Origin: Hydrogenophaga sp.
GTDB taxonomy: Bacteria > Pseudomonadota > Gammaproteobacteria > Burkholderiales > Burkholderiaceae_C
Direction of reading: 5' to 3'
Assembly (NCBI RefSeq): GCF_018780075.1
Contig: NZ_JADMKB010000114.1
Location: 2,446 to 66,445, forward strand
Length of the DNA stretch: 64,000 nucleotides
Shown here: positions 1 through 64,000 of the stretch, piece by piece
Position numbering within the stretch: position 1 is the stretch's first letter
Layout: every line of letters begins with the position of its first letter
Made by a program: the position numbers and the translations under genes
The notes under the pieces: model-generated
What the model was told of the DNA's origin: nothing
What the model saw: the letters and a program-made list of their open reading frames with translations, nothing else
Database searches by the model: none

Positions 1-795
1 GAGCCGGTCGCGGTCCTGGACCGCCCATTGCATCGCCAGCAGCACCGCCAGCAGCACTGCCACCGACGCCAGCAGGGTGCGCATCAACGGCGAACGCCAG
101 AAGGCCTTGCGGCGCGCCTGACGGACAAAACCGGGCTCGGGCGCCACCGGGGTCGAGGGTTCCGCCGACACCACCCGGGGCGACGTGGCGGGCACCGGGA
201 TGGCCGCTGGAGCGGTCTCACTCACGGCAGCAACGGGCACCGCCAACGGTCTGGTGTCGGGCTCGTTGGACACCACCTGGCCCTTGGACGCACCACTGGC
301 GAACTGCTTGAGCTCATGCTCGAACTCGGGCGACAGTTTCAGCCCCTCGGGAGAGACTGGCGCCAACGGATCATCCGGGGCGTCCACCGGCTCGGACACA
401 GGGAGCATGGCCTTCGTGTCGGACGCAACGCGGCCGTCAAGGAACCCCTCCAGCGCCTTGAACTCGGCCGTCGTCCAGGCCTCGGCCGGGTCGGGCTCCG
501 AGCGCCAGGGATTGGGTTCCAGCAACCAGTCGCCCTCACCCTCCTCGTTCAAGGCGTGCGGCTGCACCATCGGAGCGGGGTCAGGCACCACTGAAGGTGT
601 GGGCACCGTGGACACCGGAGGAGCAGGCACCGATGCCGATGCCGTTACCGGAGTGGCCTCTCCCTCCAGGTACAAGGTGGCGTCGAACACATCGGCGCAA
701 TGACCACAACGCACCCAGCCGTCGGAAATCTTGAGCTGGTCGGGAACGACCTTGAACATCGTTCCGCAGGCCGGGCAGCGGGTGGTGTAACTCAT
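1..795 (-). CDS. Zinc-ribbon / DUF3426-type membrane protein; the 3' end runs off the window (partial)
   Basis: Not in the ORF track because there is no stop in the window. From ATG at 795 the reverse strand reads MSYTTRCPACGTMFKVVPDQLKISDGWVRCGHCADVF (CxxC...CxxC ribbon), then a Pro/Ala-rich linker, then a hydrophobic helix LLASVAVLLAVLLAM near position 1. The frame is open for all 265 codons. It lies directly downstream of prmA. Confidence 0.7.
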   Translation of the reverse strand, partial: MSYTTRCPACGTMFKVVPDQLKISDGWVRCGHCADVFDATLYLEGEATPVTASASVPAPPVSTVPTPSVVPDPAPMVQPHALNEEGEGDWLLEPNPWRSEPDPAEAWTTAEFKALEGFLDGRVASDTKAMLPVSEPVDAPDDPLAPVSPEGLKLSPEFEHELKQFASGASKGQVVSNEPDTRPLAVPVAAVSETAPAAIPVPATSPRVVSAEPSTPVAPEPGFVRQARRKAFWRSPLMRTLLASVAVLLAVLLAMQWAVQDRDRL

Positions 796-844
796 GCGCC
801 GATTATTGCAGGCGGCCCAGCGCGGTCCGCGCCCGCCCACCCGC

Positions 845-1774
845 TCAGGGCTTCTCGGCCGTCATCAGGATCCAGCCGTCCTCTTCGTCGCTGACCGAGA
901 GGGACACCCACGGCGCGTAGGCCTCTTTCAGCTCGTCGGCCTGGCGCGACAGGATGCCCGCCATCACCAAACGACCACCGGCGCGCACATGGTCACACAG
1001 CAACGGTGCGAGCACTTTGAGCGGTGTGGCCAGGATGTTGGCCAGCACGATGTCGAACTGCCCCTTGGCCTGATCGGGCAAGCCGGATTGCAGGCTCACA
1101 TGGTTGGCGCTGGCGTTGAGTCGCGTCGATTCCACAGCGGCCGGGTCGATGTCGACCGCCACGATGTCCGCCGCACCGAACTTGGCCGCGCCGATCGCCA
1201 GGATCCCCGAGCCACAACCGTAGTCCAGCACACGCTGGCCCTGGACGCCGTGTTGGGCGGTCCAGCGCAGGCACATGCGTGTGGTCGGATGGGTCCCGGT
1301 GCCAAACGCCAGCCCCGGATCCAGCCGGATCACCTCGCGCGCGGCGGCCGGCGGTTCGTGCCAGGTGGGCACGATCCAGAACGTGGGGGTGATCTCCACC
1401 GGATCGAACTGGGACTGGGTCAGGCGCACCCAGTCCTGCTCGGCCACGGCCTGCACACCCAGCACCTCGCAGCCTTCAAAAAAATCCTGAAACACCAGCA
1501 GCGCCGCGGCTTCGCGTGCACCGGCTTCGGAGGGGAACAGCGCCACCACACGCGAGCGGTTCCAGCCCGCCTTCGGCGCGGGCATGCCCGGCTCACCAAA
1601 CAGGGCCTGCTCGGACGGCGTCAGCGCATCGGCGTCTTCCACCGAGACGCTCAGGGCATCGAGCTCGACCAGCGCATCACTGACCGGCTCGACGCCGGCC
1701 TCGGGAACCAGCAGGACCAATTCAAAAAGAGACCCAGCGGACGGCTGGGTCTGGGAGGCAAGATCAGCGTTCAC
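845..1774 (-). CDS. prmA: Ribosomal protein L11 methyltransferase
   Basis: SAM motif [20 protein letters not shown], and position after accBC. The start is uncertain. I chose GTG 1774, which overlaps the accC end by 11 nt. The track start 1816 is also GTG and lies deeper inside accC. Confidence 0.85.
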
Positions 1775-3113
1775 GTTGGGAGAGCCACTCTTCCAGGTAA
1801 TGGATGTTGGTGCCACCGGCCACGAAGCTGGCGTCCACCATCAGCTCGCGGTGCAGCGGGATGTTGGTCTTGATGCCCTCCACCACCGCCTCGGCCAGCG
1901 CCGTGCGCATGCGGGCCAAGGCCTGCTCGCGCGTGTCGCCGTGCACGATCAGCTTTCCGATCATGGAGTCGTAGTTGGGCGGCACGAAGTAGTTGGTGTA
2001 GGCATGCGAGTCCACACGCACCCCCGGGCCACCGGGCATGTGCCAGGTCGTGATGCGGCCGGGCGAAGGCGTGAACTTGTAGGCGTCTTCCGCGTTGATG
2101 CGGCACTCGATGGCGTGGCCGCGCAACTGCACCTGGCGCTGCGTGAACGGCAGCTTTTCGCCGGCGGCCACCGCGATCTGTGTGCGCACGATGTCCACAC
2201 CAGTGATCCACTCCGTCACCGGGTGCTCCACCTGCACGCGGGTGTTCATCTCGATGAAATAGAACTCGCCGTTCTCGAACAGGAACTCGAAAGTGCCCGC
2301 CCCGCGGTAGCCGATCTTCTTGCACGCCGCCGCGCAGCGCTCGCCGATCTTCTCGATCAGGCGGCGCGGAATGCCCGGCGCCGGCGCTTCTTCGATCACC
2401 TTTTGGTGGCGCCGCTGCATGGAGCAGTCGCGCTCGCCGAGGTACACCGCGTTGCGGTGCGTGTCGGCCATGATCTGGATCTCAATGTGGCGCGGGTTCT
2501 GGAGAAACTTCTCCATGTACACCTCGGGATTGCCAAAGGCAGCCCCGGCTTCGGCCTTGGTGGTCTGCACCGCGTGCAGCAGGGCCGCTTCGGTGTGCAC
2601 CACACGCATGCCGCGACCACCGCCACCACCCGCCGCCTTGATGATGACCGGGTAGCCGATCGTCTTGGCGGTGCGCTTGATCACCACCGGGTCGACCGGC
2701 AAAGCGCCTTCCGAGCCGGGCACGCAGGGCACGCCAGCACGGATCATGGCCTGCTTGGCCGAAACCTTGTCGCCCATCAGGCGGATCGACTCGGGCGTGG
2801 GGCCGATGAAGGTGAAGCCGCTTTGCTCCACGCGTTCGGCGAAGTCGGCGTTTTCGGACAGGAACCCGTAGCCAGGGTGAATCGCCTCGGCGTCCGTGAC
2901 TTCGGCGGCCGAGATGATGGCGGGCATGCTGAGGTAGCTCTGCGCCGACTGCGCCGGGCCAATGCAGACGGCCTCGTCCGCGAGCTTCACGTATTTGGCG
3001 TCGCGGTCGGCTTCGGAGTAGACCATGACGGCCTTGATGCCCATTTCGCGGCAGGCGCGTTGCACCCGGAGGGCAATCTCGCCGCGGTTGGCGATCAGGA
3101 TTTTCTTGAACAT
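1764..3113 (-). CDS. accC: Acetyl-CoA carboxylase biotin carboxylase subunit
   Basis: [26 protein letters not shown]... full-length ATP-grasp biotin carboxylase, 449 aa. Confidence 0.97.
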
Positions 3114-3127
3114 GGGCGTTCGGTCGC

Positions 3128-3592
3128 TTATTCGATCACGTACAGCGGCTGGCCATACTCCACCGCCTGGCCGTTCTCCACCAGGATCTGGGTGACGGTG
3201 CCGCTCTTGTCGGCCTCGATCTCGTTGAGGATCTTCATCGCCTCGACGATGCAGATCGTTTCGCCTTCCTTGATGCTGTCACCAATTTCCACGAAGGGTT
3301 TCGCACCGGGGCTGGACGCGCGGTAGAACGTGCCGACCATGGGCGACTTGACGGTGTGACCCACCGGTCCGGCCGGTGCAGCGGCCACAGGAGCCGCATC
3401 AGCCGGCGCGGCAGCCACCAACGGGGCAGCGGGCGCGGCCACTGGGGCCATGGCGTAGGTGACCGGGGCGGCCATGCCCACGGGCGCGCTCTTCACGATG
3501 CGCACTTTGCCTTCCGCTTCGGTGATTTCCAGCTCGGACACGTTCGATTCGGACACCAGATCGATCAGCGTCTTCAGTTTTCTCAAATCCAT
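3128..3592 (-). CDS. accB: Biotin carboxyl carrier protein
   Basis: Ala/Pro-rich linker and C-terminal biotinyl domain with [19 protein letters not shown] lies upstream of the ATG. Confidence 0.95.
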
Positions 3593-3848
3593 GATTTCTC
3601 CAACGAAATGCGGTCAAATTGATTCAACTTCACTCAATTTCATTGAAATCAAGGCTGAACAATCCGCCGGGGTGCGCAGTGTACACGAGGGTTGCGCCGG
3701 GTGGCGCGCCGTTCATCACCCTCGGCCACCCACGTTCGGCGGGCCATTGGAGCAACACACGGACACAAGTTGAAAGAACTTTAACCGCTTTTCAACGCGG
3801 TTCACCACCCCAAACGAGCATGTCAACGGCCTCGCCGACCGTTGCCTC

Positions 3849-4370
3849 TCAGACCAGCCCCGCCCACAGCGAGAGGTCCGACCCGCTCAGCTTGCCCAGC
3901 TTGCGGTGCATCACGGCACCATCGGCACCGAACACCACGGTGAACGGCAGCCCCCCACTGGCATTGCCCAGACTGCGACCCAACTCGGTGCCCGCCAGCC
4001 CGGCCAAGGCGACGGGGAAATCCAGGGGCAAACGCTGAAGAAAGCTGCGCACGGGCGTCGCCTGATCCACCGCCAGACCCAGCACCTGCCAGCCGGCCGG
4101 GGCGTTGGCGCGGTAGAAGGCATTGACCATGGGCAGCTCTTCGACACACGGCGGGCACCAGGTGGCCCAGAAATTCACGAGCAGGGGCCGGCCCAGAAAC
4201 CGTTTCAATGCGACGGTGTCGCCCTGCAAGCCCGGCAACTCCGTGGCCCAGAAAGCCGCCTCCGCGCCCGACAGGGGTTCGCCCGGCCGCAGGCGCCACC
4301 AGGCGACGCCCGCACCGGCGGCCATGGCACCGGCCGCCACCCCGCTCATCCAGAGGCGCCGTTGCATCAT
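3849..4370 (-). CDS. TlpA/ResA-family thiol:disulfide oxidoreductase (membrane anchored)
   Basis: WCPPC thioredoxin motif (NFWATWCPPCVEE) and an N-terminal hydrophobic anchor. The internal ATGATG at 4370 is used as start. It forms an ATGA overlap with the stop of the upstream gene at 4367. Confidence 0.8.
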   Translation of the reverse strand: MMQRRLWMSGVAAGAMAAGAGVAWWRLRPGEPLSGAEAAFWATELPGLQGDTVALKRFLGRPLLVNFWATWCPPCVEELPMVNAFYRANAPAGWQVLGLAVDQATPVRSFLQRLPLDFPVALAGLAGTELGRSLGNASGGLPFTVVFGADGAVMHRKLGKLSGSDLSLWAGLV

Positions 4371-4987
4371 GCGGCGTGCCCCTGCCCAGCCGTCGCCGAC
4401 AAGAGCGCCCTCAAGCCGTTCGCGTCGCCGCGCGGACGCCGGCCCTGGGCGTCCGGCTTGAGCGCCCCCCGCACATCGTCGCGGTCCTGCACCAGCAGGT
4501 GCACCAGCGCCCACTGCCCCAGGGCCTCGCACCGGCATCGCACGGTCAGGGCATCCACGGGCTCTCCCTTCCAGCCGTTGACCGAGCCAGGGTGGTACTC
4601 CACCCCATGGTCCAGCAAGGTCCATTCGGCGGACTTGGCATCGTCGCAATACAGCTGAATGTAGATGTCGCTGTGCCGCGTGGCGGTGCCGTGCCAAACC
4701 GCCCCGCCCACATGGGGGCGAAACACGGCAAGCCGCTCCATCCAGACCAAGGCCAGCTCGCGCAGGGCCTGCAACTCCGCGGGCTGGGTGTCGGCGCAGA
4801 ACAGGTGAATGTATTCACGCACAGCGGCGTCCATCGCGGCGTTGTCGGGCCAGGGCGCACGCGTGGACAAGCCCATTTGTTTGCCCGCACGCCGCTTGGC
4901 CGCGGCGTACTCCAGTCCCTCTTCCACCACGAAGCGCGCCGCCACGGCGGCGATCTCGTCGGTCTGATCTGCTCGAAACACGTCCAT
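4367..4987 (-). CDS. Hypothetical protein (206 aa), translationally coupled to the TlpA-like gene
   Basis: Protein-like composition (MDVFRADQTDEIAAVAARFVVEEGLEYAAAKRRAG...). It is divergent from mpl. I recognise no family motif. Confidence 0.6.
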   Translation of the reverse strand: MDVFRADQTDEIAAVAARFVVEEGLEYAAAKRRAGKQMGLSTRAPWPDNAAMDAAVREYIHLFCADTQPAELQALRELALVWMERLAVFRPHVGGAVWHGTATRHSDIYIQLYCDDAKSAEWTLLDHGVEYHPGSVNGWKGEPVDALTVRCRCEALGQWALVHLLVQDRDDVRGALKPDAQGRRPRGDANGLRALLSATAGQGHAA

Positions 4988-5079
4988 GCCGCGATTGTGC
5001 CTCGCGGGCGGCCCCAGGGCGCTCTGGCGTGCCCCTGCCCCCTCAGGGGCCAGGGCCAGGCCCCGCCTAAAATCGCCGC

Positions 5080-6546
5080 ATGCATATACACATCCTGGGC
5101 ATTTGCGGCACTTTCATGGGCGGCCTGGCCGCGCTCGCCCGCGAAGCGGGCCACCGCGTGACCGGCTGCGACGCCGGGGTCTATCCGCCCATGAGCGACC
5201 AGCTGCGGGCGCTCGGCATCGACCTGATCGAGGGTTTTGCCGCCGACCAGATGGACCTTCAACCCGACATGTACGTGGTGGGCAACGTGGTCAGCCGCGC
5301 CCGCCTGTCCGATGGCACGCCGAAGTTCCCCCTCATGGAAGCCATCCTGGAGGCGGGCGCGCCCTACACCAGCGGCCCGCAGTGGCTGGCCGAACACGTG
5401 CTGCACGGACGGCACGTGCTGGCGGTGGCCGGCACCCACGGCAAAACCACCACCACCGCCATGCTGGCCTGGGTGCTGGAATCGGCCGGCCTGCAACCGG
5501 GCTTTCTCGTGGGCGGCGTGCCGATGAATTTTGGCGTGTCGGCAAGACTTGGCGCCCCCACGCGCCCCGCTTCGCGGGGTTCGCTGCCCCCCGAGGGGGC
5601 TGTTTCGCCTTGGGGCGGCCCGGCGGCGAAACAGGCGACGGCGCCTGTGTTCGTGATTGAAGCCGACGAATACGACACCGCATTCTTCGACAAGCGCAGC
5701 AAGTTCGTGCACTACCGCCCTCGCACAGCGGTGTTGAACAACCTGGAGTTCGACCACGCCGACATCTTCGACAACCTGGCGGCCATCGAACGGCAGTTTC
5801 ACCACCTGCTGCGCACCGTGCCACCCACGGGGCGGGTCGTCGTCAACGGCCTGGAAGAGAGCCTGGACCGGGTGCTGCACCAAGGCGTCTGGAGCGAGGT
5901 GCGCAGCTTTGGCGCGGCGGTCAGCGACTTCACCGCCCTGGGCGAGCCCCACGCATTCGACGTGCTGGAGCGCGGCCAGCGGGTCGCCCGGGTGGAGTGG
6001 GCGCTCACCGGCGTGCACAACCAGCTCAACGCCTTGGCGGCGATCGCGGCGGCCCAACACGTGGGCGTGGCGCCCGCCGATGCCGCTGCGGCGCTGGGCG
6101 GGTTCGTGAACGTGCGGCGCCGCATGGAGGTGCGTGGCACCGCGGTGCGCGACGGGTTGCCGATCACGGTGTACGACGATTTCGCCCACCACCCCACGGC
6201 GATCCGCACCACGCTCGACGGCCTGCGGCGCCGGCTCGGGGCTTCGGGCGGGCGCATCCTGGCGGTGTTCGAACCGCGCAGCAACACCATGAAGCTGGGC
6301 ACGATGAAATCGCAGCTGCCCTGGAGCCTGGAAGCGGCCGACTTGGCGTTCTGTCACGCCGGCGGGCTCGACTGGGACGCTGCGGACGCGCTGCTGCCCA
6401 TGGGAGAAAAATCAAATGTCGCCCAAACCATCGACGAGCTGGTGGGCCAGGTGGTGTCGGCCGCGCGCGGCGGCGATCACATCGTCTGCATGAGCAACGG
6501 CGGCTTCGGCGGGGTGCACGCCCGCCTGCTGACGGCGTTGCGCTGA
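5080..6546 (+). CDS. mpl: UDP-N-acetylmuramate:L-alanyl-gamma-D-glutamyl-meso-diaminopimelate ligase
   Basis: MHIHILGICGTFMGGLAALA..., P-loop GTHGKTTT, and EADEYDTAFFDKRSKF typical of Mpl. It carries a 31-codon repeat-derived insertion (next feature). Confidence 0.93.
   Translation: MHIHILGICGTFMGGLAALAREAGHRVTGCDAGVYPPMSDQLRALGIDLIEGFAADQMDLQPDMYVVGNVVSRARLSDGTPKFPLMEAILEAGAPYTSGPQWLAEHVLHGRHVLAVAGTHGKTTTTAMLAWVLESAGLQPGFLVGGVPMNFGVSARLGAPTRPASRGSLPPEGAVSPWGGPAAKQATAPVFVIEADEYDTAFFDKRSKFVHYRPRTAVLNNLEFDHADIFDNLAAIERQFHHLLRTVPPTGRVVVNGLEESLDRVLHQGVWSEVRSFGAAVSDFTALGEPHAFDVLERGQRVARVEWALTGVHNQLNALAAIAAAQHVGVAPADAAAALGGFVNVRRRMEVRGTAVRDGLPITVYDDFAHHPTAIRTTLDGLRRRLGASGGRILAVFEPRSNTMKLGTMKSQLPWSLEAADLAFCHAGGLDWDAADALLPMGEKSNVAQTIDELVGQVVSAARGGDHIVCMSNGGFGGVHARLLTALR
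5554..5646 (+). repeat. REP-like three-hairpin repeat, variant 2, inserted in frame inside mpl
   Basis: GCCCCCACGCGCCCCGCttcGCGGGGttcgctgCCCCCCgaGGGGGCTGTTTCGCCttggggcggcccggcGGCGAAACAG. It is near-identical in its core to the intergenic copy at 43526-43612. It encodes APTRPASRGSLPPEGAVSPWGGPAAKQATAP between ARLG and VFVIEADEYD. Confidence 0.75.
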
Positions 6547-6556
6547 CGCGCTGGGG

Positions 6557-6877
6557 TCAGTAACCCAGCGACATCGTCGCCAGATCCACCACCACCACCG
6601 GCTTGGCCAGCGCCGCGCTGGCGGCACGGGCAAAACCCATGGCCCATTCGCGATGGGCGGGCTCGCGGAAGTGATCCTGGCCCACCGCCTGCGCGACCGC
6701 CAGAATCTTGTCGGCGGTCAGCACCTTGCCGGTCAGGCGGATGGGCTCGCAGTCCAGCGCGGTGAACTGTTCATCCAGCCAGGCCCGGGCCTGGTCGTGC
6801 GGCATGGGCTGGACCTCGTCGAGATCAAAACGGTGGGTGGATGACTCACCCCAGGTCACGGTGACTTGACTGCGCAT
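6557..6877 (-). CDS. Hypothetical protein (106 aa)
   Basis: ATG 6877 is preceded by AAGGAG with a 7-nt spacer. Composition is protein-like. No recognisable motif. Confidence 0.6.
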   Translation of the reverse strand: MRSQVTVTWGESSTHRFDLDEVQPMPHDQARAWLDEQFTALDCEPIRLTGKVLTADKILAVAQAVGQDHFREPAHREWAMGFARAASAALAKPVVVVDLATMSLGY

Positions 6878-6962
6878 TTGGAAACTCCTTGGACACGGCG
6901 TGATATCGGTATCACGGACAACAAGATCGAAGGTGCGGAAACACCGCGGCGGAGGGACGGCT

Positions 6963-8090
6963 TCAGGGCCCGCGAACACTGTCCAGCCCGGTTTTGCCGG
7001 TGGACACGCGCAAGGGCGAATGCACCGCCTCGCGCAAGATGCTGGAGGGACCCATCATTTCCGATTGTCCGTGGTGGGTTTGCAGTTCGGATTCGCGGTC
7101 GGCCTGGTCAAACTGCAGGGCCACCATGGCACGGCGGGTTTCTGTTTCGGCCCGACGCGCACTGTCGGGGTCGGTGGTCAGCCCCCCCGCATGGTAGAGC
7201 GCGCCAATGTGGCGTGCCAGTTCGTGTTCGGGCCAGCCGGTGCGCTCCAGCAACTGGGAGACAGTGGCCGGACGGGCAATGAGTTCGCGCATCAGGGAGA
7301 GGTGAATCTCGTCAAACCAATGCGCGGGCAGGCGCGGCACCCGCCGCAGGTACAGGCGCTGCTCGCGGTATCGCCCCGGCAGCACGTCGCGCCGGGTGCG
7401 CACCGCGTAGGTCCACATCACACGGTGCAACGGCAAACGGATGAACGAGGGCGGGACGTCTTTGGACAAGGAGGGCCCATGCACCCACTCGGCCATCGAC
7501 AGGTCGACCGGACGGGCGGGAATCAGCAACGCGGCCTGCCAGCGCTGGATGTCGATCACGGCGAGCAGCTTGCCGGAAAGGGTCACGTGCACCACGCCCC
7601 CCGAACGGTAGTCGCCCAGCCGCTCCAACAGTTGCGCCCCTAAGGCGAACTGGCTGCGCAGCGGTCGCAACCAGCCCTCGAAGCGCTGCAGCCGCTGGCG
7701 CACACTGGTTTCGCTGTCGGCCTCGAAAAACTCAGCCGACGCAAAACCTTCAGGCAGCGGTGCCGCAAAAGCCAGCGGACGGTCCACCTCGGCGCGGTTG
7801 AGCGTCAGGCGTTCGTCGCTGCCGTGCGGATGGCGGATCACCACCTCGTCGCGCCCCAGCACCTCCACCGCGTCACCGGCGATCATCCAGGCGTCGGCCA
7901 GGTGTGGGTCGCAGGTGCGCCACTCGGGCCACCCGGCGGGCGCCTGGGCCGCCCAGGCCTGGAGGCGCACGCCCACCGACTCGGAAAAACCCAACAGACC
8001 CAAACCCAGAACTGGCTGCTCCACACTGACTCCCAATGGCAACGCGTCAGCGCACTGGACTGCAACCCACGCAGCCTGGCGCCCATCCAT
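6963..8090 (-). CDS. Hypothetical protein (375 aa)
   Basis: Long ORF with diverse, non-Arg/Gly-biased composition. Both opposite-strand ORFs look spurious. A possible helix-turn-helix-like stretch (ATVSQLLERTGWPEHELARHIGAL) lies near the C-terminus. There is no clear SD at ATG 8090, so the start is uncertain. Confidence 0.6.
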   Translation of the reverse strand: MDGRQAAWVAVQCADALPLGVSVEQPVLGLGLLGFSESVGVRLQAWAAQAPAGWPEWRTCDPHLADAWMIAGDAVEVLGRDEVVIRHPHGSDERLTLNRAEVDRPLAFAAPLPEGFASAEFFEADSETSVRQRLQRFEGWLRPLRSQFALGAQLLERLGDYRSGGVVHVTLSGKLLAVIDIQRWQAALLIPARPVDLSMAEWVHGPSLSKDVPPSFIRLPLHRVMWTYAVRTRRDVLPGRYREQRLYLRRVPRLPAHWFDEIHLSLMRELIARPATVSQLLERTGWPEHELARHIGALYHAGGLTTDPDSARRAETETRRAMVALQFDQADRESELQTHHGQSEMMGPSSILREAVHSPLRVSTGKTGLDSVRGP

Positions 8091-8172
8091 TAGAACATCG
8101 GCATCCGGGCCGGAATATCAAGCGCGGGGCACACGTCGCCCCGACGTCCGCCCAGCCCTCCCCCCGGCCCGG

Positions 8173-9303
8173 TCAGCGCCCCGCTCGCGAACGCTGCACC
8201 GCCTGCGACAGCACCTCCAGCGCCTGCACCGAATCGCCCCAGCCCAGACAGGCATCGGTGATGCTCTGACCGTAGGCCAGCTTGTTCACATCGTCCTTGC
8301 CGGGCGTGAATTTTTGCGCGCCGGCCTCGATGTGGCTTTCAATCATCACGCCGAACACGCTCTTCGAGCCGCCTTCGATCTGGCCCGCGATGTCGCGCGC
8401 CACATCGAGCTGCTTCTCGTGCTGCTTGCTGCTGTTGGCGTGGCTGCAGTCCACCATCAGGCGCGGCGTGAGCTTGGCGACCTCCAGATCCTTGACCGCG
8501 GCCGCCACATGGGTGGCGTCGTAGTTCGGCGCCTTGCCGCCGCGCAGAATGACGTGGCAGTCCTTGTTGCCATTGGTCTGCACGATGGCGACCTGGCCGT
8601 TCTTGTGCACCGACAGGAAATGGTGCCCGCGCGCGGCCGCCTGGATGGCGTCGGTCGCGATGCGGATGTTGCCATCGGTGCCGTTCTTGAAACCGATCGG
8701 CGCCGACAGCCCCGAGGCCAGCTCGCGGTGCACCTGGCTCTCGGTCGTGCGCGCACCGATGGCGCCCCAGGCGATCAGGTCGCCAATGTATTGCGGCGAG
8801 ATCACGTCCAGGAACTCGCTGCCGGCCGGCAAGCCGATGCGGTTGATGTCGATCAGCAACTGGCGCGCGATGCGCAGGCCTTCGTCGATGCGGTAGCTCT
8901 CGTCCAGGTAGGGGTCGTTGATCAGGCCCTTCCAGCCCACCGTGGTGCGCGGCTTTTCGAAGTAGACACGCATCACGATCTCGAGCGTGTCGGCGTACTG
9001 GTCACGCAGCGGCTTGAGGCGGCGCGCGTAGTCCAGCGCAGCGGCCGGGTCGTGGATCGAGCACGGACCGATGACCACCAGCAGGCGGTCGTCCTTGCCG
9101 CGCAAGATGTTGTGGATGGCTTGGCGGGTCTGGCTGATGAGGCCTTCCACCGGCGTGCCGCCGATGGGAAAGAAGCGGATCAGGTGTTCGGGAGGCGGGA
9201 GCACGGTGATGTCCTTGATGCGTTCGTCGTCGGTCTGGCTGGTTTTATCGACAGAACGTGCATGCCAGGCATCGGCGCTGACGGGGGTGGCTTTGGCGGT
9301 CAT
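8173..9303 (-). CDS. aroG: Class I (AroG/F/H-type) 3-deoxy-7-phosphoheptulonate (DAHP) synthase
   Basis: IVMRVYFEKPRTTVGWKGLINDP, GFKNGTDG, CSHANSSKQ. ATG 9303 is preceded by GAGGAG. Isozyme specificity cannot be read from the sequence. Confidence 0.93.
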   Translation of the reverse strand: MTAKATPVSADAWHARSVDKTSQTDDERIKDITVLPPPEHLIRFFPIGGTPVEGLISQTRQAIHNILRGKDDRLLVVIGPCSIHDPAAALDYARRLKPLRDQYADTLEIVMRVYFEKPRTTVGWKGLINDPYLDESYRIDEGLRIARQLLIDINRIGLPAGSEFLDVISPQYIGDLIAWGAIGARTTESQVHRELASGLSAPIGFKNGTDGNIRIATDAIQAAARGHHFLSVHKNGQVAIVQTNGNKDCHVILRGGKAPNYDATHVAAAVKDLEVAKLTPRLMVDCSHANSSKQHEKQLDVARDIAGQIEGGSKSVFGVMIESHIEAGAQKFTPGKDDVNKLAYGQSITDACLGWGDSVQALEVLSQAVQRSRAGR

Positions 9304-9340
9304 CACGGAACTCCTCGGGTTGGCAAAAAAGAAGGTGGCA

Positions 9341-9376
9341 AAAAAAAAACCGCCGGGCGTCGGGCCCGGCGGTTTT
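9341..9376 (-). terminator. Intrinsic terminator (arm 3:4 of the attenuator)
   Basis: ACCGCCGGGC (9373-9364) pairs with GCCCGGCGGT (9358-9349), a 10-bp G/C-rich stem with a 5-nt loop, followed by T10 on the minus strand. It lies 38 nt upstream of the aroG ATG. Confidence 0.85.
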
Positions 9377-9398
9377 GGGAGGTTCGGTTGCGTTGCGC

Positions 9399-9503
9399 TT
9401 ACACCGTGGCCTCTCGTCCGCCGGGGACTGAGAACCAAAAATAAAAGCCAAAAAAGATGGCGGAGCGCGTTGGCATAGAGGCGCAATGTAGCACAGGGGC
9501 CAT
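9399..9503 (-). CDS. Putative aromatic-amino-acid leader peptide (34 aa)
   Basis: MAPVLHCASMPTRSAIFFGFYFWFSVPGGREATV*. SD AAGGTG (9515-9510) lies 6 nt upstream of ATG 9503 and overlaps the chrA stop codon. Too short for the ORF track. Confidence 0.6.
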   Translation of the reverse strand: MAPVLHCASMPTRSAIFFGFYFWFSVPGGREATV

Positions 9504-9513
9504 GACAAACACC

Positions 9514-10877
<1,364 letters not shown>

Positions 10878-10881
<4 letters not shown>

Positions 10882-11750
10882 TGAGGTCTCCAGTTGTGGG
10901 TTTCGGCATGACCACCGACCTGATCCACGCACCAGGCGTAGAAGGCGTCGTACACCGGCATCATGGCTTCCAGCATGGCGTGGTCGTTGTCGGCGTGCCG
11001 TCGCGACATGCCCAGCGACACCGCCAGCAAACCCGCAGCGGGCGCGGCCAGGTCCAGCCGGTCGGTGTCGGCCCCGCGCACGATACCGGCCAACAGGTCC
11101 AGCGCAGGCAGGCTCAGGCCGAACGCGTCCAGCAAGGTGTCGAAGCTGCAGCGCTCGCCCTCGTGCGAGATCGGCGCCCCGGGGATGTCGAAAGCCACGG
11201 CCTGGCGCTGCCCGGCCCGTTTCAGCACCTCGGCGGTGGGCACATAGAAGAACGTGGCCTCTCGGTCGATGAAACGGCGGACCAGCCAGGGGCAGGCGAT
11301 GCGGTCGATCTTGGGGCGCTCCCGTGTGATCCACCGGGAGCCGCCGGCACCGGTGACGCCCAGGTCGGGGCGCTTGCGCATCAGCGGCACCGGCAATGCA
11401 CCCAGCGCCTGCAGCAGCTCAGGGCTGTCCACGCCAGGCTCGCCGCCCTCGATGCCGCCCAGCAGGTAGCGCGCATCCCAGCCCGCGTCGCGCAACCGGG
11501 CGGCGGCACGCTGGCTGACCTCGTGGCCGTGCACGCAGCACACGACGGCCGCTTGCGGGGGACGGTCGCCCAGCCAGGCGCCCAGGTTGTCAGGGGCCAC
11601 GTGCAACGCCAAAGGCAACAGTGACGGGCTCAAGTCAAAGCGCTCGGTGCGGCGCACATCCAGGATCAGGGGGGTGTCGGGCTGGCCCAGGAGCGCCGCG
11701 AAGGCGCTGGGGCTGATGGCGTGGTTCGGATTCAATTCAACGGTTTCCAT
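10878..11750 (-). CDS. Rhodanese-domain / ChrB C-terminal-domain chromate resistance protein
   Basis: N-terminal rhodanese-like fold (LILDVRR...VVCCVHGHEVS). The C-terminal part (RPKIDRIACPWLVRRFID...) resembles the ChrB C-domain. Coupled to chrA. Confidence 0.8.
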
Positions 11751-11854
11751 GGTTGGCGCTCCACATCAGGTGGTGGCCAGCACTTGGACGGAAACCGTCT
11801 ATTCCCCAAGGAACTCGGGAGGCTGTGTTCCCGATGGAAGGATGCTATCCGATC

Positions 11855-13324
11855 TCAGGCCGTGCCACCAACGGTCAGGCCGTCGATGCGCAGCGTCGGC
11901 TGGCCCACGCCCACGGGCACGCTCTGGCCTTCCTTGCCACAGGTGCCCACGCCGCTGTCCAGCCGCATGTCGTTGCCGATCATGCTGATTTTTTTGAGCG
12001 ACTCGGGGCCGCTGCCCACCAGCGTGGCGCCCTTGACGGGGTACTGGATCTTCCCGTTCTCGACCCAGTAGGCCTGGCTGGCCGAAAACACGAACTTGCC
12101 GCTGGTGATGTCGACCTGGCCGCCGCCGAAGTTGGTGGCGTACAGCCCCTTCTTCATGCTGGCCACGATTTCATCGGCACTCTTGTCGCCGCCCAGCATG
12201 TAGGTGTTGGTCATGCGCGGCATCGGCACGTGCGCGTAGCTCTCGCGACGGCCGTTGCCGGTGGGCTTGACGCCCATCAGGCGCGCGTTCATGGCGTCCT
12301 GGATGTAGCCACGCAGGATGCCGTCTTCGATCAGCACGTTCTTCTGGGACGTGTGACCTTCGTCATCGACGTTGAGCGAGCCACGGCGGTCGGCGATGGT
12401 GCCATCGTCGAGCACGGTCACACCCTTGGCCGCCACGCGCTGGCCGATGCGGCCGGCGAACGCGCTGGAGCCCTTGCGGTTGAAGTCACCTTCCAGGCCA
12501 TGGCCCACCGCTTCGTGCAGCAGGATGCCGGGCCAGCCCGGGCCGAGCACCACGGTCATCTCGCCGGCGGGCGCGGGGCGGGCGTCGAGGTTGGTCAGGG
12601 CCGACGACACGGCTTCGTCCACGTAGGACTGCACCATGGCGTCGTCAAAATAAGCGAGCCCGAAACGCCCACCGCCACCGGAACTGCCCACCTCGCGGCG
12701 GCCATTCTGCTCGGCGATCACCGTGACCGACAGGCGGATCAGCGGCCGCACGTCGGCGGCCAGGGTGCCGTCGGCGCGGGCAATCAGCACCACGTCGTGT
12801 TCGGCGGCCAGACCGGCCATGACCTGCACCACGCGCGGGTCTTTGGCCTTGGCGAGCTTTTCCACCTTTTCCAGCAGCGCCACCTTGGCGGTGCTGTCGA
12901 GGGTGGCGATCGGGTCCAGACCGGGATAGAGCGAGCGCGACTTCGACACCTTCGCCGCCGGGCTGCGGACCTTGCGGCTCTGGCCCTGGCCGGAAATGGA
13001 GCGCACGGTGCGGGCCGCGTCGATCAGCGAGTCCCAGGACAGGTCGTCCGAGTAGGCAAAGGCGGTCTTCTCGCCGCTGACGGCGCGCACGCCGACGCCC
13101 TGGTCGATGCTGAAGCTGCCGGTCTTGACGATGCCCTCTTCCAGGCTCCAGCCCTCGCTGCGCGTGGTCTGGAAATAGAGGTCGGCGTCGTCGACGCCGT
13201 GCGACATGATTTCACCCAGCGCCTTGTGCAGCAGGGAGGTGTTCAGTCCGTAGGGCGTGAGCAGCAGGTTTTCGGCGGTGGCCAGTCGGGCAAGGGTGGG
13301 TTCGCGAGCAATCATGGGGGCCAT
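11855..13324 (-). CDS. tldD: Metalloprotease TldD
   Basis: HEAVGHGLEGD motif. 489 aa from ATG 13324 (MAPMIAREPTLARL...). The upstream part of ORF 11855-14221 is a spurious extension. Confidence 0.93.
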   Translation of the reverse strand: MAPMIAREPTLARLATAENLLLTPYGLNTSLLHKALGEIMSHGVDDADLYFQTTRSEGWSLEEGIVKTGSFSIDQGVGVRAVSGEKTAFAYSDDLSWDSLIDAARTVRSISGQGQSRKVRSPAAKVSKSRSLYPGLDPIATLDSTAKVALLEKVEKLAKAKDPRVVQVMAGLAAEHDVVLIARADGTLAADVRPLIRLSVTVIAEQNGRREVGSSGGGGRFGLAYFDDAMVQSYVDEAVSSALTNLDARPAPAGEMTVVLGPGWPGILLHEAVGHGLEGDFNRKGSSAFAGRIGQRVAAKGVTVLDDGTIADRRGSLNVDDEGHTSQKNVLIEDGILRGYIQDAMNARLMGVKPTGNGRRESYAHVPMPRMTNTYMLGGDKSADEIVASMKKGLYATNFGGGQVDITSGKFVFSASQAYWVENGKIQYPVKGATLVGSGPESLKKISMIGNDMRLDSGVGTCGKEGQSVPVGVGQPTLRIDGLTVGGTA

Positions 13325-13395
13325 TGTATGAAGGGTGGGGTCCACGCGCTGGGCGCGTGGTCTTGGTGGCCGGGGAGCCGGGCGCGGCGCGCGGA

Positions 13396-14355
13396 TCAGC
13401 GGCCGGTCTGCCGCAGCAGGGGCAGCAAGACAGCGTCGTCCAGATCGGCCATGCCTGCCGCGTGGGCCTGGGCAAAAACACCGGCCGCCGAGGCGCCCAG
13501 CGGGCCGTGGAACCCGGCCGCGCGGGCCGCCGCCACCGCAAGCCGGGTGTCTTTTTCGAGCAGGGTCACGTGGGCGCGCGGTGCGAGGTCGCCCGCGATC
13601 GCCCGGCGCATGCGGTCGGAACCGATCCAGCTCTGGCCACTGGATTGTTCGATCACGTCCAGCGTCGTGCCCAGGTCCAGCCCCAGGCGGTCGGCCAGCG
13701 CCAGCACCTCGGCCGCCCCCACCAGGTTGATGCCCGCCAGCAGGTTGTTGACCAGCTTGGTGCGCGCGCCGTCGCCCACGCGCTCGCCGAGGCGAAACAC
13801 CTTCGACGACAGCGCGTCCAGCAGGGCGGCGTGGCGCGCCAGCAGCGCCGTGGGCGCGGCCACCATCAGGCTCATGCTGCCGTCGCGTGCCCTGGCCGGG
13901 CCGCCGGACATCGGGGCATCGATGCAGCCGATGCCCCGCTCGGCAAGGGCGGCGGCCAGCGCTTCGGTGTCCTGTGGGGCGATGGTGGGGCACAGCATCA
14001 CCGCTTGGCCGGGTTGCAGCACCGGGCCCGCGCCGTGCTCGCTGAACAACACCTGTTGCGACTGGCTGGCATCGACCACGCAGACGATCAGCACGCCGTC
14101 CGCCGAGAGTGCGCGCGCGGCGGTCTCGGGCGTGTCGGCGAGATGGGCACCGGCCTCCAGCGCCTGCTGCTGACGCGAGGGTTCGATGTCGCAGACCACC
14201 ACGGTCCAACCCAGCTCGCACAGCCGCGCGACCATCGCGCCGCCCATGTTGCCGGCGCCGATCACCGCAACCTGGACCGCAGGCAGCGACCCGAGCAGCG
14301 GTGGAGCCACGGATTCACCCCGCAGGGAGGAAGACACTTGGGGGCCCGATGTCAT
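13396..14355 (-). CDS. NAD(P)-dependent beta-hydroxyacid (3-hydroxyisobutyrate-type) dehydrogenase family oxidoreductase
   Basis: Rossmann motif VAVIGAGNMGGAM. ATG 14355 forms an ATGA overlap with the rodA stop. Confidence 0.85.
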   Translation of the reverse strand: MTSGPQVSSSLRGESVAPPLLGSLPAVQVAVIGAGNMGGAMVARLCELGWTVVVCDIEPSRQQQALEAGAHLADTPETAARALSADGVLIVCVVDASQSQQVLFSEHGAGPVLQPGQAVMLCPTIAPQDTEALAAALAERGIGCIDAPMSGGPARARDGSMSLMVAAPTALLARHAALLDALSSKVFRLGERVGDGARTKLVNNLLAGINLVGAAEVLALADRLGLDLGTTLDVIEQSSGQSWIGSDRMRRAIAGDLAPRAHVTLLEKDTRLAVAAARAAGFHGPLGASAAGVFAQAHAAGMADLDDAVLLPLLRQTGR

Positions 14356-15512
14356 GACTGCATCAGCCGCTTGGACTTGGCGATGGACATCAGGATGCCC
14401 AACCCCACGCCCATGGTCACCATGGCGGTGCCGCCGTAGCTGACGAACGGCAGTGGAACGCCCACCACCGGCAGGATGCCGCTGACCATGCCCATGTTCA
14501 CGAAGGCGTAGACAAAGATGTTGAGCGTCATGGCCCCGGCGAGCAGGCGGGCAAACAGGGTCGGCGCCTCCAGCGCAATCGTCAGCCCGCGCACGATGAG
14601 GAAGATGAACGCCAGCATCAGCGCGAGCGTGCCGACCAGCCCGAACTCTTCGGAAAAAGCGGCGTAGATGAAGTCGGTGGTGCGCTCGGGAATGAACTCC
14701 AGGTGGGTCTGCGTGCCCTGCATGAAGCCCTTGCCCCAGACCCCGCCGGAGCCGATGGCGATCATGCCCTGGATGATGTGGAAACCCTTGCCGAGCGGGT
14801 CCTTGGACGGATCGAGCAGCGTGCAGATGCGCTGGCGCTGGTACTCGTGCAGCACCTTCCAGTCCACATCGGGCGCGCACCATTGCGGCTCCATCGCGAT
14901 CAGCACCACGACACCGACCACTGCGATCAGCACCGGCGGAATGATGAGCTTCCAGCTCAGTCCGGCGAAAAAGATCACCGCCAGGCCCGAGGCCAACACC
15001 AGCAGGGTCGTGCCCAGATCGGGCTGCTTGAGGATGAGCGCCGCCGGCACCGCCAGCAACAGCGCCGCCACCGCGAAGTCCAGCGGCGACAACTGTCCCT
15101 CCCGGCGCTGGAACCACCAGGCCAGCATCAGCGGCATGGCGATCTTCATCAGTTCGCTGGGCTGGATCACGACACCCACGTTGAGCCAGCGCTGCGCGCC
15201 CTTCTTCTGGATGCCGAAAAGAAACACCGCGGTCAGCAGCACCACCCCGAGGGTGTAGGTGGGCACCGCCAGCGCCATCAGCCGCTGCGGCGGCACCTGG
15301 GCCACGAAGAACAGGACGAAGGCGGCCAGCATCATGTTGCGGCCGTGGTTGACGAACCGCGTGCCGTGGTCAAAGCCGACCGAGTACATGGTCATCAGGC
15401 CCGCGCCCGCCAGGATCAGCACGGCCAGCGCGAGCAGCCCGTCGAACCCCTGAAAGATCGGGGTGATGCGTTGCAACAGGGTGGGTTTGTCGAATACGGC
15501 GGCCATGAGCAT
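14352..15512 (-). CDS. rodA: SEDS peptidoglycan polymerase RodA
   Basis: GAQRWL..QPSELMKI, LDPSKDPLGKGFHIIQGMIAIGSGG, PERTTDFI, GILPVVGVPLPFVSYGG. ATG 15512 has AAGGA 8 nt upstream. Confidence 0.92.
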   Translation of the reverse strand: MLMAAVFDKPTLLQRITPIFQGFDGLLALAVLILAGAGLMTMYSVGFDHGTRFVNHGRNMMLAAFVLFFVAQVPPQRLMALAVPTYTLGVVLLTAVFLFGIQKKGAQRWLNVGVVIQPSELMKIAMPLMLAWWFQRREGQLSPLDFAVAALLLAVPAALILKQPDLGTTLLVLASGLAVIFFAGLSWKLIIPPVLIAVVGVVVLIAMEPQWCAPDVDWKVLHEYQRQRICTLLDPSKDPLGKGFHIIQGMIAIGSGGVWGKGFMQGTQTHLEFIPERTTDFIYAAFSEEFGLVGTLALMLAFIFLIVRGLTIALEAPTLFARLLAGAMTLNIFVYAFVNMGMVSGILPVVGVPLPFVSYGGTAMVTMGVGLGILMSIAKSKRLMQS

Positions 15513-15529
15513 CCGATTATCCTTCGCCC

Positions 15530-16162
15530 ATGACCCGTCCGACCACCTCTCCTGCCGCCACCACCCACCTGCTGTACCTGCATGGCTTTCGTTCGTCGCC
15601 CCGGTCGGCCAAGGCGCAGCAGGTCGCGGCGCGGATGGCCGAACAGCACCCGGGCGTGGTCTGGTGCTGTCCGCAACTGCCGCCATCGCCCCGCGAGGCC
15701 GCGCGGGGGCTGCAGCAACTGGTCGCCGGCTGGCCGCGCCAGGGCATGGCGGTGGTCGGCTCTTCGCTGGGCGGGTTCTATGCGCGCTGGCTGGCGCTGC
15801 AGACGGGTTGCCGGGCCGCCCTGCTCAACCCGGCGGCGTTTCCGCAGCGTGATCTGGCGCGCCACATCGGCGAGCACAGCGCCTGGCACGATCCCGAACA
15901 GCGTTTCTATTTCCAGCCAGAGTTCGTGGACGAGCTGTCGGCGCTGGCGGACGACATCACCCGCCTGCGCCCCCTGTCGCCGACCACGCCGCAGAACCTG
16001 TATGCCATCGTCTCGCGGGACGACGAGGTGCTTGACTGGCGCGAGATGCTCGATTTCTGCGCCGGCGGTGATGTGAAGCTGCTGCCGGGCGGCGATCACG
16101 CGATCAGTGATTTTGACCAGCACATCGACGGGCTGTTCCGTTTCCTCTTCCCCGCAGGCTGA
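15530..16162 (+). CDS. YqiA/UPF0227-type alpha/beta-fold esterase
   Basis: LLYLHGFRSSP and the nucleophile elbow GSSLGG. 210 aa. Confidence 0.8.
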   Translation: MTRPTTSPAATTHLLYLHGFRSSPRSAKAQQVAARMAEQHPGVVWCCPQLPPSPREAARGLQQLVAGWPRQGMAVVGSSLGGFYARWLALQTGCRAALLNPAAFPQRDLARHIGEHSAWHDPEQRFYFQPEFVDELSALADDITRLRPLSPTTPQNLYAIVSRDDEVLDWREMLDFCAGGDVKLLPGGDHAISDFDQHIDGLFRFLFPAG

Positions 16163-16201
16163 AACCCGGGGCGCCCTGCCCCGCATGGGACAATCCCGCC
16201 C

Positions 16202-18256
16202 ATGCACATCCTGTTTGATGAAGCCGGCAAATTGATGACCGGTCGCCTCATGTCCGAGGCGGAAAGCTCCATGCAAGTGGAGCTGGACACCGGCAAACGC
16301 CTCAAGGTCAAAGCCGCGAACGCCCTGCTTCGTTTTGAAAAGCCCGCCCCGGCCCAGCTGATGCCCGCCGCCACCGCGCTGGCCGGGACCATGGAGCTGG
16401 AGCTGGCCTACGAATTTGCCGCCGAAGACGAGTTCGGCTTCGCCGACCTGGCCCGCGAGTACTTCAGCGCCAACGCCACCACCGAACAGCAGGTCGCGAC
16501 CCTGATCTGCCTGCAGGGCGCGCCACACTACTTCCGCCGCGCCGGCAAGGGCCGCTACAAGAAGGCGCCGGCCGAGATCCTGGCCCAGGCGCTGGCCGCG
16601 ATCGAGAAGAAGAAACAGGTGCAGGCACAGATCGACGCCTGGGCCGCCGAACTGGTGGCCGGCAGCTGCCCGCCGCCCGTGCGCCAGCAGCTCTACAAGA
16701 TCCTGTTCAAGCCCGACAAGAACGCGCCCGAGTACAAGGCCGTGGTCGAGGCCGCGCGCAACAGCCACACCGCACCGCTGCCCTTGCTGCAAAAAGCCGG
16801 CGCCATCACCAGCGCGTACCAGTTCCACTGGCAGCGCTTCCTGTTCGACCAGTTCCCCAAGGGCACGGGTTTCCCGGCGCTGCAGGCGCCGGTGATCGCC
16901 GACGAGCTGCCGCTGGCCGCCGTGCAGGCCTTTTCCATCGACGACTCGCAGACCACCGAGATCGACGACGCGCTCTCGCTGCAGGGCCTGGGCTCGGGCA
17001 CCTTCACCTTGGGCATCCACATCGCCGCACCCGGCCTGGCCGTGCTGCCCGATGGCGCCATCGACCAGGTGGCGCGCCAGCGCCTGTCCACGGTCTACAT
17101 GCCGGGCCACAAGATCACCATGCTGCCCGATGAGGTGGTGCAGGCCTACACCCTGATGGCCGGGCGCGACTGCCCCGCCGTGTCGCTCTACGTCACGTTC
17201 GACGAAACCACGCTGGAGCAGAAGGACAGCCGCACCGCGCTGGAACGCGTGCCGATCGCGCTGAACCTGCGCCACGACCAGCTGGACACCGTGATCACCG
17301 AAGACTGGCTGGCCGACGGTGCCGCCGCAGACGGTGCAGCCCCCGAGATCGCCGCGCTGCAGCCCACGCTGGCCCTCATCTTCCGCCTCGCCCGCCACCT
17401 CAAGGCGCAGCGCGAGGTGGTGCGAGGCAAGCCGGAAAACTTCAACCGGCCCGACTACACCTTCAAGCTCGAGGGCGTGGGCGGCGCCGAGCCCGACGGC
17501 AGCGAGACGGTGGTCATCGGCACGCGGCAGCGCGGCGCACCGCTCGACCTGATGGTGGCCGAGGCCATGATCCTGGCCAACAGCAGCTGGGGCCAGTGGC
17601 TCGCCGAGTGCGGTGTGCCCGGCATCTACCGCAGCCAGGCCAGCCTCGCGCCCGGCGTGAAGGTGCGCATGGGCACCAAGGCCCAGCCGCACGCCGGCAT
17701 TGGCGTCAAGAGCTACGCCTGGAGCACCTCGCCCCTGCGCCGCTACGTGGACATGGTCAACCAGTGGCAGATCATTGCCTGCGCCCGCCACGGCAAGACC
17801 GCCGCGCTCGCCGCGCCGTTCAAACCCAAGGACGCGAACCTGTTTGCCGTGATCAGCGGCTTCGATGCGGCCTACACCGCCTACAACGGTTTCCAGAACG
17901 GCATGGAACGTTTCTGGACGCTCAAGCATTTGGGGCAGGCGGGCATCACCGAGCTGACCGCCACGCTGATCAAAGACAACCTGGTGCGCGCCGACCAGCT
18001 GCCGCTGGTGCTGCCGGTGATGGGCGCCGAGGGCCTGCCGCGCGGTGCCCACGTGCGCGTGCGCCTGGGCGCCGTGGACGAGATGGCGCTGGACGTGTCG
18101 GGCACGGTGATCGAGCGCCTGGACCTGCCGGTGGACAACGTGGACGACGGTGCCGAGGCCGAAGACGGCGAAGAAGACGCGCTGGCGACGCCGCTGGCGC
18201 TGGCCATCGACGTGAACGAGGCCGACGCACCGGCCGCCGACACGGCCGCACCCTGA
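16202..18256 (+). CDS. RNB-domain exoribonuclease (RNase II family)
   Basis: FSIDDSQTTEIDDALS and SPLRRYVDMVNQWQ, the RNB catalytic motifs. 684 aa. Confidence 0.85.
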   Translation: MHILFDEAGKLMTGRLMSEAESSMQVELDTGKRLKVKAANALLRFEKPAPAQLMPAATALAGTMELELAYEFAAEDEFGFADLAREYFSANATTEQQVATLICLQGAPHYFRRAGKGRYKKAPAEILAQALAAIEKKKQVQAQIDAWAAELVAGSCPPPVRQQLYKILFKPDKNAPEYKAVVEAARNSHTAPLPLLQKAGAITSAYQFHWQRFLFDQFPKGTGFPALQAPVIADELPLAAVQAFSIDDSQTTEIDDALSLQGLGSGTFTLGIHIAAPGLAVLPDGAIDQVARQRLSTVYMPGHKITMLPDEVVQAYTLMAGRDCPAVSLYVTFDETTLEQKDSRTALERVPIALNLRHDQLDTVITEDWLADGAAADGAAPEIAALQPTLALIFRLARHLKAQREVVRGKPENFNRPDYTFKLEGVGGAEPDGSETVVIGTRQRGAPLDLMVAEAMILANSSWGQWLAECGVPGIYRSQASLAPGVKVRMGTKAQPHAGIGVKSYAWSTSPLRRYVDMVNQWQIIACARHGKTAALAAPFKPKDANLFAVISGFDAAYTAYNGFQNGMERFWTLKHLGQAGITELTATLIKDNLVRADQLPLVLPVMGAEGLPRGAHVRVRLGAVDEMALDVSGTVIERLDLPVDNVDDGAEAEDGEEDALATPLALAIDVNEADAPAADTAAP

Positions 18257-18278
18257 CACAGCACCGATAATCGCCGCC

Positions 18279-19145
18279 GTGAATCCGGTTCTGAAGTTCC
18301 TCCGGCAACGGACCACCCTGCAGCTCGCGCTCGGGGTGTCCGTGGCCGTGCACGCCGCCTTGCTGACCGTGCGTTTCGTCGACCCCGAACGTTTCAACCG
18401 GGTGTTCCAGGACACGCCGCTGGAGGTCATCCTCGTCAACGCCAAGAGCGACGAAAAACCGGAGAAGGCGCGGGCCATCGCGCAGGCCTCGCTGGCCGGT
18501 GGCGGCGATGCCGAAAAAGGCAGGGCCACCTCGCCGCTGCCCCCCGTGACACAGGCCCGGCTGGGGGACACACCGGAAGAAGACGAGCGCATGATCGAAG
18601 CGCTGAAGGAGCGGCAGAACCAGATCCTGGCCCAGGTGCGCCAGCAACTGGCCACCCTGCCCCCGCCCGACCTGCAGGCTGTCAATCCGAGCCCGGACGC
18701 GGCCGAGCGGGAGAAAAAGCGCCAGGCACTGGTGAAGATCCTGGCCGAAATCGAGAAGCGCATCAACGAAGAAAACGCGCGCCCCAAGAAGCGCTACATC
18801 AGCCCGGCCACGCGCGAAGAGGTCTATGCCATTTACTACGACGAGCTGCGCCGCAAGATCGAAGACCGGGGCACCACCAACTTCCCCGAGGCGGCCGGCC
18901 GCAAGCTCTATGGCGAGCTGACCATGGTGATCACGGTGAACCACACCGGCGCGGTGATCGACACCGAAATCGTCCAGACCTCGGGCAACACCACGCTCGA
19001 CCGCCGCGCGCAGTCGATCGTGCGCAGCCTCGGCTTCGGGCGGTTCAACGACAACATGCGCCGGCGCGCCGACCAGATCGTGGTGGTCTCGCGCTTCCGC
19101 TTCACGCGCGACGCCACCTTGCAAACGCAATTGAGTTCGCAGTAG
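18279..19145 (+). CDS. TonB C-terminal-domain protein
   Basis: GTG start and an N-terminal TM helix (LQLALGVSVAVHAALL). The C-terminal region YGELTMVITVNHTGAVIDTEIVQTSGNTTLD resembles the TonB C-terminal domain. Confidence 0.7.
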   Translation: MNPVLKFLRQRTTLQLALGVSVAVHAALLTVRFVDPERFNRVFQDTPLEVILVNAKSDEKPEKARAIAQASLAGGGDAEKGRATSPLPPVTQARLGDTPEEDERMIEALKERQNQILAQVRQQLATLPPPDLQAVNPSPDAAEREKKRQALVKILAEIEKRINEENARPKKRYISPATREEVYAIYYDELRRKIEDRGTTNFPEAAGRKLYGELTMVITVNHTGAVIDTEIVQTSGNTTLDRRAQSIVRSLGFGRFNDNMRRRADQIVVVSRFRFTRDATLQTQLSSQ

Positions 19146-19150
19146 ATGAA

Positions 19151-19240
19151 CACCCCCGCCGCGCTGCGCGCGACCCCCTCAAGGGGGCAACACCAGCGGC
19201 CCGGCGAAGCCGGTTCCGCGGTGTTCTTGGCGGGCTTCCC
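19151..19240 (+). repeat. REP-like three-hairpin repeat, copy A
   Basis: CACCCCCGCCGCGCtgcGCGCGACCCCCtcaaGGGGGcaaCACCAGCGGCCCGGCgaaGCCGGTTCCGCGGTG, immediately after the stop of the TonB-like gene. Confidence 0.8.
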
Positions 19241-19261
19241 CTCTTTCCTCCCGTTCCTTCC

Positions 19262-20050
19262 ATGAGAACTTTCGGCCGCTGGTTGTTGTGGGTGCTGCTG
19301 GCCTGTCTGGGCCTGCAGCTGTTCTTCGTGCTGCGCATCGCGCTGATGGTGGTGGTCGATCCGCAGAGCACGGCGTTCATGCGCTCCGAGGCCTGGCGCA
19401 TCGCGGGACAAAGCATCACCCAGACCGACAAGTCATGGCGCTGGTCGTCGCAGTGGGTGGACTACGCCGAGATCAGCCCCCACCTGAAACGCGCGGTGAT
19501 GGCGTCGGAAGACGCCGGGTTCGTCGAGCACGGCGGCGTGGACTGGGACGCCATCCAGTCCGCCTGGAGCAAGAACGAGCGGCGCCAGGAACTGGTCGAG
19601 AAGCGCACCGAGCAGCTGGAGAAGCGGCTGGCGAAGAAGCCCGAGGCTGTCGAGGCCGCGATCAAGGCCATCAAGCCGCCCAAGATCCTCGGCGGCTCGA
19701 CCATCACCCAGCAGCTCGCCAAGAACCTGCTGCTGTCGGGCGAACGCAACCTGCTGCGCAAAGGCCAGGAGCTGATGCTCACGCTCACGCTCGAGGCGCT
19801 GCTGAGCAAGGAGCGCATCCTGGAGATCTACCTCAACAGCGTCGAATGGGGCGAAGGCGTGTTCGGCGCCGAGGCGGCCGCGCAGCGCTACTTCAAGAAG
19901 CCCGCGTCCAAGCTCAGCCCGCACGAGGCCGCGCGTCTGGCGGTGATGCTGCCCAGCCCCAAATTCTTCGAAACCCGCCCGGGTTCGGCGTACCTGGCGC
20001 GACGCACCAGCACCATCGTCGCCCGCATGGGCGACGTGCAGGCGCCTTGA
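19262..20050 (+). CDS. mtgA: Monofunctional biosynthetic peptidoglycan transglycosylase
   Basis: GT51 motifs ASEDAGFVEHGGVDW and GGSTITQQLAKN. N-terminal TM helix. Confidence 0.92.
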   Translation: MRTFGRWLLWVLLACLGLQLFFVLRIALMVVVDPQSTAFMRSEAWRIAGQSITQTDKSWRWSSQWVDYAEISPHLKRAVMASEDAGFVEHGGVDWDAIQSAWSKNERRQELVEKRTEQLEKRLAKKPEAVEAAIKAIKPPKILGGSTITQQLAKNLLLSGERNLLRKGQELMLTLTLEALLSKERILEIYLNSVEWGEGVFGAEAAAQRYFKKPASKLSPHEAARLAVMLPSPKFFETRPGSAYLARRTSTIVARMGDVQAP

Positions 20051-20056
20051 GCATGG

Positions 20057-20140
20057 TCCCCCCTGTGCCGCTTCGCGGCTTCCCCCCAGGGGGACGACAC
20101 CAGCGGCCGGGCCAAGCCCGTTCCGCGGTGTCTCTGGGTT
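20057..20140 (+). repeat. REP-like repeat, copy B
   Basis: TCCCCCCTGTGCCGCttcGCGGCTTCCCCCCaGGGGGAcgaCACCAGCGGCCGGGCcaaGCCCGTTCCGCGGTG, directly after the mtgA stop. Confidence 0.8.
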
Positions 20141-20171
20141 TGGGCATCGCGCTCGTGGCCTGGACAGCCCC

Positions 20172-20789
20172 ATGAACTGGCGAGCCCAGGCCATGGGCCT
20201 GTTCCTGCTGGGGCTGGTCCGGGCGCTCACGGGCGCACAGGCCCGCTGGTACGGCTGCCCGCCCAAGGCCGAGCAGCGCATCTATTTCGCGAACCACCAG
20301 AGCCACGCCGACCTGGTGCTGATGTGGGCCGCCTTGCCCGAGGAATTGCGCAGCATCACCCGCCCCATCGCGGCCAAGGACTACTGGACCGCGTCGACCT
20401 TCAAACGCTGGATCACCACCGCCGTCTTCAACGCGGTGTATGTGGAGCGGGAGCGCAAGGGCGAAGAAGACCCGTTGCAGCCCCTGATCGACGCGCTCGA
20501 CAGCGGCGATTCGCTGATCCTGTTCCCTGAGGGCACGCGCGGCCACGAGGAAGATCCGCAGCCGTTCAAATCCGGCCTGTACAACCTGGCCCACCGTTTC
20601 CCCCGCGTGGTGCTGGTGCCCGCCTGGATCCACAACGTGCAGCGCGTGATGCCCAAGGGCGAGGTGATTCCGGTTCCGGTGCTGTGCTCGGTCACCTTTG
20701 GCGAACCCCTGGCACTGGGGCCGGACGAAGCCCGCGCCGACTTCCTGCGCCGCGCGCGCGAGGCCGTGATGGCGCTGCGGGACGTCTGA
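20172..20789 (+). CDS. Lysophospholipid (1-acyl-sn-glycerol-3-phosphate) acyltransferase family protein
   Basis: HX4D motif NHQSHAD, and FPEGTRG. Confidence 0.85.
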   Translation: MNWRAQAMGLFLLGLVRALTGAQARWYGCPPKAEQRIYFANHQSHADLVLMWAALPEELRSITRPIAAKDYWTASTFKRWITTAVFNAVYVERERKGEEDPLQPLIDALDSGDSLILFPEGTRGHEEDPQPFKSGLYNLAHRFPRVVLVPAWIHNVQRVMPKGEVIPVPVLCSVTFGEPLALGPDEARADFLRRAREAVMALRDV

Positions 20790-20826
20790 ACATGCCCATC
20801 CACGCACCCCACCGGGCCACCGCCGC

Positions 20827-21813
20827 ATGACCTCCTTCCTGCGCAGCCTCAGCGCCGAGCAACAGGTCAGCCTGGTGTTCGTGGTCCTGTTCGGCCTGCT
20901 GGTGCTGGCCAGCGGTGTGGCCCTGCTGCTCTCGTTGCGCGAGCGCAAGAAGGCCGATCCGGTGCCCGACCGCCACCAGCGGCTGCAGGACTACCAGGCC
21001 CTGCTGCGCAATTCTTGGCTCATGGCGCTGGTGTTCTGGGTGGGCTGGGCGGCCGGCGACGGCGTGGCCATCGTGCTGTTCGGCTTCGTGTCGTTCTTCA
21101 TCCTGCGCGAGTTCATCAGCCTCTCACCCACACGGCGCGGCGACCACCGCAGCCTGGTGCTCGCCTTCTTCATCGTGCTGCCGTTGCAGTACGCGCTGGT
21201 CTGGAACCGCGAGTTCAACCTGTTCACCGTGTTCATCCCGGTCTACGTGTTCCTCGCGATTCCGGTGGTGAGCGCGCTGGGCAACGACCCGCAGCGGTTT
21301 CTGGAGCGCAACGCCAAGCTGCAGTGGGGCATCATGGTCTGCGTCTACGGCATGAGCCATGTGCCGGCCCTGCTGCTGCTGAACTTCCCGCGGTTCGCCG
21401 GCAAGACCGCCTTCCTGGTGTTTTTCCTCGTGCTGGTGGTGCAGACCTGCATGCTGGTGCAGCATGTCGTGGCGTGGCGCCTGAACCGGCCGGTGGCGCC
21501 CGCCATCAGCCAGAGTTTTCAGTGGCGCAGCTGGGGCGCCGGGCTGCTGGCCGGCGGTCTGCTGGGCGCGGCGCTGGCAGGCTTGACGCCGTTCAAGCCC
21601 CTGCCCGCGCTGGCCATGGCCCTGATCGCCTGCGCCGCCGGCTCGCTCGGCCACCTGGTGATGAAGGCCATCAAGCGCGACCGGGGCATCACCCACTGGG
21701 GCTCGGCCGGTCGCTCGGTCACCGGCACCAGCGGCCTGCTCGACCGGGTGGACGCCCTGTGTTTTGCGGCCCCGGTGTTCTTCCACTCGGTGCGCTGGAA
21801 CTTCAACCTCTGA
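20827..21813 (+). CDS. Phosphatidate cytidylyltransferase (CdsA) family membrane protein
   Basis: Polytopic membrane protein. C-terminal signature KAIKRDRGI...[12 protein letters not shown]. Confidence 0.8.
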
Positions 21814-21826
21814 GGCACCGATCACC

Positions 21827-22375
21827 ATGCGCATCCTTGGCATCGACCCCGGACTGCAGTGCACCGGCTTTGGCGTGGTCGACACCGAAGGCGCCGACCT
21901 GCACTACGTGGCCAGCGGCACGATTCAGACCAGTCCGAAGGACGGCGCCCTGCTGCCGGAGCGGCTAAAAATCCTGTTCGACGGCATCAGCGAGGTGGTG
22001 AAACGTTACCAGCCCGAGGTCTCGGCCTGTGAGATCGTGTTCGTCAACGTCAACCCCCAGGCCACCCTGCTGCTGGGTCAGGCACGCGGCTGCTGCCTGA
22101 CCGCGCTGGTGGCCAACGGCTTGACGGTGGCCGAGTACACCGCGTTGCAGCTGAAAAAAGCCGTGGTCGGCTACGGCCGTGCCGACAAGGCGCAGATGCA
22201 GGAGATGGTGAAGCGGCTGCTGAAGCTGCCCGGCCTGCCCGGCAAGGACGCGGCCGACGCGCTGGGCCTGTGCATCACCCACGCGCAGGTGGCGCGCTCG
22301 GTGGCGGCGATCAACAAGGTGTCGCCACTGCAGGCGCGGACACACGCGGCCTACAAGGGCGGTCGGAGTTACTGA
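21827..22375 (+). CDS. ruvC: Crossover junction endodeoxyribonuclease RuvC
   Basis: [18 protein letters not shown]... from the internal ATG 21827. 182 aa. Confidence 0.93.
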
Positions 22376-22387
22376 CTCCGCTTTTTT
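22364..22387 (+). terminator. Intrinsic terminator of ruvC
   Basis: CGGAGT-tactg-ACTCCG followed by CTTTTTT. The loop and stem contain the ruvC TGA. Confidence 0.7.
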
Positions 22388-22446
22388 CGCCCAGGTTTCT
22401 CATCGTTTCACCCTTCGGGACACGGTCCGCGTGGGCAGGGGCAGGA

Positions 22447-22768
22447 GGCCCGGGTGTTCGTTCTCCGTCCCACCTCTCGGGCGGCTGCCCGTGCGCTCTG
22501 CCGTTGCTTCATCAACACGGTTGTAGCGAACCACCGCGTGCGCAACCGCGAATGGGGCCTCCGCCCGCCCACCCAACCCACCTGCCCCCAAAGTGATGTG
22601 CGAGCGAACCAGCTGGCTCGCCGACATGTCTTTGGGGACGGTGGTGGCTCCCCCGGGCGCAGGCACCATTCGCCGTTACCACAGAGGCGGTTCACCAGAC
22701 CAGTGTTGACGAGGGAACGGCTGTGCGCCCAATCACCCGACGGCGAGCGTGGGCCGGAGAACGGGGGT
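22447..22768. repeat. Approximately 320-nt imperfect palindrome / extended hairpin centred on CAGCTG (22610-22615)
   Basis: Paired blocks read by eye: 22459-67 with 22755-63 (9 bp), 22469-73 with 22749-53, 22500-05 with 22716-21, 22512-18 with 22703-09, 22548-55 with 22666-73 (8 bp), 22562-67 with 22654-59, 22586-93 with 22630-37 (8 bp), 22596-99 with 22624-27, and 22601-05 with 22616-20. No credible ORF on either strand. Confidence 0.75.
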
Positions 22769-22843
22769 GACGCCATCGGCCCGCGCGAGGTACATGCGCG
22801 AAAACCAGGCACTCCAAAAACCGTTCAAAGAGGACGCGGAAAC

Positions 22844-23020
22844 TCAGAGCAAACGCTCAAGCACCAGGATGCCGAAGAACCCCAGCGCAGCAAACAGGGC
22901 CACCTTGAGAACCACCCAGCCCCAATGCAGGTAGCGTGGGTTGCGGGTGACGGCGTAGGCCGCGAAGCACACGCCCGAGACGATCAGCAGCAGAACCAGC
23001 GCGAAGCGCAGCAACAGCAT
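22844..23020 (-). CDS. Small two-helix membrane protein (58 aa) downstream of lpxC
   Basis: Not in the track (under 60 aa). MLLLRFALVLLLIVSGVCFAAYAVTRNPRYLHWGWVVLKVALFAALGFFGILVLERLL*. Third codon positions are almost all G/C. It starts 24 nt after the lpxC stop. The SD is weak. Confidence 0.5.
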   Translation of the reverse strand: MLLLRFALVLLLIVSGVCFAAYAVTRNPRYLHWGWVVLKVALFAALGFFGILVLERLL

Positions 23021-23043
23021 GGTCTGGGTCGCTCGGGCTGGGC

Positions 23044-23967
23044 CTACCAGGCCGGGGCCAGCTGAGCGAAACCGCTGGGGGCCTCGCGCTCGTGGTCGAA
23101 GCTCACGACCTCGTAGGCCTCGGGCTGCGCCAGCAGCGCGCGCAACAGCAGGTTGTTCAGCGCGTGGCCGCTGCGGAAGGCGCTGTAGGCGGCCAGCAGC
23201 GGCTTGCCGATGATGTAGAGGTCGCCGATGGCATCAAGGATCTTGTGTTTGACGAACTCGTCCTGGTAACGCAGGCCGTCGGCGTTGAGCACCTTGACGT
23301 CGTCCATCACAATGGCGTTGTCCAGCCCACCGCCGAGCGCCAGGCCGTGGGACCGCATCATCTCGACATCACGGGTGAACCCGAAGGTGCGGGCCCGGGC
23401 GATCTCGCGCGCATAACGCCCGCTGCCCATGTCGAACTCCACGCGCTGGCCGCTGGAGTTCACCGCCGGGTGATCGAACTCGATCTCGAAGGCCAGTTTG
23501 TAGCCATGGAACGGGTCCAACCGCGCCCATTTGAGCGAGCGGCCCTCACCCTCTCGCACCTCCACCGGCCGCTTGAGCCGGATGAACCGCTTGGGCGCCT
23601 TCTGCATGGCGATGCCGGCGCTCTGGAGCAGGTAAACAAACGAGGCCGAGGAGCCGTCGAGGATGGGGACCTCTTCGGCCGTGATGTCCACGTACAGGTT
23701 GTCCAGACCGAGCCCGGCGGCGGCGCTCATGATGTGCTCGATGGTCTGCACCTTGACGCCACCGTTGGAGATCGTCGAGGCCATGCGCGTGTCGGACACG
23801 GCATCGGCATTGACCGGAATCTCCACCGGCTCGGGCAGATCGACGCGGCGGAACACGATGCCGGTGTCGGGCGCGGCCGGCCGCAGCGTCAGCTCCACGC
23901 GCTGACCGCTGTGCAGACCGACGCCAACCGCCTTGGTGAGAGATTTCAGGGTGCGTTGAGCGAGCAT
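23044..23967 (-). CDS. lpxC: UDP-3-O-acyl-N-acetylglucosamine deacetylase
   Basis: [31 protein letters not shown]... full length, 307 aa. Confidence 0.96.
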
Positions 23968-24059
23968 CCAGTGATTTTAGTTTTGTGGACGAAAACGCGC
24001 TGACCAGAAAAACTATCCCGGCGATTGGACTTCTCCCCAACCAGCCCAGCGAGGTTCGC

Positions 24060-24165
24060 CAGCGCCCCTGCGAGCGAGCGCCGGGAACGCCGTGGAACCG
24101 GCTTTGCCGGGCCACCAGCGTTGTCCCCCCTCCGGGGGGAAGCGGCGCAGCCGCGCAGGGGGGAA
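24060..24165 (-). repeat. REP-like repeat, copy G (reverse orientation)
   Basis: The reverse complement reads CCCCCCTGCGCGGCtgcGCCGCTTCCCCCCggaGGGGGGacaaCGCTGGTGGCCCGGCaaaGCCGGTTCCACGGCG. It lies between the ftsZ stop and the lpxC start. Confidence 0.8.
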
Positions 24166-24170
24166 TCCTC

Positions 24171-25379
24171 TCAATCCGCCTGCTTCCGCAGGAAAGCCGG
24201 GATCTCGAAGTCGTCCATCCCGCCCGACGCCAGCGCATCCACCTTGGCCGCGGCCTGGGTGCGGTTGGTGCGCCACACGCTGGGCACGGCCATCGAGTGG
24301 TAGTCGGGCTGGGCGGCGCCAGCACCACCCACCACCGCGTTCACCGTGGGCACATTGAACGGCGTGTTGTCGGTGCCGGTGCGCAGCACCTGCAGCGGGG
24401 GCGCGGTGCGGCGAACACCCTGGCGGCTCAGGCCGGTGGCGACCACGGTGACGCGCATTCCGTCGCCCAGCTCGTCGTCGTAGGCGGCACCGTAGATCAC
24501 GTGCGCGTCCGGCGAAGCGTAGGCGCGGATCGTGTTCATGGCCAGCTTCGATTCCGACAGCTTGAGTGAGCCCTTCGCGGCAGTGACGAGCACCAGCACG
24601 CCCTTGGCGCCCGAGAGGTCGATGCCTTCGAGCAGCGGGCAGGCCACGGCCTGCTCGGCGGCGATGCGCGCGCGGTCCGGGCCGGCGGCCACGGCGGTGC
24701 CCATCATGGCCTTGCCGGGTTCGCCCATCACGGTGCGCACGTCTTCGAAGTCGACGTTCACGTTGCCGTACTCGTTGATGATCTCGGCGATGCCGCCCAC
24801 GGCGTTTTTCAGCACGTCGTTGGCGTGGGCAAAGGCCTCGTCCTGCGTCACGTCGTCGCCCAGCACCTCGAGCAGCTTGTCGTTGAGCACCACGATCAGC
24901 GAGTCCACATTGGCTTCGAGTTCGGCCAGGCCCGCGTCGGCGTTCTGCATGCGCTTGCCGCCTTCGAAATCGAAGGGTTTGGTGACCACGCCCACGGTCA
25001 GGATGCCCATTTCCTTGGCCACTCGGGCGATCACGGGCGCGGCACCCGTGCCAGTGCCCCCGCCCATGCCGGCGGTGATGAAGAGCATGTGCGCGCCGTC
25101 GATGGCGGTGCGGATTTCGTCGATCGCGAGTTCGGCGGCCTCGCGGCCCTTTTCGGGCTTGCTGCCCGCGCCCAGGCCGCTGGCACCGAGCTGGATGGTG
25201 CGACCGGCGGCGCTGCGGGTGAGCGCCTGCGCATCGGTGTTGGCGCAGATGAACTCCACGCCCTGCACGTGGCGGGAAATCATGTGGTCCACCGCGTTGC
25301 CACCGCCACCGCCGACGCCGATCACCTTGATCTGCGTGCCTGCGTTGAATTCCTCGACTTCAATCATTTCGATGCTCAT
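24171..25379 (-). CDS. ftsZ: Cell division protein FtsZ
   Basis: GVGGGGGNAV and GGGTGTGAAP tubulin signatures. ATG 25379 is preceded by AGGAGA. 402 aa. Confidence 0.97.
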   Translation of the reverse strand: MSIEMIEVEEFNAGTQIKVIGVGGGGGNAVDHMISRHVQGVEFICANTDAQALTRSAAGRTIQLGASGLGAGSKPEKGREAAELAIDEIRTAIDGAHMLFITAGMGGGTGTGAAPVIARVAKEMGILTVGVVTKPFDFEGGKRMQNADAGLAELEANVDSLIVVLNDKLLEVLGDDVTQDEAFAHANDVLKNAVGGIAEIINEYGNVNVDFEDVRTVMGEPGKAMMGTAVAAGPDRARIAAEQAVACPLLEGIDLSGAKGVLVLVTAAKGSLKLSESKLAMNTIRAYASPDAHVIYGAAYDDELGDGMRVTVVATGLSRQGVRRTAPPLQVLRTGTDNTPFNVPTVNAVVGGAGAAQPDYHSMAVPSVWRTNRTQAAAKVDALASGGMDDFEIPAFLRKQAD

Positions 25380-25569
25380 GTTGCTCTCCTGGGTGTGCCC
25401 TTGACCGCTGGGTTCCGGGCGTTGTTTCAATTCAAAAAATCGGATTCGGTTCGTCGTGCTGTGGGGCGCCTCAGCCAGGCGGTCCGGTGCAATCGGCGCA
25501 TCGGGATCGGGGAAGAGGCCGGGTCCGAGCCGACAAGGGCAGCGTCGATCTGGCTCCGCCAGTCGACAG

Positions 25570-25617
25570 GTGCCGCCCCCTTGAGGGGGTGACGCGCGAC
25601 AAGCGCGGCGCAGGGGT
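25570..25617 (-). repeat. REP-like repeat, partial copy J (first two hairpins only)
   Basis: The reverse complement reads CCCCTGCGCCGCGCttgtcGCGCGTCACCCCCtcaaGGGGGCGGCAC. It lies in the 252-nt ftsA-ftsZ spacer. Confidence 0.65.
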
Positions 25618-25631
25618 GATCAATGGCGTCA

Positions 25632-26861
25632 TCAGAATGTCCCCACAAACCAGTTTTTCATGCGGTCCAGTGCGCTCTGCATGGAGCCCGCCTTCTGCGC
25701 CACCTTGTGGCCGCGCACCCGGGCGATCCGTGCCTCTTCCAGCAGGCCCATGACCGTCGCTGCGCGCGGCTGGGCCACCATGTCGGACAGCGCAGAGGCG
25801 TAGTGCGGCATGCCCCGGCGAACGGGCTTGAGGAAGATGTCCTCCCCGAGCTCGACCATGCCCGGCATGACCGCGCTGCCGCCCGTGAGCACGATGCCCG
25901 ACGACAGCACCTCTTCAAACCCCGAGTCGCGGATCACCTGCTGCACCAGCGCAAAGATCTCTTCCACCCGCGGCTCGATCACGCCCGCCAGCGCCTGGCG
26001 GCTGAGCATGCGTGGGCCGCGATCGCCCAGGCCGGGCACTTCCACCTGCTGGTCCGGGTCGGCCAGCAACTGCTTGGCGCAACCGTGTTCGACCTTGATG
26101 TCTTCGGCGTCTTTGGTGGGCGTGCGCAACGCCATGGCAATGTCGCTGGTGATCAGGTCGCCCGCGATCGGGATCACGGCCGTGTGGCGGATCGCACCGC
26201 CCGCGAAGATCGCGACGTCGGTGGTGCCGGCGCCGATGTCCACCAGCGCCACGCCGAGTTCTTTCTCGTCGTCGGTCAGCACGGCCTGGCTGGAAGCCAG
26301 CGGGTTGAGCATGAGCTGGTCCACCTCCAGCCCGCAGCGGCGCACGCACTTGATGATGTTCTCGGCCGCGCTCTGCGCACCGGTCACGATGTGCACCTTG
26401 GCCTCCAGGCGGATGCCGCTCATGCCGATGGGCTCTTTCACTTCCTGACCGTCGATCACAAACTCTTGCGGCTCGACCAGCAGCAGGCGCTGGTCGGTGG
26501 AAATGTTGATGGCCTTGGCGGTCTCGATCACCCGCGCCACGTCGGCCTGGGTGACCTCGCGGTCCTTGATGGCCACCATGCCGCTGCTGTTGATGCCGCG
26601 GATGTGGCTGCCGGTGATGCCGGTGTAGACGCGGGCGATGCGGCAGTCGGCCATCAGCTCGGCCTCTTTCAGCGCCTGCTGGATGCTCTGCACCGTGGCG
26701 TCGATGTTGACCACCACGCCGCGCTTGAGGCCGTGGCTGGCCGACACGCCCAGGCCGGCGAGCTTGAGTTCACCCGTGGCCTGGACCTCGGCCACCACCA
26801 CCATGATCTTGGCGGTGCCAATGTCCAGTCCCACCACCAAATCCTTGTATTCCTTGGCCAT
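25632..26861 (-). CDS. ftsA: Cell division protein FtsA
   Basis: MAKEYKDLVVGLDIGTAKIMVVVAEV..., actin-like ATPase. 409 aa. Confidence 0.96.
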   Translation of the reverse strand: MAKEYKDLVVGLDIGTAKIMVVVAEVQATGELKLAGLGVSASHGLKRGVVVNIDATVQSIQQALKEAELMADCRIARVYTGITGSHIRGINSSGMVAIKDREVTQADVARVIETAKAINISTDQRLLLVEPQEFVIDGQEVKEPIGMSGIRLEAKVHIVTGAQSAAENIIKCVRRCGLEVDQLMLNPLASSQAVLTDDEKELGVALVDIGAGTTDVAIFAGGAIRHTAVIPIAGDLITSDIAMALRTPTKDAEDIKVEHGCAKQLLADPDQQVEVPGLGDRGPRMLSRQALAGVIEPRVEEIFALVQQVIRDSGFEEVLSSGIVLTGGSAVMPGMVELGEDIFLKPVRRGMPHYASALSDMVAQPRAATVMGLLEEARIARVRGHKVAQKAGSMQSALDRMKNWFVGTF

Positions 26862-26874
26862 GATCGTTTTCTGT

Positions 26875-27669
26875 TCAGCGGGTTGGTGTTGGTTTCTTGG
26901 GGTCGTCTTCGGTCACCGTGGTCACGCCCTGCACACGCAGCGCGTAGCCATTGGGGTAACGCAGGTCCACGGTCTGCAGCGCGCCGGGGTAGCGCTGGGT
27001 CAGCTGGCCCAGGGTGGCGGTGAAGCGGCGGGTGCGCTCCAGCAGGTCTTCGGGGGTGCCACGGCCCAGCTCGATGTGGGCGCCGTTGTCGAGTTCGGCC
27101 CGCCAGTTGCCGCGCTCGTTGAGCTCCAGCCGCACCAGGCCCATCTCGAGGCGGCCCAGTTCGGCCGACAGCGTCTGGTACAGCGCCCACACCTGCGGCG
27201 CCTGCTCCACCGGGCCCGCCAGCTCGGGCAGGCCATCGCCGTCGTCGGGGCTGGCCTCGAACACCTCGCCCAGGCGGCTGACCAGCTGGCCCGACCCGGC
27301 CTGACCCCACCACGCCACCGCCTGGTGCTCTTCGAGCGTGACCCGCAGGCGGTTCGGAAACTCGCGCTGCACCCGCGCCTCGCGCACCCAGGGCACGGTC
27401 TGGAACAGGGCCCGCACCAGCTGCAGATCGACGGTGAGGAAGCTGGCGCTCAGCTGCTTGCGCATCTGGGCCGCCAGCTGGGCACGCAGCCCCACGGCGT
27501 TCTGGTGGGACACCTCGCCCTGCACAGTGATGGCGCGCAGGTTCCAGACCGGATGGCGGGCGATCCAGGTGCCGACCACCCCCAGGCACAGGACAACAAA
27601 CACCATCACCAGGCCACGGGTGACCAGGGTCATGAGCTTGACGTCCAGGGGCAGATCGGCGCGGTCCAT
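26875..27669 (-). CDS. ftsQ: Cell division protein FtsQ
   Basis: N-terminal TM helix followed by a POTRA-like region (NLRAITVQGE...). Positioned between ddl and ftsA. Confidence 0.88.
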   Translation of the reverse strand: MDRADLPLDVKLMTLVTRGLVMVFVVLCLGVVGTWIARHPVWNLRAITVQGEVSHQNAVGLRAQLAAQMRKQLSASFLTVDLQLVRALFQTVPWVREARVQREFPNRLRVTLEEHQAVAWWGQAGSGQLVSRLGEVFEASPDDGDGLPELAGPVEQAPQVWALYQTLSAELGRLEMGLVRLELNERGNWRAELDNGAHIELGRGTPEDLLERTRRFTATLGQLTQRYPGALQTVDLRYPNGYALRVQGVTTVTEDDPKKPTPTR

Positions 27670-27679
27670 GGTGTGGGTC

Positions 27680-28642
27680 TCAGCCGGGTTTGGCCGGGTT
27701 GTCCAGCGACGCGCTGGCGAGCAGCGTGAGGCACAGGTCTTCGTACGACAGGCCGGCCGCCCGCGCCGACATGGGCACCAGCGAATGGCCGGTCATGCCG
27801 GGCGAGGTGTTGATCTCCAGCAGGTAGGGCTTGCGGGTCTTCGCGTCGATCATCACGTCGGCCCGCGCCCAGCCACGGCAGTCCAGCGTGAGGAAGGCCT
27901 GCAGCACCAGCGCCTGGATGGCGGTCTCCTCGCCTTCCGGCAGGCCGCAGGGCACGAGGTATTTCGTGTCGTCGGTGAAGTACTTGTGCTGGTAGTCGTA
28001 GTTGCCGTCGGGTGCCACGATGCGGATCACCGGCAGGGCGCGGGCGGCGGCGCCGGTGCCGAGCACGGGGATCGTCACCTCGTCGCCGGCGATGAACTGC
28101 TCGCACATCACCATCGGGTCCTGGCCCGAGGCGAGCGCGTAGGCGGCGTCGCACTGCTCCAGCGTGGTGACCTTGGTCAGACCGATGGTGGACCCCTCGC
28201 GCACGGGCTTGACGATCATGGGCGAGCCCAGCGCGGCGAACGCGGCGCGGGTGTCGGCGGCGCTCTTCACCTGGCGCCAGGCCGGGGTGGACAGGCCTTC
28301 GGCGATCCAGATGCGCTTGGTCATGAGCTTGTCCATGGCCACGGCCGAGGCCATGACGCCGGGGCCGGTGTAGGGAATGCCCATCAGCTCCAGCGCGCCC
28401 TGCACCGTGCCGTCTTCACCGAAACGGCCGTGCAGCGCGATGAAGCAGCGGTCGAAGCCCTCGCGCTTGAGCTCGGACAGATCGCGCTCGGACGGGTCGA
28501 ACGCGTGGGCGTCCACCCCCTTGCTTTTCAACGCGGCCAGCACGCCGCTGCCCGACATCAGCGAGACCTCGCGCTCAGCGGAACGCCCGCCCAGCAGCAC
28601 CGCCACCTTGCCCATGCTGTTTGCATCCACTGTTGCGCTCAT
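27680..28642 (-). CDS. ddl: D-alanine--D-alanine ligase
   Basis: [22 protein letters not shown]... ATP-grasp protein. ATG 28642 forms an ATGA overlap with the murC stop. Confidence 0.93.
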
Positions 28643-30048
28643 TGGCGGCCTCCCTGTGCCATCTCGATCACCTGTCCCGACACCGCGCCGATGGTGCCGG
28701 CGCCCATGCACAGCACCACATCACCATCGCGCGCGTTGTCCATCACCGCCTGCGCCATGTCCGCGATGTCGTCCACGAACACCGGCTCCAGCTTGCCCGC
28801 CACGCGCAGCGCGCGCGCCAGCGAGCGGCCGTCGGCGGCCACGATGGGGGTCTCTCCGGCGGGGTACACCTCGGCCAGCAACACGGCGTCGGCATGGCCG
28901 ATGACCTTCACAAAATCCTCAAAACAGTCGCGGGTGCGGCTGTAGCGGTGCGGCTGGAAGGCCAGCACCAGGCGGCGGCCCGGGAAGGCCCCGCGCGCGG
29001 CAGCCAGCGTGGCCGCCATCTCCACCGGGTGGTGACCGTAGTCGTCCACGATGGTCGCCCGGCCGCCGGAGGGCAGCGCCGCTTCGCCATACAGTTGGAA
29101 GCGACGCCCCACGCCCTTGAACTCGGCCAGCGCCTGCTGCACCGCCGCGTCGGGCACGCCGAGTTCGTCGGCGATGCCGATCGCCGCGAGCGCGTTGAGC
29201 ACGTTGTGCTGGCCCGGCAGGTTGAGCACCACCTCCAGCGGCGGTTGCTCGCCGCCGTTGTTGCGCAGCACGGTGAAGTGCATCTGGCCATCCACGGCGC
29301 GCACGTCCACCGCGCGCATCTGGGCGTCCTCCGAGAAGCCGTATCCGGTGATGGGGCGGGCGATCTGCGGCAGGATCTCGCGGATCGCCGGGTCGTCCAC
29401 GCACACCACCGCCGCGCCGTAGAACGGCATGCGGTGCAGGAACTCGATGAACGCCCCCTTGAGCCGGCCGAAGTCGTGGCCGTAGGTGTCCATGTGGTCG
29501 GCGTCGATGTTGGTCACGACCGAGAGCACCGGCAACAGGTTGAGGAACGAGGCGTCCGACTCATCGGCCTCGACCACGATGTACTCGCCCGAGCCCAGCT
29601 GAGCATTGGCGCCCGCGCTGTTGAGGCGTCCACCGATCACGAAGGTGGGGTCCAGCCCGGCGGCGGCGAGCACGCTGGCCACGAGGCTGGTGGTCGTGGT
29701 CTTGCCGTGCGTGCCCGCGATGGCCACACCCTTTTTCATGCGCATCAGCTCGGCCAGCATCACCGCGCGCGGCACCACCGGCACCAGCTTCGCGTGCGCG
29801 GCCACCACCTCGGGGTTGTCTTCCTTCACCGCGGTGGAGGTGACGATGGCATCGGCGCCCTCGATGTAGGCCGCGTCGTGGCCGACATGCACCTGTGCGC
29901 CCATGGATTCCAGGCGGCGCGTCGCGGCGTTCTCGCCGAGGTCGCTGCCGGTGATGCGGAACCCCTGGTTCAGCAACACCTCGGCGATGCCGCTCATGCC
30001 CGAGCCACCGATGCCAACGAAGTGAATGTGTCGAATGGCGTGTTTCAT
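28639..30048 (-). CDS. murC: UDP-N-acetylmuramate--L-alanine ligase
   Basis: [25 protein letters not shown] and [11 protein letters not shown] 30048 forms an ATGA overlap with the murG stop. Confidence 0.95.
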
Positions 30049-31127
30049 GCTGTTTTGACTTTCGCGAGTTGCTCGCACGCGGCCACCACCGCCGCCACGG
30101 CACCGGTCTTCTGCACCTGTTGGGCCTGGGTGGCCATGGCCAGGAGTTGCTGGCGGTCCAGGCCCTGCAAGGTCTGAGCGAGCGAGGCCGGCGTGAACGC
30201 GGTTTGCGGCACCAGCCAGGCCCCACCGGCCTCCACCAGGAAGCGGGCGTTGGTGGTCTGGTGGTCGTCCACGGCGTGCGGGAAGGGAACAAACAGGGCC
30301 GCCGCGCCCACCGCCGCGATCTCCGTCACCGTGCTGGCGCCAGCGCGGCAGACGATGAGGTCGGCCTCGGCGAAGGCGCTGGCCGTGTCCTGGATGAAAG
30401 GGGTCAGCTCGGCCTGCACACCTGCGGCTTCGTAGTTGGCGCGCAGGGCGTCGATCTGCTTTTCGCCGCTCTGGTGGATCACCTGCGGTCGCTGCTCCGC
30501 GGGCATCAGCGCCAGCGCCTGCGGCACGGTGTCGTTGAGCGCCTTGGCCCCCAGGCTGCCACCGACCACCAGCAGGCGCAACGGGCCACGGCGACCGGCG
30601 AAGCGTTCGGCGGGCGGTGCCTGCCGCAGAAACTCGGCGCGCAACGGGTTGCCCACCCACTCGGCTTTGTTGAACACGTTGGGGAACGCGGTGAACACCC
30701 GGTCGGCGATGCCGGCCAGCACCTTGTTGGCCATGCCGGCGACCGAGTTCTGTTCGTGCAGCACCAGCGGCTTGCCGCGCAACACGCCCATCATGCCGCC
30801 GGGGAAGGTGATGTAGCCACCGAGCCCGACCAGCACATCCGGCTTCACGCGGCCCACCACGCCCAGGGCCTGCCAGAAGGCGCGGAGCAGGCGCAGCGGC
30901 AGCAGGAACAGGGTCTTGAGACCCTTGCCACGCACGCCGCCAAAGTCGATCAGCTCCAGCGCAAAACCGCGCGGGGGCACCAGGCGGCTTTCCATGCTGC
31001 CGGGCGAGCCCAGCCAGTGCACGCGCCAGCCTTTGTCGCGCAAGGCCTCGGCCACGGCCAGACCGGGGAAGATGTGGCCGCCGGTGCCACCGGCCATGAT
31101 GAGGGCGCAGGGTTGACGCTGTGTCAT
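30045..31127 (-). CDS. murG: Undecaprenyldiphospho-muramoylpentapeptide beta-N-acetylglucosaminyltransferase
   Basis: [22 protein letters not shown] 31127 is preceded by GGAGGG. Confidence 0.94.
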
Positions 31128-31212
31128 GCGCACCCTCCCTTCATCAGCGATGCGTGCCGCATCCGCAGCCGCTGCGCGCCTGCCTGGCTGTTTTGAAGAA
31201 ACCGCCTGTTGA

Positions 31213-32505
31213 TCACGACCGCCCACCCTTCATCAGCTGGCGGTTTTCATGGTCCACCCGCAGCACGATGGCCAGCGCGACCAGTTCGAGCAGGATGGCC
31301 GAGCCGCCGTAGCTCATCAATGGCAGCGTCAGGCCCTTGGTGGGCAGGGCGCCGAGGTTCACGCCGATGTTGATGAAGGCCTGGAAGCCGATCCACAGAC
31401 CCACACCCTGCGCCACCAGCCCCGCAAACACCTGATCGAGCGCGATGGCCTGGCGGCCGATGTGCATGATGCGGCGGATCATCCACATGAAGATGCCGAT
31501 CACGGTCAGCACGCCGATCAGGCCGAACTCTTCGCCGATGACCGCGAGCAGGAAGTCGGTGTGGGCTTCGGGCAGCCAGTGCAGCTTTTCCACGCTGCCC
31601 CCCAGCCCCACGCCAAAAATTTCACCGCGCCCGAACGCGATCAAAGAGTGCGACAGCTGGTAGCCCTTGCCCAGCGCGTACTGCTCGCTCCAGGGATCGA
31701 GGTAGGCAAAGATGCGCTCGCGCCGCCACTCGCTCATCATGACCATCAGGGCAAACGCCCCCACCACGACCAGCGCGATCAGGAAGAACATGCGCGCGTT
31801 CACCCCGCCCAGGAACAGGATGCCCATGGCGATCACGACGATCACCATGAAGGCGCCCATGTCCGGTTCGGCCAGCAGCAGCATGCCGACCACCGCCAGG
31901 GCCACCGCCATCGGCGCCACGGCGCGGAAGAAGCGCTCCTTCACGTCCATCTTGCGCACCATGTAGTCGGCGGCATACAGCAGGATGGTGAGCTTGGCCA
32001 GCTCCGACGGCTGGAAGCTGATGATGCCCAGCGAGAACCAGCGCCGCGCGCCGTTGACGCCCTTGCCGATGAACGGCACCAGCACCAGCACCAGCAGCAG
32101 CAGGGCGAACGCAAACAGCCAGGGCGCGAACCGCTCCCAGGTCTGCATCGGCACCTGGAACACCATCAGCGAGCCGATCAGGCCGATCAGGATGAACAGG
32201 CCATGGCGCACCACAAAGTGGGTGGGCGCGTAGTTGGCGAAGCGCGGGTTGTCGGGAAGCGCAATCGAGGCGGAGTACACCATCACCAGGCCCCAGGCCA
32301 TCAGGGCCATCACGACCCACAGCAAGGGCTGGTCAAAGCCCAGCTCGCGCACCTGGCCTTGCCGGGTGCCGGCGTAGGTCCGGTTGGACAGGCGCACGGG
32401 CAGTCCGTCAGCGCCGATCGCGTTGCCCAGGCCCACCACGCGAGGCAGCAGGGCGCCAAGGCGAGCGCGCAATTTGCCCAAACCAGGGTTCAGCGCGGCC
32501 ATCAT
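31213..32505 (-). CDS. ftsW: SEDS lipid II flippase/polymerase FtsW
   Basis: [21 protein letters not shown] and [14 protein letters not shown] at 32505 forms an ATGA overlap with the murD stop. Confidence 0.92.
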
Positions 32506-34298
32506 GACGCGCCCTCCAGGCTCACACCCTGCTCGTCGGCCAGCGCACGCACCGCTTCGACGAACACGTCGGCGCGATGTTTGTAGTCGCGAAACATGTC
32601 CATGCTGGCACAGGCGGGCGAGAGCAGGACCGCATCGCCGCCGTGCGCCTGGGCCGCGCACAGGGCGACCGCTTCGGACAGGCTCGCGGCGTCGAGCAGT
32701 GGCACACCGGCGAGTTCGGCGGCGGCCTGCACCTGTTCACGGATGCGCAAGGCGTCGCGGCCGATCAGCACCGCCGCGCGCGCGTGGCGCGCCAGGGGCT
32801 CGGCCAGCGGGGCGAAGTCCTGCCCCTTGCCGTCACCGCCCAGGATCACGACCAGGCGGCGGTCGGCGCCCAGCCCACGGATGGCCGCGAGCGTGGCGCC
32901 CACGTTGGTGCCCTTGCTGTCGTCGAAGTACTCGACCTCGTTGAGGATGCCGATGGGCTCGACCCGGTGCGGCTCACCCCGGTATTCGCGCAGGCCGTGC
33001 AACATGGGGGCCAGCAAGGCCCCGGTGGAATTCGCCAGTGCCAGCGCCGCCAGCGCGTTGGCGGCGTTGTGCCGCCCACGGATGCGCAGGGCATCCGCCG
33101 GCATCAGGCGCTGGAAGTAGATCTCTTCCTCTTCATCGCTGGCGCGGCCCCGCTTGCGGGTTTCGTCCAGCGCGAGCGCACGCACCAGCCAGTCCATGCC
33201 GTTCATGGATTCGATGCCCCAGTCACCGGCGCGCTTCGGCGCATCCAGCCCGAAGGTGGCCCAAGGCCGCGCGGGCTGCTGGCGGTTGCGGCCGCCGATC
33301 TTCACCGTCACGTTGGCGGGCTTCATCGCCATGACCTGCGCATCATCGCGGTTGAGCAGCATCAGGGCCTGCGTGCCGAACACGGCCGCCTTCGCCTGGG
33401 CGTAGGCGGCCATGGAACCGTGCCAGTCGAGGTGGTCTTCGGTGATGTTGAGCACGGTGGCCGCCGTCGGCACGCCATCCCAGGCGCCACCGGCGGTGCC
33501 GTCGAGCTGGAAGCTGGAGAGTTCGAGCACCCAGGCCGCGGGCAGGTGCGGTGGCGGCAGGGGTTCGATGGGTGGCGGCACCCGCAACACGGGGGCCTCA
33601 CCGTCGTCCTCGGGCGCGGGCAGGAGCTCGTCTTCGTCGGCCGGCAGCAGCTCGCCCTGTGCATCGGCGACCGGCGTTTCCACCTCTTCCACGGCGGGCT
33701 CAGCTGCCACCGGTGCGGCGACAGGAGCCAGTGCCGCATCGGCTTCGGCCTGCGCCGCGGCGTCCGCTTCGGCCCGGGCTTCAGCGTCCAGCGCCGCACC
33801 CAGCACGTCCAGCAAAGCGGGACCGATGTTGCCGGCCACGGCCACGTTCCAGCCACAACGCTCCAGCAGCAGGCCGGTGAGCGAGGTCACGGTGGTCTTG
33901 CCGTTGGTGCCGGTGATGGCCAGCACCTTCGGCTTGTAGGGCAGGCGCTCGCGCAATGACAGGTCCTGCAGGGCCTGCGCGAACAGGTCGAGTTCGCCCA
34001 CGAAGGCGGCGCCCTGTTGCTGCGCCCAGGCCCGGGCCGGGGCCAGTTGCTCGGGCGGCAGGCCCGGGCTGCGCGCGATCACGTTCCAGGGCTGTCGCGC
34101 CAGCAGGCTGTCATCGAACGGCCCCGCCACGAACGCCGTCTGCGGACACTCGGCGCGCAGGGCGGCCAGCGAGGGCGGGGCCTCGCGCGTGTCGGCCACG
34201 GTCACCACCGCGCCATGGCGCACACACCAGCGCGCCATCGACAGCCCGGAGATGCCCAGGCCGAGGATGAGAACGTGTTGGTCTTGAAGGGCGTTCAT
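32502..34298 (-). CDS. murD: UDP-N-acetylmuramoylalanine--D-glutamate ligase (with a low-complexity insertion)
   Basis: [11 protein letters not shown] and GTNGKTTV. 598 aa, which is unusually long because of the insertion at aa ~170-252. Confidence 0.92.
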
Positions 34299-34305
34299 CG
34301 TGGAT

Positions 34306-35484
34306 TCAACGCAGCTTCAGGGTGGACAGGCCCACGAGGCACAGCAGCATGGTGATGATCCAGAAGCGGACCACGACCTGCGTTTCCTTCCAGCCCTTCT
34401 TCTCGAAGTGGTGGTGCAGCGGCGCCATCTGGAACAGGCGCTGACCCTGGCCGTAGCGGCGCTTGGTGTACTTGAAGTAGGTCACCTGCAGCATCACCGA
34501 CAGGGCTTCCACCACGAAGATGCCGCCCATGATGGCGAGCACGATTTCCTGGCGCACGATGACGGCGATGGTGCCCAGCGCACCGCCCAGCGCGAGCGCG
34601 CCCACGTCACCCATGAACACCTGGGCGGGGTGGGTGTTGAACCACAGAAAGGCCAGGCCCGCACCGGCCATGGCCGCGCAGAAGATCAGCAGCTCGCCCG
34701 CGCCAGGGATGTGCGGCAGCAGCAGGTAGCGCGAGAACACGGCGCTGCCGGTCACGTAGGCGAACACGCCCAGCGCCGAACCGACCATCACCACCGGCAT
34801 GATCGCCAGACCGTCCAGGCCATCGGTGAGGTTGACCGCGTTGCTCGATCCGACGATCACCAGGTAGGTCATCACCACGAAGCCGAACACGCCCAGCGGG
34901 TAGCTGACTTCCTTGAAGAACGGCACCATCAGGCCCGCCTGCGGCGGCAGCTCCACGGTGAAGCCCGACAGCACCCACTGGAAGAACAGCTCGATCACGC
35001 GCAGGTTGCTCGTGCCCGAGACGCTGAACACCAGGTAGAACGCGGCGACCAGCCCGATCAGCGATTGCCAGAGGTACTTCTCGCGCGAGGGCATGCCCTC
35101 GGGGTCCTTGCGCACCACCTTGCGCCAGTCGTCCGCCCAGCCGATGGCGCCAAACCCCAGCGTCACCCACAGCACGATCCACACGAAGCGGTTGGACATG
35201 TCGAACCACAGCAGGGTGGACAGCGCGATCGAAAACAGGATCAGCACACCGCCCATGGTCGGCGTGCCGCCCTTGCTGATGTGGGTCTGCATCGCGTACT
35301 CACGGATCGGCTGGCCGATCTTGAGCGCGGCCAGCCGGCGGATGAAATAGGGGCCGGCGACCAGCCCGACGATGAGCGCCGTCAGCGCGGCCATCACCGC
35401 GCGGAAGGTCAGGTACTGAAACACCCGGAGGAACCCGAATTCGGGTCCCAGGCTTTGCAGCCACAGGGCCAGGCTAAGCAGCAT
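34306..35484 (-). CDS. mraY: Phospho-N-acetylmuramoyl-pentapeptide transferase
   Basis: [29 protein letters not shown]... and [16 protein letters not shown] 35484. Confidence 0.95.
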
Positions 35485-36910
35485 GTGAGGGGTCCTTGTG
35501 TTCTTTTGTTTCGACGGTGTCCAAGGCCTGAAGGGCCTGCACCACACGCTCCATGCGCATGAAGCGCGAGCCCTTCACCAACACACTGCGCACCGCCGTT
35601 GGCGAGCCGGCGGCCACGGTCTGGCTGATGTGCGCCATCAGGCTGGACATGTCGATCCAGTGCCGTGGTGTGGGCTCACCCGCCGCGGTCATGGCGGCCA
35701 CCGCCTGCGCCATCCAGTCGCCGGTGCAGTGCACCGTCTCGATGCCCGAGGCCATGGCCTGGCGCAGCACCTCCAGGTGGAAGTCCAGCCCCTGTTCACC
35801 GACCTCACCCATGTCACCCAGCACCAGCACGCGGGGCGCCGGCAGCTCGGCCAGCACGCGGATGGCCGCGACCACGGAATCGGGGTTGGCGTTGTAGGTG
35901 TCGTCGATCAGGGTGACGGCACGGCCGGGCAAGGGCAGCGACAGCGCGCGCGAGCGGCCGCCGACCGGCTCAAAGCTGTCAAGCCCGCGAACGACGTCCG
36001 CGAGCGCCACCCCAGCGGCCAGCGCGCAGGCGGCCGCGGCCAGGGCGTTGCGCACGTTGTGTCGACCGGCAATGTGGAGGCGGCAATGGCTTTCGCCCGC
36101 CGGCGTGGCGAAGCGCAGCGCCCAGGCGCCGTCCAGCCACTCGGCGCTCAGGGCATGCACATCGGCCCCGGGATCGCTGTCGCTGAACGTGAGGGTGCGC
36201 CGGGTGGCCGCCAGTTCGCGCCACACGAACGTGTAGGCGTCGTCACTGGGGAACACGGCCACGCCGTCGGCGCGCAAGGCCGCGATGACCTCGCCGTTTT
36301 CGCGCGCCACGGCCTCGACCGTGCCCATGAACTCCTGGTGTTCACGCTGGGCGTTGTTCACCAGCGCCACCGTGGCCTGGGTAATGGCGGCGAGCCAGGC
36401 GATCTCGCCCGGGTGGTTCATGCCCAGCTCGATCACCGCGAGCCGGTGCTCCGCGCGCAGGCGCAACAGCGTGAGCGGCACACCGATGTCGTTGTTCAGG
36501 TTGCCCTGCGTGGCGTGCGATGCGGCGCCCGCTGCCGCGCGCAGGATGGACGCGACCATCTGCGTCACCGTGGTCTTGCCGTTGCTGCCGGTCACGGCGA
36601 TCAGCGGCAGGTTGAACTGTTCGCGCCACAGACGGGCCAGCTCGCCCAGCGCCAGGCGCGTGTCGGGCACTTCCACACCGGGCAGGCCGGCTTCGTGCAG
36701 CCCGCCGTGGGCGATGGCGGCCACGGCGCCCTGGGCCTTCGCCTGCGGCAGGAACGCGTGGGCGTCAAACCGTTCGCCCTTGAGGGCCACGAACAGGTCG
36801 CCGGGCTGCAGGCTGCGGGTGTCGGTGTGCACGCGGCTCACCTCGGCATCCGGCGTGCCGACCGCGCGTGCCCCCGTGAGGCGGGCCATGAGCGGGAACA
36901 GGCCGTTCAT
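35474..36910 (-). CDS. murF: UDP-N-acetylmuramoyl-tripeptide--D-alanyl-D-alanine ligase
   Basis: [11 protein letters not shown] 36910 forms an ATGA overlap with the murE stop. The 3' end overlaps mraY by 11 nt. Confidence 0.92.
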
Positions 36911-38451
36911 GCGGCGGCTCCCTGCTGGGCGCGGCGAAGGCCGAGCGCCTCGCGTGCCTGCACCACATCGGAAAACGGTCGCTTCACGCCCATCACGTCC
37001 TGGTAGTCCTCGTGCCCCTTGCCGGCGATCAGCACCACGTCGCGGGCGTCCGCGCGTTGCACGGCAAGCGCGATGGCCGCCGCGCGATCCGCTTCGACCA
37101 GGGCGTTCGCGGGCTGCGCCAGACCGGCCACCATCTGCCCCAGGATCGCCTGCGGGTCTTCGCTGCGCGGGTTGTCGCTGGTGAGCACCACCCGCCGGGC
37201 TTCGCGTTCGGCCACAGCCGCCATGAGCGGGCGCTTGCTGGCGTCGCGGTCGCCACCACAACCGGCCACGGCCCAGATCGCGCCGCCGCGCTGTTGCGCC
37301 AGGGGCTGCAGGGCCTGCAAGGCCTTTTCGAGCGCGTCGGGTGTATGGGCGTAATCGACCAGGACCAGCGGCAGACCGTCCGCCACGGCCACCTGCTCCA
37401 TGCGCCCGGGCACGGGGGTGAGCGCGCCGCAGGCCGCGACCGCGTCCACCAGCGGCACACCGAGCGCGCGGGCCGAGGCCAGCACGCCCAGCAGGTTGGA
37501 CACGTTGTAGCGGCCCACCAGGGGCAGGTTCATGGCGCGAGATTCGACCACCTGCCCCGACGGGTCGCACTCCTGCACGACCCAGCGCATGCCGCTGTCG
37601 GTGAAGCCGATGTCGAGCGCACACAGCCGGGGCGCCAGCGTCTGCGTGCCCTCTTCCAGACCGAAGGTCCAGAGGTCCAGGCCGCGACCAGCCAGAGAGA
37701 CGGCCAGCGCCAGCCCCTGGGCATCGTCGAGGTTCACCACCGCGTGCGCCAGCCCAGGCCAGTCGAACAGCGCGGCCTTGGCCGCCCAGTAGTCGGCCAT
37801 GCTGCCGTGGAAATCCAGGTGGTCCTGGGTGAAATTCGTGAACACCGCGACCTGGATCTGGGTGGCGTTGAGCCGGCCTTCGATCAGGCCGATGGACGAG
37901 GCCTCGATGGCACAGGCCTGGATGCCCGCGTCCACCATGCCGCGCAGACGCGCCTGCAACAGCACCGGGTCGGGCGTGGTCAGGCCGGTGGGCACGAGGG
38001 GTTGGCCCGGCTGTCCGGCCAAGGGCGGTTGACCGATGCCCAGCGTGCCCACCAGCGCACAGGGCCGCCCCACCGAGGACAACAGCTGCGCCATCCACCA
38101 GGCGCTGGAGGTTTTGCCGTTGGTGCCGGTGAAGGCGATCACGTCCAGCGCGTGGCTGGGGTGGCGCTGGTAAGCGCTCGCGATGAAACCGGCCTGCGCC
38201 TTGAGGCTCGGCACGGCGACCACCCGGTCGTCCTGGAAATCGAACGGCTCCACACCGTCGCGCTCGACCAGCGCCGCCACCGCCCCGGCCTGCAGCGCGC
38301 CCGCCACGTAGCGCCGGCCGTCGGTCGCGGCACCCGGCCAGGCGACAAAGGCATCGCCGGCGTGCACCCGACGGCTGTCGCACTGCAGGTCGCCGCGCAC
38401 GCGCTCGCGCAGCCAGTCGGCCACGGTCTGGGGATGTTGCATGACCTGCAT
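36907..38451 (-). CDS. murE: UDP-N-acetylmuramoyl-L-alanyl-D-glutamate--2,6-diaminopimelate ligase
   Basis: GTNGKTS and a Mur ligase core. The ATG overlaps the ftsI stop (TGATG). Confidence 0.93.
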   Translation of the reverse strand: MQVMQHPQTVADWLRERVRGDLQCDSRRVHAGDAFVAWPGAATDGRRYVAGALQAGAVAALVERDGVEPFDFQDDRVVAVPSLKAQAGFIASAYQRHPSHALDVIAFTGTNGKTSSAWWMAQLLSSVGRPCALVGTLGIGQPPLAGQPGQPLVPTGLTTPDPVLLQARLRGMVDAGIQACAIEASSIGLIEGRLNATQIQVAVFTNFTQDHLDFHGSMADYWAAKAALFDWPGLAHAVVNLDDAQGLALAVSLAGRGLDLWTFGLEEGTQTLAPRLCALDIGFTDSGMRWVVQECDPSGQVVESRAMNLPLVGRYNVSNLLGVLASARALGVPLVDAVAACGALTPVPGRMEQVAVADGLPLVLVDYAHTPDALEKALQALQPLAQQRGGAIWAVAGCGGDRDASKRPLMAAVAEREARRVVLTSDNPRSEDPQAILGQMVAGLAQPANALVEADRAAAIALAVQRADARDVVLIAGKGHEDYQDVMGVKRPFSDVVQAREALGLRRAQQGAAA

Positions 38452-40196
38452 CAGAACGACTCTTCCACCGCTTCGGTCACGATCTGCGGCTTGACGTTCA
38501 TGTCGGGCTGCACCCCCAGCACGCGCAGGCTCTGCTGCACCGTTTCGCTGAACACGGGCGCGGCCACGAGGCCGCCAAAGTACTCACCGTTGGACGGCTC
38601 GTCGATCATCACGGCGACCACGATGCGCGGCGCCTCCACCGGCGCCAGACCGACAAAGAACGAGCGGTACTTCCTGTCGGCGTAGCCCTTGCCTTCCTGC
38701 TTGTGTGCGGTGCCGGTCTTGCCACCGACCGAGTAACCCATGGTCTGGGCCTTGGGGGCGGTGCCACCCGGCCCGGCGGCCAGCTCCAGCATCTTGCGCA
38801 CCGACACCGTGTTCTTCTCGCTGAACACCCGGACCCCGGTGGCCAGCGTCTCGGACTTGAGCATGCTCACCGGGATCAACTCACCGTCGCGGGCAAAGAT
38901 CGTGTAGGACTGCGCCAGCTGGAACAGCGACACGGACAGACCGTAGCCGTAGCTCATCGTCGCCTGCTCGATCGGGCGCCAGCTCTTGTAGGGGCGCAGG
39001 CGCCCCGTGACCGCGCCCGGGAACGGCACCTGCGGCTTCTGCCCGAAACCGGCCTGGGCAAAGGTCTCCCACATCTCGCGCGGGTGCATCTGCATCGCCA
39101 TCTTCACCGTGCCGACGTTGCTCGACTTCTGGATGATCTCGTTGACCGTGAGTATTCCGTGCGGATGCGAGTCACCGATGGACGAGCCCCCGATGCTGAT
39201 GCGCCCCGGCGCGGTCTGGATCTGCGTGGTGGGCCTGACCAGCCCTTTGTCCAGTGCCAGCGCCGCGATGAAGGGCTTCATCGTCGAACCCGGCTCGAAG
39301 CTGTCGGTCAGCACGCGGTTGCGCAGCTGTTCGCCGGTCAGGTTGAGGCGTTTGTTCGGGTTGTAGCTGGGGTAGTTGGCCAGCGCGAGCACCTCGCCCG
39401 TCTGGACATCGAGCACGATCACGCTGCCCGCCTTGGCCTTGTGGCTTTTCACCGCATCGCGCAACTTCTCGTAGGCGAAGTACTGCACCTTGCTGTCGAT
39501 GGAGAGCTGGAGGTCGGGTCCGTCCACCGGTGGAATGACGTCGCGCACGTCCTCGATCACCCGGCCCAGCCGGTCCTTGATCACCCGGCGCGACCCGGCC
39601 TTGCCGGAGAGCTGCTGGTTGAAGGCCAGCTCCACGCCTTCCTGGCCACGGTCCTCGACGTTGGTGAAACCCACCACGTGCGCTGCTGCCTCACCCTCGG
39701 GGTACTGGCGCTTGTACTCGCGGCGCTGGTAGATGCCCTTGATGCCCAGGGCGGCGATCTCCTTGGCGATCGGCTCATCGACCTGGCGCTTGACCCAGAC
39801 AAAGGTCTTGTCCTCGTTGGCCAGCCGCTTCCTCAGCTCCGGCAGCGGCATCTCCAGCAACCTGGCCAGCTGCTTGAGTTTGGGGTCGGTCTTGTCGACG
39901 TCCTCCGGGATCGCCCAGATGCTTTGAGCGACCACGCTCGACGCCAGGATCAAGCCGTTGCGGTCCAGCACGCGACCCCGGTTGGCGGGCAGCTCCAGCG
40001 TGCGGGCGAAACGCACCTCTCCCTGGCGCTGGAAGAAGTCGTTGCCAAACACCTGCACGTAGGCGGCGCGTGCGCCCAGCCCCACGAAGGCCAGCGCCAG
40101 CGCGGCGACGATGAACTTGCTGCGCCAGACCGGCGTCTTGCTGGCCAGCAGCGGGCTGGCGCTGTAGTTGATGGCGCGGCTGCGGGGCTTGCTCAT
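38451..40196 (-). CDS. ftsI: Peptidoglycan D,D-transpeptidase FtsI (PBP3)
   Basis: SxxK (GSTMKPF), SSN (SSNVG) and KTGTA motifs. ATG 40196 forms an ATGA overlap with the ftsL stop. Confidence 0.93.
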   Translation of the reverse strand: MSKPRSRAINYSASPLLASKTPVWRSKFIVAALALAFVGLGARAAYVQVFGNDFFQRQGEVRFARTLELPANRGRVLDRNGLILASSVVAQSIWAIPEDVDKTDPKLKQLARLLEMPLPELRKRLANEDKTFVWVKRQVDEPIAKEIAALGIKGIYQRREYKRQYPEGEAAAHVVGFTNVEDRGQEGVELAFNQQLSGKAGSRRVIKDRLGRVIEDVRDVIPPVDGPDLQLSIDSKVQYFAYEKLRDAVKSHKAKAGSVIVLDVQTGEVLALANYPSYNPNKRLNLTGEQLRNRVLTDSFEPGSTMKPFIAALALDKGLVRPTTQIQTAPGRISIGGSSIGDSHPHGILTVNEIIQKSSNVGTVKMAMQMHPREMWETFAQAGFGQKPQVPFPGAVTGRLRPYKSWRPIEQATMSYGYGLSVSLFQLAQSYTIFARDGELIPVSMLKSETLATGVRVFSEKNTVSVRKMLELAAGPGGTAPKAQTMGYSVGGKTGTAHKQEGKGYADRKYRSFFVGLAPVEAPRIVVAVMIDEPSNGEYFGGLVAAPVFSETVQQSLRVLGVQPDMNVKPQIVTEAVEESF

Positions 40197-40483
40197 CGCT
40201 CCACCTCCGGTGCGGGCTGTGCCGGCAGCGTCACGTACTGCGTGATGCCCGGGCTGACCGGCCGCATCTGCAACTGCCGGGCGGCCAGCTGCTGGACGCG
40301 CGCCGGGGTCGCCTGCTCGCGTTTCTGAACCTGCAGCTGTTCGTGATCCGCCTCCAGCCGGTGCGACTGGGCCCGGGACTTGTCGATGGCCGTGTACAGG
40401 CGGCGCGACTCGTACTGGGTGTGCACCAGGTAGAACGCGCTGACGAGCACCGCCAGCAACAGCATCAGGTTCAGGCGGATCAT
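40193..40483 (-). CDS. ftsL: Cell division protein FtsL
   Basis: 96 aa. TM helix (LMLLLAVLVSAFYLV) followed by a coiled-coil region. Positioned between rsmH and ftsI. Confidence 0.85.
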   Translation of the reverse strand: MIRLNLMLLLAVLVSAFYLVHTQYESRRLYTAIDKSRAQSHRLEADHEQLQVQKREQATPARVQQLAARQLQMRPVSPGITQYVTLPAQPAPEVER

Positions 40484-40511
40484 GGCAAGCCACCCATCTT
40501 TGGCGCTGCAC

Positions 40512-41438
40512 TCATGCCGGCTCCTCCGTGCGCGTGGCCACGCGCATCACCGCGCTGCGCGAGCGCGGGTTGGCCTGGACCTCGGCGTCCGAGGGCATCA
40601 CGCGCCGCACCGCGGTCAGGGGCATCGCCTGGGGCTCGGCGAACGGCACGCGGCGGTCCACCACAGCGCGCGAGTGGCGCGCCATGAACTGCTTGACCAT
40701 GCGGTCTTCCAGCGAATGGAAGCTGATCACGACCAGTTGACCTCCAGGACGCAAGACATGCAAAGCGGCCTCTAGCGCTTGTTGCAGCTCTTCAAGCTCG
40801 GCGTTGATGAAAATCCGAAAAGCCTGAAATGTGCGCGTTGCAGGGTCCTTGCCCGGCTCGCGGGTTTTGACCGCGCCAGCCACGACTTCGGCCAGCTCGC
40901 GGGTGGTTCGAAAAGGGCCCCGTTCCTGTCGGCGACGATCAATCGCCTTTGCAACCTGTTGAGCAAACCGTTCTTCGCCATATTCACGGATGACCTCCGA
41001 CAGGGTGGATACATCGGCCGTTTCCAGCCACTGAGCCACGCTCTGGCCGCGCGTGGTATCCATGCGCATGTCCAGAGGACCATCGTGGCGAAAAGAAAAA
41101 CCCCTCTCGGGGTCGTCGATCTGGGGCGAACTCACACCCAGGTCCATCAACACCCCGTCCGCGCTCGCCCTCCCCAGCTCGCCCAGGTGGCAGAAGCCCT
41201 GGTGACGAATGCCAAAGCGCGGGTCGCCCGCCGCCAGCGACTCGGCGGCCGCCACCGCCTGCGGGTCCTTGTCGAACGCCGTCAGCCGCCCGGCCGACGA
41301 CAGCCCCTGCAGAATGAGCGCCGAGTGACCGCCGCGGCCAAACGTGGCATCGACGTAATGTCCATCCGGGTTGATCGCCAGTGCTTGCACGGCTTCGTTC
41401 AACAGGACGGTGTGGTGTTTCCATGCGCCTTGCACCAT
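40512..41438 (-). CDS. rsmH: 16S rRNA (cytosine1402-N4)-methyltransferase
   Basis: [20 protein letters not shown]. Internal ATG 41438. Confidence 0.93.
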
Positions 41439-41443
41439 CGTCC

Positions 41444-41869
41444 TCAGAAAGAGAAGTCCTTGAGCACATCGGGCATCGGCTTCTGCATCTCCTCGGCCTC
41501 CTTGGCGGCGTAGGACGGGGCATCCCACAGTTCGAGGTAAGAGCCCATACCGAGCAGCACAGCGTCCTTCGTGATGCCGGCCGCAGCGCGCAGCTCGGGC
41601 GAGACCAGCAGGCGCCCGGAACCGTCCATCTCCACGTCCATCGCATTGCCCAAGAAGATGCGGCGCCACCATTGGGCATCCATCGGCAGCGAGGCAATGC
41701 GATCACGGAACTTCACCCACTCGTCGCGAGGGAATACCATCAGGCAGCCGTGGGGGTGTTTGGTGATGGTGAGCTGGCCCGCCGCGGTGCTCAGGGCGTC
41801 ACGGTGCCGGGTCGGCATCGAAAGCCGCCCCTTGGCATCAAGACTGAGAGAGGAAGCACCCTGAAACAC
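41444..41869 (-). CDS. mraZ: Division/cell wall cluster transcriptional regulator MraZ
   Basis: [18 protein letters not shown] and [13 protein letters not shown] (two SpoVT/AbrB-like halves). GTG 41869 gives 142 aa and is preferred. The track start 41902 would lie inside the operator repeats. Confidence 0.88.
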
Positions 41870-41888
41870 CGCGATCGATCCTTGAAAA

Positions 41889-41925
41889 ACACTTTTCACC
41901 ACTTAATGGCACTTTTTTCCACTTT
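41889..41925 (-). promoter_or_regulatory. Four 10-bp-phased direct repeats, a candidate MraZ operator
   Basis: The minus strand reads AAAGTGG-aaa-AAAGTGC-cat-TAAGTGG-tga-AAAGTGT. It ends 20 nt upstream of the GTG start of mraZ. Confidence 0.65.
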
Positions 41926-42134
41926 ATCAGGAAAAGGGTGGTGCGCCATGGGGTTGGCAGAAGTTTTTCAATGAAATCAATCACTTAGAACACATTTTGA
42001 AGCAATTGAAAGCTTCAAAAATGCAGCAAAAGCAAGCACTTACACAAGGCACTGCAAGTGATGCTTGAAACCCTGTTACATTCCGGGCCCGGCACCCGAC
42101 CCGACGAATGGCCAGCGGCACACCCGGACTGTTC

Positions 42135-42177
42135 AGAAAAAAGCCTCGCCCACCGTGGCCGGATGGGCGAGGCTTGG
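42135..42177 (-). terminator. Intrinsic terminator of hslVU
   Basis: AAGCCTCGCCCA (42141-52) pairs with TGGGCGAGGCTT (42164-75), a 12-bp stem, followed by T6 on the minus strand. It lies 20 nt after the hslU stop. Confidence 0.85.
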
Positions 42178-42194
42178 GTCCCGAGGGGCCTTTT

Positions 42195-43523
42195 TCAGAG
42201 GATGTAGCGCGACAGATCCTCGTTGCGGCTGAGCTCGGCCAGCCGCCCGTCGACATACGCTGCGTCGATCGAGACGGTCTGCCCTTCCAGCGCCGTGGCG
42301 CCAAAACTGACTTCGTCGAGCAGGTGTTCCATGACGGTGGCCAGGCGGCGTGCGCCGATGTTCTCGGTGCGCTCGTTGACATCGCAGGCGATCTGCGCGA
42401 GCTGCCGGATCCCGCTGGGCTGGAATTCCAGCGTCACACCTTCCGCCGCGAGAAGGGCCTGGTACTGGCGCACCAGTGAGGCGTGGGTCTGGGTCAGGAT
42501 CGCCTCGAAATCGTCCACCGACAGGGATTGCAGCTCGACGCGGATGGGGAACCGACCCTGCAGCTCCGGAATCAGGTCGCTCGGCTTGGCCAGGTGAAAC
42601 GCCCCGCTGGCGATGAACAGGATGTGGTCGGTCTTGATCATGCCGTACTTGGTGGACACGGTGGTGCCTTCGACCAGCGGCAGCAGATCGCGCTGCACCC
42701 CCTGGCGCGACACCTCGGGGCTGCCCGTGTCGCTGCGGGAAGCCACCTTGTCGATCTCGTCGATGAAGACGATGCCGTTCTGTTCGGCCGACTGCAGTGC
42801 GCGGCTGCGCACCTCTTCTTCGTTCACAAGTTTGCCCGCCTCTTCTTCCACCAGCAGCTTCATCGCTTCGGCGATCGGCAGCTTGCGCGTGCGCCGTTTG
42901 CCCTGCCCCATCTGCCCGAACATGCCCTTGAGCTGTTCGGCCATGTCCTCCATGCCCGCGGGGCCCATGATCTCCATCGTCGGGCGCGCTTCGACCAGGT
43001 CCAGCTCGATCTCTCGATCGTTCAACAGCCCCTCGCGCAGCTTCTTGCGGAACGCCTGGCGCGCCGCGCCGTCCGGCGAAGGCACCGGCTCGGCACCCAC
43101 GCTGCGGGGCGGCGGGATCAGGACATCGAGGATGCGGTCCTCGGCCGCGTCTTCGGCGCGCATCCGCTGCTGGCGCATCGCCTGCTCGCGTCCCTGCTTG
43201 ACCGCGATTTCCACCAGGTCCCGGATGATGCTGTCGACATCCTTGCCCACGTAACCCACCTCGGTGAATTTGGTGGCTTCGACCTTGATGAAAGGGGCGT
43301 CGGCCAGCCGCGCCAGTCGGCGCGCGATCTCGGTCTTGCCCACGCCGGTGGGGCCGATCATCAGGATGTTCTTGGGCGTGATCTCGGGCCGCAGCGCTTC
43401 GTCCACCTGCTGACGCCGCCAGCGGTTGCGCAAGGCAATGGCGACAGCGCGTTTGGCGGCCCTCTGCCCGATGATGAAACGGTCGAGTTCGGAGACGATC
43501 TCCTGCGGGGTCATCGAAGACAT
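42195..43523 (-). CDS. hslU: ATP-dependent protease ATPase subunit HslU
   Basis: [17 protein letters not shown]...[15 protein letters not shown]. 442 aa. Confidence 0.97.
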
Positions 43524-43525
43524 GG

Positions 43526-43612
43526 TGCCCCCACGCTCGTCACTTCGTGAATTTCGCTGCCCCCCGAGGGGGTGCGAGCTTGCTTGGGGCGGCCCTGCGC
43601 TGCGCTCATGGT
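43526..43612 (+). repeat. REP-like repeat, variant 2, copy K
   Basis: GCCCCCACGCTCGTCACttcGTGAatTTCGCTGCCCCCCgaGGGGGtgcgagcttgCTTGGGGCGGCCC... It fills the whole hslV-hslU spacer and is the closest relative of the mpl insertion. Confidence 0.75.
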
Positions 43613-43613
43613 G

Positions 43614-44162
43614 TCAGTCCAGTGTTTCAACGGTGTGGTTCATGTTGGTGTAGATGCAGATCTCGCCCGCGATGGCCAGCGACTGCCTCACCACGTCTTC
43701 CGCGCTGAGCGAGGTGTGCTGCGTCAGCGCACGGGCGGCGGCCTGCGCATAAGCGCCACCCGAGCCGATGGCCACCACGCCATGCTCGGGCTCCAGCACG
43801 TCGCCGTTGCCGGTGATGATCAGCGCGGCGCTGCGGTCGGCCACCGCCAGCATCGCCTCCAGGCGCCTCAACACGCGGTCGGTGCGCCAGTCGCGGGTGA
43901 GCTCGATCGCCGCACGCACCAGGTGACCCTGGTGCTTTTCCAGCTTGGCTTCAAAGCGCTCGAACAGGGTGAAGGCGTCGGCGGTGGCACCGGCGAAGCC
44001 CGCCAGCACCCTGTCGTGGTGGAGCTTGCGCACCTTGCGCGCGGTGCCCTTGACGACGATGTGCCCCAGCGTGACCTGGCCGTCGCCACCGATGGCGACC
44101 TGAACGCCCTCGGGCGTCTCGCGACGCACACAGACGATGGTGGTTCCGTGAAATGTTTCCAT
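43614..44162 (-). CDS. hslV: ATP-dependent protease subunit HslV
   Basis: [14 protein letters not shown]... from the internal ATG 44162. 182 aa. Confidence 0.95.
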
Positions 44163-44224
44163 AAGAGCATGAGATGGGGATGAACGGGTCGGCATCAAGC
44201 CCGATCGCGGAGCGAAGGGCGTTT

Positions 44225-44310
44225 GCCAAGGGGGTGCGGCGGAACCGGCTCTGCGGGGCCGCCAGGGCCACCTCCTTGAGGGGGTCGCGTGCAGCGCGGT
44301 GGGGGAGGGT
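44225..44310 (-). repeat. REP-like repeat, copy H (reverse)
   Basis: The reverse complement reads CCCCCACCGCGCtgcaCGCGACCCCCtcaaGGAGGtGGCCCTGGCGGCCCCGCagaGCCGGTTCCGCCGCACCCCC. Confidence 0.75.
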
Positions 44311-44332
44311 CAGACCTCAGCGGCGCGGGGGG

Positions 44333-46210
44333 TCAATCGTTTCTCACGACCACTTTGGCGTATTCGGTGATGCCGATCACGTGGAAAAACGCCGACACCA
44401 GGCGGTGGGCGTCCACGAACTGGACCAGGCGACCACTGTTGTGGTGGCTGGTGACCCAGTTCAGCAAGGTGCCCGCCGCAGAAAAATCCACACGGATCAG
44501 GTTGCGGCACGAAATGATCAACACATCCGCCCCCTGCAGACGTTGCTCCAGGTCTTCCAGCGTGGCCTGCGGATCACCGCGGATCTCGCCGGACAGCTCC
44601 ACCAGCCCGAGTTGGTTGAACTCGCTGCCCGGCCCATCGACGCCCGAATCCCCACCCGAGAAACCGGACGGCACCTGCTCCATCACCACATCGCTCAACA
44701 CCGAGCTGCCTTCGTCGGGGTCTGGCACCCCGCCGGAAAGGGCCTGGAAATGACAGCGTGGTCGCTCCCATCCGGGGGGCGACACCTCGTAGGTGACACA
44801 AAAATCCAGGGCGGTGAGCTCAAACTCGTCGGGCCGGTTCATGACGCGCAGGGCGCCCATGCGAAGCTCCCACCACAGCTGCTCAATGTCGCGTCGACCG
44901 GAGGGCGTGACCTGCTTGAGCAACTCGCGCAGGCGCGTTGCACCCAGGAAACACAGTTCCACGTCCTGATCGCCCCACAGCGTGAACATGCCCAGCAGGG
45001 CTCGCGCGGCCTTGACGTCAATGGACTCGATCTCCGTCCAGTCCAGCACCCACGGCTGGTTGACACGAAGCAACACGTTTTGCAGCGTACCGACGGCGTG
45101 CGCGTCGAGCTCGCGATCACAGGCCCAGACGGTCCTGGCAGACGAGGTGGACGGCTTGTACACCTTGCCGGTCATCGCCGACACCAGCTCCGGCATGTCG
45201 TACCACTGGGGCGCCGAACGGCCGAAACGGTTCACGAAGTCGACCGCCTGGCTCTCGAACGGCGCCAACTGCCCGGTCGCTCGGTAGAGATCGAACAGGG
45301 CAAGCCAGTCATCCAGCTGGTTTTCGCGCGGGCCCCCTTCGGCGATCGTTTCCTTGAGCCCCTGCTCTGCACCGGCATCGTCACCGTTGGCGAACCGGAT
45401 GGCGGCCTCTTCCACCTCCGGATCCTGGGCAATTTCATGGACGTCAAGCGCATAGAAGTGCGAAGCCGAAAACGCCGGACCCGAGCGCCCTCCCCCTCCC
45501 GCCACCGCGCCGTGCTGGGTGGGCGCCATCAGACCGGTGCGTGCCGTGACGGGGGGCATCACCGATTCCGGGCCGCCCTTGGAAGACGGCACCGATTCGC
45601 GCAGCGTCGGAATCCGGGCCGAAGCGGGTGAAACCGCCGGTGCCGAGGCCTTCTTTGGCTCGGGCTCGGTGTCCAGCAGTTCCCCGTCGTGCAGGGGCGA
45701 CGCTTCGGTCTCGTTGTACTGGGCGTTGACGCGCTGGACATCGGACGCGGCGGCCGCTCTGGACTTGGCGGCCTTGCGATCCAGCGGGGTGCCGCCCGTC
45801 GAGTGCGCACCCGAGCTGAGGCTGGATCCGGTGGTGGCCAAGGAGTCGGGGCCCTTGGTCTTCCACCACTGCATGGACATCTGGGCCTCGATCTCGTCGA
45901 TCTTCTTGAGCGTCATGGCCCGATCGTCGGGCTTGGAAGGCAGGCTGCTCTGGAAAAACGAGGGGCGGACCCGTTGTCCGGTCTCGCCCGACGCTTCGCG
46001 GCTGCGAATCTTGCGCAGCATGTCGAACTCGCGCTTGCGCACGAAGTCGTTGCGCCGCTTGCGCTCGATCATCTCCTTGAGCGCTGCCTTGCTGTACTCG
46101 CTTTCGCCGTCGGCGCTGCGCGTGTCCAGGTCCGACCAGCTCGTGGTCGGATGGCGCACGAACTTCACCACCTTGGACAGGAAGCCGCGGTTGGAGTCGT
46201 CCTTGGACAT
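44333..46210 (-). CDS. Uncharacterised 625-aa protein with two C-terminal STAS-like (anti-sigma-antagonist fold) regions
   Basis: Charged N-terminus (MSKDDSNRGFLSKVVKFVRHP...KRRNDFVRKREFDMLRKIR), a Ser/Ala/Pro-rich linker, then LDWTEIESIDVKAARALL... and CRNLIRVDFSAAGTLLNW...VIGITEYAKVV, which resemble STAS domains. Confidence 0.7.
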   Translation of the reverse strand: MSKDDSNRGFLSKVVKFVRHPTTSWSDLDTRSADGESEYSKAALKEMIERKRRNDFVRKREFDMLRKIRSREASGETGQRVRPSFFQSSLPSKPDDRAMTLKKIDEIEAQMSMQWWKTKGPDSLATTGSSLSSGAHSTGGTPLDRKAAKSRAAAASDVQRVNAQYNETEASPLHDGELLDTEPEPKKASAPAVSPASARIPTLRESVPSSKGGPESVMPPVTARTGLMAPTQHGAVAGGGGRSGPAFSASHFYALDVHEIAQDPEVEEAAIRFANGDDAGAEQGLKETIAEGGPRENQLDDWLALFDLYRATGQLAPFESQAVDFVNRFGRSAPQWYDMPELVSAMTGKVYKPSTSSARTVWACDRELDAHAVGTLQNVLLRVNQPWVLDWTEIESIDVKAARALLGMFTLWGDQDVELCFLGATRLRELLKQVTPSGRRDIEQLWWELRMGALRVMNRPDEFELTALDFCVTYEVSPPGWERPRCHFQALSGGVPDPDEGSSVLSDVVMEQVPSGFSGGDSGVDGPGSEFNQLGLVELSGEIRGDPQATLEDLEQRLQGADVLIISCRNLIRVDFSAAGTLLNWVTSHHNSGRLVQFVDAHRLVSAFFHVIGITEYAKVVVRND

Positions 46211-46250
46211 GGATGCGCTGTGTCGTGAGTTGGATCAGGAGGTGCCCGGG

Positions 46251-47309
46251 TCAGTCCCCAAACATCTTCTGCTTCAGCTCTCGCCGTTGCTGCGCTTCCA
46301 GCGACAGGCTGGCGGTGGGGCGGGCCATCAAACGGCCCACACCGATGGCTTCACCGGTCTCCTCGCAATAACCGTAGTCGCCCGAGTCGATACGGGTGAT
46401 CGCCTGCTCGATTTTCTTGAGCAGTTTGCGCTCGCGGTCACGTGTGCGCAGCTCCAGCGCATGCTCTTCCTCGATGGTCGCGCGGTCGGCCGGATCGGGC
46501 ACCACCACCGTGTCTTCACGCAAGTGCTCGGTGGTCTCTCCGGCATTGGCCAGCATGTCGTCCTTGAGCAGCGTGAGCTTGCGGCGGAAAAATGCGAGCT
46601 GGATGTCGTTCATGTACTCGGCGTCGGGCATCGCCTGCACGTCCTGGTCGGTGAGTTGTTCGACGGACATGGACTTCCAGTTGTTCGCCCGCTTGGGGTC
46701 TTTCTGGATGGAGGAGGGCACGGGAGGGGTCATTACGCGTTCATTCGAGGTGAAAAATGTCGCTTTCGCGGCATCGGGGGCATGGGTCGGAACCACCGCC
46801 GCCTGGGTCATTTGCTCCATCATGACCTTCTTGGCCGCGCGTTTGCCCAGAGGGCGGGGCGTCGGCTCGACAACGATGGGGGCTGGTTTGGGCACAGCCA
46901 CGGGTTTGGTCGCTCCCGAGGGGGACGCTGGTTTGCCGGTCTTGACCGCTGGAAGCGGCGTCGGCTTGGGCTTGACCACCACGGGGGCTTTGGTGCCCGA
47001 TTTTGCAGCGGATTTGGCCGGAGGTGCGGGTGCGCGCGGGGCGGCTTTGGCCGGCGCCTTCTGAACCACCGCCTTCGCGGCCGGCTTGGGAGCCGCCTTG
47101 ACCACGGTGGTCTTGGACACCTGGGCGGGTTTTTTCACCGGCACGGCCTTCTTTGCTGGAACGGATTTCCCGGCAACGGCCTTGGACGCGGGCTTTGCCG
47201 CGGCCTTGACCGTCAATGGGGTGGCTGCCGCGACCGGTGAATTCCGCACTTTGCCGGCGCTGGGCGCGGGCTTTTTGTTCTTTGCGGTGGGGGTGGCCGG
47301 GGCTTTCAC
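46251..47309 (-). CDS. dksA: DksA/TraR-family RNA polymerase-binding protein with a long Lys/Ala/Pro-rich N-terminal extension
   Basis: C-terminal 139 aa are DksA-like (YMNDIQLAFFRRKL...ELRTRDRERKLLKKIEQA...GDYGYCEETGEAIG). GTG 47309 is preceded by GAGGAG. An alternative short form starts at ATG 46670, which has only a weak SD. Confidence 0.75.
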   Translation of the reverse strand: MKAPATPTAKNKKPAPSAGKVRNSPVAAATPLTVKAAAKPASKAVAGKSVPAKKAVPVKKPAQVSKTTVVKAAPKPAAKAVVQKAPAKAAPRAPAPPAKSAAKSGTKAPVVVKPKPTPLPAVKTGKPASPSGATKPVAVPKPAPIVVEPTPRPLGKRAAKKVMMEQMTQAAVVPTHAPDAAKATFFTSNERVMTPPVPSSIQKDPKRANNWKSMSVEQLTDQDVQAMPDAEYMNDIQLAFFRRKLTLLKDDMLANAGETTEHLREDTVVVPDPADRATIEEEHALELRTRDRERKLLKKIEQAITRIDSGDYGYCEETGEAIGVGRLMARPTASLSLEAQQRRELKQKMFGD

Positions 47310-47634
47310 AAGGGGTCTCCTCTCAGTGCCTGACGATGCCTGTTCCTGGGGCGGTGCGCTCCCTCGGGCAAGCCCCCGAGGCGCGTCACGAAGCTCGGTC
47401 GAGACCGGCTGGTCTGTTGTTATACCCCGTTTGCGGACCGCGACGGTTCCCCGCTCGACATGCACGCGGGCAACAGGCCCGGCCGGATCACCGGCACCCG
47501 ACTTGGGGGGCGATTGTAACGACGCGCGCGAAGGCGCCACCGACTGGGGGTCGGATTGAAAGCCGAGGCGTTGGAGAAGCGAGACAAAGAACACGGTCGG
47601 GTCTGATTCTGATGTGAAGGAGCCGACCTGGGGA

Positions 47635-48714
47635 TCAGACCAGCGACTGGTCAAGCCCCTGGACCAGGATGTCCTTGGGCAGATCCAGACCGATGAACAC
47701 CATCTTGCTCACGCGCGGCTCGCCTTCGGCCCAGGCCGGACCAAGGTCGCTGCCCATGAGCTGGTGCACGCCCTGGAAGATGACCTTGCGGTCGGTGCCC
47801 TGCATGTCGAGCACGCCTTTGTAGCGCAGCATGCGCGGGCCGTACACCTGCACGATGGCGCCCAGGAAGTCTTCCAGCTTGGCCGGGTTGAACGGCCGGG
47901 TGGCACGGTAGACGAAGCTTTTCACATCGTCGTCGTGATGGTGGTGGTGGCCATGGCCTTCGTGACCGTGCTGGTGAGAAGGGTGGTTGCAGGCTTCGCC
48001 GGGCGCGTGATCGTGGTGCTCGTGGCCATGATCGTGTTCATGGTCATGGTCGTCATCGGCCTTGAGGAAGTCCGGGTCGATGTCGAGCTTGGCGTTCAGG
48101 TTGAATCCGCGCAGGTCGAACACCTCGCTCAGCGCCACCTCGCCGAAATGCACCGGGCGCATGGGCGCACGCGGGTTCATGTGTTTCAGGCGGTGGGTGA
48201 GCGCGTCCAGCTCGTCCTGATCCACCAGATCGGCCTTGCTGATGAAGATCTGGTCGGCAAAGCCCACCTGGCGGCGGGCTTCCTGGCGGTCGTTGAGCTG
48301 CTGGGCGGCGTGTTTGGCGTCCACCAGGGTCAGGATGGAGTCCAGCAGGTACTGCTCGGCGACCTCGTCGTCCATGAAGAAGGTCTGGGCCACCGGGCCG
48401 GGATCGGCCAGGCCGGTGGTCTCGATCACCACACGCTCAAAATCCAGCTCGCCCTTGCGCTTCTTTTCGGCCAGGTCCTGCAGCGTGGCGCGCAGGTCGT
48501 CGCGGATGGTGCAGCAGATGCAGCCGTTGCTCATCTGGATGATGTTTTCCTGCGTGTCGGCCACCAGGATTTCGTTGTCGATGTTTTCTTCGCCGAATTC
48601 GTTCTCGATCACCGCGATCTTCTGGCCGTGGGCCTCGGTCAGCACGCGCTTGAGCAGCGTGGTTTTTCCCGACCCGAGGAAGCCGGTGAGGATGGTGGCG
48701 GGAATCAGTGACAT
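47635..48714 (-). CDS. COG0523 (CobW/ZigA/YjiA-type) metallochaperone GTPase
   Basis: GFLGSGKTTLL, the CICC metal motif, and the His-rich stretch DHDHEHDHGHEHHDH...HQHGHEGHGHHHHHDDD. Internal ATG 48714. Confidence 0.88.
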   Translation of the reverse strand: MSLIPATILTGFLGSGKTTLLKRVLTEAHGQKIAVIENEFGEENIDNEILVADTQENIIQMSNGCICCTIRDDLRATLQDLAEKKRKGELDFERVVIETTGLADPGPVAQTFFMDDEVAEQYLLDSILTLVDAKHAAQQLNDRQEARRQVGFADQIFISKADLVDQDELDALTHRLKHMNPRAPMRPVHFGEVALSEVFDLRGFNLNAKLDIDPDFLKADDDHDHEHDHGHEHHDHAPGEACNHPSHQHGHEGHGHHHHHDDDVKSFVYRATRPFNPAKLEDFLGAIVQVYGPRMLRYKGVLDMQGTDRKVIFQGVHQLMGSDLGPAWAEGEPRVSKMVFIGLDLPKDILVQGLDQSLV

Positions 48715-48794
48715 GGCAGGAAAACTCCAGCAAAAAGCGGTCGGGAACGGTACAGCGGGGGCAGTGTATGCGACGCGTGGGCGCAGCCACCGGA

Positions 48795-49979
48795 TTACGC
48801 CTTTTTCATCACCACCAATCCCTTGAGGTATTCGCCCTCGGGGAAGTTGATGGTCATCGGGTGGTCGCAGGCGCCGCCCAGGCGCTGCAGGATCGCGCCG
48901 TCCACGCCCGCGTCCAGCCCGGCCGAGGCCACGATCTTGTGGAACAGCTCCACGCCGATGCCGCCCGAGCACGAGAAGGTGAACAGCACGCCGCCGGGGG
49001 TGAGCAGCTTGAAGGCCTGGCGGTTCAGGTCCTTGTACGCGCGTGCGGCGCGCTCGGCGTGGGCCGCCGTGGGTGCGAACTTGGGCGGATCGAGCACGAT
49101 GGCGTCGAAACTGCGGCCCTCGGCCACGAACTGGCGCAGCGAGGCGTTGACGTCCGCGTCCATGAAGCTCGCCTGCGCCGGGTCCAGCCCGTTCAGCAAC
49201 AGGTTGGCGCGCGCCTGCTCCAACGCCGGGCCGGACGAGTCGATGCTGGTCACGTGCCCCGCCCCGCCGGCCAGCGCGGCCACACTGAAGCCGCCGGTGT
49301 AGCTGAAGCAGTTGAGCACCTGCGCGAACCCCAGGCGCTTCGTGTACTGGTACAGGGCCAGGCGGCTGTCACGCTGATCCAGGTAATAGCCGGTCTTGTG
49401 GCCCTGGGCGATGTCCAGCCCGAGGCGCCAGCCGTGTTCCAGCAGTTCGAACGCCGTTTCGCCACTGCCACGCAGCCAGCCCGTGACTTCCGGCAGGCCT
49501 TCGAGTTTGCGGCTGCTGGTGTCGGAGCGTTCGTACAGGCGAGGGCAACCGGTGAGCTCGATCAGCGCGTCGGCAATGGCGTCCTTCCAGCGCTCCACCC
49601 CACAGGCGGTGAACTGGGCCACCAGCGTGTCGCCATAGCGGTCCACGATCAGGCCCGGCAGGCCGTCGGACTCGCCGTGCACCAGGCGGATGCCGTTGCT
49701 TTCAATCCCCAAACGCGAGCGCAGCGCAATGGCGCGGGCCAGCGTGTCCCGAAAGAAAGCGGCGTCGATGCGCTGGGCCTCGTCGAAGCTCCAGGCCCGC
49801 ACACGGATGCGCGAAGCCGGGGAGAACGCGCCCCAGGCCAGGAACTGGCCCTCATGGCTTTCGACGCGCACGGTCTCGCCCGCATCACCGCCGCCCCGGG
49901 CCACGGCCCCGTCGAACACCCAGGGGTGGCGGCGTTGCAGGGAGCGTTCTTTGCCGGGCTTGAGTCGAATGATTTTCAT
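48795..49979 (-). CDS. rlmI: 23S rRNA m5C methyltransferase, RlmI-like (PUA + SAM MTase)
   Basis: MKIIRLKPGKERSLQRRHPWVFDGAV...VLNCFSYTGGFSV...DPPKF. Confidence 0.85.
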   Translation of the reverse strand: MKIIRLKPGKERSLQRRHPWVFDGAVARGGGDAGETVRVESHEGQFLAWGAFSPASRIRVRAWSFDEAQRIDAAFFRDTLARAIALRSRLGIESNGIRLVHGESDGLPGLIVDRYGDTLVAQFTACGVERWKDAIADALIELTGCPRLYERSDTSSRKLEGLPEVTGWLRGSGETAFELLEHGWRLGLDIAQGHKTGYYLDQRDSRLALYQYTKRLGFAQVLNCFSYTGGFSVAALAGGAGHVTSIDSSGPALEQARANLLLNGLDPAQASFMDADVNASLRQFVAEGRSFDAIVLDPPKFAPTAAHAERAARAYKDLNRQAFKLLTPGGVLFTFSCSGGIGVELFHKIVASAGLDAGVDGAILQRLGGACDHPMTINFPEGEYLKGLVVMKKA

Positions 49980-49989
49980 CTGGATATTG

Positions 49990-50070
49990 TCCCCCCTGCG
50001 CCGCCTGCGGCGTCACCCCCCAGGGGGCGGCACTGGCCGTCCGGCAAAGCCGGCCCGGCGGTGCCCTGGG
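49990..50070 (+). repeat. REP-like repeat, copy C
   Basis: TCCCCCCTGCGCCGCctGCGGCGTCACCCCCCaGGGGGCGGCACTGGCCGTCCGGCaaaGCCGGCCCGGCGGTGCC. Confidence 0.8.
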
Positions 50071-50119
50071 TTCAACTTCCCCTCGTCCAATCCATCACCG
50101 CTCCGGCGCGAAGTGCATG

Positions 50120-50200
50120 GCGCCAGGATGCGGCGGAACCGGCTTCGCCGGGCCGCTCGCATCGCCCCCTTTGAGGGGGTCGCGCGCAGCGCGGCGGGGG
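50120..50200 (-). repeat. REP-like repeat, copy I (reverse; inverted relative to copy C)
   Basis: The reverse complement reads CCCCCGCCGCGCtgcGCGCGACCCCCtcaaaGGGGGCgatgCGAGCGGCCCGGCgaaGCCGGTTCCGCCGCATCC. Confidence 0.8.
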
Positions 50201-50209
50201 TGTTTCTTT

Positions 50210-50647
50210 CTACGGCCGCAGGTAGACAAACCCTTCGCGCGCCTGCAGCCGGGCCACCTCGGCCACGCCCGACGGCACGATCTTGGCTTCCATCGCGACC
50301 TTGCTGGCGTCGATCTTGCGCGAGACCAGGGTGTTGTTGCAGACCCGGAACTCCACGCCCTTGGCCGCGAGTTCGCCGATGGCGCCCGAGAAGGGCTGCT
50401 CCATCTGGTTGGTGGCGCCATCCAGCAGGAAGTCGATGCCCAGGCCATGGGTCACGACCACGATCTTGGCTTTGGGGTCGGCCGCCAGGTGATTGCGGAT
50501 GTTGTTGATCGCGCGCGAGGCCTGGGGAATGCCTTCGCTCATGTGATAGACCGTCTTGATCACGTCATCGGCCGCCTGCGCCGACAGCGAGGTCGACAAC
50601 ACCGCCGCGAGCAGCAAAGACTTGAACACCACAAAGAACTTGAACAT
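50210..50647 (-). CDS. DsrE/DsrF-like family protein with a signal peptide
   Basis: Signal peptide MFKFFVVFKSLLLAAVLSTSLSAQA, then IVVVTHGLGIDFL...EFRVCNNTL. SD AAGGAGA. Confidence 0.8.
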   Translation of the reverse strand: MFKFFVVFKSLLLAAVLSTSLSAQAADDVIKTVYHMSEGIPQASRAINNIRNHLAADPKAKIVVVTHGLGIDFLLDGATNQMEQPFSGAIGELAAKGVEFRVCNNTLVSRKIDASKVAMEAKIVPSGVAEVARLQAREGFVYLRP

Positions 50648-50768
50648 GGGGATCTCCTTAAATTAAAAGCGAATGCTTATAAAGCGATTGTCAAGCCTGG
50701 GCTGGCGGTGCCTACAGGGATAACCCGGCCCCGCGGCCTGCCCGCTGACACCCCGTGGACCTCGCCGG

Positions 50769-51803
50769 TCAGCCCCTGGTCTTGGGCGCCGGTGGCGTGT
50801 CCCCAGCGGACGGGTCGGCGGGGCCCACGTCGCCCGCCCCCGGGGCTCGGGCCAGCGCCCTCGGGTGTGCCGCGTCGTACACCTTGGCGAGGTGCTGAAA
50901 ATCCAGCCGCGTGTAGACCTGTGTGGTGCTGATGCTGGCGTGGCCCAGCAGCTCCTGCACGGCGCGCAAGTCCCCGCTGGACTGCAGCACGTGGCTGGCG
51001 AACGAGTGGCGCAGCATGTGGGGGTGCACCGGCGTGGCCAGCCCGGCCAGTTGCGAACGGCGTTTGAGGCGAACGCGGATGTGCTGCGGCGTGAGGCGCT
51101 GGCCGCGGCTGCCGATGAAGAGCGCCGGGTCGTCCCGGCCCCAGGCCGCGCGCTGCACCAGCCAGCGCTCCAGAGCGGCCAGCGCCGCGCGGCCCACCGG
51201 CACGCTGCGGCGCTTGGATCCTTTGCCCAGCACGTGGGCTTCACCGGCCTCGGCGTCGATCCAGCCGCGCGCCCCCGGCCCCGCCCGCACGTCCAGCCCC
51301 ACCAGTTCGCCGATGCGCAGCCCACAGCCGTAGAGCAACTCGGTGATGCAGGCATCCCGGGCCTCCAGCGAGGGGTGGTCGGCCTCCTCCACATGGGAGG
51401 CGAGCTGCACCGACTCGTCCACCCCCAGCGCCTTGGGCAGGGGCTTGCCCGCCTTGGGCGCGCGAACGTCCTGCACCGGGTTGTGGTCTATCAAGCCTTG
51501 CCGACCGAGCCAGACATAGAAGCCCCGCCAGCCCGACAGGATGAGCGCGATGCCTCGGGCGCTGCGCCCGGCGCCGTGCATCTGCGCCACCCAGCGGCGG
51601 ATGTGGGCGCTGTGCACCTGGCGCAGCGCCAGCGAGGCCTGCGCAGCCTGTTGCGAGAGGCGCTGCAGGTCCAGGGTGTAGAGCTCGACCGTGCGCGTGG
51701 CGAGGCGCTTCTCCACCCGCACGTGGGTGAGGTAGGCCTGGATCAGGGCGGCGTCGTTGGCGTCCTGTGGCGTTTCAGGGGGTGAGCCGCCCATGGCGGT
51801 CAT
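50769..51803 (-). CDS. xerC: Tyrosine recombinase XerC
   Basis: HPHMLRHSFASH and LGHASISTTQVYT catalytic motifs. Sits in the dapF-DUF484-xerC arrangement. It has a Pro/Gly-rich C-terminal tail. Confidence 0.9.
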   Translation of the reverse strand: MTAMGGSPPETPQDANDAALIQAYLTHVRVEKRLATRTVELYTLDLQRLSQQAAQASLALRQVHSAHIRRWVAQMHGAGRSARGIALILSGWRGFYVWLGRQGLIDHNPVQDVRAPKAGKPLPKALGVDESVQLASHVEEADHPSLEARDACITELLYGCGLRIGELVGLDVRAGPGARGWIDAEAGEAHVLGKGSKRRSVPVGRAALAALERWLVQRAAWGRDDPALFIGSRGQRLTPQHIRVRLKRRSQLAGLATPVHPHMLRHSFASHVLQSSGDLRAVQELLGHASISTTQVYTRLDFQHLAKVYDAAHPRALARAPGAGDVGPADPSAGDTPPAPKTRG

Positions 51804-51809
51804 CCGCGG

Positions 51810-52490
51810 TCATGGGCGCAGGCGCGAGAGCGCCGCGCTGGTGAGTTCACCCATGCGCTCCAGGAAGTCGGTGCCCATGTCGGCGGCGAAGCGCTGGGCG
51901 TCGGGCGAGCCCAGCACCAGCAGGCCAAAGGCCGGTTGCCCGTCCGCGACCCGCAGCGGGATCAACGCCATCGAGGCCACCGCCTTGGGATCGTCCAGCC
52001 AGCCGGCGGCCTCCAGCCCCGGGTTGCTGCCGCAGTAGGGGCGGCTGAGCGAGCTGGAAAACGCCTTCACGTCTTCGCTGGCCCCATGGGCACAGGCGAG
52101 GGTCATGAACGCGGGCGCCACGTCCCAGACCTTGATCGCCACCTGCGGCACCAGCAGCTGGGTGGCAATTTCCCGGGCGGCGACCTCTGGCAGATCACGG
52201 GCTTCGCGGGTCCGCAACAGTTCGCGGGTCCAGCGCTGCAGGCGGTCGGCGATGGCGGAGTTGTCCTGGCCGTGGCGGATCATGTCGGCCGCCTTGAGCT
52301 CCAGCCCCTTGATCTTGTCGCGCAGCAACTCGGCCTGCCGTTCCTGAAGGCTCACGGCGCGTTGACCGTGCGGGCTGCTGAGCTGGACCGCCGCCAGCAC
52401 ACTGGCGTGCCGGTCAAAGAAGTCCGGCGTGTTGGCCAAGTAGTTGGCGATGTCGTCTTCGGTGATGGGGGGGATGAAGGGATCGGTCAT
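51810..52490 (-). CDS. DUF484 (YigA-like) protein
   Basis: MTDPFIPPITEDDIANYLANTPDFFDRHASVL... Classical position between dapF and xerC. Confidence 0.8.
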   Translation of the reverse strand: MTDPFIPPITEDDIANYLANTPDFFDRHASVLAAVQLSSPHGQRAVSLQERQAELLRDKIKGLELKAADMIRHGQDNSAIADRLQRWTRELLRTREARDLPEVAAREIATQLLVPQVAIKVWDVAPAFMTLACAHGASEDVKAFSSSLSRPYCGSNPGLEAAGWLDDPKAVASMALIPLRVADGQPAFGLLVLGSPDAQRFAADMGTDFLERMGELTSAALSRLRP

Positions 52491-52563
52491 GGTCTGGGGA
52501 GCATATAGGAGGGGGACCAGAGGCTGAGCGTTTTTCGGGCGTGAACGAAAGACTCACAGCCTC

Positions 52564-53439
52564 TTAGGCCAGCTCGGGCACCTCGATCTCGCCCTCGAAG
52601 ACGGTGGTGGCGGGGCCGGTCATGAACACCGGCGCGTCGTGCGCGGGGGTGTCCTGCCATTGAATGGTGAGCACGCCGCCGCGGGTGTGCACATCGACCG
52701 TCGAGTCCAGCAGGCCCAGGCGGATGCCGGCCACGACGGCCGCGCAGGCGCCGGTGCCGCAGGCCAGCGTTTCGCCGGCGCCGCGCTCGTACACGCGCAG
52801 GCGCACCTGGCCGCGGTTCACGATCTGCAGGAAGCCGGCGTTCACGCGCGCCGGGAAGCGCGGGTGCCATTCGATCTGCGGGCCCTGGCTCAAGACGGGG
52901 GCGGTGTCCACGTCGTCCACCAGCTGCACCGCGTGCGGGTTGCCCATTGACAGCACCGAAACCAGCGCCTCGCCACCATCCGGCAAGGCCAGCTGCCAGC
53001 GCTCGAAGTTGCCCATGGTGGTTGGCATCAGGCCCGCCGCGTCGAACGGCACACGGTCCAGCGCGAACACGGGTGCGCCCATGTCCACGGTCACGCGACC
53101 GTCGTCGTTCAGCGCCAGACTGATCTCGCCCTGCTTCACCTTCACCCGCACCGGGTTGGCGGTGGTCAGGCCCTTGTCGCGCACGTAGCGCACGAAACAG
53201 CGCGCACCGTTGCCACAGTGTTCGACCTCGCCACCGTCGGCGTTGTGGATCACGTATTCAAAGTCGAGCCCCGGGCCGGGCGAAGGCCGCACGCTCAGGA
53301 TCTGGTCGGCGCCGACACCGAAGTGGCGATCGGCCAGCCAGCGGTACTGCGCATGGGTCAGGCCCAGGCGTCCGCGCGTCTCGTCGAGCACGACAAAATC
53401 GTTGCCCGCGCCCTGCATTTTGGTGAACCGGATGTGCAT
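52564..53439 (-). CDS. dapF: Diaminopimelate epimerase
   Basis: [12 protein letters not shown], plus both catalytic Cys motifs ([15 protein letters not shown]). Confidence 0.95.
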
Positions 53440-53551
53440 CGCTGGATTATCCGTCCAGAGCGGTGCGCACCGGCAACACGCAGCGCCGCCGCGTGGTGCG
53501 CTTCACACCGGTGCGCACGCACCGCAACCGCCCTGCACCCTTTGCTCAAAC

Positions 53552-53610
53552 CACTTTGCGCACAAAACTTGTGCCACTTTGTATGCAATCCGGTGCACTT
53601 TGCATACAAA
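53552..53610 (+). promoter_or_regulatory. Three phased CACTTTG-N4-CAAA boxes, a candidate operator of the ABC transporter operon
   Basis: CACTTTGCGCACAAA (53552), CACTTTGTATGCAA (53575) and CACTTTGCATACAAA (53596). Spacing is 23 and 21 bp. Boxes 2 and 3 form an 11-bp perfect inverted repeat: TTTGTATGCAA with TTGCATACAAA. Confidence 0.45.
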
Positions 53611-53642
53611 ACGGCTGGCACGGTTGATGCAGAGCTGGAGGC

Positions 53643-54686
53643 ATGGACGACCCCACCCCCACGCCCGCCGCCATCGAACTCATCGCGCTGACCAAACGCT
53701 ACGCCCAGGGCAGCGTGGCAGTGGACAGCATCAACCTGCGCATCGCCAGCGGCAGCTACTGCTGCCTGCTCGGTCCGTCGGGCTGCGGCAAGAGCACCAC
53801 GCTGCGCATGATCGCCGGCCACGAGAGCACCACCAGCGGCGACATCCTGCTGGAGAACCGCAACATCACCGCCCTGCCCGCGGCCGATCGCGGCACGGCC
53901 ATGATGTTCCAGAGCTTCGCGCTGTTCCCGCACCTCACCGCGCTGGACAACGTGGCCTTCAGCCTGAAGATGAAAGGCGTGGACAAGGCCACCCGCCAGC
54001 GCCAGGCGCAGGACCTGCTGGAGCGCGTGGCCATGGGCCACCTGGCGCAGCGCAAGCCGGGCGAACTCTCGGGCGGCCAGCAGCAGCGTGTGGCGCTCGC
54101 CCGCGCGCTCATCACCCAGCCGCGCGTGCTGCTGCTGGACGAGCCGCTGTCCGCGCTCGACCCCTTCCTGCGCATCCAGATGCGCGCCGAGCTGCGCCAC
54201 TGGCAACGCGAACTCGGCCTGACCTTCATCCACGTCACGCACTCGCAGGAAGAGGCGATGGCCCTGGCCGACACCATGGTGGTGATGAACCACGGCCGCA
54301 TCGAGCAGGTGGGCGCGCCGCGCGATGTCTACAACCGGCCGGCCAGCGAATTCGTCGCGCGTTTCATGGGCGGCCACAACGTGCTCGCCACCACGCAGGG
54401 CAAGGTGGCCGTGCGCAACGACCACATCCAGCTCGCCCCCGCCCACACCGGCGCGAGCGGCTGGCCCGCCACAGTGAGCGACGTCGAGTACCAGGGCACC
54501 TATGTGCTGCTGGGCCTGAAGCTGATCGCGGGCGACAGCACGGACGACAACAGCGTGTCCGTGATGCTGCCCGAGGCCACCTTCGTGCAGCAGCCCTACG
54601 CCCCTGGCGATGCGGTGAGCCTGAGCTGGGCGCCCTGGCAGGCGCACGCGTTCCCGCCCGTGCTCGACGTCCCCGCCGCCGCCTGA
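53643..54686 (+). CDS. ABC transporter ATP-binding protein (PotA-like)
   Basis: Walker A GPSGCGKST, signature LSGGQQQRVALAR, Walker B LLLDEP. Confidence 0.92.
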   Translation: MDDPTPTPAAIELIALTKRYAQGSVAVDSINLRIASGSYCCLLGPSGCGKSTTLRMIAGHESTTSGDILLENRNITALPAADRGTAMMFQSFALFPHLTALDNVAFSLKMKGVDKATRQRQAQDLLERVAMGHLAQRKPGELSGGQQQRVALARALITQPRVLLLDEPLSALDPFLRIQMRAELRHWQRELGLTFIHVTHSQEEAMALADTMVVMNHGRIEQVGAPRDVYNRPASEFVARFMGGHNVLATTQGKVAVRNDHIQLAPAHTGASGWPATVSDVEYQGTYVLLGLKLIAGDSTDDNSVSVMLPEATFVQQPYAPGDAVSLSWAPWQAHAFPPVLDVPAAA

Positions 54687-54749
54687 CATCGCATCCCGTT
54701 TTTCTTTGCCCGTTCCCTCCCCGAAACCTTCCTCACTGGAGCTCGACCC

Positions 54750-56036
54750 ATGTCAGATTCGATCAAAGACACCCCCGCCGACACAGCTGGCCTCTCGCGC
54801 CGCAGCCTGCTGCAGGGCACCGCCGGCATGGCCGGCATCCTGGCCAGCGGCATCTCGCCGGCCATCGGCCAGGAGAAGATCACCCTGCGTTACCTCGGCA
54901 CCGCGGTGAACCAGGACAAGGCCATCGGTGACAAGTTCGAAAAAGACACCGGCATCAAGATCCAGTACGTGGCCGTGACCACCGACGACGTGACCAAGCG
55001 CGCGGTGACCGCCCCCAACAGCTTCGACCTGATCGACACCGAGTACTTCTCGCTCAAGAAGATCGTGCCCACCGGCAACCTCAAGGGCATCGACGTCAAG
55101 AAGATCAAGAACGCCGACAAGATCACCCCGCTGTTCACCACCGGCACCGTGGCCGGCAAGGCGGTCGGCGACCAGGGCACCGCACCCAAGAAGGTGATCT
55201 ACCTCGAAGGCGAAAAGAGCAAGGTCTTCGCCAAGAGCCCGACCCAGTTCATGAGCCTGATCCCCACGGTCTACAACGCCGACACGCTGGGCATCCGCCC
55301 CGACCTGATCAAGCGCCCGATCTCTTCGTGGGCTGAGTTGCTGAACCCCGAGTTCAAGGGCAAGGCCGCGATCCTGAACATCCCGTCCATCGGCATCATG
55401 GACGCCGCCATGGTGGTGGAAGCCATGGGCATCCACAAGTACCCCGACAAGGGCAACATGACCAAGAAGGAAATTGATCTCACGATCAAGACCCTGATCG
55501 AAGCCAAGAAGGCCGGCCAGTTCCGCGCATTGTGGAAGGACTTCAACGAGTCGGTGAACCTGATGGCCTCGGGCGAGGTGGTGATCCAGTCCATGTGGAG
55601 CCCGGCCGTGACCGCCGTGCGCACCAAGGGCATCGCCTGCAACTTCCAGCCGCTCAAGGAAGGCTACCGCGCCTGGGCCGCCGGCTTCGGCCTGCCCGCC
55701 ACGCTCTCGGGCAAGAAGCTCGACGGCGCCTACGAGTTCATCAACTGGTTCCTCGACGGCTGGGCCGGCGCCTACCTCAACCGCCAGGGCTACTACAGCG
55801 CCGTGCTGGACACCGCCAAGGCCAAGATGGACGCCTACGAATGGGCCTACTGGATGGAAGGCAAACCCGCCGCGCAAGACATCAAGAGCCCGAACGGCGA
55901 TGTGCTGGCCAAGGCCGGCGCGGTGCGCGACGGCGGAAGCTATGAAGCGCGCATGGGCGGCATCGCCTGCTGGAACGCGGTGATGGATGAGAACGAGTAC
56001 ATGGTCAGGAAGTGGAATGAATTCGTAGCCGCCTGA
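54750..56036 (+). CDS. ABC transporter periplasmic substrate-binding protein (Tat-type signal)
   Basis: SRRSLLQGTAGMAGILASG twin-arginine-like signal. PotD/PotF-like extracellular solute-binding fold. 428 aa. Confidence 0.88.
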   Translation: MSDSIKDTPADTAGLSRRSLLQGTAGMAGILASGISPAIGQEKITLRYLGTAVNQDKAIGDKFEKDTGIKIQYVAVTTDDVTKRAVTAPNSFDLIDTEYFSLKKIVPTGNLKGIDVKKIKNADKITPLFTTGTVAGKAVGDQGTAPKKVIYLEGEKSKVFAKSPTQFMSLIPTVYNADTLGIRPDLIKRPISSWAELLNPEFKGKAAILNIPSIGIMDAAMVVEAMGIHKYPDKGNMTKKEIDLTIKTLIEAKKAGQFRALWKDFNESVNLMASGEVVIQSMWSPAVTAVRTKGIACNFQPLKEGYRAWAAGFGLPATLSGKKLDGAYEFINWFLDGWAGAYLNRQGYYSAVLDTAKAKMDAYEWAYWMEGKPAAQDIKSPNGDVLAKAGAVRDGGSYEARMGGIACWNAVMDENEYMVRKWNEFVAA

Positions 56037-56042
56037 AGGCGG

Positions 56043-56125
56043 CCCCCCCGCGCCGCCTGCGGCGTCACCCCCCGGAGGGGGGCGCCACTGGCGGCCCGGC
56101 AAAGCCGGTTCCGCGGTGGCCTGGA
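56043..56125 (+). repeat. REP-like repeat, copy D
   Basis: CCCCCCCGCGCCGCctGCGGCGTCACCCCCCggaGGGGGGCGCCACTGGCGGCCCGGCaaaGCCGGTTCCGCGGTGGC. It lies between the binding-protein gene and the first permease gene. Confidence 0.8.
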
Positions 56126-56195
56126 GGGGGCTTCGCTGCGCTCGCCGCGAGGGCTCATCCCGCCCTCCTCCGCTTTCATTTGATTGATCTTTCCC

Positions 56196-57119
56196 ATGAG
56201 CAGCACATCCACCGCCACCGCCGGACCTGTCGCCGACAGCCCGAACCGCACGCTGCACGCCTGGTGGCAGGCGGCGCCGTTCACGTTGGTGTTTGTGCTG
56301 TTCTTCCTGATTCCGCTGGGGCTGATCGTGATGGTCAGTTTCTGGGATTTCAACGAGTACGAGCTGCTGCCGGCGTTCACGCTGCGCAACTACGCCGCCA
56401 TTTTTGAGGGCTGCTCGACGCTCACCGAACACGGTGATTTCTGTGTCTCGCTCTCCACCTATTTGTCCACGCTGAAGTTCAGCCTGCTGGTCTGGGGCAT
56501 CACCCTGGTGCTGGGTTTTGCGGTGGCGTATTTCCTCGCGTTTCATGTGCGGTCTTCGGGCATGCAGACGGCGCTGTTCATCCTGTGCACCGTGCCGTTC
56601 TGGACCTCGAACGTGATCCGCATGATCTCGTGGGTGCCGCTGCTGGGGCGCAACGGTCTGGTGAACCAGTCGCTGCAGGGCATGGGGTTGATTGAGACTC
56701 CCATCGAGTGGCTGCTGTTCTCCGACTTTTCGGTCGTTCTGGCCTTCGTGCACCTCTACACCATGTTCATGATCGTGCCCATCTTCAACAGCATGATGCG
56801 CATCGACCGCAGCCTGCTCGAAGCCGCCAACGACGCCGGCGCCAGCGGCTGGCAGACGCTGTGGAACGTGGTCGTGCCGCTGTGCAAGACCGGCATCATC
56901 ATCGGCTCGATCTTCGTCATCACCATCGTCATGGGCGACTTCGTCACCATCGGCGTCATGGGCGGACAACAGATCGCTTCGGTCGGCAAGATCATCCAGG
57001 TACAGACCAGCTACCTGCAGTTCCCGCTCGCAGCCGCCAACGCCGTGATCCTGCTCGCGGTGGTGCTCATGATCATCTGGGGCCTCACGCGGCTCGTGGA
57101 CATCCGGAAGGAACTCTGA
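56196..57119 (+). CDS. ABC transporter permease (PotB-like)
   Basis: Polytopic membrane protein. ATG 56196 is preferred over the TTG 56184 used in the track. Confidence 0.88.
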   Translation: MSSTSTATAGPVADSPNRTLHAWWQAAPFTLVFVLFFLIPLGLIVMVSFWDFNEYELLPAFTLRNYAAIFEGCSTLTEHGDFCVSLSTYLSTLKFSLLVWGITLVLGFAVAYFLAFHVRSSGMQTALFILCTVPFWTSNVIRMISWVPLLGRNGLVNQSLQGMGLIETPIEWLLFSDFSVVLAFVHLYTMFMIVPIFNSMMRIDRSLLEAANDAGASGWQTLWNVVVPLCKTGIIIGSIFVITIVMGDFVTIGVMGGQQIASVGKIIQVQTSYLQFPLAAANAVILLAVVLMIIWGLTRLVDIRKEL

Positions 57120-57121
57120 CC

Positions 57122-58012
57122 ATGACCCACGCCACCGAATCGCGCGCCGCGGGCTTCTGGCCGCTGGCTTTCGTCTTCGCGCTCTTCGTGCTGTTCATGT
57201 ACGGCCCGATGTTCGTCATCTTCGTGCTCTCGTTCCAGGGCCCAGAGGGCGGCCTCACCTTCCCGCTGCGGGGTCTGTCGCTGCACTGGTTCCGCCAGCT
57301 CGCCGAAGGCCTGGGCACGGTGGACATCGGCGCGGCCTTCCTGCGCTCGCTCATGCTCGGCGGCGTGGTGATGCTGCTGACCGTGCTGCTGTCGGTGCTG
57401 GCCGGCCTGGCGTTCCGCAAAAAGCTCGGCGGTGGCAATGCGCTGTTCTACGTGACCGTGGCCAGCCTGATCATGCCGTCCATCATCGTGTCGCTGGGCA
57501 TCGGCCTGCAGTTCCGCCTGCTCGACGGCGGTCTCAAGTGGCTGCTCGAAGCGGTGGGCGCCACCAGCACGCTGGAGGAATACGGCACCGCACTCGGCCT
57601 GTTCACCTCGGCGCTCGGCGCCCACCTCACCTGGACCCTGCCGTTTGGCCTGCTGATCATGTTCGCCGTGTTCAACCGCTTCAACCCGGCCTACGAAGAA
57701 GCCGCGCGCGACCTCGGCGCCACGCCCTGGCAGACCTTCCGCCACGTGGTGCTGCCGCTGATCGGCCCCTCGGTGGTGGGCATCGGCATGTTCGGCTTCA
57801 CGCTCAGCTGGGACGAGATCGCCCGCACCTCGCAGGCCATCGGCGACGTCAACACGCTGCCGCTGGAGCTGCAGGGCCTCACCTCCACCGTCACCACACC
57901 GGCCATTTACGCGCTGGGCACGGTGACCACCGTGGTGTCCTTCGCCGTCATCGGCATCACCGTGGGCCTGGCCATGCTGCTGGGCCGACAGAAAAAAGGC
58001 CGAACAGCATGA
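57122..58012 (+). CDS. ABC transporter permease (PotC-like)
   Basis: MTHATESRAAGFWPLAFVFALFVLFMYGPMFVIF... The internal ATG 57122 lies 2 nt after the upstream stop. Confidence 0.88.
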   Translation: MTHATESRAAGFWPLAFVFALFVLFMYGPMFVIFVLSFQGPEGGLTFPLRGLSLHWFRQLAEGLGTVDIGAAFLRSLMLGGVVMLLTVLLSVLAGLAFRKKLGGGNALFYVTVASLIMPSIIVSLGIGLQFRLLDGGLKWLLEAVGATSTLEEYGTALGLFTSALGAHLTWTLPFGLLIMFAVFNRFNPAYEEAARDLGATPWQTFRHVVLPLIGPSVVGIGMFGFTLSWDEIARTSQAIGDVNTLPLELQGLTSTVTTPAIYALGTVTTVVSFAVIGITVGLAMLLGRQKKGRTA

Positions 58013-58092
58013 CCCCCCTGCGCCGCTTCGCGACTTCCCCCCTGCGAGGGGGGACCACACCAGTGGCCGGGCAGAGCCCGTTCCACGGTGTG
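58012..58092 (+). repeat. REP-like repeat, copy E
   Basis: ACCCCCCTGCGCCGCttcGCGACTTCCCCCCtgcgaGGGGGGAccaCACCAGTGGCCGGGCagaGCCCGTTCCACGGTG. It starts at the last base of the permease stop codon. Confidence 0.8.
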
Positions 58093-58123
58093 TGCTGAGC
58101 TTGGCGCCGGAAAAGCCACCGAC

Positions 58124-58855
58124 ATGACCAGCCCAAAAACCCGTCGACCGACCGCAGCAGAAGGCCCGGCGTCGCTGACGGACAACGACATCTACGAGCG
58201 CATGGTCTCGGCCATCCTCGACCACCAGCTCCCACCCGGCACCAAGCTGGTCGAAGACCGGCTGGCCGAGGCCTTCGGTGTCTCGCGCACGCGCATCCGG
58301 CCGGTGCTGGTGCGGCTGGCCAACGAGCAGGTGGTCACGCTCACGCCCAACCGCGGCGCGTCCATCGCCCAGCCCACCGAGCAGGAGGCGCGCGAGGTGT
58401 TCGAGGTGCGGCGCCTGATCGAGCCGACCCTGGTCGAGCGTTTCGTGGCGGTGGCCACCCCCGCCCACCTCCAGACCCTCACCCGCTGCATCCGCGACGA
58501 AGAGGCCGCGCGCGCCGCGGGCGACATGCGCCGGGCGATCCGCCTCTCCGGCGACTTCCACCTGCACATCGCCGACCACGCCGGCCACGCCACGCTGGGT
58601 CGCATCCTGCGCGAGCTGGTCTCGCGCACCTCGCTGATCCTCATGACCTACAGCGCGCCGCACAGCCAGGCGCGCGACGACGCCACCGCCTGCGGCTGCC
58701 AGGAACACCGCGCCCTGCTCGCCGCGCTCAAGCTGCGCGATGCGCGCGAAGCGGCGCGCCTGATGCGCGAGCACCTGGAGCGGCTGGAGTCGCAGCTGAG
58801 CTTTTCGCCATCGCCCGACGCGGCGCCCAATCTGCTGCAACTGTTTGCTGCCTGA
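58124..58855 (+). CDS. GntR-family (FadR/FCD-type) transcriptional regulator
   Basis: Winged HTH (LPPGTKLVEDRLAEAFGVSRTRIRPVLVRLANEQVV) plus an FCD-like C-domain. Internal ATG 58124. Confidence 0.88.
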   Translation: MTSPKTRRPTAAEGPASLTDNDIYERMVSAILDHQLPPGTKLVEDRLAEAFGVSRTRIRPVLVRLANEQVVTLTPNRGASIAQPTEQEAREVFEVRRLIEPTLVERFVAVATPAHLQTLTRCIRDEEAARAAGDMRRAIRLSGDFHLHIADHAGHATLGRILRELVSRTSLILMTYSAPHSQARDDATACGCQEHRALLAALKLRDAREAARLMREHLERLESQLSFSPSPDAAPNLLQLFAA

Positions 58856-59611
58856 ATGCCCGGCATGCGCAACTTGCTCGTCATCAACCCCAACACCTCG
58901 GAGCGAGTGAGCGCGCTGCTGCAGACCCATGTGCAGGCCGCTGCCGGCCTGCATGTGCAGGTGCGCACCGTGACCGCGCGCTTCGGCGCGCCCTACATTG
59001 CCGACGAGGCGAGCTACGCCGTGGCCGGCCACGCCGCGCTCGACGCCTGGGCCGCCGCGCTGGCCAGCCCCGAACCGGCGCCCGACGCGGTGCTGATCGG
59101 CTGCTTCGGCGACCCGGGCCTGATGGCGCTGCGCGAGTCCAGCCCGGCGCCGGTCACCGGCCTGGCCGAGGCCGCCTTCATCGAGGCCGCGCGCCACGGC
59201 CGCTACGCCATCGTCACCGGTGGCGAGCGCTGGGGCCCGATGCTGCAGCGCCTGGCGCAGGCGCTCGGCCAGGCCCAGCAGCTCGCCGGCATCCACACCG
59301 TGGTGCCCACCGGCGCCCAGCTCGCCGCCGACCCGGCCGCCGCCCACCGCCTGCTGGCCCAGGCCTGCCGCGACGCCGCCCACCAGCTCGGCGTGCAGGC
59401 CGTGATCCTGGGTGGCGCGGGTCTGGCCGGCATGGCCGCCGCCATCCAGGGCGATGTGCCCGTGCCGGTGATCGACAGCGTGACCGCCGGCACCCACTGG
59501 GCGCTGCGCACGCCACCGCTGCCGCCGGCGCGCCGCACCCCGGGCTTCGACATCGCCTGGCAAGGTTTGTCGACTGAGATGACCGCACTGGCGCCGACCT
59601 CAGCAACCTGA
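58856..59611 (+). CDS. Asp/Glu/hydantoin racemase family protein
   Basis: MRNLLVINPNTSERVS...LIGCFGDPGL...AVILGGAGLAG. Starts immediately after the GntR stop. Confidence 0.8.
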   Translation: MPGMRNLLVINPNTSERVSALLQTHVQAAAGLHVQVRTVTARFGAPYIADEASYAVAGHAALDAWAAALASPEPAPDAVLIGCFGDPGLMALRESSPAPVTGLAEAAFIEAARHGRYAIVTGGERWGPMLQRLAQALGQAQQLAGIHTVVPTGAQLAADPAAAHRLLAQACRDAAHQLGVQAVILGGAGLAGMAAAIQGDVPVPVIDSVTAGTHWALRTPPLPPARRTPGFDIAWQGLSTEMTALAPTSAT

Positions 59612-59665
59612 TCCGGCCCCGTGAAGGCGACAGCCGGGATGCTTAGGCTGTCGCACAATGGCCGG

Positions 59666-61375
59666 ATGGTCCGCCCCACCCAACTGCTCCACCCCGCCCG
59701 CACGCCCGCTGCCGTGCGCCCCGCCGCCACCGTGCTGCTGCTGCGCGACGGCGCCGACGGCGTCGAAGTGCTCATGACGCGCCGCTCCATGACGGCGAGC
59801 TTCGCGCCCGGCGCCTACGTGTTCCCCGGCGGCGGCATTGACGCTGCCGACGCACAAGCGCACGGCCAGTCCACGCGCCGCGCGACGCAGAGCGACCTGC
59901 ACCTCACCCAGGCGATTGCTGCCATCCGTGAAAGTTTCGAAGAGCTGGGCATCCTGCTCGCACGGCGCGCCGACGGCTCGCACCTGGGCACCGCTGACAT
60001 CGCCCGTCTCGACCGCAAGGCGCCGTTCGCCGAGCAATGCGCCTCTCAGGACCTGACACTGTCCGGCGCGGAGGTCTTCGTGCTCGCGCACTGGATCACC
60101 GACCGCGACCTGCCGCGCCGCTTCGACGTGCCCTTTCTGGTGGCGCGCATGCCCGAGGGCCAGGAGCCGGTGGCCGACGAATCCGAACAGTTCGAGCCGG
60201 TCTGGGTGCGCCCGGCCGACGCGCTGGCCCGCCACGCCGCCGGCCAGTTCTTCATCATCTTCCCGACCATCCGCACGCTGGAGCGGCTGCAGGCCTACCC
60301 CTCGGTTCAGGCCGTTCTCGAAGCCTGTGCGGTCAACGACGAACCGCTGTTCACCAGCTGCCCGCGCGCCGGCCTGATGAACGGCCACGAGTCGCGCCAC
60401 ATGGAGCACGAACAACCCTTTGGCGAACTGGCGATGGTCTGCCCGGGCGGCCAGATCGTTCACGAGCTGGCCTGGCAGACCGAGCGCCCGGTGCCGCTGC
60501 TGAAGAACGTGCAACGCCTTACGGCGCCCAACCCCGGTTTCATGACCGGCCCCGGCACCAACAGCTACGTCGTCGGAGATCCCTCCACCGGCCACACCGT
60601 GATCGACCCAGGACCGGACGATGCCGGCCACATCGAGCGCCTGTGGCGCGCGGCGGGCGGCGACATCCGTGCCATCGTCTGCACCCACTCGCACCCCGAC
60701 CATTCGCCCGGCGCGGTGCGGCTGCAGGCGCTGTGCGTCGCCGCCGACCTGGGAAAGCCGCCCATCCTGGGCCTGCCCAGCGCCCCCACGTCGCGCGAAA
60801 ACAGCCGCTTCACGCCCGAGCGTTCGCTGGCCGACGGCGAACGGCTGGTGCTGGTCGGGGCCGACGGGGACCGGCTCAGCAACCACACGCTGCAGGTGGT
60901 GCACACGCCGGGTCACGCCGCCAACCACCTGTGCCTGCTGCTGGAAGAAGACGGCCTGCTGTTCAGCGGCGACCACATCCTCAACGGCAGCACCACGGTG
61001 ATCGATCCGCCCGACGGCCACATGGGCGACTACCTCGATTCGCTCGACAAGCTCGACCGCCTGTGCGCGCAGCACGGCGTGGACTTCATCCTGCCGGCCC
61101 ACGGTTACGTGCTCGGCGACCTGGCGCAAACGCCCGACAACCCGAGCGCCCCGGAGCACGGCGGCGCCCGTGCGGCCATCGCCCACCTGAAGGCCCACCG
61201 CCTGGCACGCGAGGCCAAGGTGGCGCGCGCCATGCAGGCGCGGCCCGAGGGCACGGTGGACGACTGGGTGAAACTGGCCTACGACGACGTGCCCGAGCGG
61301 CTCTGGCCGGTGGCCAAACGCTCGATGCAGGCGCACGTCGAGCGCATCCAGAGCCTGGGGGGGTTCAACGCATGA
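59666..61375 (+). CDS. Nudix-like / MBL-fold metallo-hydrolase fusion protein
   Basis: Nudix-box-like AAIRESFEELGI in the N-terminal half, and HSHPDH (HxHxDH) in the C-terminal half. The start is uncertain: ATG 59666 or GTG 59621. Confidence 0.8.
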   Translation: MVRPTQLLHPARTPAAVRPAATVLLLRDGADGVEVLMTRRSMTASFAPGAYVFPGGGIDAADAQAHGQSTRRATQSDLHLTQAIAAIRESFEELGILLARRADGSHLGTADIARLDRKAPFAEQCASQDLTLSGAEVFVLAHWITDRDLPRRFDVPFLVARMPEGQEPVADESEQFEPVWVRPADALARHAAGQFFIIFPTIRTLERLQAYPSVQAVLEACAVNDEPLFTSCPRAGLMNGHESRHMEHEQPFGELAMVCPGGQIVHELAWQTERPVPLLKNVQRLTAPNPGFMTGPGTNSYVVGDPSTGHTVIDPGPDDAGHIERLWRAAGGDIRAIVCTHSHPDHSPGAVRLQALCVAADLGKPPILGLPSAPTSRENSRFTPERSLADGERLVLVGADGDRLSNHTLQVVHTPGHAANHLCLLLEEDGLLFSGDHILNGSTTVIDPPDGHMGDYLDSLDKLDRLCAQHGVDFILPAHGYVLGDLAQTPDNPSAPEHGGARAAIAHLKAHRLAREAKVARAMQARPEGTVDDWVKLAYDDVPERLWPVAKRSMQAHVERIQSLGGFNA

Positions 61376-61692
61376 CGCACCGTGTCCGTGCCGTTTCCCT
61401 GGCGCTGGTGCTGGCCGCCGGCGCCCTTCCTCTGGCCGCCCGGGCCAGCATGAACCTGGCCCTCGACAAAGGCTGCCTGAACTGCCACGGCACGCCGCCG
61501 CGCGGCAAAGCCCCGACCATCGCCGACCTGGCCGCGCGAATGGCGTCAGCCAAGGGCAACGACGCCGAGACAGCGAGGTTGTCGGAGCGCTTGCGTGAAC
61601 ACCACCTGTTCGGTGGCGTGCCCGCCCACGAGCGGCTGAGCGCCGAAGAGGCCGATCACTTCGTGCGCTGGCTGGTGGACGGTGGTCGCTGA
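61372..61692 (+). CDS. Small secreted c-type cytochrome-like protein (106 aa)
   Basis: It forms the C-terminal end of the spurious ORF 60037-61692, in the same frame. MTHRVRAVSLALVLAAGALPLAARA signal peptide, then CLNCH (CxxCH). The ATG forms an ATGA overlap with the stop of the Nudix-MBL gene. Confidence 0.65.
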   Translation: MTHRVRAVSLALVLAAGALPLAARASMNLALDKGCLNCHGTPPRGKAPTIADLAARMASAKGNDAETARLSERLREHHLFGGVPAHERLSAEEADHFVRWLVDGGR

Positions 61693-61703
61693 AAGCCCAG
61701 ACC

Positions 61704-62504
61704 ATGCGCCTTGCGTTCGTCTCGGACATCCACGGCAATCTGGCGGCCCTGGAGGCCGTCATGGAAGACATGGTGGGCCGACAGGTGGACCAGGTGGTCA
61801 ACCTGGGCGACACCGTCAGCGGCCCCCTGTTGCCACGGGAAACCGCCCAGCGCCTGAGCGCCCTGCCCTGGCTGCACGTTGCGGGCAACCACGAACGGCA
61901 GGTCCTTCGCCTGCCCCTGCCGCAACAGATCGCGTCTGACGCCTACACCAGCGGCCAGCTGACCGACGCCGACAAGCGCTGGCTGGCCAGCCACCCGGAC
62001 CCCTGCGACCCGCGTCTGCACCGCGGCGAGATGTGGCCCGAGCGGCTGGGCCGCGACGTGGCCCTGTGCCACGGCAGCCCGCGCAGCGACATCGAGTACC
62101 TGCTGGAGACGCCGGTGGGCGAAGCCGCGCGGCTGGCCACGGTGGCTGAAATCGACGAGCGACTGGATGGGCGCATTCCGCCCCACATCCGCCTGCTGGC
62201 CTGCGGGCATTCGCACGTCCCACGGTCGGTGCGCACCGCCACCGGCCTGCTGATCGTCAACCCCGGCAGCGTGGGCCAGCCCGCCTACGACGACGACCAC
62301 CCCTACCCGCACTCAAGTTACCACCGCATCGAAACCGGCAGCCCCGATGCGCGCTACGCGGTGGTGGAAGAAAGGAATGGCCACTGGACCTGCGATCTGA
62401 TCAGCGTGGCCTACGACTTTGAATCCATGGCCTCGCTGGGCGATCAGCGGGGTCGACCCGACTGGTCACACGCGCTGCGCACGGGTCACATGCCCAGACC
62501 CTGA
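61704..62504 (+). CDS. Metallophosphoesterase (calcineurin-like) family protein
   Basis: SDIHGN, GDTVSG, GNHE and CGHSH motifs. Confidence 0.85.
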   Translation: MRLAFVSDIHGNLAALEAVMEDMVGRQVDQVVNLGDTVSGPLLPRETAQRLSALPWLHVAGNHERQVLRLPLPQQIASDAYTSGQLTDADKRWLASHPDPCDPRLHRGEMWPERLGRDVALCHGSPRSDIEYLLETPVGEAARLATVAEIDERLDGRIPPHIRLLACGHSHVPRSVRTATGLLIVNPGSVGQPAYDDDHPYPHSSYHRIETGSPDARYAVVEERNGHWTCDLISVAYDFESMASLGDQRGRPDWSHALRTGHMPRP

Positions 62505-62529
62505 GTCAAACCGTTCAACGACGACCCCC

Positions 62530-62940
62530 ATGCAAAACACCAGCTGGTACTCGCGCTTCGCCAAGGCCGCCTCGCATTTCTGCGGACGGCCGCGAGTGTT
62601 CACGTTGGCCGTCGCGGTGATCGCCGTGTGGCTGGTCACCGGGCCACTGTTCGGCTTCAGCGACACCTGGCAGCTCGTCATCAACACCGGCACCACCATC
62701 GTCACCTTCCTGATGGTGTTCCTGATCCAGAACACACAGAACCGCGACACCGAGGCGATCCAGGTGAAGCTGGACGAGCTCATCCGCGCCACCAAAGGCG
62801 CGCACAACGCCCTGCTGGACCTGGAAGAACTGGAAGAAGACAACCTGGACGCGTTTCGAGCGAAGTACCAGGCCCTGGCCGCTGCCGCCCGCGCCCAGCT
62901 GGATCAGGGGTTCAAGGACACCGACACACCGGACACGTGA
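62530..62940 (+). CDS. Low-affinity iron permease family small membrane protein
   Basis: MQNTSWYSRFAKAASHFCGRP...FLMVFLIQNTQNRDTEAIQVKLDELIRA. Internal ATG 62530. Confidence 0.8.
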   Translation: MQNTSWYSRFAKAASHFCGRPRVFTLAVAVIAVWLVTGPLFGFSDTWQLVINTGTTIVTFLMVFLIQNTQNRDTEAIQVKLDELIRATKGAHNALLDLEELEEDNLDAFRAKYQALAAAARAQLDQGFKDTDTPDT

Positions 62941-62945
62941 AGTGA

Positions 62946-63022
62946 CACCCCCGCGCCGCTTCGCGTCTCCCCCAGGGGCGGCACGGGCCGTCCGGCACAG
63001 CCGGCCCGGCGGGGCCCTGGGC
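62946..63022 (+). repeat. REP-like repeat, copy F
   Basis: CACCCCCGCGCCGCttcGCGTCTCCCCCaGGGGCGGCACGGGCCGTCCGGCacaGCCGGCCCGGCGGGGCC. It lies in a convergent gap. Confidence 0.75.
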
Positions 63023-63098
63023 CGCACCGCTTCACGCGTCGAGGTGGCGCTCCGGCCGCATGGAAACGGAACCGGTGGGGAGGCAACCGAGGGCGGTT

Positions 63099-63896
63099 CT
63101 ATTCCCTGACCTGCTGGTGGCAACCGCACGAGCGCCGGGCCAGCTGCTCGCGGTCCCGCAGGGTGATGCCGCGCTCGCCGCGTGAAATCGCCCCCGCGGC
63201 GATCCATTGCTCGGTGGCCTGTGCCACGGCCTTGGGCGCCGCCCCCAGCCAGGCGCTCAGGGCCTCGGGTTCGATGTGCAAGGTGGTGTCGGGCATGCGC
63301 TCGAAAGCGTCCTGCAGCCAGCGCCCCATGCGCTGGTGAGGGGTGTGCTGAAGCCGGCAGAGGGCGGCCTGGGCCATTTGCGCATTCAGCGCCTGCAGGT
63401 AGCGCAACACCACCGGCAACAGGCCTTTGCCCGGCGAAGGATGGGTGCTCAGCAGCGCCACCGGCAAACGCCACGCGGCGCCCGGGTGCAACACCTCCGC
63501 TCGCATGCGCTGGTCGGCGGCACCCAGCAGCGGGGCGATGCCCACCACCCCATCGTCGCCGACCAGGGCCACCGGCGCCTCCGTGCCGTCCGACCCGCCC
63601 GCATGCCACAGGCCCACGAGGGCGCCCTCGGGAAAGACCATGAAGTCGATCGGTGTGCGGGGCGCCAGCAGCGTGTGCCCCGGAAGCAGGTCGACCCGCT
63701 CCAGGTGCGGCCGCCAATGCTCGCGATCCCCATGGGCCAGCGCGGCCAGAACCCGGTTGGTCGGGTGTTCGACGGTCAAGTTCGGTGCTCCCGCCCAGGG
63801 GGCGTTCAGAAGAAAGAGGGGGGTTGCCGAAGCGGGGATGCCGTCGGTGGGCCAGTGTAGGCGCAAAGCACCCGGACACTGTTCGGTACCGTACAA
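63099..63896 (-). CDS. Crp/Fnr-family transcriptional regulator
   Basis: cNMP-binding-like N-terminal domain and a C-terminal HTH (LSAWLGAAPKAVAQATEQWIAAGAISRGERGITLRD). The start is uncertain. Confidence 0.75.
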   Translation of the reverse strand: MYGTEQCPGALRLHWPTDGIPASATPLFLLNAPWAGAPNLTVEHPTNRVLAALAHGDREHWRPHLERVDLLPGHTLLAPRTPIDFMVFPEGALVGLWHAGGSDGTEAPVALVGDDGVVGIAPLLGAADQRMRAEVLHPGAAWRLPVALLSTHPSPGKGLLPVVLRYLQALNAQMAQAALCRLQHTPHQRMGRWLQDAFERMPDTTLHIEPEALSAWLGAAPKAVAQATEQWIAAGAISRGERGITLRDREQLARRSCGCHQQVRE

Positions 63897-64000
63897 AAGG
63901 CGCCTGGCCGCGGTCCGCGAGCCCGTGCGGTGAGCGACAGACCAGGCCGACAGCCCCCGGTGACAACGGCGCGGGCCACGTACACTGCAGCGCAGCGGGC

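Follow-up and report, generated by a model that had tools for sequence, protein, structure and literature searches.

The mpl gene of the Hydrogenophaga contig studied here contains, in its reading frame, a full-length copy of a dispersed palindromic repeat, which we call element A. We consider it probable (roughly 0.8) that this insert is a tolerated passenger, similar to REP and RPE sequences, which lodges at a permissive hot spot and would be neutral for the Mpl enzyme. It is regarded as a passenger and not as a new protein function because relatives carry the same site empty, with the element flipped or duplicated, or filled with a second repeat, element B. An earlier note on the window (the whole stretch of DNA analysed, 64,000 nucleotides) had proposed the in-frame insertion of a REP-like element, and both the insertion and the repeat identity were confirmed. 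It had left the choice between domestication and tolerance; the reverse, duplicated, B and remnant alleles, the conservation at the DNA level and the predicted disorder speak for the latter and against the former.

The assignment of the host gene to mpl rather than murC is based on the P-loop GTHGKTT, the EADEYD motif and the closest solved relatives by sequence, 3hn7 (E 3e-127) and 3eag (E 1e-116), both of which are Mpl structures. All three Pfam domains (Mur_ligase, Mur_ligase_M and Mur_ligase_C) are present, the homologues bear the name Mpl in their source records, and the gene order around mpl is kept in seven orthologous loci. The protein reads ...VSARLG-APTRPASRGSLPPEGAVSPWGGPAAKQATAP-VFVIEADEYD; the extra segment between ARLG and FVIEADEYD is exactly as quoted earlier, free of stops and absent from empty-site orthologues. 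Such orthologues, whose existence was the proposed check, are found in 28 Hydrogenophaga clusters (ARLG-AGKT-FVIEADEYD) and agree with the short loop of the whole family: the segment P.NF..SARLGxxxx/FVIEADEYD has a modal length of 15 aa (71 of the 108 Mpl representatives), and distant representatives align to the window Mpl only on either side of the extra segment (query 1-159 and ~189-487). Since the Mpl loop is generally short, the empty allele is ancestral. As to the size of the insertion, the segment 5554-5646 indeed comprises 31 stop-free codons in the mpl frame, as had been estimated, but the net gain is 28 residues, because the empty-site clusters have AGKT at this place. The repeat had also been drawn too long: element A proper ends at ~5634, and 5635-5649 is a non-repeat tail. 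The designation of mpl as an essential-pathway gene was too strong, since Mpl serves as a recycling ligase and E. coli can dispense with it.

The claim that the insert is a full copy of a repeat family withstood the formal alignment test. Blastn of positions 5530-5670 against the whole window found a match at 43517-43599 (77% over 84 nt, E 1e-12), and the core shared with the copy between hslV and hslU includes an identical 20-mer, TTCGCTGCCCCCCGAGGGGG (two hits in 0 of 100 shuffles). The covariance model R1, built from element A copies of other genomes, recognizes both of these copies over its full length (88 and 79 bits), and they are the only two in the window (Table 1). The three hairpins described earlier are all features of the family, and the stems of hairpin 1 and of hairpin 3 covary across copies. 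The invariance of block B in our sample is partly by construction, because this block formed part of the search pattern. The examination of the boundaries for a target duplication had a negative outcome in mpl, where GGCGCC at 5551-5556 and 5639-5644 is not significant; the spacer copy is flanked by CATGGTG at 43521-43527 and 43607-43613.

Table 1. Features of the window, and alleles of the mpl site with the locus or protein in which each was seen
Feature	Position or locus	Strand	Details and evidence
mpl ORF	5080..6546	+	488 aa, intact; UDP-N-acetylmuramate:L-Ala-gamma-D-Glu-meso-DAP ligase; ORF list, Pfam, PDB matches, synteny
Element A copy in mpl	5552..5634	+	forward, in frame, full length (model positions 1-84); cmsearch with R1, 88.3 bits, E 8e-15
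Block A, near-invariant 5' block	5554..5563	+	GCCCCCACGC; alignments A2, A4
Hairpin 1, copy-specific covarying stem	5565..5579	+	CCCCGC-TTC-GCGGGG; all 5 pairs with double-sided changes
Block B / hairpin 2, invariant	5582..5600	+	CGCTG-CCCCCC-GA-GGGGG-C; LPPEGA in the mpl frame; alignments, shared 20-mer
Stem 3	5602..5632	+	arms GTTTCGCC (5') and GGCGAAAC (3') around the conserved loop TTGGGGCGGCCCGGC (block C); all 8 stem pairs covary
Non-repeat tail	5635..5649	+	codons ATAPV; with element A replaces the ancestral AGKT codons; compared with empty allele L001 and other forward alleles
hslU ORF	42195..43523	-	start codon adjoins the spacer copy at its block A end
Element A copy in hslV-hslU spacer	43525..43609	+	fills the 90-nt spacer; reverse relative to hslVU mRNA; cmsearch, 78.6 bits
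hslV ORF	43614..44198	-	stop codon ~5 nt past the spacer copy, on its stem 3 side
Empty allele	L001		DNA level
A-reverse alleles	L002, L126		DNA level
Tandem duplication of A	L124		DNA level; host ARLG codons included
Element B and flipped B alleles	L003, L127		DNA level
A plus B together	P0125
Deletion remnant	P0114		APTRPA/TTTMAPV
Three-copy A allele	P0019

Element A is dispersed in the genomes of Burkholderiales. Other genomes and contexts yielded more than 130 copies, and the exact core, common to several bacterial families, occurs in more than 20 genera among the matches listed; the dispersed matches and the model hits contradict the view that one ancient gene left all these copies as its orthologous remnants. 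DNA that had not been chosen for carrying the element (212 kb) contains ~8 non-mpl copies, or ~1 copy per 25-30 kb, and a Burkholderiales genome may harbor roughly 150-200 of them. The consensus (130 and 67 copies) is ~84 nt long and folds into three hairpins, combining near-invariant blocks with two stems that vary between copies yet remain complementary: 95.7% of the cells are paired, and covariation is 0.347, compared with 0.111 after shuffling (0/500) and 0.04-0.10 with slid partners. The copies are mostly single or arranged in head-to-tail arrays, an inverted pair being present in one locus only (L109). Host-ORF context was judged by codon-position GC, the longest stop-free frame being uninformative at 68% GC. 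Extragenic copies most often have the orientation of the upstream gene; where that gene is co-oriented, the element starts 0-15 nt past its stop codon in 48 of 64 cases, and in 16 copies a converging stop codon lies 0-17 nt from the 3' end of the element. Presumably, these copies are transcribed as 3'-UTR or intercistronic hairpin clusters. ATG…TGA ORFs of 27-28 aa span the element exactly in two loci (L043 and L047); a conserved small ORF was nevertheless rejected, on the grounds that copies differ in frame and that the lengths of the spacers and hairpins are not multiples of three. Likewise, an 'ATG/TGA' motif 5' of the element turned out to consist mostly of superposed host stop codons, and some in-frame copies also have it. 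Rfam 15 gave no match at either window copy at the gathering threshold and no relevant match at E<=1 on four loci with element A copies and arrays; no description of the element was found in the literature searched, and the family appears to be undescribed.

The combination of copy-specific covarying stems with blocks that are near-invariant across bacterial families is unusual for a purely selfish repeat, and hints at some function of element A. Tentatively, and with considerable doubt, we suggest that element A, together with element B, which has the same design, might be an undescribed order-wide class of structured nucleic acids and not just selfish DNA. Its near-invariant loops and junctions, complementary copy-specific stems and location near stop codons would then reflect a role of the forward strand, in the form of RNA or single-stranded DNA, in termination, recoding or the protection of mRNA 3' ends. 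If so, the in-frame copies would be a by-product, continually seeding disordered loops in housekeeping enzymes of free-living bacteria.

Returning to mpl, the state of the site was scored in 121 Mpl sequences of Hydrogenophaga and Ramlibacter, among which the site is empty, or holds A in forward or reverse orientation, A duplicated 2-3 times, B, A plus B, or a deletion remnant. Element B is a second palindromic repeat and fills the site in either flip state. Remnants and empty alleles are common among the relatives, and the nearest relatives of the window Mpl carry B or A-reverse. The states are interleaved on the Mpl tree, with at least 21-29 state changes, this being a neighbour-joining tree of very similar proteins in which recombination could inflate the apparent number of events. 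We suppose that a copy of element A entered mpl in an ancestor of the Hydrogenophaga lineage of the window, at the short turn between the SARLG and FVIEADEYD strands of the central ATPase domain, where it would have replaced the AGKT codons. Its survival could be explained by three circumstances: the net length change is a multiple of three; the stop-poor frame gives a peptide rich in Pro, Gly, Ala and Ser (…LPPEGA…PWGGPAA…); and the turn, being solvent-exposed and of varying length among Mpl proteins, may hold a disordered excursion of ~30 residues while the fold stays undisturbed. Rapid turnover would have followed, by tandem duplication, inversion, internal deletion and the arrival of element B, and the exchange of alleles between species is a probable further source of it.

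The number of real events could, however, be small, if old alleles (empty, A-forward, A-reverse, B1 and B2) were shuffled among Hydrogenophaga by homologous recombination; this scenario, which competes with ours as to the history only and not as to the identity of the insert, is plausible, though less likely than not. It would account for the same left junction (LG/APT…) of forward alleles in two genera, the right junction (…RP-L-FVIE) common to forward and B alleles, the identical stem 3 of the forward window allele and the reverse allele L002, and the nesting of empty alleles in B clades on the tree; besides, a composite A+B allele could yield single-element alleles by deletion. At the same time, the junctions are distinct within the forward alleles (LG-APT… and LG-xV-APT…) as well as within the reverse ones (K/…/T and …VGA/F), stem sequences vary between alleles of the same class, and the tandem duplication and deletion remnants are clearly local events.

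Between species, element A in mpl is 83-93% identical, opposite orientations included, whereas the 4-fold sites of mpl are 55-74% identical. Element A is more conserved here than the synonymous sites, which may indicate that the insert is constrained and not neutral. One could therefore imagine that the insert is kept for a cis action of the folded nucleic acid in mpl (on mRNA stability, translation pausing or DNA topology), the nucleotides and not the peptide being selected. The stem 3 differences between mpl alleles, which are compensatory (GTTTCGCC/GGCGAAAC, GTCCCGCC/GGCGGGAC, GCTTTGCC/GGCAAAAC), the strong covariation in the family as a whole and the prevalence of G.T over A.C pairs in its stems (63 to 26) are in line with such an action. 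Yet recent insertion or gene conversion from other copies explains the high identity equally well, and the wobble asymmetry is weak in a cleaner alignment (23 vs 13). Moreover, both orientations are encountered at the site, while an RNA element would fail in reverse; close relatives have empty alleles and many deletion remnants, and in the nearest ones B stands in for A. We consider a cis-acting role in mpl unlikely.

As for the protein, the AlphaFold model of the window Mpl has a mean pLDDT of 94.6, and only residues ~160-189 are of low confidence and in coil; this model was obtained with a deeper alignment, since 33 close homologues had given an unusable one (pLDDT <50 over residues 140-282). 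Foldseek places Mpl structures 3hn7 and 3eag at the top of the matches, with MurC also among the best. According to this prediction, the Mur-ligase fold is intact and the insert is its sole disordered segment. A surface loop between the N-terminal and central domains had been expected; a loop, predicted to be disordered, it is, but it belongs to the central domain, where it comes after the strand that follows the P-loop and before the EADEYD strand.

In-frame insertion of element A is not confined to mpl: 27 of 134 copies (~20%) occupy in-frame positions within genes and have a Pfam domain on either side; the genes of UvrA, GlmS, GcvT (twice), RadA, PGI, RecJ, RecQ and AcrB are among the hosts. 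Most in-frame copies are read in two benign frames, LPPEGA in 8 of 9 forward copies (p 1e-3) and APSGGS in 17 of 19 reverse ones (p 6e-7). A search with the peptides of these two tolerated frames joined, in a database of 5.8 billion proteins, returned 275 candidates, but it did not recover Mpl and has no bearing on prevalence. This use of mainly two frames, as well as the close similarity of forward-type peptides (…RGSLPPEGAVSPWGGPAA…) in many Hydrogenophaga and Ramlibacter clusters, might suggest a domesticated loop of ~30 residues that confers some new property on Mpl, for instance an interaction, localization or regulated proteolysis. We find this very improbable. The insert is conserved as DNA, not as peptide: the similarity of the peptides mirrors DNA blocks that are equally conserved in intergenic copies, the peptide that the A-reverse alleles encode at this site is unrelated, and the B alleles flip between two unrelated peptides. 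Furthermore, some two dozen unrelated enzymes contain the same peptide, disorder is predicted for the loop, and the frequent remnant and empty alleles are difficult to reconcile with such a property. Finally, an ancestral Mpl loop resembling the hslVU spacer by compositional chance in a 68% GC genome, despite longer loops at this position in some other Mpl lineages (3eag and 3hn7 included) and a fold z-score of only -1.9 for the insert region, is refuted by the empty alleles within the genus, the short modal loop, the dispersed copies, the blastn and model scores, and the lack of sequence relationship between those longer loops and the insert.

The passenger reading has parallels in known repeats. 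Rickettsia palindromic elements (RPEs; Ogata et al., 2000, 2002), as summarized in PMC10969869, are dispersed palindromes, a large fraction of which lie in frame in unrelated housekeeping genes; the protein gains a conserved peptide but is not destroyed, the inserts being thought to occupy permissive surface positions. Element A is likewise a dispersed palindromic repeat with a large in-frame fraction. With respect to that description, it is shorter (~84 nt against ~100-150), inhabits the large genomes of free-living Burkholderiales and not reduced intracellular ones, enters genes in both orientations, combines near-invariant blocks with copy-specific covarying stems, and is mostly extragenic, directly after stop codons. 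The RPEs are an analogy and not a family to which element A belongs, because the taxon differs; no sequence relationship is expected, and the comparison is by description only.

REPs include the GTAG and CGTC super-families, with intragenic members and members near ORF 3' ends (Di Nocera et al., 2013, PMC3733652), and REPIN/RAYT systems (Bertels and Rainey, 2011, PMC3116915). Like them, element A is a high-copy extragenic palindrome situated mostly between unidirectional or convergent genes, at <20 bp from the 3' end of an ORF, with G.T pairing in stems, tandem clusters and occasional in-frame copies in genes such as uvrA. In contrast to a single 20-40 nt palindrome with a GTAG or CGTC tag, or an inverted doublet of REPs, it is a unit of three hairpins, and neither GTAG/CTAC nor CGTC/GACG is present in the conserved blocks of its consensus. 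Nor are its stems conserved from copy to copy in a genome, and its core spans several bacterial families while REP classes are usually lineage-specific. In a REPIN/RAYT system one would expect inverted REP doublets and a single-copy RAYT gene (a Y1 HUH transposase) with the repeats at its flanks; tblastn with two RAYT sequences detected no RAYT-like ORF in the 1.03 Mb of loci searched. ERIC and Correia elements are further examples of MITEs inside genes. So are the QMITEs of Coxiella (PMC5896051), and element A resembles MITEs as a small non-autonomous repeat capable of in-frame fusions or extensions of ORFs. However, its consensus has no terminal inverted repeats, no parent insertion sequence was identified, and there is no fixed-length target duplication across the family, only a weak excess of flanking direct repeats of 7-10 nt being noted (>=7 nt in 6 of 93 copies, where 2.0 are expected). 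That element A is mobile is surmised from its distribution, since neither mobilization machinery nor an insertion signature was found. In general, in-frame insertion of a repeat is a known kind of event, while the element A family appears to be new.

In-frame 'selfish' palindromes have so far been regarded as peculiar to Rickettsia and a few REP-rich species. Element A does likewise across a large order of free-living bacteria, with ~1 copy in 5 inside a housekeeping gene. Its inserts add to the variation in protein length and cause spurious extensions to be annotated at N- and C-termini, and pipelines for orthology and structure can be misled by them. Since the Mpl loop is found in empty, inserted, inverted, duplicated, replaced and decayed states, it is a natural system for the study of how disordered loops are gained and lost, which frames are tolerated and how palindromes spread without an obvious transposase.

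The 31 codons at 5554-5646, which the earlier note had regarded as extra sequence within mpl, are in frame and contain no stop, and its reading of the protein, …VSARLG-APTRPASRGSLPPEGAVSPWGGPAAKQATAP-VFVIEADEYD, proved exact. We consider it quite probable (about 0.8) that this segment is a REP/RPE-like repeat copy which mpl tolerates in frame, in a loop that is permissive and often re-used. The gene, lying in a window of 67.7% GC, encodes a protein with Mur_ligase, Mur_ligase_M and Mur_ligase_C domains (Pfam), whose nearest Mpl relatives are named Hydrogenophaga; among solved structures its best matches are two of Mpl, 3hn7 (E 3e-127) and 3eag (E 1e-116). In an exhaustive HMMER search covering 1.84 billion representatives almost all distant Mpl proteins align as two stretches, query 1-159 and ~189-487, skipping the insert; the segment P.NF..SARLGxxxx/FVIEADEYD is 15 residues long in 71 of 108 Mpl representatives, and 28 Hydrogenophaga clusters (464 aa) read ARLG-AGKT-FVIEADEYD, the empty-site DNA in locus L001 being GGC GCA GGC AAG ACC TTC. 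Hence the window protein has gained 28 net residues and lost the AGKT codons, so that the proposed insertion stands. An ancestral Mpl loop is ruled out by the 15-residue segment of the 71 representatives together with the 28 empty Hydrogenophaga clusters, which are also the outcome of the orthologue comparison suggested earlier; judging from these alignments, the segment is an insertion. Directly 5' of it (5545-5553), the ARLG codons (GCA AGA CTT GGC) include the rare AGA and CTT, where the empty allele has CGC and CTG. They are similar to the sequence just 5' of the repeat in the hslVU spacer (CGAAGACATGGT vs GCAAGACTTGGC), which could reflect a conversion tract, microhomology or chance.

The inserted DNA belongs to element A, a dispersed three-hairpin repeat of ~84 nt. 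A blastn search of the window with 5530-5670 gave one match besides the query itself, 43517-43599 (77% over 84 nt, E 1e-12), and the 20-mer TTCGCTGCCCCCCGAGGGGG occurs exactly twice, two matches being found in 0 of 100 shuffles. Both copies are recognized over their full length by R1, a covariance model built on copies from other genomes (Table), in agreement with the earlier claim that the insert belongs to one repeat family with the hslV-hslU copy; the R1 scan revealed no further credible copies in the window. The second copy occupies the whole 90-nt spacer between hslV and hslU and has the 7-nt direct repeat CATGGTG on both sides. In the sense of the hslVU mRNA, the GGGGG run of its block A is located 5-9 nt before the hslU ATG, at the position that a ribosome-binding site would take. 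Elsewhere in the window there is an Rfam chrB-b RNA motif, whose position in the syntenic loci of relatives holds ChrB_C and chromate-transporter genes.

Table. Coordinates of features in the window and in loci from other genomes
Sequence	Feature	Position	Strand	Remarks
Window	mpl ORF	5080-6546	+	488-aa protein
Window	element A in mpl	5552-5634		R1, 88 bits, full length
Window	chrB-b RNA motif	11777-11834	-	41.2 bits, gathering threshold 36.5
Window	hslU	42195-43523	-	
Window	CATGGTG repeats	43521-43527, 43607-43613		
Window	element A, hslV-hslU spacer	43525-43609		R1, 79 bits, full length
Window	hslV	43614-44198	-	
L124	element A upstream of mpl	9903-9989		Ramlibacter
L003	element B in mpl	10472-10573		
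L127	element B in mpl	10472-10573		
L102	element B, dispersed	~1596-1700		90% over 81 nt
L015	element B, dispersed	~2765-2880		
L043	ORF spanning element A	1870-1955		
L047	ORF spanning element A	674-756		
L002	element A start of dehydrogenase ORF	19292-19359	-	
L003	element A start of dehydrogenase ORF	19239-19321	-	
L127	element A start of dehydrogenase ORF	17019-17098	-	

The AlphaFold2 model of the window Mpl (103-sequence alignment; mean pLDDT 94.6, pTM 0.93) has a sole weak stretch, a coil at residues ~160-189 (block means 57, 50, 68) flanked by strands 155-156 and 190-194, and Foldseek matched the model to Mpl 3hn7 (E 3e-52), 3eag (TM 0.93 over the target) and MurC (TM 0.82-0.88). Since only these residues are weak and the fold matches that of Mpl and MurC, the prediction is that the central domain stays intact and that the insert leaves it as a disordered excursion. 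The earlier note had expected a surface loop between the N-terminal and central domains: a loop it is, disordered in the model, but its site is in the central domain. In 3eag, 3hn7 and other lineages, sequences of unrelated kind extend the same turn (inserts of 13-30 residues in these two PDB entries and in the representatives P0206, P0216, P0148 and P0144), which makes it permissive across the whole Mpl family.

The state of this site was scored in 121 Mpl sequences of Hydrogenophaga, Ramlibacter and relatives, and gene order around mpl is kept in all loci compared. Besides the 28 empty clusters, element A occurs forward in 28 (…APTLPAARGSLPPEGAVSPWGGPAA…; two of them with two copies and one with three) and reverse in 19 (…RFAAGPPQGETAPSGGSDPRSGGAWG…), a second palindromic repeat, element B, in another 28 (…AQVKEEPAQRAGDTEQ… or …APCPPPASQAPPFPAQ…), and deletion remnants in about 18, such as P0114 (APTRPA/TTTMAPV, window-like), P0108, P0103 and P0101. 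At the DNA level, element A is present as its reverse complement in the same mpl codons of L002 and L126, and in the two-copy allele of Ramlibacter L124 a 75-nt unit including the host ARLG codons is tandemly duplicated; a third copy takes up the spacer there, directly upstream of the mpl start codon. Element B, found in mpl of L003 and L127 and dispersed elsewhere, has ~20-nt inverted arms and a conserved core, …AGGTCAAGGAGGAGCCCG-CGCA-GCGGGCGGGGGACACGGA…, within an outer stem that is complementary and specific to each copy; the centre of the element is inverted between L003 and L127, resulting in two unrelated in-frame peptides. Elements A and B are adjacent in the representative P0125. Forward alleles have the junction LG/…/FV, reverse ones LGK/…/TFV or …VGA/FV. 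On a neighbour-joining Mpl tree with the loop left out the states are interleaved, parsimony requiring at least 21-29 changes vs ~72 for shuffled labels: the nearest relative of the window, L003, is 84% identical at mpl 4-fold sites yet carries B, and the next, L002, has A in reverse, its stem 3 being identical to that of the window copy. As some junctions are shared, part of the interleaving may be due to exchange of a few old alleles and not to many independent events. The mpl loop is a polymorphic hot spot.

Between species the element in mpl is 83-93% identical, while mpl 4-fold sites are at 55-74%, and opposite orientations behave alike (window vs L126: element 90%, 4-fold sites 66.5%); stem 3 shows compensatory pair differences between mpl alleles. 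The insert is thus conserved at the DNA rather than the peptide level. Its high identity fits copies younger than the species splits, homogenisation by other copies or nucleic-acid constraint, all of which do without a peptide function. Of the two possibilities raised earlier, tolerance is the better supported, with a loop predicted to be disordered at a polymorphic site, and a domesticated peptide is not supported. It is possible but unlikely that the folded nucleic acid acts in cis within mpl, because both orientations, empty alleles and deletion remnants occur at the site.

According to alignments of 130 and 67 copies among the matches listed, element A consists of block A (GCCCCCACGCT), hairpin 1 with a copy-specific stem, block B, which is hairpin 2 (CGCTG-CCCCCC-GA-GGGGGC), and stem 3, whose 5' and 3' arms enclose block C (CTTGGGGCGGCCCGGCG). 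The blocks are near-invariant, whereas the arms of hairpin 1 and of stem 3 vary from copy to copy, even inside one genome (no two of the four Variovorax M-6 copies are alike), with complementarity kept; the 'hairpin 3' noticed earlier in mpl is therefore a family-wide feature of copy-specific sequence. Pairing is seen in 95.7% of the cells of the cleaner alignment, with a covariation score of 0.347 vs 0.111 for shuffled data (reached in 0 of 500) and 0.04-0.10 for slid partners, with double-sided changes at 13 of 13 variable pairs. G.T pairs exceed A.C pairs in the larger alignment (63 vs 26, p 1e-4) and less so in the cleaner one (23 vs 13), which hints moderately at folding of the forward strand. 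Quasi-palindrome template-switch correction is a known mutational mechanism, and covarying stems between fixed blocks across bacterial families may result either from it, acting neutrally, or from selection on the folded strand. In L043, L047 and other copies, an ATG just 5' of block A and a TGA just 3' of stem 3 delimit ORFs of 27-28 codons spanning the element exactly, and at least 17 copies have 'CTGA(G)' 3' of stem 3; as the frames differ between copies, these ORFs are unlikely to encode a conserved small protein.

Among the matches listed, 48 of the 64 copies preceded by a gene of the same orientation start 0-15 nt (mostly 3-9 nt) past its stop codon, and for 16 more the stop of a converging gene lies 0-17 nt beyond stem 3, which is the published REP pattern (PMC3733652). 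About one in five of the listed copies (27/134) is in frame within a long ORF with coding signal on both sides. The hosts are ordinary housekeeping genes (Pfam): molybdopterin oxidoreductases (two), RnfC, UvrA, methylcrotonyl-CoA carboxylase alpha, GlmS, GcvT (two), RadA, AcrB, PGI, an acyl-CoA dehydrogenase, acyl-CoA synthetases, GspE, FGGY kinase, threonine synthase, RecJ, RecQ, an HrpA-like helicase and oxoprolinase. Block B is read as LPPEGA in 8 of 9 forward in-frame copies (p 1e-3) and as APSGGS in 17 of 19 reverse ones (p 6e-7), and the forward:reverse ratio is 48:16 for extragenic vs 8:19 for in-frame copies (Fisher p 1e-4), all among the matches listed; stops in the LPPEGA frame occur in 5% of copies vs 20% of shuffles. 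Between an ftsW/rodA-like gene and an NAD_binding_2 dehydrogenase gene of L002, L003 and L127, the called dehydrogenase ORF begins with ~30-38 codons made up of element A, which is an N-terminal extension unless the start was mis-called; the L001 ORF (300 aa) is without it.

Scanning a species-representative genome collection with two conserved blocks, CTGCCCCCCGRGGGGG-N4-20-TTGGGGCGGCCC, gave at least 120 matching stretches. Those listed include Comamonadaceae (Hydrogenophaga, Polaromonas, Rhodoferax, Variovorax, Ramlibacter, Acidovorax, Ottowia, Curvibacter and others), Rubrivivax, Methylibium, Rhizobacter, Aquabacterium, Achromobacter, Bordetella, Pigmentiphaga, Burkholderia, Trinickia, Thiobacillus, Rhodocyclaceae and Casimicrobiaceae. 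Contigs that carry element A but are assigned to non-Burkholderiales MAGs (L064, 'Rhizobium sp. Q54'; L100, 'Synechococcus sp. UW140') are probably mis-binned. The exact core is present on 39 IMG/VR viral or prophage contigs (L129-L167) and several Burkholderiales plasmids or megaplasmids, including NZ_CP019241.1, NZ_CP117194.1 and NZ_CP138516.1, a possible route of cross-genus spread. Some 8 strong non-mpl copies in 212 kb of DNA chosen independently of the element extrapolate to roughly one per 25-30 kb, or ~150-200 per genome. Element A matches no Rfam family, and its core words are absent from the papers searched. Its consensus has neither the GTAG/CGTC tag nor terminal inverted repeats; no family-wide target duplication was found among 93 copies, flanking repeats of at least 7 nt occurring in 6 (the hslVU CATGGTG pair included) vs 2.0 expected (Poisson p ~0.02), and no RAYT-like ORF in the 1.03 Mb of loci searched. 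By sequence features, then, element A falls outside both tagged REPs and MITEs, lacking what defines either, and we would file it as an RPE- or REP-like repeat that belongs to no described family.

In-frame repeat insertion as a phenomenon is already known. Rickettsia RPEs are described as inserting in frame in many genes (PMC10969869), as element A does; for REPs, a catalogue of intragenic copies, uvrA included, siting next to stop codons and G.T pairing in stems are on record (PMC3733652), all shared with element A, and both mpl and the peptides of element A are absent from that catalogue. The mpl insert is ordinary in this context, the element A family and the hot-spot polymorphism being the more interesting results.

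Follow-up and report, generated by a model that had tools for sequence, protein, structure and literature searches.

The gap between chrA and aroG, on the minus strand of a 64,000-nucleotide stretch of Hydrogenophaga sp. DNA (hereafter the window), very probably holds a ribosome-mediated transcription attenuator that would tune aroG to how fully tRNA-Phe and tRNA-Tyr, and probably tRNA-Trp as well, are charged. An earlier note, made from the letters of the window, had proposed a leader-peptide attenuator on this DAHP synthase gene and had called for a comparison of aroG upstream regions; that comparison now lends the proposal strong support. The same arrangement is found upstream of aroG in 66 out of 80 related loci from other species (Comamonadaceae, the Burkholderia group, Oxalobacteraceae, Alcaligenaceae, and one Xanthomonas), with the aromatic mini-ORF conserved and with compensatory changes in the helices. 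All the sequence features that the note listed are present on the minus strand, their coordinates agreeing to within 1 nt (Table 1).

DAHP synthase controls the entry of carbon into the shikimate pathway. To our knowledge, the regulation of its synthesis is largely uncharted in the Burkholderiales, an order that has pathogens, plant associates, and strains used in biotechnology among its members (Burkholderia, Paraburkholderia, Variovorax, Acidovorax, and Comamonas). The aroG product of the window is a class I-alpha DAHP synthase (TIGR00034, 534.7 bits against a cutoff of 173.2; the AroG model NF006723 gives 543.8 bits, below its cutoff of 568) and is 91% identical to a Hydrogenophaga pseudoflava protein.

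Table 1. Features of the aroG leader and their positions in the window
Feature	Position (strand)	Details
Putative extended -10 element TGcTACATT	9485..9493 (-)	TG 9493-9492, hexamer TACATT 9490-9485; ends 8 nt 5' of the leader ATG
Conserved leader ORF, 25 codons and stop: MPTRSAIFFGFYFWFSVPGGREATV*	9399..9476 (-)	Start ATG 9476, without SD
Nine-codon N-terminal extension of the earlier note	9477..9503 (-)	ATG 9503, preceded by AAGGTG at 9515-9510; contains the -10 box
Regulatory codon run TTT TTT GGC TTT TAT TTT TGG TTC (FFGFYFWF)	9432..9455 (-)	
TCCGCC, segment 1 of the earlier note	9459..9464 (-)	Can pair with GGCGGA 9422-9417
Local 1:2 hairpin (putative anti-antiterminator or pause hairpin)	9407..9437 (-)	5' strand UGGUUCUCAGUCC 9437-9425, loop CCGGC 9424-9420, 3' strand GGACGAGAGGCCA 9419-9407
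Segment 2, antiterminator 5' strand	9410..9425 (-)	CCCGGCGG 9425-9418, then ACGA, then GAGAGG 9415-9410
Segment 3	9364..9382 (-)	CCUCCC 9382-9377 and AAAACCGCCGGGC 9376-9364; pairs with segment 2 (antiterminator) or segment 4 (terminator)
Intrinsic terminator: AAAACCGCCGGGC, loop CCGAC, GCCCGGCGGTTTT	9340..9376 (-)	13-bp stem 9376-9346; T10 9349-9340
aroG	8173..9316 (-)	SD GAGGAG 9316-9311, ATG 9303, stop 8175-8173

An arrangement of this kind goes well beyond what chance would give. Among the 114,159 stop-free stretches of eight codons in the six frames of the 64 kb, FFGFYFWF is the only one with seven aromatic codons, which bears out the count of seven Phe, Tyr, or Trp codons in eight given in the earlier note. 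Across 64 leaders, the mean content is 4.5 Phe, 1.8 Tyr, and 0.9 Trp codons. The genome has a GC content of 67.7%, yet the leader favors the rarer UUU and UAU codons: The run uses UUU four times, UUC once, and UAU once, compared with 22 UUU to 41 UUC and five UAU to 30 UAC in the neighboring genes.

The reading frame itself required one correction. The earlier note had described a 34-codon ORF with an SD, and an ORF from ATG 9503 to TAA 9401-9399 does exist, but the conserved start is ATG 9476, which gives a peptide of 25 amino acids without an SD. Even the closest relative (L001) has GTCAAAA and AAGACG at the positions of ATG 9503 and AAGGTG, thus neither an ATG nor an SD, and we rejected this pair as the leader start. 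None of the 64 leaders has an SD-like 4-mer 5-16 nt upstream of its start. The leaders of the relatives encode 18-30 amino acids, and their start codons lie three to six codons ahead of the aromatic run. On transcripts that continue past chrA, the nine-codon extension from ATG 9503 could still be translated.

What precedes the conserved start is a putative promoter element. The motif TGnTAnnnT ends 6-9 nt (mode 7) ahead of the leader ATG in 39 of 64 loci, and the -10 box TGcTACATT, which can be seen in the raw sequences, shows no change when the closest relatives are aligned. A simple sigma-70 scan returned no -35/-10 pair, so the promoter call depends on the conserved extended -10 box only. 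Since this box ends 8 nt before ATG 9476, the leader probably has a dedicated promoter, and its mRNA is probably leaderless or nearly so.

The terminator noted earlier, with its T10, is present; we count 13 pairs in its stem, nine of them G-C, with a folding energy of -25.2 kcal/mol, and its core (ACCGCC/GGCGGT) is invariant in 41 relatives. A copy of its 3' arm, CCCGGCGG, lies 5' of it at 9425-9418. This copy is exact, as had been stated, and the extension of the helix by pairing of CCTCCC with GAGAGG is likewise there, with CCTCCC placed one base away from the earlier figure. Comparison of the two competing helices, a check that the earlier note had suggested, gives -27.6 kcal/mol for the 2:3 antiterminator, which is the minimum-energy fold of the window leader when segment 4 is left out, versus the -25.2 kcal/mol of the 3:4 terminator.

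The alternative helix is a general feature of these leaders. In 64 out of 64, the terminator's 5' arm pairs best with a homologous (C/U)GGCGG site, located mostly 5-11 nt (up to 16) after the aromatic run and roughly 20-50 nt before the terminator's 5' arm. The energy of the duplex with this site is about that of the terminator (median z -2.15 over the 64 leaders). Beside the core, there is a position at which segments 2, 3, and 4 covary three ways, as C, G, and C in 31 leaders and as U, A, and U in 14; among 63 leaders, 51 retain the 2:3 pair and 62 the 3:4 pair. The inner helix of the antiterminator occurs in compensatory variants (CGAGA:UCUCG, GGAGA:UCUCC, UUGGA:UCCAA, and CUGG:CCAG). By a formal count, 71-72% of cells are paired, versus 32-53% when the partners are slid against each other. 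The covariation score is 0.139 versus 0.118 for shuffles and was matched or beaten by one of 500 shuffles, a signal that stems from few positions and few evolutionary events, the cores of the terminator and of segment 2 being nearly invariant.

The inner helix has no fixed register (52% paired), and this holds also after realignment with a covariance model. RNAalifold, run on MAFFT alignments, returned the invariant terminator only and nothing for the antiterminator span. Because the upstream helices shift register between lineages, we replaced it with anchored analyses of each sequence and with a covariance model (R1) of the antiterminator span, 9426-9364. Model R1 scores 55.7 bits in the window and has exactly one match per locus, in each case upstream of aroG.

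The element upstream of the antiterminator differs from the one first proposed. The earlier note had taken TCCGCC as segment 1, and this hexamer is present and can pair with GGCGGA (-13.2 kcal/mol for the duplex in the window), but exact CCGCC occurs in only 14 of 63 leaders (those of the window, some Variovorax, and the Burkholderia group) and is absent from L001. We therefore rejected the pairing as a universal anti-antiterminator and kept it as an additional lock of some lineages, which only untranslated RNA would offer. The widely shared candidate for the 1:2 element is instead the local hairpin at 9437-9407. A hairpin of like build surrounds the GGCGG core in nearly all 63 leaders, its 5' strand beginning at the last aromatic codons and its outer helix varying (UCUC:GAGA, CUCC:GGAG, and UUUUCC:GGAAGG), and its position is the right one for disruption by a ribosome stalled at the regulatory codons. 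Its energy is unexceptional, at -13.8 kcal/mol with z -0.5 in the window and a median z of -0.6 across leaders. The hairpin is thus weak, and at equilibrium the 2:3 helix is not outcompeted by it in the window, nor in roughly half of the relatives.

We modeled nascent transcripts with a ribosome footprint in 63 leaders and took P(2:3), the probability of the five core 2:3 base pairs, as the readout. The median P(2:3) stays at 1.0 as long as the A site is on a codon ahead of the last aromatic one, is 0.8 once it reaches that codon, and is about zero over the ten codons that follow. In the window, P(2:3) is 1.00 for F8-F13, 0.90 for W14, and 0.02 for F15. In this model, a ribosome stalled at the aromatic codons leaves segment 2 free, as the earlier note had reasoned; what it would cover is the 5' strand of the local hairpin. 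As to the companion claim, that a ribosome at the TAA partly covers segment 2, a simple stop-codon footprint leaves the GGCGG core uncovered (P = 1.0). A ribosome at the stop codon could still block the 2:3 helix on steric grounds. When no ribosome is present, the antiterminator forms at P = 1.0 on the window's truncated transcript, so one cannot count on untranslated RNA to terminate by default in this genome.

Masking of the full-length leader at equilibrium proved to be the wrong snapshot and was dropped as a test, nascent-transcript modeling being the informative one: In 62 of 63 cases, the full-length leader folds into the terminator under any ribosome mask. The switch would therefore have to be kinetic, as is usual for attenuators.

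From these results, we infer the following order of events. Transcription would begin from the extended -10 promoter (9493-9485) at the leader ATG 9476 or a few bases from it, and a ribosome would translate the 25-codon leader. When aromatic aminoacyl-tRNAs are scarce, the ribosome would stall within F8-W14 (9455-9435), its footprint covering the 5' strand of the local hairpin while segment 2 (9425-9410) stays free. Segment 2 would then pair with segment 3 (9382-9364) as it emerges, the terminator stem would be blocked, and RNA polymerase would enter aroG. When the tRNAs are charged, the ribosome would advance over codons 15-25 to the stop codon and would either occupy segment 2 or sit in what would become the loop of the antiterminator during synthesis of segments 3 and 4; the terminator stem (3:4) could then form, and transcription would stop at the T10.

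Could the same uORF act at another level, by Rho-dependent polarity, by translational coupling, or through the terminated leader RNA working as an sRNA in trans? We consider this improbable. Attenuator-derived sRNAs do exist (rnTrpL; PMC6614838), there are weak, sub-threshold resemblances to sRNA families that come from the terminator only, and the weakness of the 1:2 hairpin, like the equilibrium results, would allow additional factors to take part. However, a strong terminator and a mutually exclusive 2:3 helix suffice for classical attenuation, and these are the conserved parts. No Rfam 15 family, with leader, T-box, and riboswitch families included, matched the leaders of the window and 16 relatives at its gathering score; the Phe_leader model (RF01859) reached 15.3 bits against a threshold of 55, on the terminator only. 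As to the Burkholderia sRNA Bp2_287, we rejected it as a counterpart, its match being weak (19.5 bits), on the opposite strand, and no better on a Burkholderia leader.

A second possibility, and a very improbable one, is that the hairpin and T-run are a plain intrinsic terminator belonging to the preceding gene, which is tldD in relatives and chrA here, the mini-ORF and the arm copy having no regulatory role. The tldD stop does lie 27-70 nt from the leader ATG in many relatives, with no other terminator between, and we found nothing in the window that would end chrA transcripts ahead of the leader hairpin. The leader hairpin may thus also end transcripts from the upstream gene. But a plain terminator would not account for several findings: a codon run that occurs only once in the 64 kb and recurs at 66 loci, a conserved 3'-arm copy that follows this run at a constant spacing, the three-way covariation, the exact fit of the end of the run to the boundary of the ribosome footprint, and a -10 box whose spacing to the ATG is fixed at 6-9 nt.

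That the mini-ORF is a functional hydrophobic micropeptide (for example, a membrane peptide), with the RNA structures secondary, is just as hard to credit, even though its general character (an aromatic core) is conserved and trans-acting leader peptides are known (peTrpL in Sinorhizobium; PMC7298713), since the length (18-30 amino acids) and both termini vary freely across relatives, the tail is kept as nucleotides and not as amino acids (PGGRE, TGGGE, TAAGE, and LADREG, in different reading registers, all encode (C/U)GGCGG...GAGAG), no gene caller predicts the peptides, they match no protein family (no HMM match at E up to 10 for seven peptides in NCBIfam and four in Pfam; ten exact peptides absent from a collection of 15 billion predicted proteins), and a function in trans would be additional to attenuation, not a substitute for it.

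The leader, read as an attenuator, resembles the classical enterobacterial examples (trpL, pheL/pheA, hisL, leuL, and thrL). It shares with them a short ORF rich in regulatory codons, a terminator whose 5' arm can instead pair in an antiterminator, and a decision that would be kinetic and coupled to translation; as in those systems, the regulatory codons are overlapped by a hairpin, here a candidate 1:2 element. It differs from them in several respects: There is no similarity at the level of sequence or model; the gene encodes the DAHP synthase of the common pathway and not an enzyme of a terminal branch; the leader mixes Phe, Tyr, and usually one Trp codon; it is without an SD and probably leaderless; and the coding region includes segment 2, the stop codon coming after it. 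The leader extends a textbook mechanism and introduces no new principle.

The earlier note had gone further in calling such a leader on DAHP synthase a distinct regulatory solution. This was overstated, since related leaders are known elsewhere, but we did find no description of the proteobacterial element. In Corynebacterium glutamicum, a Phe-Tyr-Phe leader peptide (aroR) precedes the DAHP synthase gene aroF (Mentz 2013, PMC4046766; PMC11802643), and attenuation is relieved by Phe limitation, Tyr availability being without effect in the account of Neshat 2014 as relayed by PMC11802643. By description, this is a functional analogy, Phe and Tyr codons standing in the leader of a DAHP synthase gene in both; aroR has only the Phe-Tyr-Phe triplet, unlike the seven-in-eight run of the aroG leader, and belongs to another phylum. 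In Acholeplasma, the uORFC-13-1 motif is a predicted Phe-coding uORF with a terminator upstream of aroF (Brewer et al. 2021, PMC8632094). It resembles the aroG leader in having a uORF with Phe codons directly before an intrinsic terminator and a DAHP synthase gene, but it is from Mollicutes, comes with an RBS, can encode just a single Phe, belongs to a different RNA family, and is a prediction only. Our literature search found no betaproteobacterial or Xanthomonas aroG leader; such a leader may possibly appear in Vitreschak et al. 2004 (FEMS Microbiol Lett), Panina et al. 2001, or Lopatovskaya et al. 2010 (cited in PMC4833913).

TyrR/TrpR repression serves the same goal, to make as much DAHP synthase as the supply of aromatic amino acids calls for. 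Those protein repressors sense free amino acids and act at the promoter, whereas the aroG leader is proposed to sense tRNA charging and to act at the RNA level. We suggest, tentatively, that the leaders make up an attenuator family across Burkholderiales and Xanthomonas, in which an SD-less peptide of 18-30 amino acids, probably read from a 5'-terminal AUG in Comamonadaceae-type genomes, would integrate Phe, Tyr, and Trp charging at the entry to the shikimate pathway, in place of the enterobacterial repressors; some of these genomes, this one included, may terminate only with a translating ribosome over segment 2, the 1:2 hairpin being too weak alone. A conserved sensor of tRNA charging at the RNA level is a concrete and readily testable regulatory model, and it is a candidate for addition to Rfam, and to genome annotation, as a new family. 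It would also be a target for deregulated production of aromatic compounds, through deletion of the terminator or recoding of the leader. The apparently leaderless attenuator peptide, if truly such, would be a test case in Proteobacteria for leaderless translation coupled to transcription.

Two oddities had been pointed out at chrA, the overlap of the SD with the chrA stop codon and the lack of a terminator between chrA and the leader. Both have an explanation in the history of the locus: chrB-b, chrB, and chrA are an insertion into the ancestral tldD-aroG spacer, seen only in this genome among those compared, and the leader has its own putative promoter.

On the minus strand, the 210 nt that separate the stop codon of chrA from the start codon of aroG contain every component that the earlier note had listed: an open reading frame, a run of aromatic codons, an upstream copy of the terminator 3′ arm (segment 2), and a hairpin followed by T10. 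The observation of this sequence before aroG is thus confirmed, and its reading as an attenuator is supported, with corrections to the start codon, promoter, segment 1, and local history. We consider it very probable that the element is a leader-peptide attenuator. The run, FFGFYFWF, is the sole window with seven aromatic codons among 114,159 stop-free eight-codon windows (six frames, 64 kb). The terminator stem has 13 pairs, nine of them G-C (terminator scan of the window), and a folding energy of -25.2 kcal/mol. Between the terminator T-run and the aroG SD lies a second short T-rich tract, CTTCTTTTTTGCC (9326-9340, minus), overlapped by a weak hairpin (9354-9337) that the terminator scan also flagged.

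Features of the aroG leader and its surroundings in the window
Feature	Position	Strand	Details
chrB-b RNA motif RF03086	11834-11777	minus	41.2 bits
chrB	11750-10878	minus	rhodanese + ChrB_C
chrA	about 10870-9514	minus	
chrA stop	9516-9514	minus	TAA
ORF of the earlier note	ATG 9503 to TAA 9401-9399	minus	
TGnTAnnnT box	9493-9485	minus	within the ORF from ATG 9503
Start equivalent to that of relatives	ATG 9476	minus	MPTRSAIFFGFYFWFSVPGGREATV, 25 aa
Aromatic codon run	9455-9432	minus	TTT TTT GGC TTT TAT TTT TGG TTC
1:2 hairpin	9437-9425 and 9419-9407	minus	UGGUUCUCAGUCC, loop CCGGC, GGACGAGAGGCCA
Segment 2	9425-9418	minus	CCCGGCGG; same sequence as part of terminator 3′ arm
Segment 3 (terminator 5′ arm), pairing portion	9372-9365	minus	CCGCCGGG
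Terminator hairpin	9376-9346	minus	AAAACCGCCGGGC / CCGAC / GCCCGGCGGTTTT; then T10, 9349-9340
aroG start	9303	minus	ATG; SD GAGGAG 9316-9311

In a comparison set of 80 aroG loci, one genome per species, about 60 have an aromatic-rich mini-ORF (at least six of eight codons F, Y, or W) followed by a hairpin and T-run, ∼35-160 nt before aroG. R1, a covariance model built on the antiterminator span, matches one site per source in 66 sources, every time just upstream of aroG; its single match in the window is at 9426-9364. The carriers are Comamonadaceae and relatives (Hydrogenophaga, Variovorax, Acidovorax, Polaromonas, Ramlibacter, Limnohabitans, Comamonas, Rubrivivax, Aquabacterium, Roseateles, and Rhizobacter), Burkholderia, Paraburkholderia, and Caballeronia, the Oxalobacteraceae Massilia, Janthinobacterium, and Rugamonas, Alcaligenaceae-type MAGs, and one Xanthomonas. 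The arrangement is missing at the aroG loci of Polynucleobacter, Cupriavidus necator, Rhodocyclus, Dechloromonas, Methylotenera, and Chitinimonas.

When the terminator 3′ arm (segment 4) is left out, the minimum-energy fold of the window leader (-27.6 kcal/mol) is the proposed antiterminator, in which segment 2 pairs with segment 3 (2:3) and the helix continues, as had been claimed, via GAGAGG (9415-9410) with CCUCCC (9382-9377). The homologous (C/U)GGCGG site is the best partner of the terminator 5′ arm in all 64 leaders; it lies 5-11 nt past the run in most of them (maximum 16) and ∼20-50 nt ahead of that arm. The 2:3 energy is near that of the terminator, with a median z of -2.15 against dinucleotide shuffles (64 leaders). 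The base adjacent to the core covaries across segments 2, 3, and 4 (C, G, C in 31 leaders; U, A, U in 14), and at this position the 2:3 pair is retained in 51 of 63 leaders and the terminator (3:4) pair in 62. The inner helix, which has no fixed register in the alignment, is compensatory between lineages (CGAGA:UCUCG, GGAGA:UCUCC, UUGGA:UCCAA, CUGG:CCAG, and UCG..GGG:CCC..CGA). Paired cells amount to 71%-72%, compared with 32%-53% with slid partners; helix 1 is paired in 88% and helix 2 in 52%. The covariation score is 0.139 versus 0.118 in shuffles, a value reached by one in 500. As the cores hardly vary, covariation lends the predicted antiterminator genuine but modest support.

For each codon in the A site, we blocked out a ribosome footprint of 28 nt, folded the nascent transcript as far as the terminator loop, and took P(2:3) as the mean probability of the five core 2:3 base pairs. 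Over 63 leaders, the median P(2:3) is 1.0 through the codon preceding the last aromatic, 0.8 at the last aromatic, and ∼0 over the ten following codons (window: F8-F13, 1.00; W14, 0.90; F15, 0.02; S16-T24, 0.00). The run thus stops exactly where a stalled ribosome would start to occlude segment 2, and no non-experimental argument for function is, in our view, stronger than this modeled match. At equilibrium the full-length leader folds into the terminator under every mask (62 of 63), so in these models the switch between 2:3 and 3:4 must be kinetic, which is also the accepted view of the Escherichia coli trp attenuator. In ribosome-free truncated transcripts, the antiterminator has P = 1.0 in the window and a median of 0.68 over the leaders (<0.5 in 30 of 63). 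Untranslated window RNA may, on this modeling, terminate only if an anti-antiterminator hairpin (1:2) acts as a kinetic trap, or may not terminate at all. A ribosome footprint at the stop codon leaves the GGCGG core uncovered; the argument for a block at this point is steric, since the ribosome would sit within the 41-nt loop and keep 2:3 from closing.

The widely shared 1:2 element is a local hairpin whose 5′ strand begins in the last aromatic codons and whose outer helix differs among lineages. Its stability is ordinary (-13.8 kcal/mol, z = -0.5 in the window; median z = -0.6 over the leaders). The segment 1 proposed earlier, TCCGCC (9464-9459), can pair with GGCGGA in the window (-13.2 kcal/mol), and this helix is strong in Burkholderia-type leaders, but it is not the general element: just 14 of 63 leaders have exact CCGCC, which is missing from the closest relative, Hydrogenophaga pseudoflava. 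In the Burkholderia, Paraburkholderia, and Caballeronia loci (L055-L074), the codons after the ATG are TCC GCC, giving a UCCGCC complementary to segment 2 (-14.7 kcal/mol), possibly a lock for untranslated RNA that is specific to this lineage.

The leaders of relatives begin just 3-6 codons ahead of the run. The start at ATG 9503 with an AAGGTG SD, as first proposed, is unconserved, the two aligning to CAAAA and AAGACG, respectively, in H. pseudoflava. In all 64 leaders, the stretch 5-16 nt before the ATG is free of SD-like 4-mers; a TGnTAnnnT box (commonest form, TGCTACATT) occurs in 39 of the 64 loci and ends 6-9 nt (mode 7) before this ATG. The arrangement suggests, as a likely reading, that the leader has an extended -10 promoter of its own and that its mRNA is leaderless or nearly so. 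The L055-L074 loci have no SD, and a conserved promoter-like TTGCCA-17-TATAAA lies ∼35-45 nt before their leader ATG.

The oddities noted at the chrA/leader junction arise because a chr cassette was inserted into the tldD-aroG spacer. In 47 of 65 loci the leader directly follows tldD, frequently after a gap of just 27-70 nt, and in none of these is chrA or chrB present at that place. The window cassette (chrB-b/chrB/chrA; ∼2.3 kb, 9514-11857, minus), absent from all 65 other aroG loci, sits precisely at the junction of the tldD stop with the ancestral spacer: the insertion starts right behind that stop (11857-11855), the match to the spacer restarts at ∼9518, and the chrA stop codon falls within spacer-homologous sequence. 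Since ATG 9503 is in frame with the leader on chrA readthrough transcripts, attenuation could still act on these.

The aroG product belongs to the class I-alpha DAHP synthases (TIGR00034, 534.7 bits; 543.8 bits with the AroG-specific model, slightly below its cutoff of 568), and its nearest relative found is in H. pseudoflava (91% identity). Directly downstream is a 375-aa ORF (6963-8090, minus) with a subthreshold HTH_20 match (23.6 bits; cutoff 27); its identity is 77% in H. pseudoflava and 38%-40% in a few other loci.

Across the 64 leaders, the median length is 24 aa and the mean content 4.5 F, 1.8 Y, and 0.9 W; Tyr is present in all and Trp in 54. Aquabacterium-type leaders (L029:2870-2926, L030:2796-2925, L032:2848-2969) have His among the aromatic codons (FYFWHFHLPPH, RYHFWHFHIQH), and Burkholderia-type leaders have FFWH or FFWY; such His codons may be sensed, or may be there for RNA pairing alone. 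The peptide tails (PGGRE, TGGGE, TAAGE, LADREG, PKAVE) are unlike as amino acids, yet (C/U)GGCGG...GAGAG is common to their nucleotide sequences, though in different registers, which indicates that the constraint on the tail is on the RNA.

Rfam 15 has no family in the window leader or in 16 relatives (Phe_leader scores 15.3 bits on the window, with 55 needed), no NCBIfam or Pfam model matches the leader peptides, and ten exact leader peptides are all absent from about 15 billion predicted proteins. Searches of openly accessible full texts, also for the peptide strings, gave no description of such a leader for Betaproteobacteria or Xanthomonas. The leader-peptide principle on DAHP synthase does have precedents: a Phe-Tyr-Phe leader peptide at Corynebacterium glutamicum aroF (PMC4046766, PMC3890552), with relief on Phe limitation as summarized in PMC11802643; a uORFC-13-1 motif predicted upstream of aroF in Acholeplasma (PMC8632094); attenuators predicted before aroF-tyrA in Vibrio (PMC1173090); and an old hypothesis of E. 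coli aroF attenuation (Camakaris 1980, as cited in PMC8632094 and PMC2659441). The element is very probably a classical leader-peptide attenuator, of which we found no record for this gene in this clade. The mechanism itself will not surprise a specialist; short experimental work and an Rfam entry are warranted by its reach over numerous genera of Burkholderiales and also into Xanthomonas, the putative mixed F/Y/W sensing at pathway entry, the probable leaderless start, and the weak 1:2 element.

Aromatic-rich uORFs also precede aroG in two MAGs labeled Chloroflexota and Anaerolineae, MANPVRCFSYFWFSYFACEG... (L065:2805-2973) and MSRYFSFFSWYGYFAAG... (L066:2798-2900). R1 matches neither; L065 has a strong terminator of a different kind, and L066 is without a T-run. 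These uORFs could be independent attenuators or come from mis-binned contigs.

Follow-up and report, generated by a model that had tools for sequence, protein, structure and literature searches.

We found that the non-coding gap between ruvC and the lpxC operon, in the 64-kb stretch of DNA from a Hydrogenophaga MAG analysed here (the window), is occupied by one copy of a dispersed, multi-copy, intergenic family whose presence varies among relatives, and that the stem of the module from which this family is built covaries. What is conserved is a hairpin of ~160 nt, a module with a defined strand, and not the giant hairpin that the whole element resembles, and the module family is undescribed in the databases or literature searched. 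The explanation that we favour, and hold to be probable, is a non-autonomous repeat of the REPIN/BIME type with giant units, found in Burkholderiales, of which the window holds an old, decaying copy.

The gap is 468 bp long (22376-22843) and runs from the stop codon of ruvC (21827-22375, plus strand) to the stop codon of a conserved gene for a hydrophobic protein of 58 amino acids (22844-23020, minus strand), the last of the ftsZ-lpxC string. The minus-strand flank thus reads 58-aa membrane-protein gene, lpxC, ftsZ, and the intrinsic terminator of ruvC (22364-22390, plus strand), whose CGGAG/CTCCG stem overlaps the stop codon and is followed by a T-run, lies outside the repeat. This layout agrees with the initial annotation, which had described an ORF-free convergent gap between ruvC with its terminator and the 3′ end of the lpxC operon. 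GC at the three codon positions is flat in the gap ORFs (~0.6-0.7 each, compared with 0.67/0.43/0.89 in the flanking genes) and none of the ORFs inside the gap has a Pfam match, which together rule out a protein-coding gap. Furthermore, a spurious gap ORF of 134 aa used as a protein query against metagenomes gave 600 pattern matches and 0 confirmed ones, and no sigma-70-like promoter was found in 22000-23300.

The gap contains an imperfect palindrome at 22459-22763, which blastn aligns to its own reverse complement with 73.2% identity over 314 columns (E 2.8e-33). Weaker symmetry reaches 22414-22802 in a local alignment, and a repeat search resolves the region into concentric inverted repeats of 94 nt at 70%, 15 nt at 93% and 14 nt at 86% identity, plus a central palindrome. 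All of the paired blocks from which a giant hairpin had been read are in place, among them CGTTCTCCG (22459-22467) with CGGAGAACG (22755-22763), GCGAATGG (22548-22555) with CCATTCGC (22666-22673) and CCCCAAAG (22586-22593) with CTTTGGGG (22630-22637), around the centre CAGCTG (22610-22615). Folding of the gap as RNA gives -182.2 kcal/mol on the plus strand (z -5.1) and -204.1 kcal/mol on the minus strand (z -8.0), with 0 of 100 shuffles folding as well on either strand, so that the long hairpin is far beyond shuffles on both. Mismatches in this copy comprise 4 G.U on the plus strand and 10 A.C (equal to 10 G.U on the minus strand), and transversions predominate; as had been stated at the outset, the mismatch types of a single copy leave the strand undecided, and polarity is visible only at the family level.

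One reading of such a palindrome is that it arose once, by a local inverted duplication or as an assembly artefact, and occurs in this genome alone. We found no second copy or other long inverted repeat within the 64-kb window, the closest species representative, Hydrogenophaga sp. A37, has a gap of only 30 nt, and the independent Logan assembly, which contains part of the 468-bp gap, breaks on both sides of the palindrome, all of which could be taken in favour of this reading. However, an identical 468-bp gap with no gene called inside is present in NCBI assembly GCA_049295595.1 (contig JBAQQY010000071.1), and with the partial support of the Logan assembly this speaks against an artefact of a single assembly. 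Fold-back chimeras would not have arms with as little as 73% identity, homologous partial versions occupy the same site in relatives, and more than 100 unrelated loci show the same arrangement of two modules. We accordingly regard this reading as excluded, and the relic inverted duplication that had been among the options of the initial annotation falls with it.

The family was retrieved through a near-invariant 25-mer, GGGCGSWGGCMCCRTTCGCSGTYRC, which is conserved in both arms of the window copy (22538-22562 on the minus strand and 22651-22675 on the plus strand) and in the relative L088, and which served as a DNA pattern in a search of metagenomes. It matched at least 120 metagenome stretches, and many of those listed carry two matches that lie on opposite strands with a spacing of ~110-115 nt, just as the window does. 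At the listed metagenome loci, BLAST homology spans 22429-22803 at 65-81%, with short blocks at 92-100%. A nhmmer profile identifies 137 copies in the 120 listed loci (810 kb), 72 of them full-length and most of these 353-364 nt long, with a clear polarity for each copy (roughly 270 vs 145 bits). Beyond the copy by which each locus was found there are 17 others, or about one per 50 kb in the hosts, a rough figure that is biased by the way the loci were retrieved. Several contigs among these 120 loci carry two or more copies, and both tandem arrays (L159, L187 and L200) and solitary units (L101, L146, L165, L193 and L218) occur; deletion derivatives also belong to the family.

Paralogous pairs can be 92-96% identical with unrelated flanks, and orthologous sites are polymorphic for presence, both between the window and A37 and between L159 and L218. 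The nearest named relatives of one abundant subfamily are Piscinibacter, Methylibium and Rhizobacter (FadD 87-93%), and a 793-kb contig from this Piscinibacter/Methylibium/Rhizobacter-like group is without the tandem pair of L159 and has a solitary module at a site unrelated to that of L159. A subfamily of the Hydrogenophaga type, whose copies share 78-81% identity with that of the window, is found in two other convergent gaps, one between genes for an acyl-CoA synthetase and a gamma-glutamyltranspeptidase (GGT) and the other between two ABC transporters.

The copies are intergenic, with a median distance of ~97 nt to the gene on each side. With genes at the metagenome loci called through a crude GC3 filter, 34 contexts are tandem, 20 convergent and 4 divergent, so that gene 3′ ends are favoured and promoter regions avoided. 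The polarity of the element is unrelated to gene direction (12 vs 12). The neighbours are ordinary genes (hemL/purH, dut-coaBC/pyrG, soxA-like and glmU-like genes, transporters, acyl-CoA synthetase), and we saw no recurrent partner gene or transposase next to the sampled copies.

Neither the window copy nor a consensus-like query had a real match in 72,556 plasmids and 50,697 phages, and IMG/VR gave 0 matches; the lone plasmid or phage match was a 36-nt chance hit in a Citrobacter plasmid. A search of the window against Rfam 15 returned miRNA-precursor noise alone (24-26 bits vs gathering scores of 124-200) with no match to 6S RNA, and no Rfam 15 family falls on the element in 10 other copy-bearing loci. 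Furthermore, the exact sequences of four conserved blocks are absent from the literature searched, and the literature searched on palindromic repeats, MITEs or REPINs in Comamonadaceae or Burkholderiales held nothing relevant.

We compared two folds across an alignment of 57 full copies (A2; mean column identity 69%), in which CGTTCTCCGGCCCACGCTCGCGGG, CATCAACACC and ACCGCGAATGGGGCCTGCGCCCG are near-invariant blocks whose reverse complements recur in the opposite arm. By free energy, the giant hairpin (S1) prevails in 56 of the 57 copies (mean -247 vs -198 kcal/mol for two local hairpins, S2), with no strand preference overall (27/57). The two local hairpins, however, pair 92.6% of cells with a covariation of 0.192, compared with 87.8% and 0.134 for the giant hairpin. 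Column 28 is unpaired with column 142 in 4 of 57 copies and with column 371 in 21, whereas column 253 is unpaired with column 371 in 2 copies and with column 142 in 25; these discriminating columns favour local partners, and hence local hairpins over arm-to-arm pairing. Among close copies, 198 single changes break pairs and 0 are compensated, and at 80-90% identity 52 compensated double changes fall in module stems vs 15 arm-to-arm. We therefore rejected the giant hairpin as the conserved structure, since covariation in the discriminating columns is local and close copies offer no cross-arm compensation. The variable regions of the two arms are genuinely complementary. The initial annotation had overlooked that conservation does not follow the giant hairpin.

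Each solitary half-element folds into one long hairpin that carries CATCAACACC at its tip. When 47 units were aligned on one strand (A4), two unit types, L and R, became apparent, with basal stems that differ in sequence and are each self-complementary. The 34 pairs of this alignment are paired in 96.7% of cells, compared with 79.8% after shuffling, and their covariation is 0.449, compared with 0.146 in shuffled alignments (0/500 shuffles) and at most 0.106 in slid controls. Compensation is seen at 16 of the 22 pairs of the basal helix, a number that counts positions and not independent events because the stem covariation is largely one inherited L/R split. The module consists of a 22-bp basal stem of variable sequence in which pairing is kept, an internal loop that is rich in purines and hardly varies (GGCGCA facing GGAGAA), two short helices that are likewise near-invariant, a variable distal arm of ~70 nt, and a conserved GGTGTTGATG near the tip. 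One U.G pair is invariant (46:129, in 47/47 units) and another nearly so (22:154, in 40/47).

The strand of each unit is also well defined. The left unit folds better on the minus strand in 54 of 57 copies (-99.7 vs -85.9 kcal/mol) and the right unit on the plus strand in 55 of 57 (-101.8 vs -89.1 kcal/mol), an asymmetry (Wilcoxon p ~1e-10) that is the same with DNA parameters. Similarly, 12 of 13 solitary units fold better on the GGTGTTGATG strand, and the independent module at L218 scores 114 bits in sense and 27 bits on the other strand with the covariance model. Collectively, covariation supports two separate, strand-specific hairpins of ~160 nt, and it is because L- and R-type modules are joined 5′-to-5′ across a variable apex that the whole 357 nt resembles a giant hairpin.

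In these terms, the window holds a full-length copy of 357 nt (22432-22788) that scores 267 bits with the family profile in one orientation and 139 bits in the other. Its left, L-type module (22433-22592, sense on the minus strand) scores 117.8 bits and its right, R-type module (22629-22788, sense on the plus strand) 125.9 bits, compared with 18.6 bits for the right module on the opposite strand, in a covariance model whose training set included both. The variable apex or spacer between them (22593-22628) holds the centre of the palindrome, and the family block GCGAGCGTGGGCCGGAGAACG (22743-22763, plus strand) is 100% identical in many copies. As RNA the left module folds with -82.6 kcal/mol (z -2.0) and the right with -71.5 kcal/mol (z -0.4), a z value so close to zero that we regard the right module as degenerate. 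Among the 57 copies, that of the window has the lowest stability on the plus strand and one of the lowest on the minus strand (-192 and -215 kcal/mol, respectively, vs a mean of about -250 for the 57 copies), and it has substitutions in several conserved blocks. The low stability, the near-shuffle modules and the substituted blocks, together with deletions in relatives, point to an old and inactive copy.

These deletions emerge from the same locus in related genomes. The best match to RuvC is from Hydrogenophaga sp. A37 (98% protein identity), and the order of ruvC facing the 58-aa gene and lpxC is kept in Hydrogenophaga, Tepidimonas, Macromonas, Serpentinimonas and others. The gap between ruvC and the 58-aa gene is usually 1-58 nt in relatives, with an insert of 107-233 nt in some species and of 0.5-3.3 kb in others; in A37, which is 91% identical in DNA across the region, it holds 30 unrelated nt. 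Given such short or unrelated gaps, the gap of the window is a lineage-specific insertion at a hot spot.

Further gap variants were reached via the 58-aa protein, identical in several genomes. The 155-nt gap of L086 equals the outer flanks of the window gap (87-93% identity) minus a core of ~312 nt, and its junction sits in an imperfect direct repeat (ACGG...GCGTGGGC...GGAG, 22422-22448 and 22740-22766, both on the plus strand), the two members of which bracket the missing core in the window. In L088 the gap is 313 nt and keeps the flanks, the apex and the right arm (71% identity), and the left arm is gone; this gap as a whole folds no better than shuffles, and its right half is still an intact module (79 bits). 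Only the left flank is kept in the 52-nt gap of L091. The DNA of ruvC groups the window with L086 and L091 (94% identity), with L088 and A37 further out (92%), and this grouping, combined with the partial versions in L086, L088 and L091, implies that the element predates the group and was deleted repeatedly. At this locus, the copy is thus ancestral to a small Hydrogenophaga group and is decaying. Across the ruvC loci of 80 related species, no homology to the gap was found at E 1e-3, and the covariance model returned only noise of 20-23 bits on the ~680 kb of these loci. With one copy in the 64-kb window and none in the ~680 kb from relatives, activity in Hydrogenophaga appears to be low or extinct.

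Among the readings first offered, a MITE-like element comes closest to these results: the family is dispersed, multi-copy and intergenic, with 137 copies in the 120 listed loci and near-identical paralogues. In its classical cut-and-paste form, this would be an internally deleted IS of the DDE type with long terminal inverted repeats, moved in trans by its parent IS. The palindromic and non-coding nature of the element, the homogeneous size of the full copies and the presence/absence polymorphism agree with such an origin. The defining features of a MITE, however, are target-site duplications and terminal inverted repeats shared with a parent IS, and these were not found here. Three groups of 92-96% identical paralogues share no direct duplication at their ends and include no clean empty/filled pair, the ends of homology are fuzzy and differ by subfamily with no defined cleavage site seen, and neither a parent IS nor a transposase between or beside the modules was seen. 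Furthermore, conservation is best in the internal loops and the hairpin tip and not at the termini, solitary modules are complete hairpins and not truncated ends, and plasmids, where IS elements abound, gave no matches. We consider a classical MITE improbable.

In the 810 kb of flanks we saw no transposase, RAYT or other mobilising candidate next to the sampled copies, and a tblastn search with IS200 TnpA, using an approximate query sequence, gave 0 matches. The sole ORF between two modules, at L206, is a gene of the T5orf172/GIY-YIG type with a GC content of 49%, compared with ~66% for flanking host genes. No modules lie close to the homologues of this T5orf172 gene in Polaromonas, Herbaspirillum and Hylemonella, in the last of which the gene adjoins a type I R-M system, and we accordingly take the L206 gene to be cargo that landed in the apex; given its low GC and these module-free homologues, we rejected it as the element's own gene.

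The strand specificity of the module also bears on whether the family acts as RNA. A single large 6S-like RNA, another of the readings first offered, is not supported, given the absence of an Rfam family, the lack of a strand preference for the whole hairpin, the lack of an orientation bias and the loss of the core or an arm in relatives. The module itself could instead be a multi-copy structured RNA, either a cis-acting stabiliser or processing site in 3′ UTRs and intercistronic regions, or a small RNA with a GGUGUUGAUG tip; the tip would then be a site for pairing or protein binding, and the DNA palindrome would be two RNA modules facing outwards. In line with this, one strand of each module folds better, covariance scores are strand-specific (126 vs 19 bits in the window and 114 vs 27 bits at L218), U.G pairs are conserved, stems covary while loops stay constant, and copies prefer sites downstream of genes. 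The strand-specific folding and the conserved G.U positions would, however, suit ssDNA and RNA equally. Among 11 solitary units, 8 have an upstream gene that reads into their sense strand, a proportion that is not significant and comes from a small set with duplicate loci. On the other hand, full elements in tandem contexts show no orientation bias (12 vs 12), the apex is GC-rich and variable and lacks conserved flanks that resemble promoters or terminators, loss of the core or of a module is tolerated in close relatives, Rfam has no match, and DNA energy parameters yield the same strand asymmetry. On balance we regard a structured RNA as rather unlikely, though well ahead of a MITE in plausibility.

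The repeat that we favour resembles most of all the REP, REPIN and BIME elements of E. coli, Pseudomonas and Stenotrophomonas. Like these, it is an extragenic multi-copy repeat of imperfect-palindrome units with a polarity, it occurs as singlets, as inverted doublets that fold as one long hairpin and as clusters, it lies mainly downstream of genes, and it is inherited vertically and decays, with no target duplication seen. It differs in scale, as the module of ~160 nt is about four times longer than classical REPs (20-40 nt) and the doublet is ~357 nt compared with about 100 nt; in that the doublet pairs two distinct unit types with differing basal stems, both of which pair; and in that no RAYT (Y1 HUH) or other associated gene was found here. 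A REP tetranucleotide tag of the GTAG or CGTC type is not visible in the invariant blocks of the module.

Other known systems share parts of this description. ERIC/IRU sequences of Enterobacteria and Vibrio, which are imperfect palindromes of 127 bp and can affect mRNA stability, and the YPAL elements of Yersinia are similar by description: they, too, are longer imperfect palindromes, they lie in intergenic regions that are transcribed, they are conserved from genus to genus and no transposase is known for them; compared with ERIC/IRU, the new family is about three times longer, modular (two hairpins) and found in Burkholderiales, and we claim no sequence relationship. MITEs such as Correia/NEMIS, RUP and Nezha are likewise non-coding, size-homogeneous, multi-copy, capable of forming hairpins and variable in presence between strains, whereas the conservation of this repeat is internal and not terminal. 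Integron attC sites and the ends of IS200/IS605 have in common with the module that structure is conserved more than sequence, that one strand is functional and that unpaired bases are conserved. In contrast to these, no integrase or TnpA is nearby, copies are dispersed and not in cassette arrays, the module is of far greater length, and its conserved blocks show no attC R/L boxes. Finally, 6S RNA has a similar rod-like predicted fold, but with its single copy, its length of ~180 nt and its central bubble it differs from the element, which is multi-copy and palindromic as DNA.

Under the hypothesis of a REPIN-like repeat, a folded single strand, either ssDNA at replication forks or RNA, would be recognised by a trans-acting protein, and this protein would copy the element into further intergenic positions, much as RAYT transposases are believed to copy REPINs. 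Copies would then decay by point mutation and by palindrome-stimulated deletion. The element would have entered the gap between ruvC and the 58-aa gene in the ancestor of the small Hydrogenophaga species group. Its present effect there is likely passive, a strong bidirectional hairpin between convergent units that would act as a barrier to read-through or as a stabiliser of 3′ ends, and from this we infer a possible terminator or insulator effect at ruvC/lpxC.

REP, REPIN and ERIC repeats supply terminators, affect mRNA stability, act as hot spots of recombination and deletion, and break assemblies; to our knowledge, few families of this type have a known mechanism. The family described here is unusually large and modular. 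Near-invariant blocks in copies that are only ~69% alike, together with a stem that covaries on one strand, suggest that a specific partner reads the folded strand, and the covarying basal stem, the purine-rich loop, the conserved tip and the strand polarity point to the module as the recognition substrate. Tentatively, the 160-nt module may thus be the substrate of a trans-acting enzyme or RNA-binding protein, which would make it part either of a new system that resembles REPINs, has giant units and is mobilised by a new protein, or of a new multi-copy class of structured RNA in Burkholderiales. The profile and the covariance model could allow phylogenetic profiling of Burkholderiales to find the partner of the module, and annotation of the family is now possible in Hydrogenophaga as well as in Piscinibacter/Methylibium-like genomes. 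The gap between ruvC and the lpxC operon is also a clear case of a hot spot of insertion and deletion that has an essential gene cluster on either side.

The gap between ruvC (+ strand) and the convergent gene for a 58-aa hydrophobic protein, spanning window 22376-22843 together with its equivalents in loci L001-L092, is an insertion hot spot. Comparing the window with these loci, we found that the gap measures 1-58 nt in most Comamonadaceae, that in some it contains repeat elements and that in others it holds inserts of 0.5-3.3 kb. Among the largest class of inserts is a 749-aa dCache/PAS histidine kinase (L085, L087 and L089); these genomes encode a 58-aa protein identical to that of the window. 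The 58-aa gene lies directly downstream of lpxC (window 22844-23020, - strand) and keeps this position in Hydrogenophaga, Tepidimonas, Macromonas and Serpentinimonas. Its product has no real Pfam family, the only match being a sub-threshold one to CopD.

Furthermore, we observed in the window a second intergenic repeat family, shorter (~70-95 nt) than that of the palindrome occupying the gap, with a C5/G5 hairpin and the core ACACCAGCGGCCCGGCGAAGCCGGTTCCGCGGTGT. Seven copies are present within the 64 kb (19141-19240, 20069-20131, 24079-24162, 25530-25622, 44239-44305, 50133-50204 and 56047-56134), and matches were found in 17 of 80 relatives' loci. In several further species of Hydrogenophaga it is this short family that occupies the gap (e.g. 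in L007, L011, L015, L016, L019, L022 and L028).

In the Logan assembly of run SRR28062255, contigs end to the left and to the right of the palindrome core, L082 at window 22479 and L092 at 22796. The arms share no common exact repeat longer than ~15 nt, yet the assembly is broken at both sides, which may reflect reduced coverage across the hairpin or strain heterogeneity at the site.

Palindrome-family copies again lie within ~1.5 kb of ruvC (L119, L179) or lpxC (L146, L172, L190) in more distant hosts, whose RuvC is 66% and LpxC 72-74% identical to those of the window; this proximity may be a coincidence among 120 metagenome loci.

Between hemL and purH in metagenome locus L206, an ORF for a 249-aa T5orf172/GIY-YIG-type protein (1560-2309, - strand; homologues are 233 aa long) sits exactly in the apex of an element of the palindrome family, flanked by hairpin modules at 1298-1478 and 2351-2537. 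The ORF has a low GC of 49%, and members of its family in Polaromonas, Hylemonella, Gallionella, Herbaspirillum and Herminiimonas share 75-97% identity. The Hylemonella homologue comes after a type I restriction-modification operon, suggesting that this is a mobile, defence-island-type gene.
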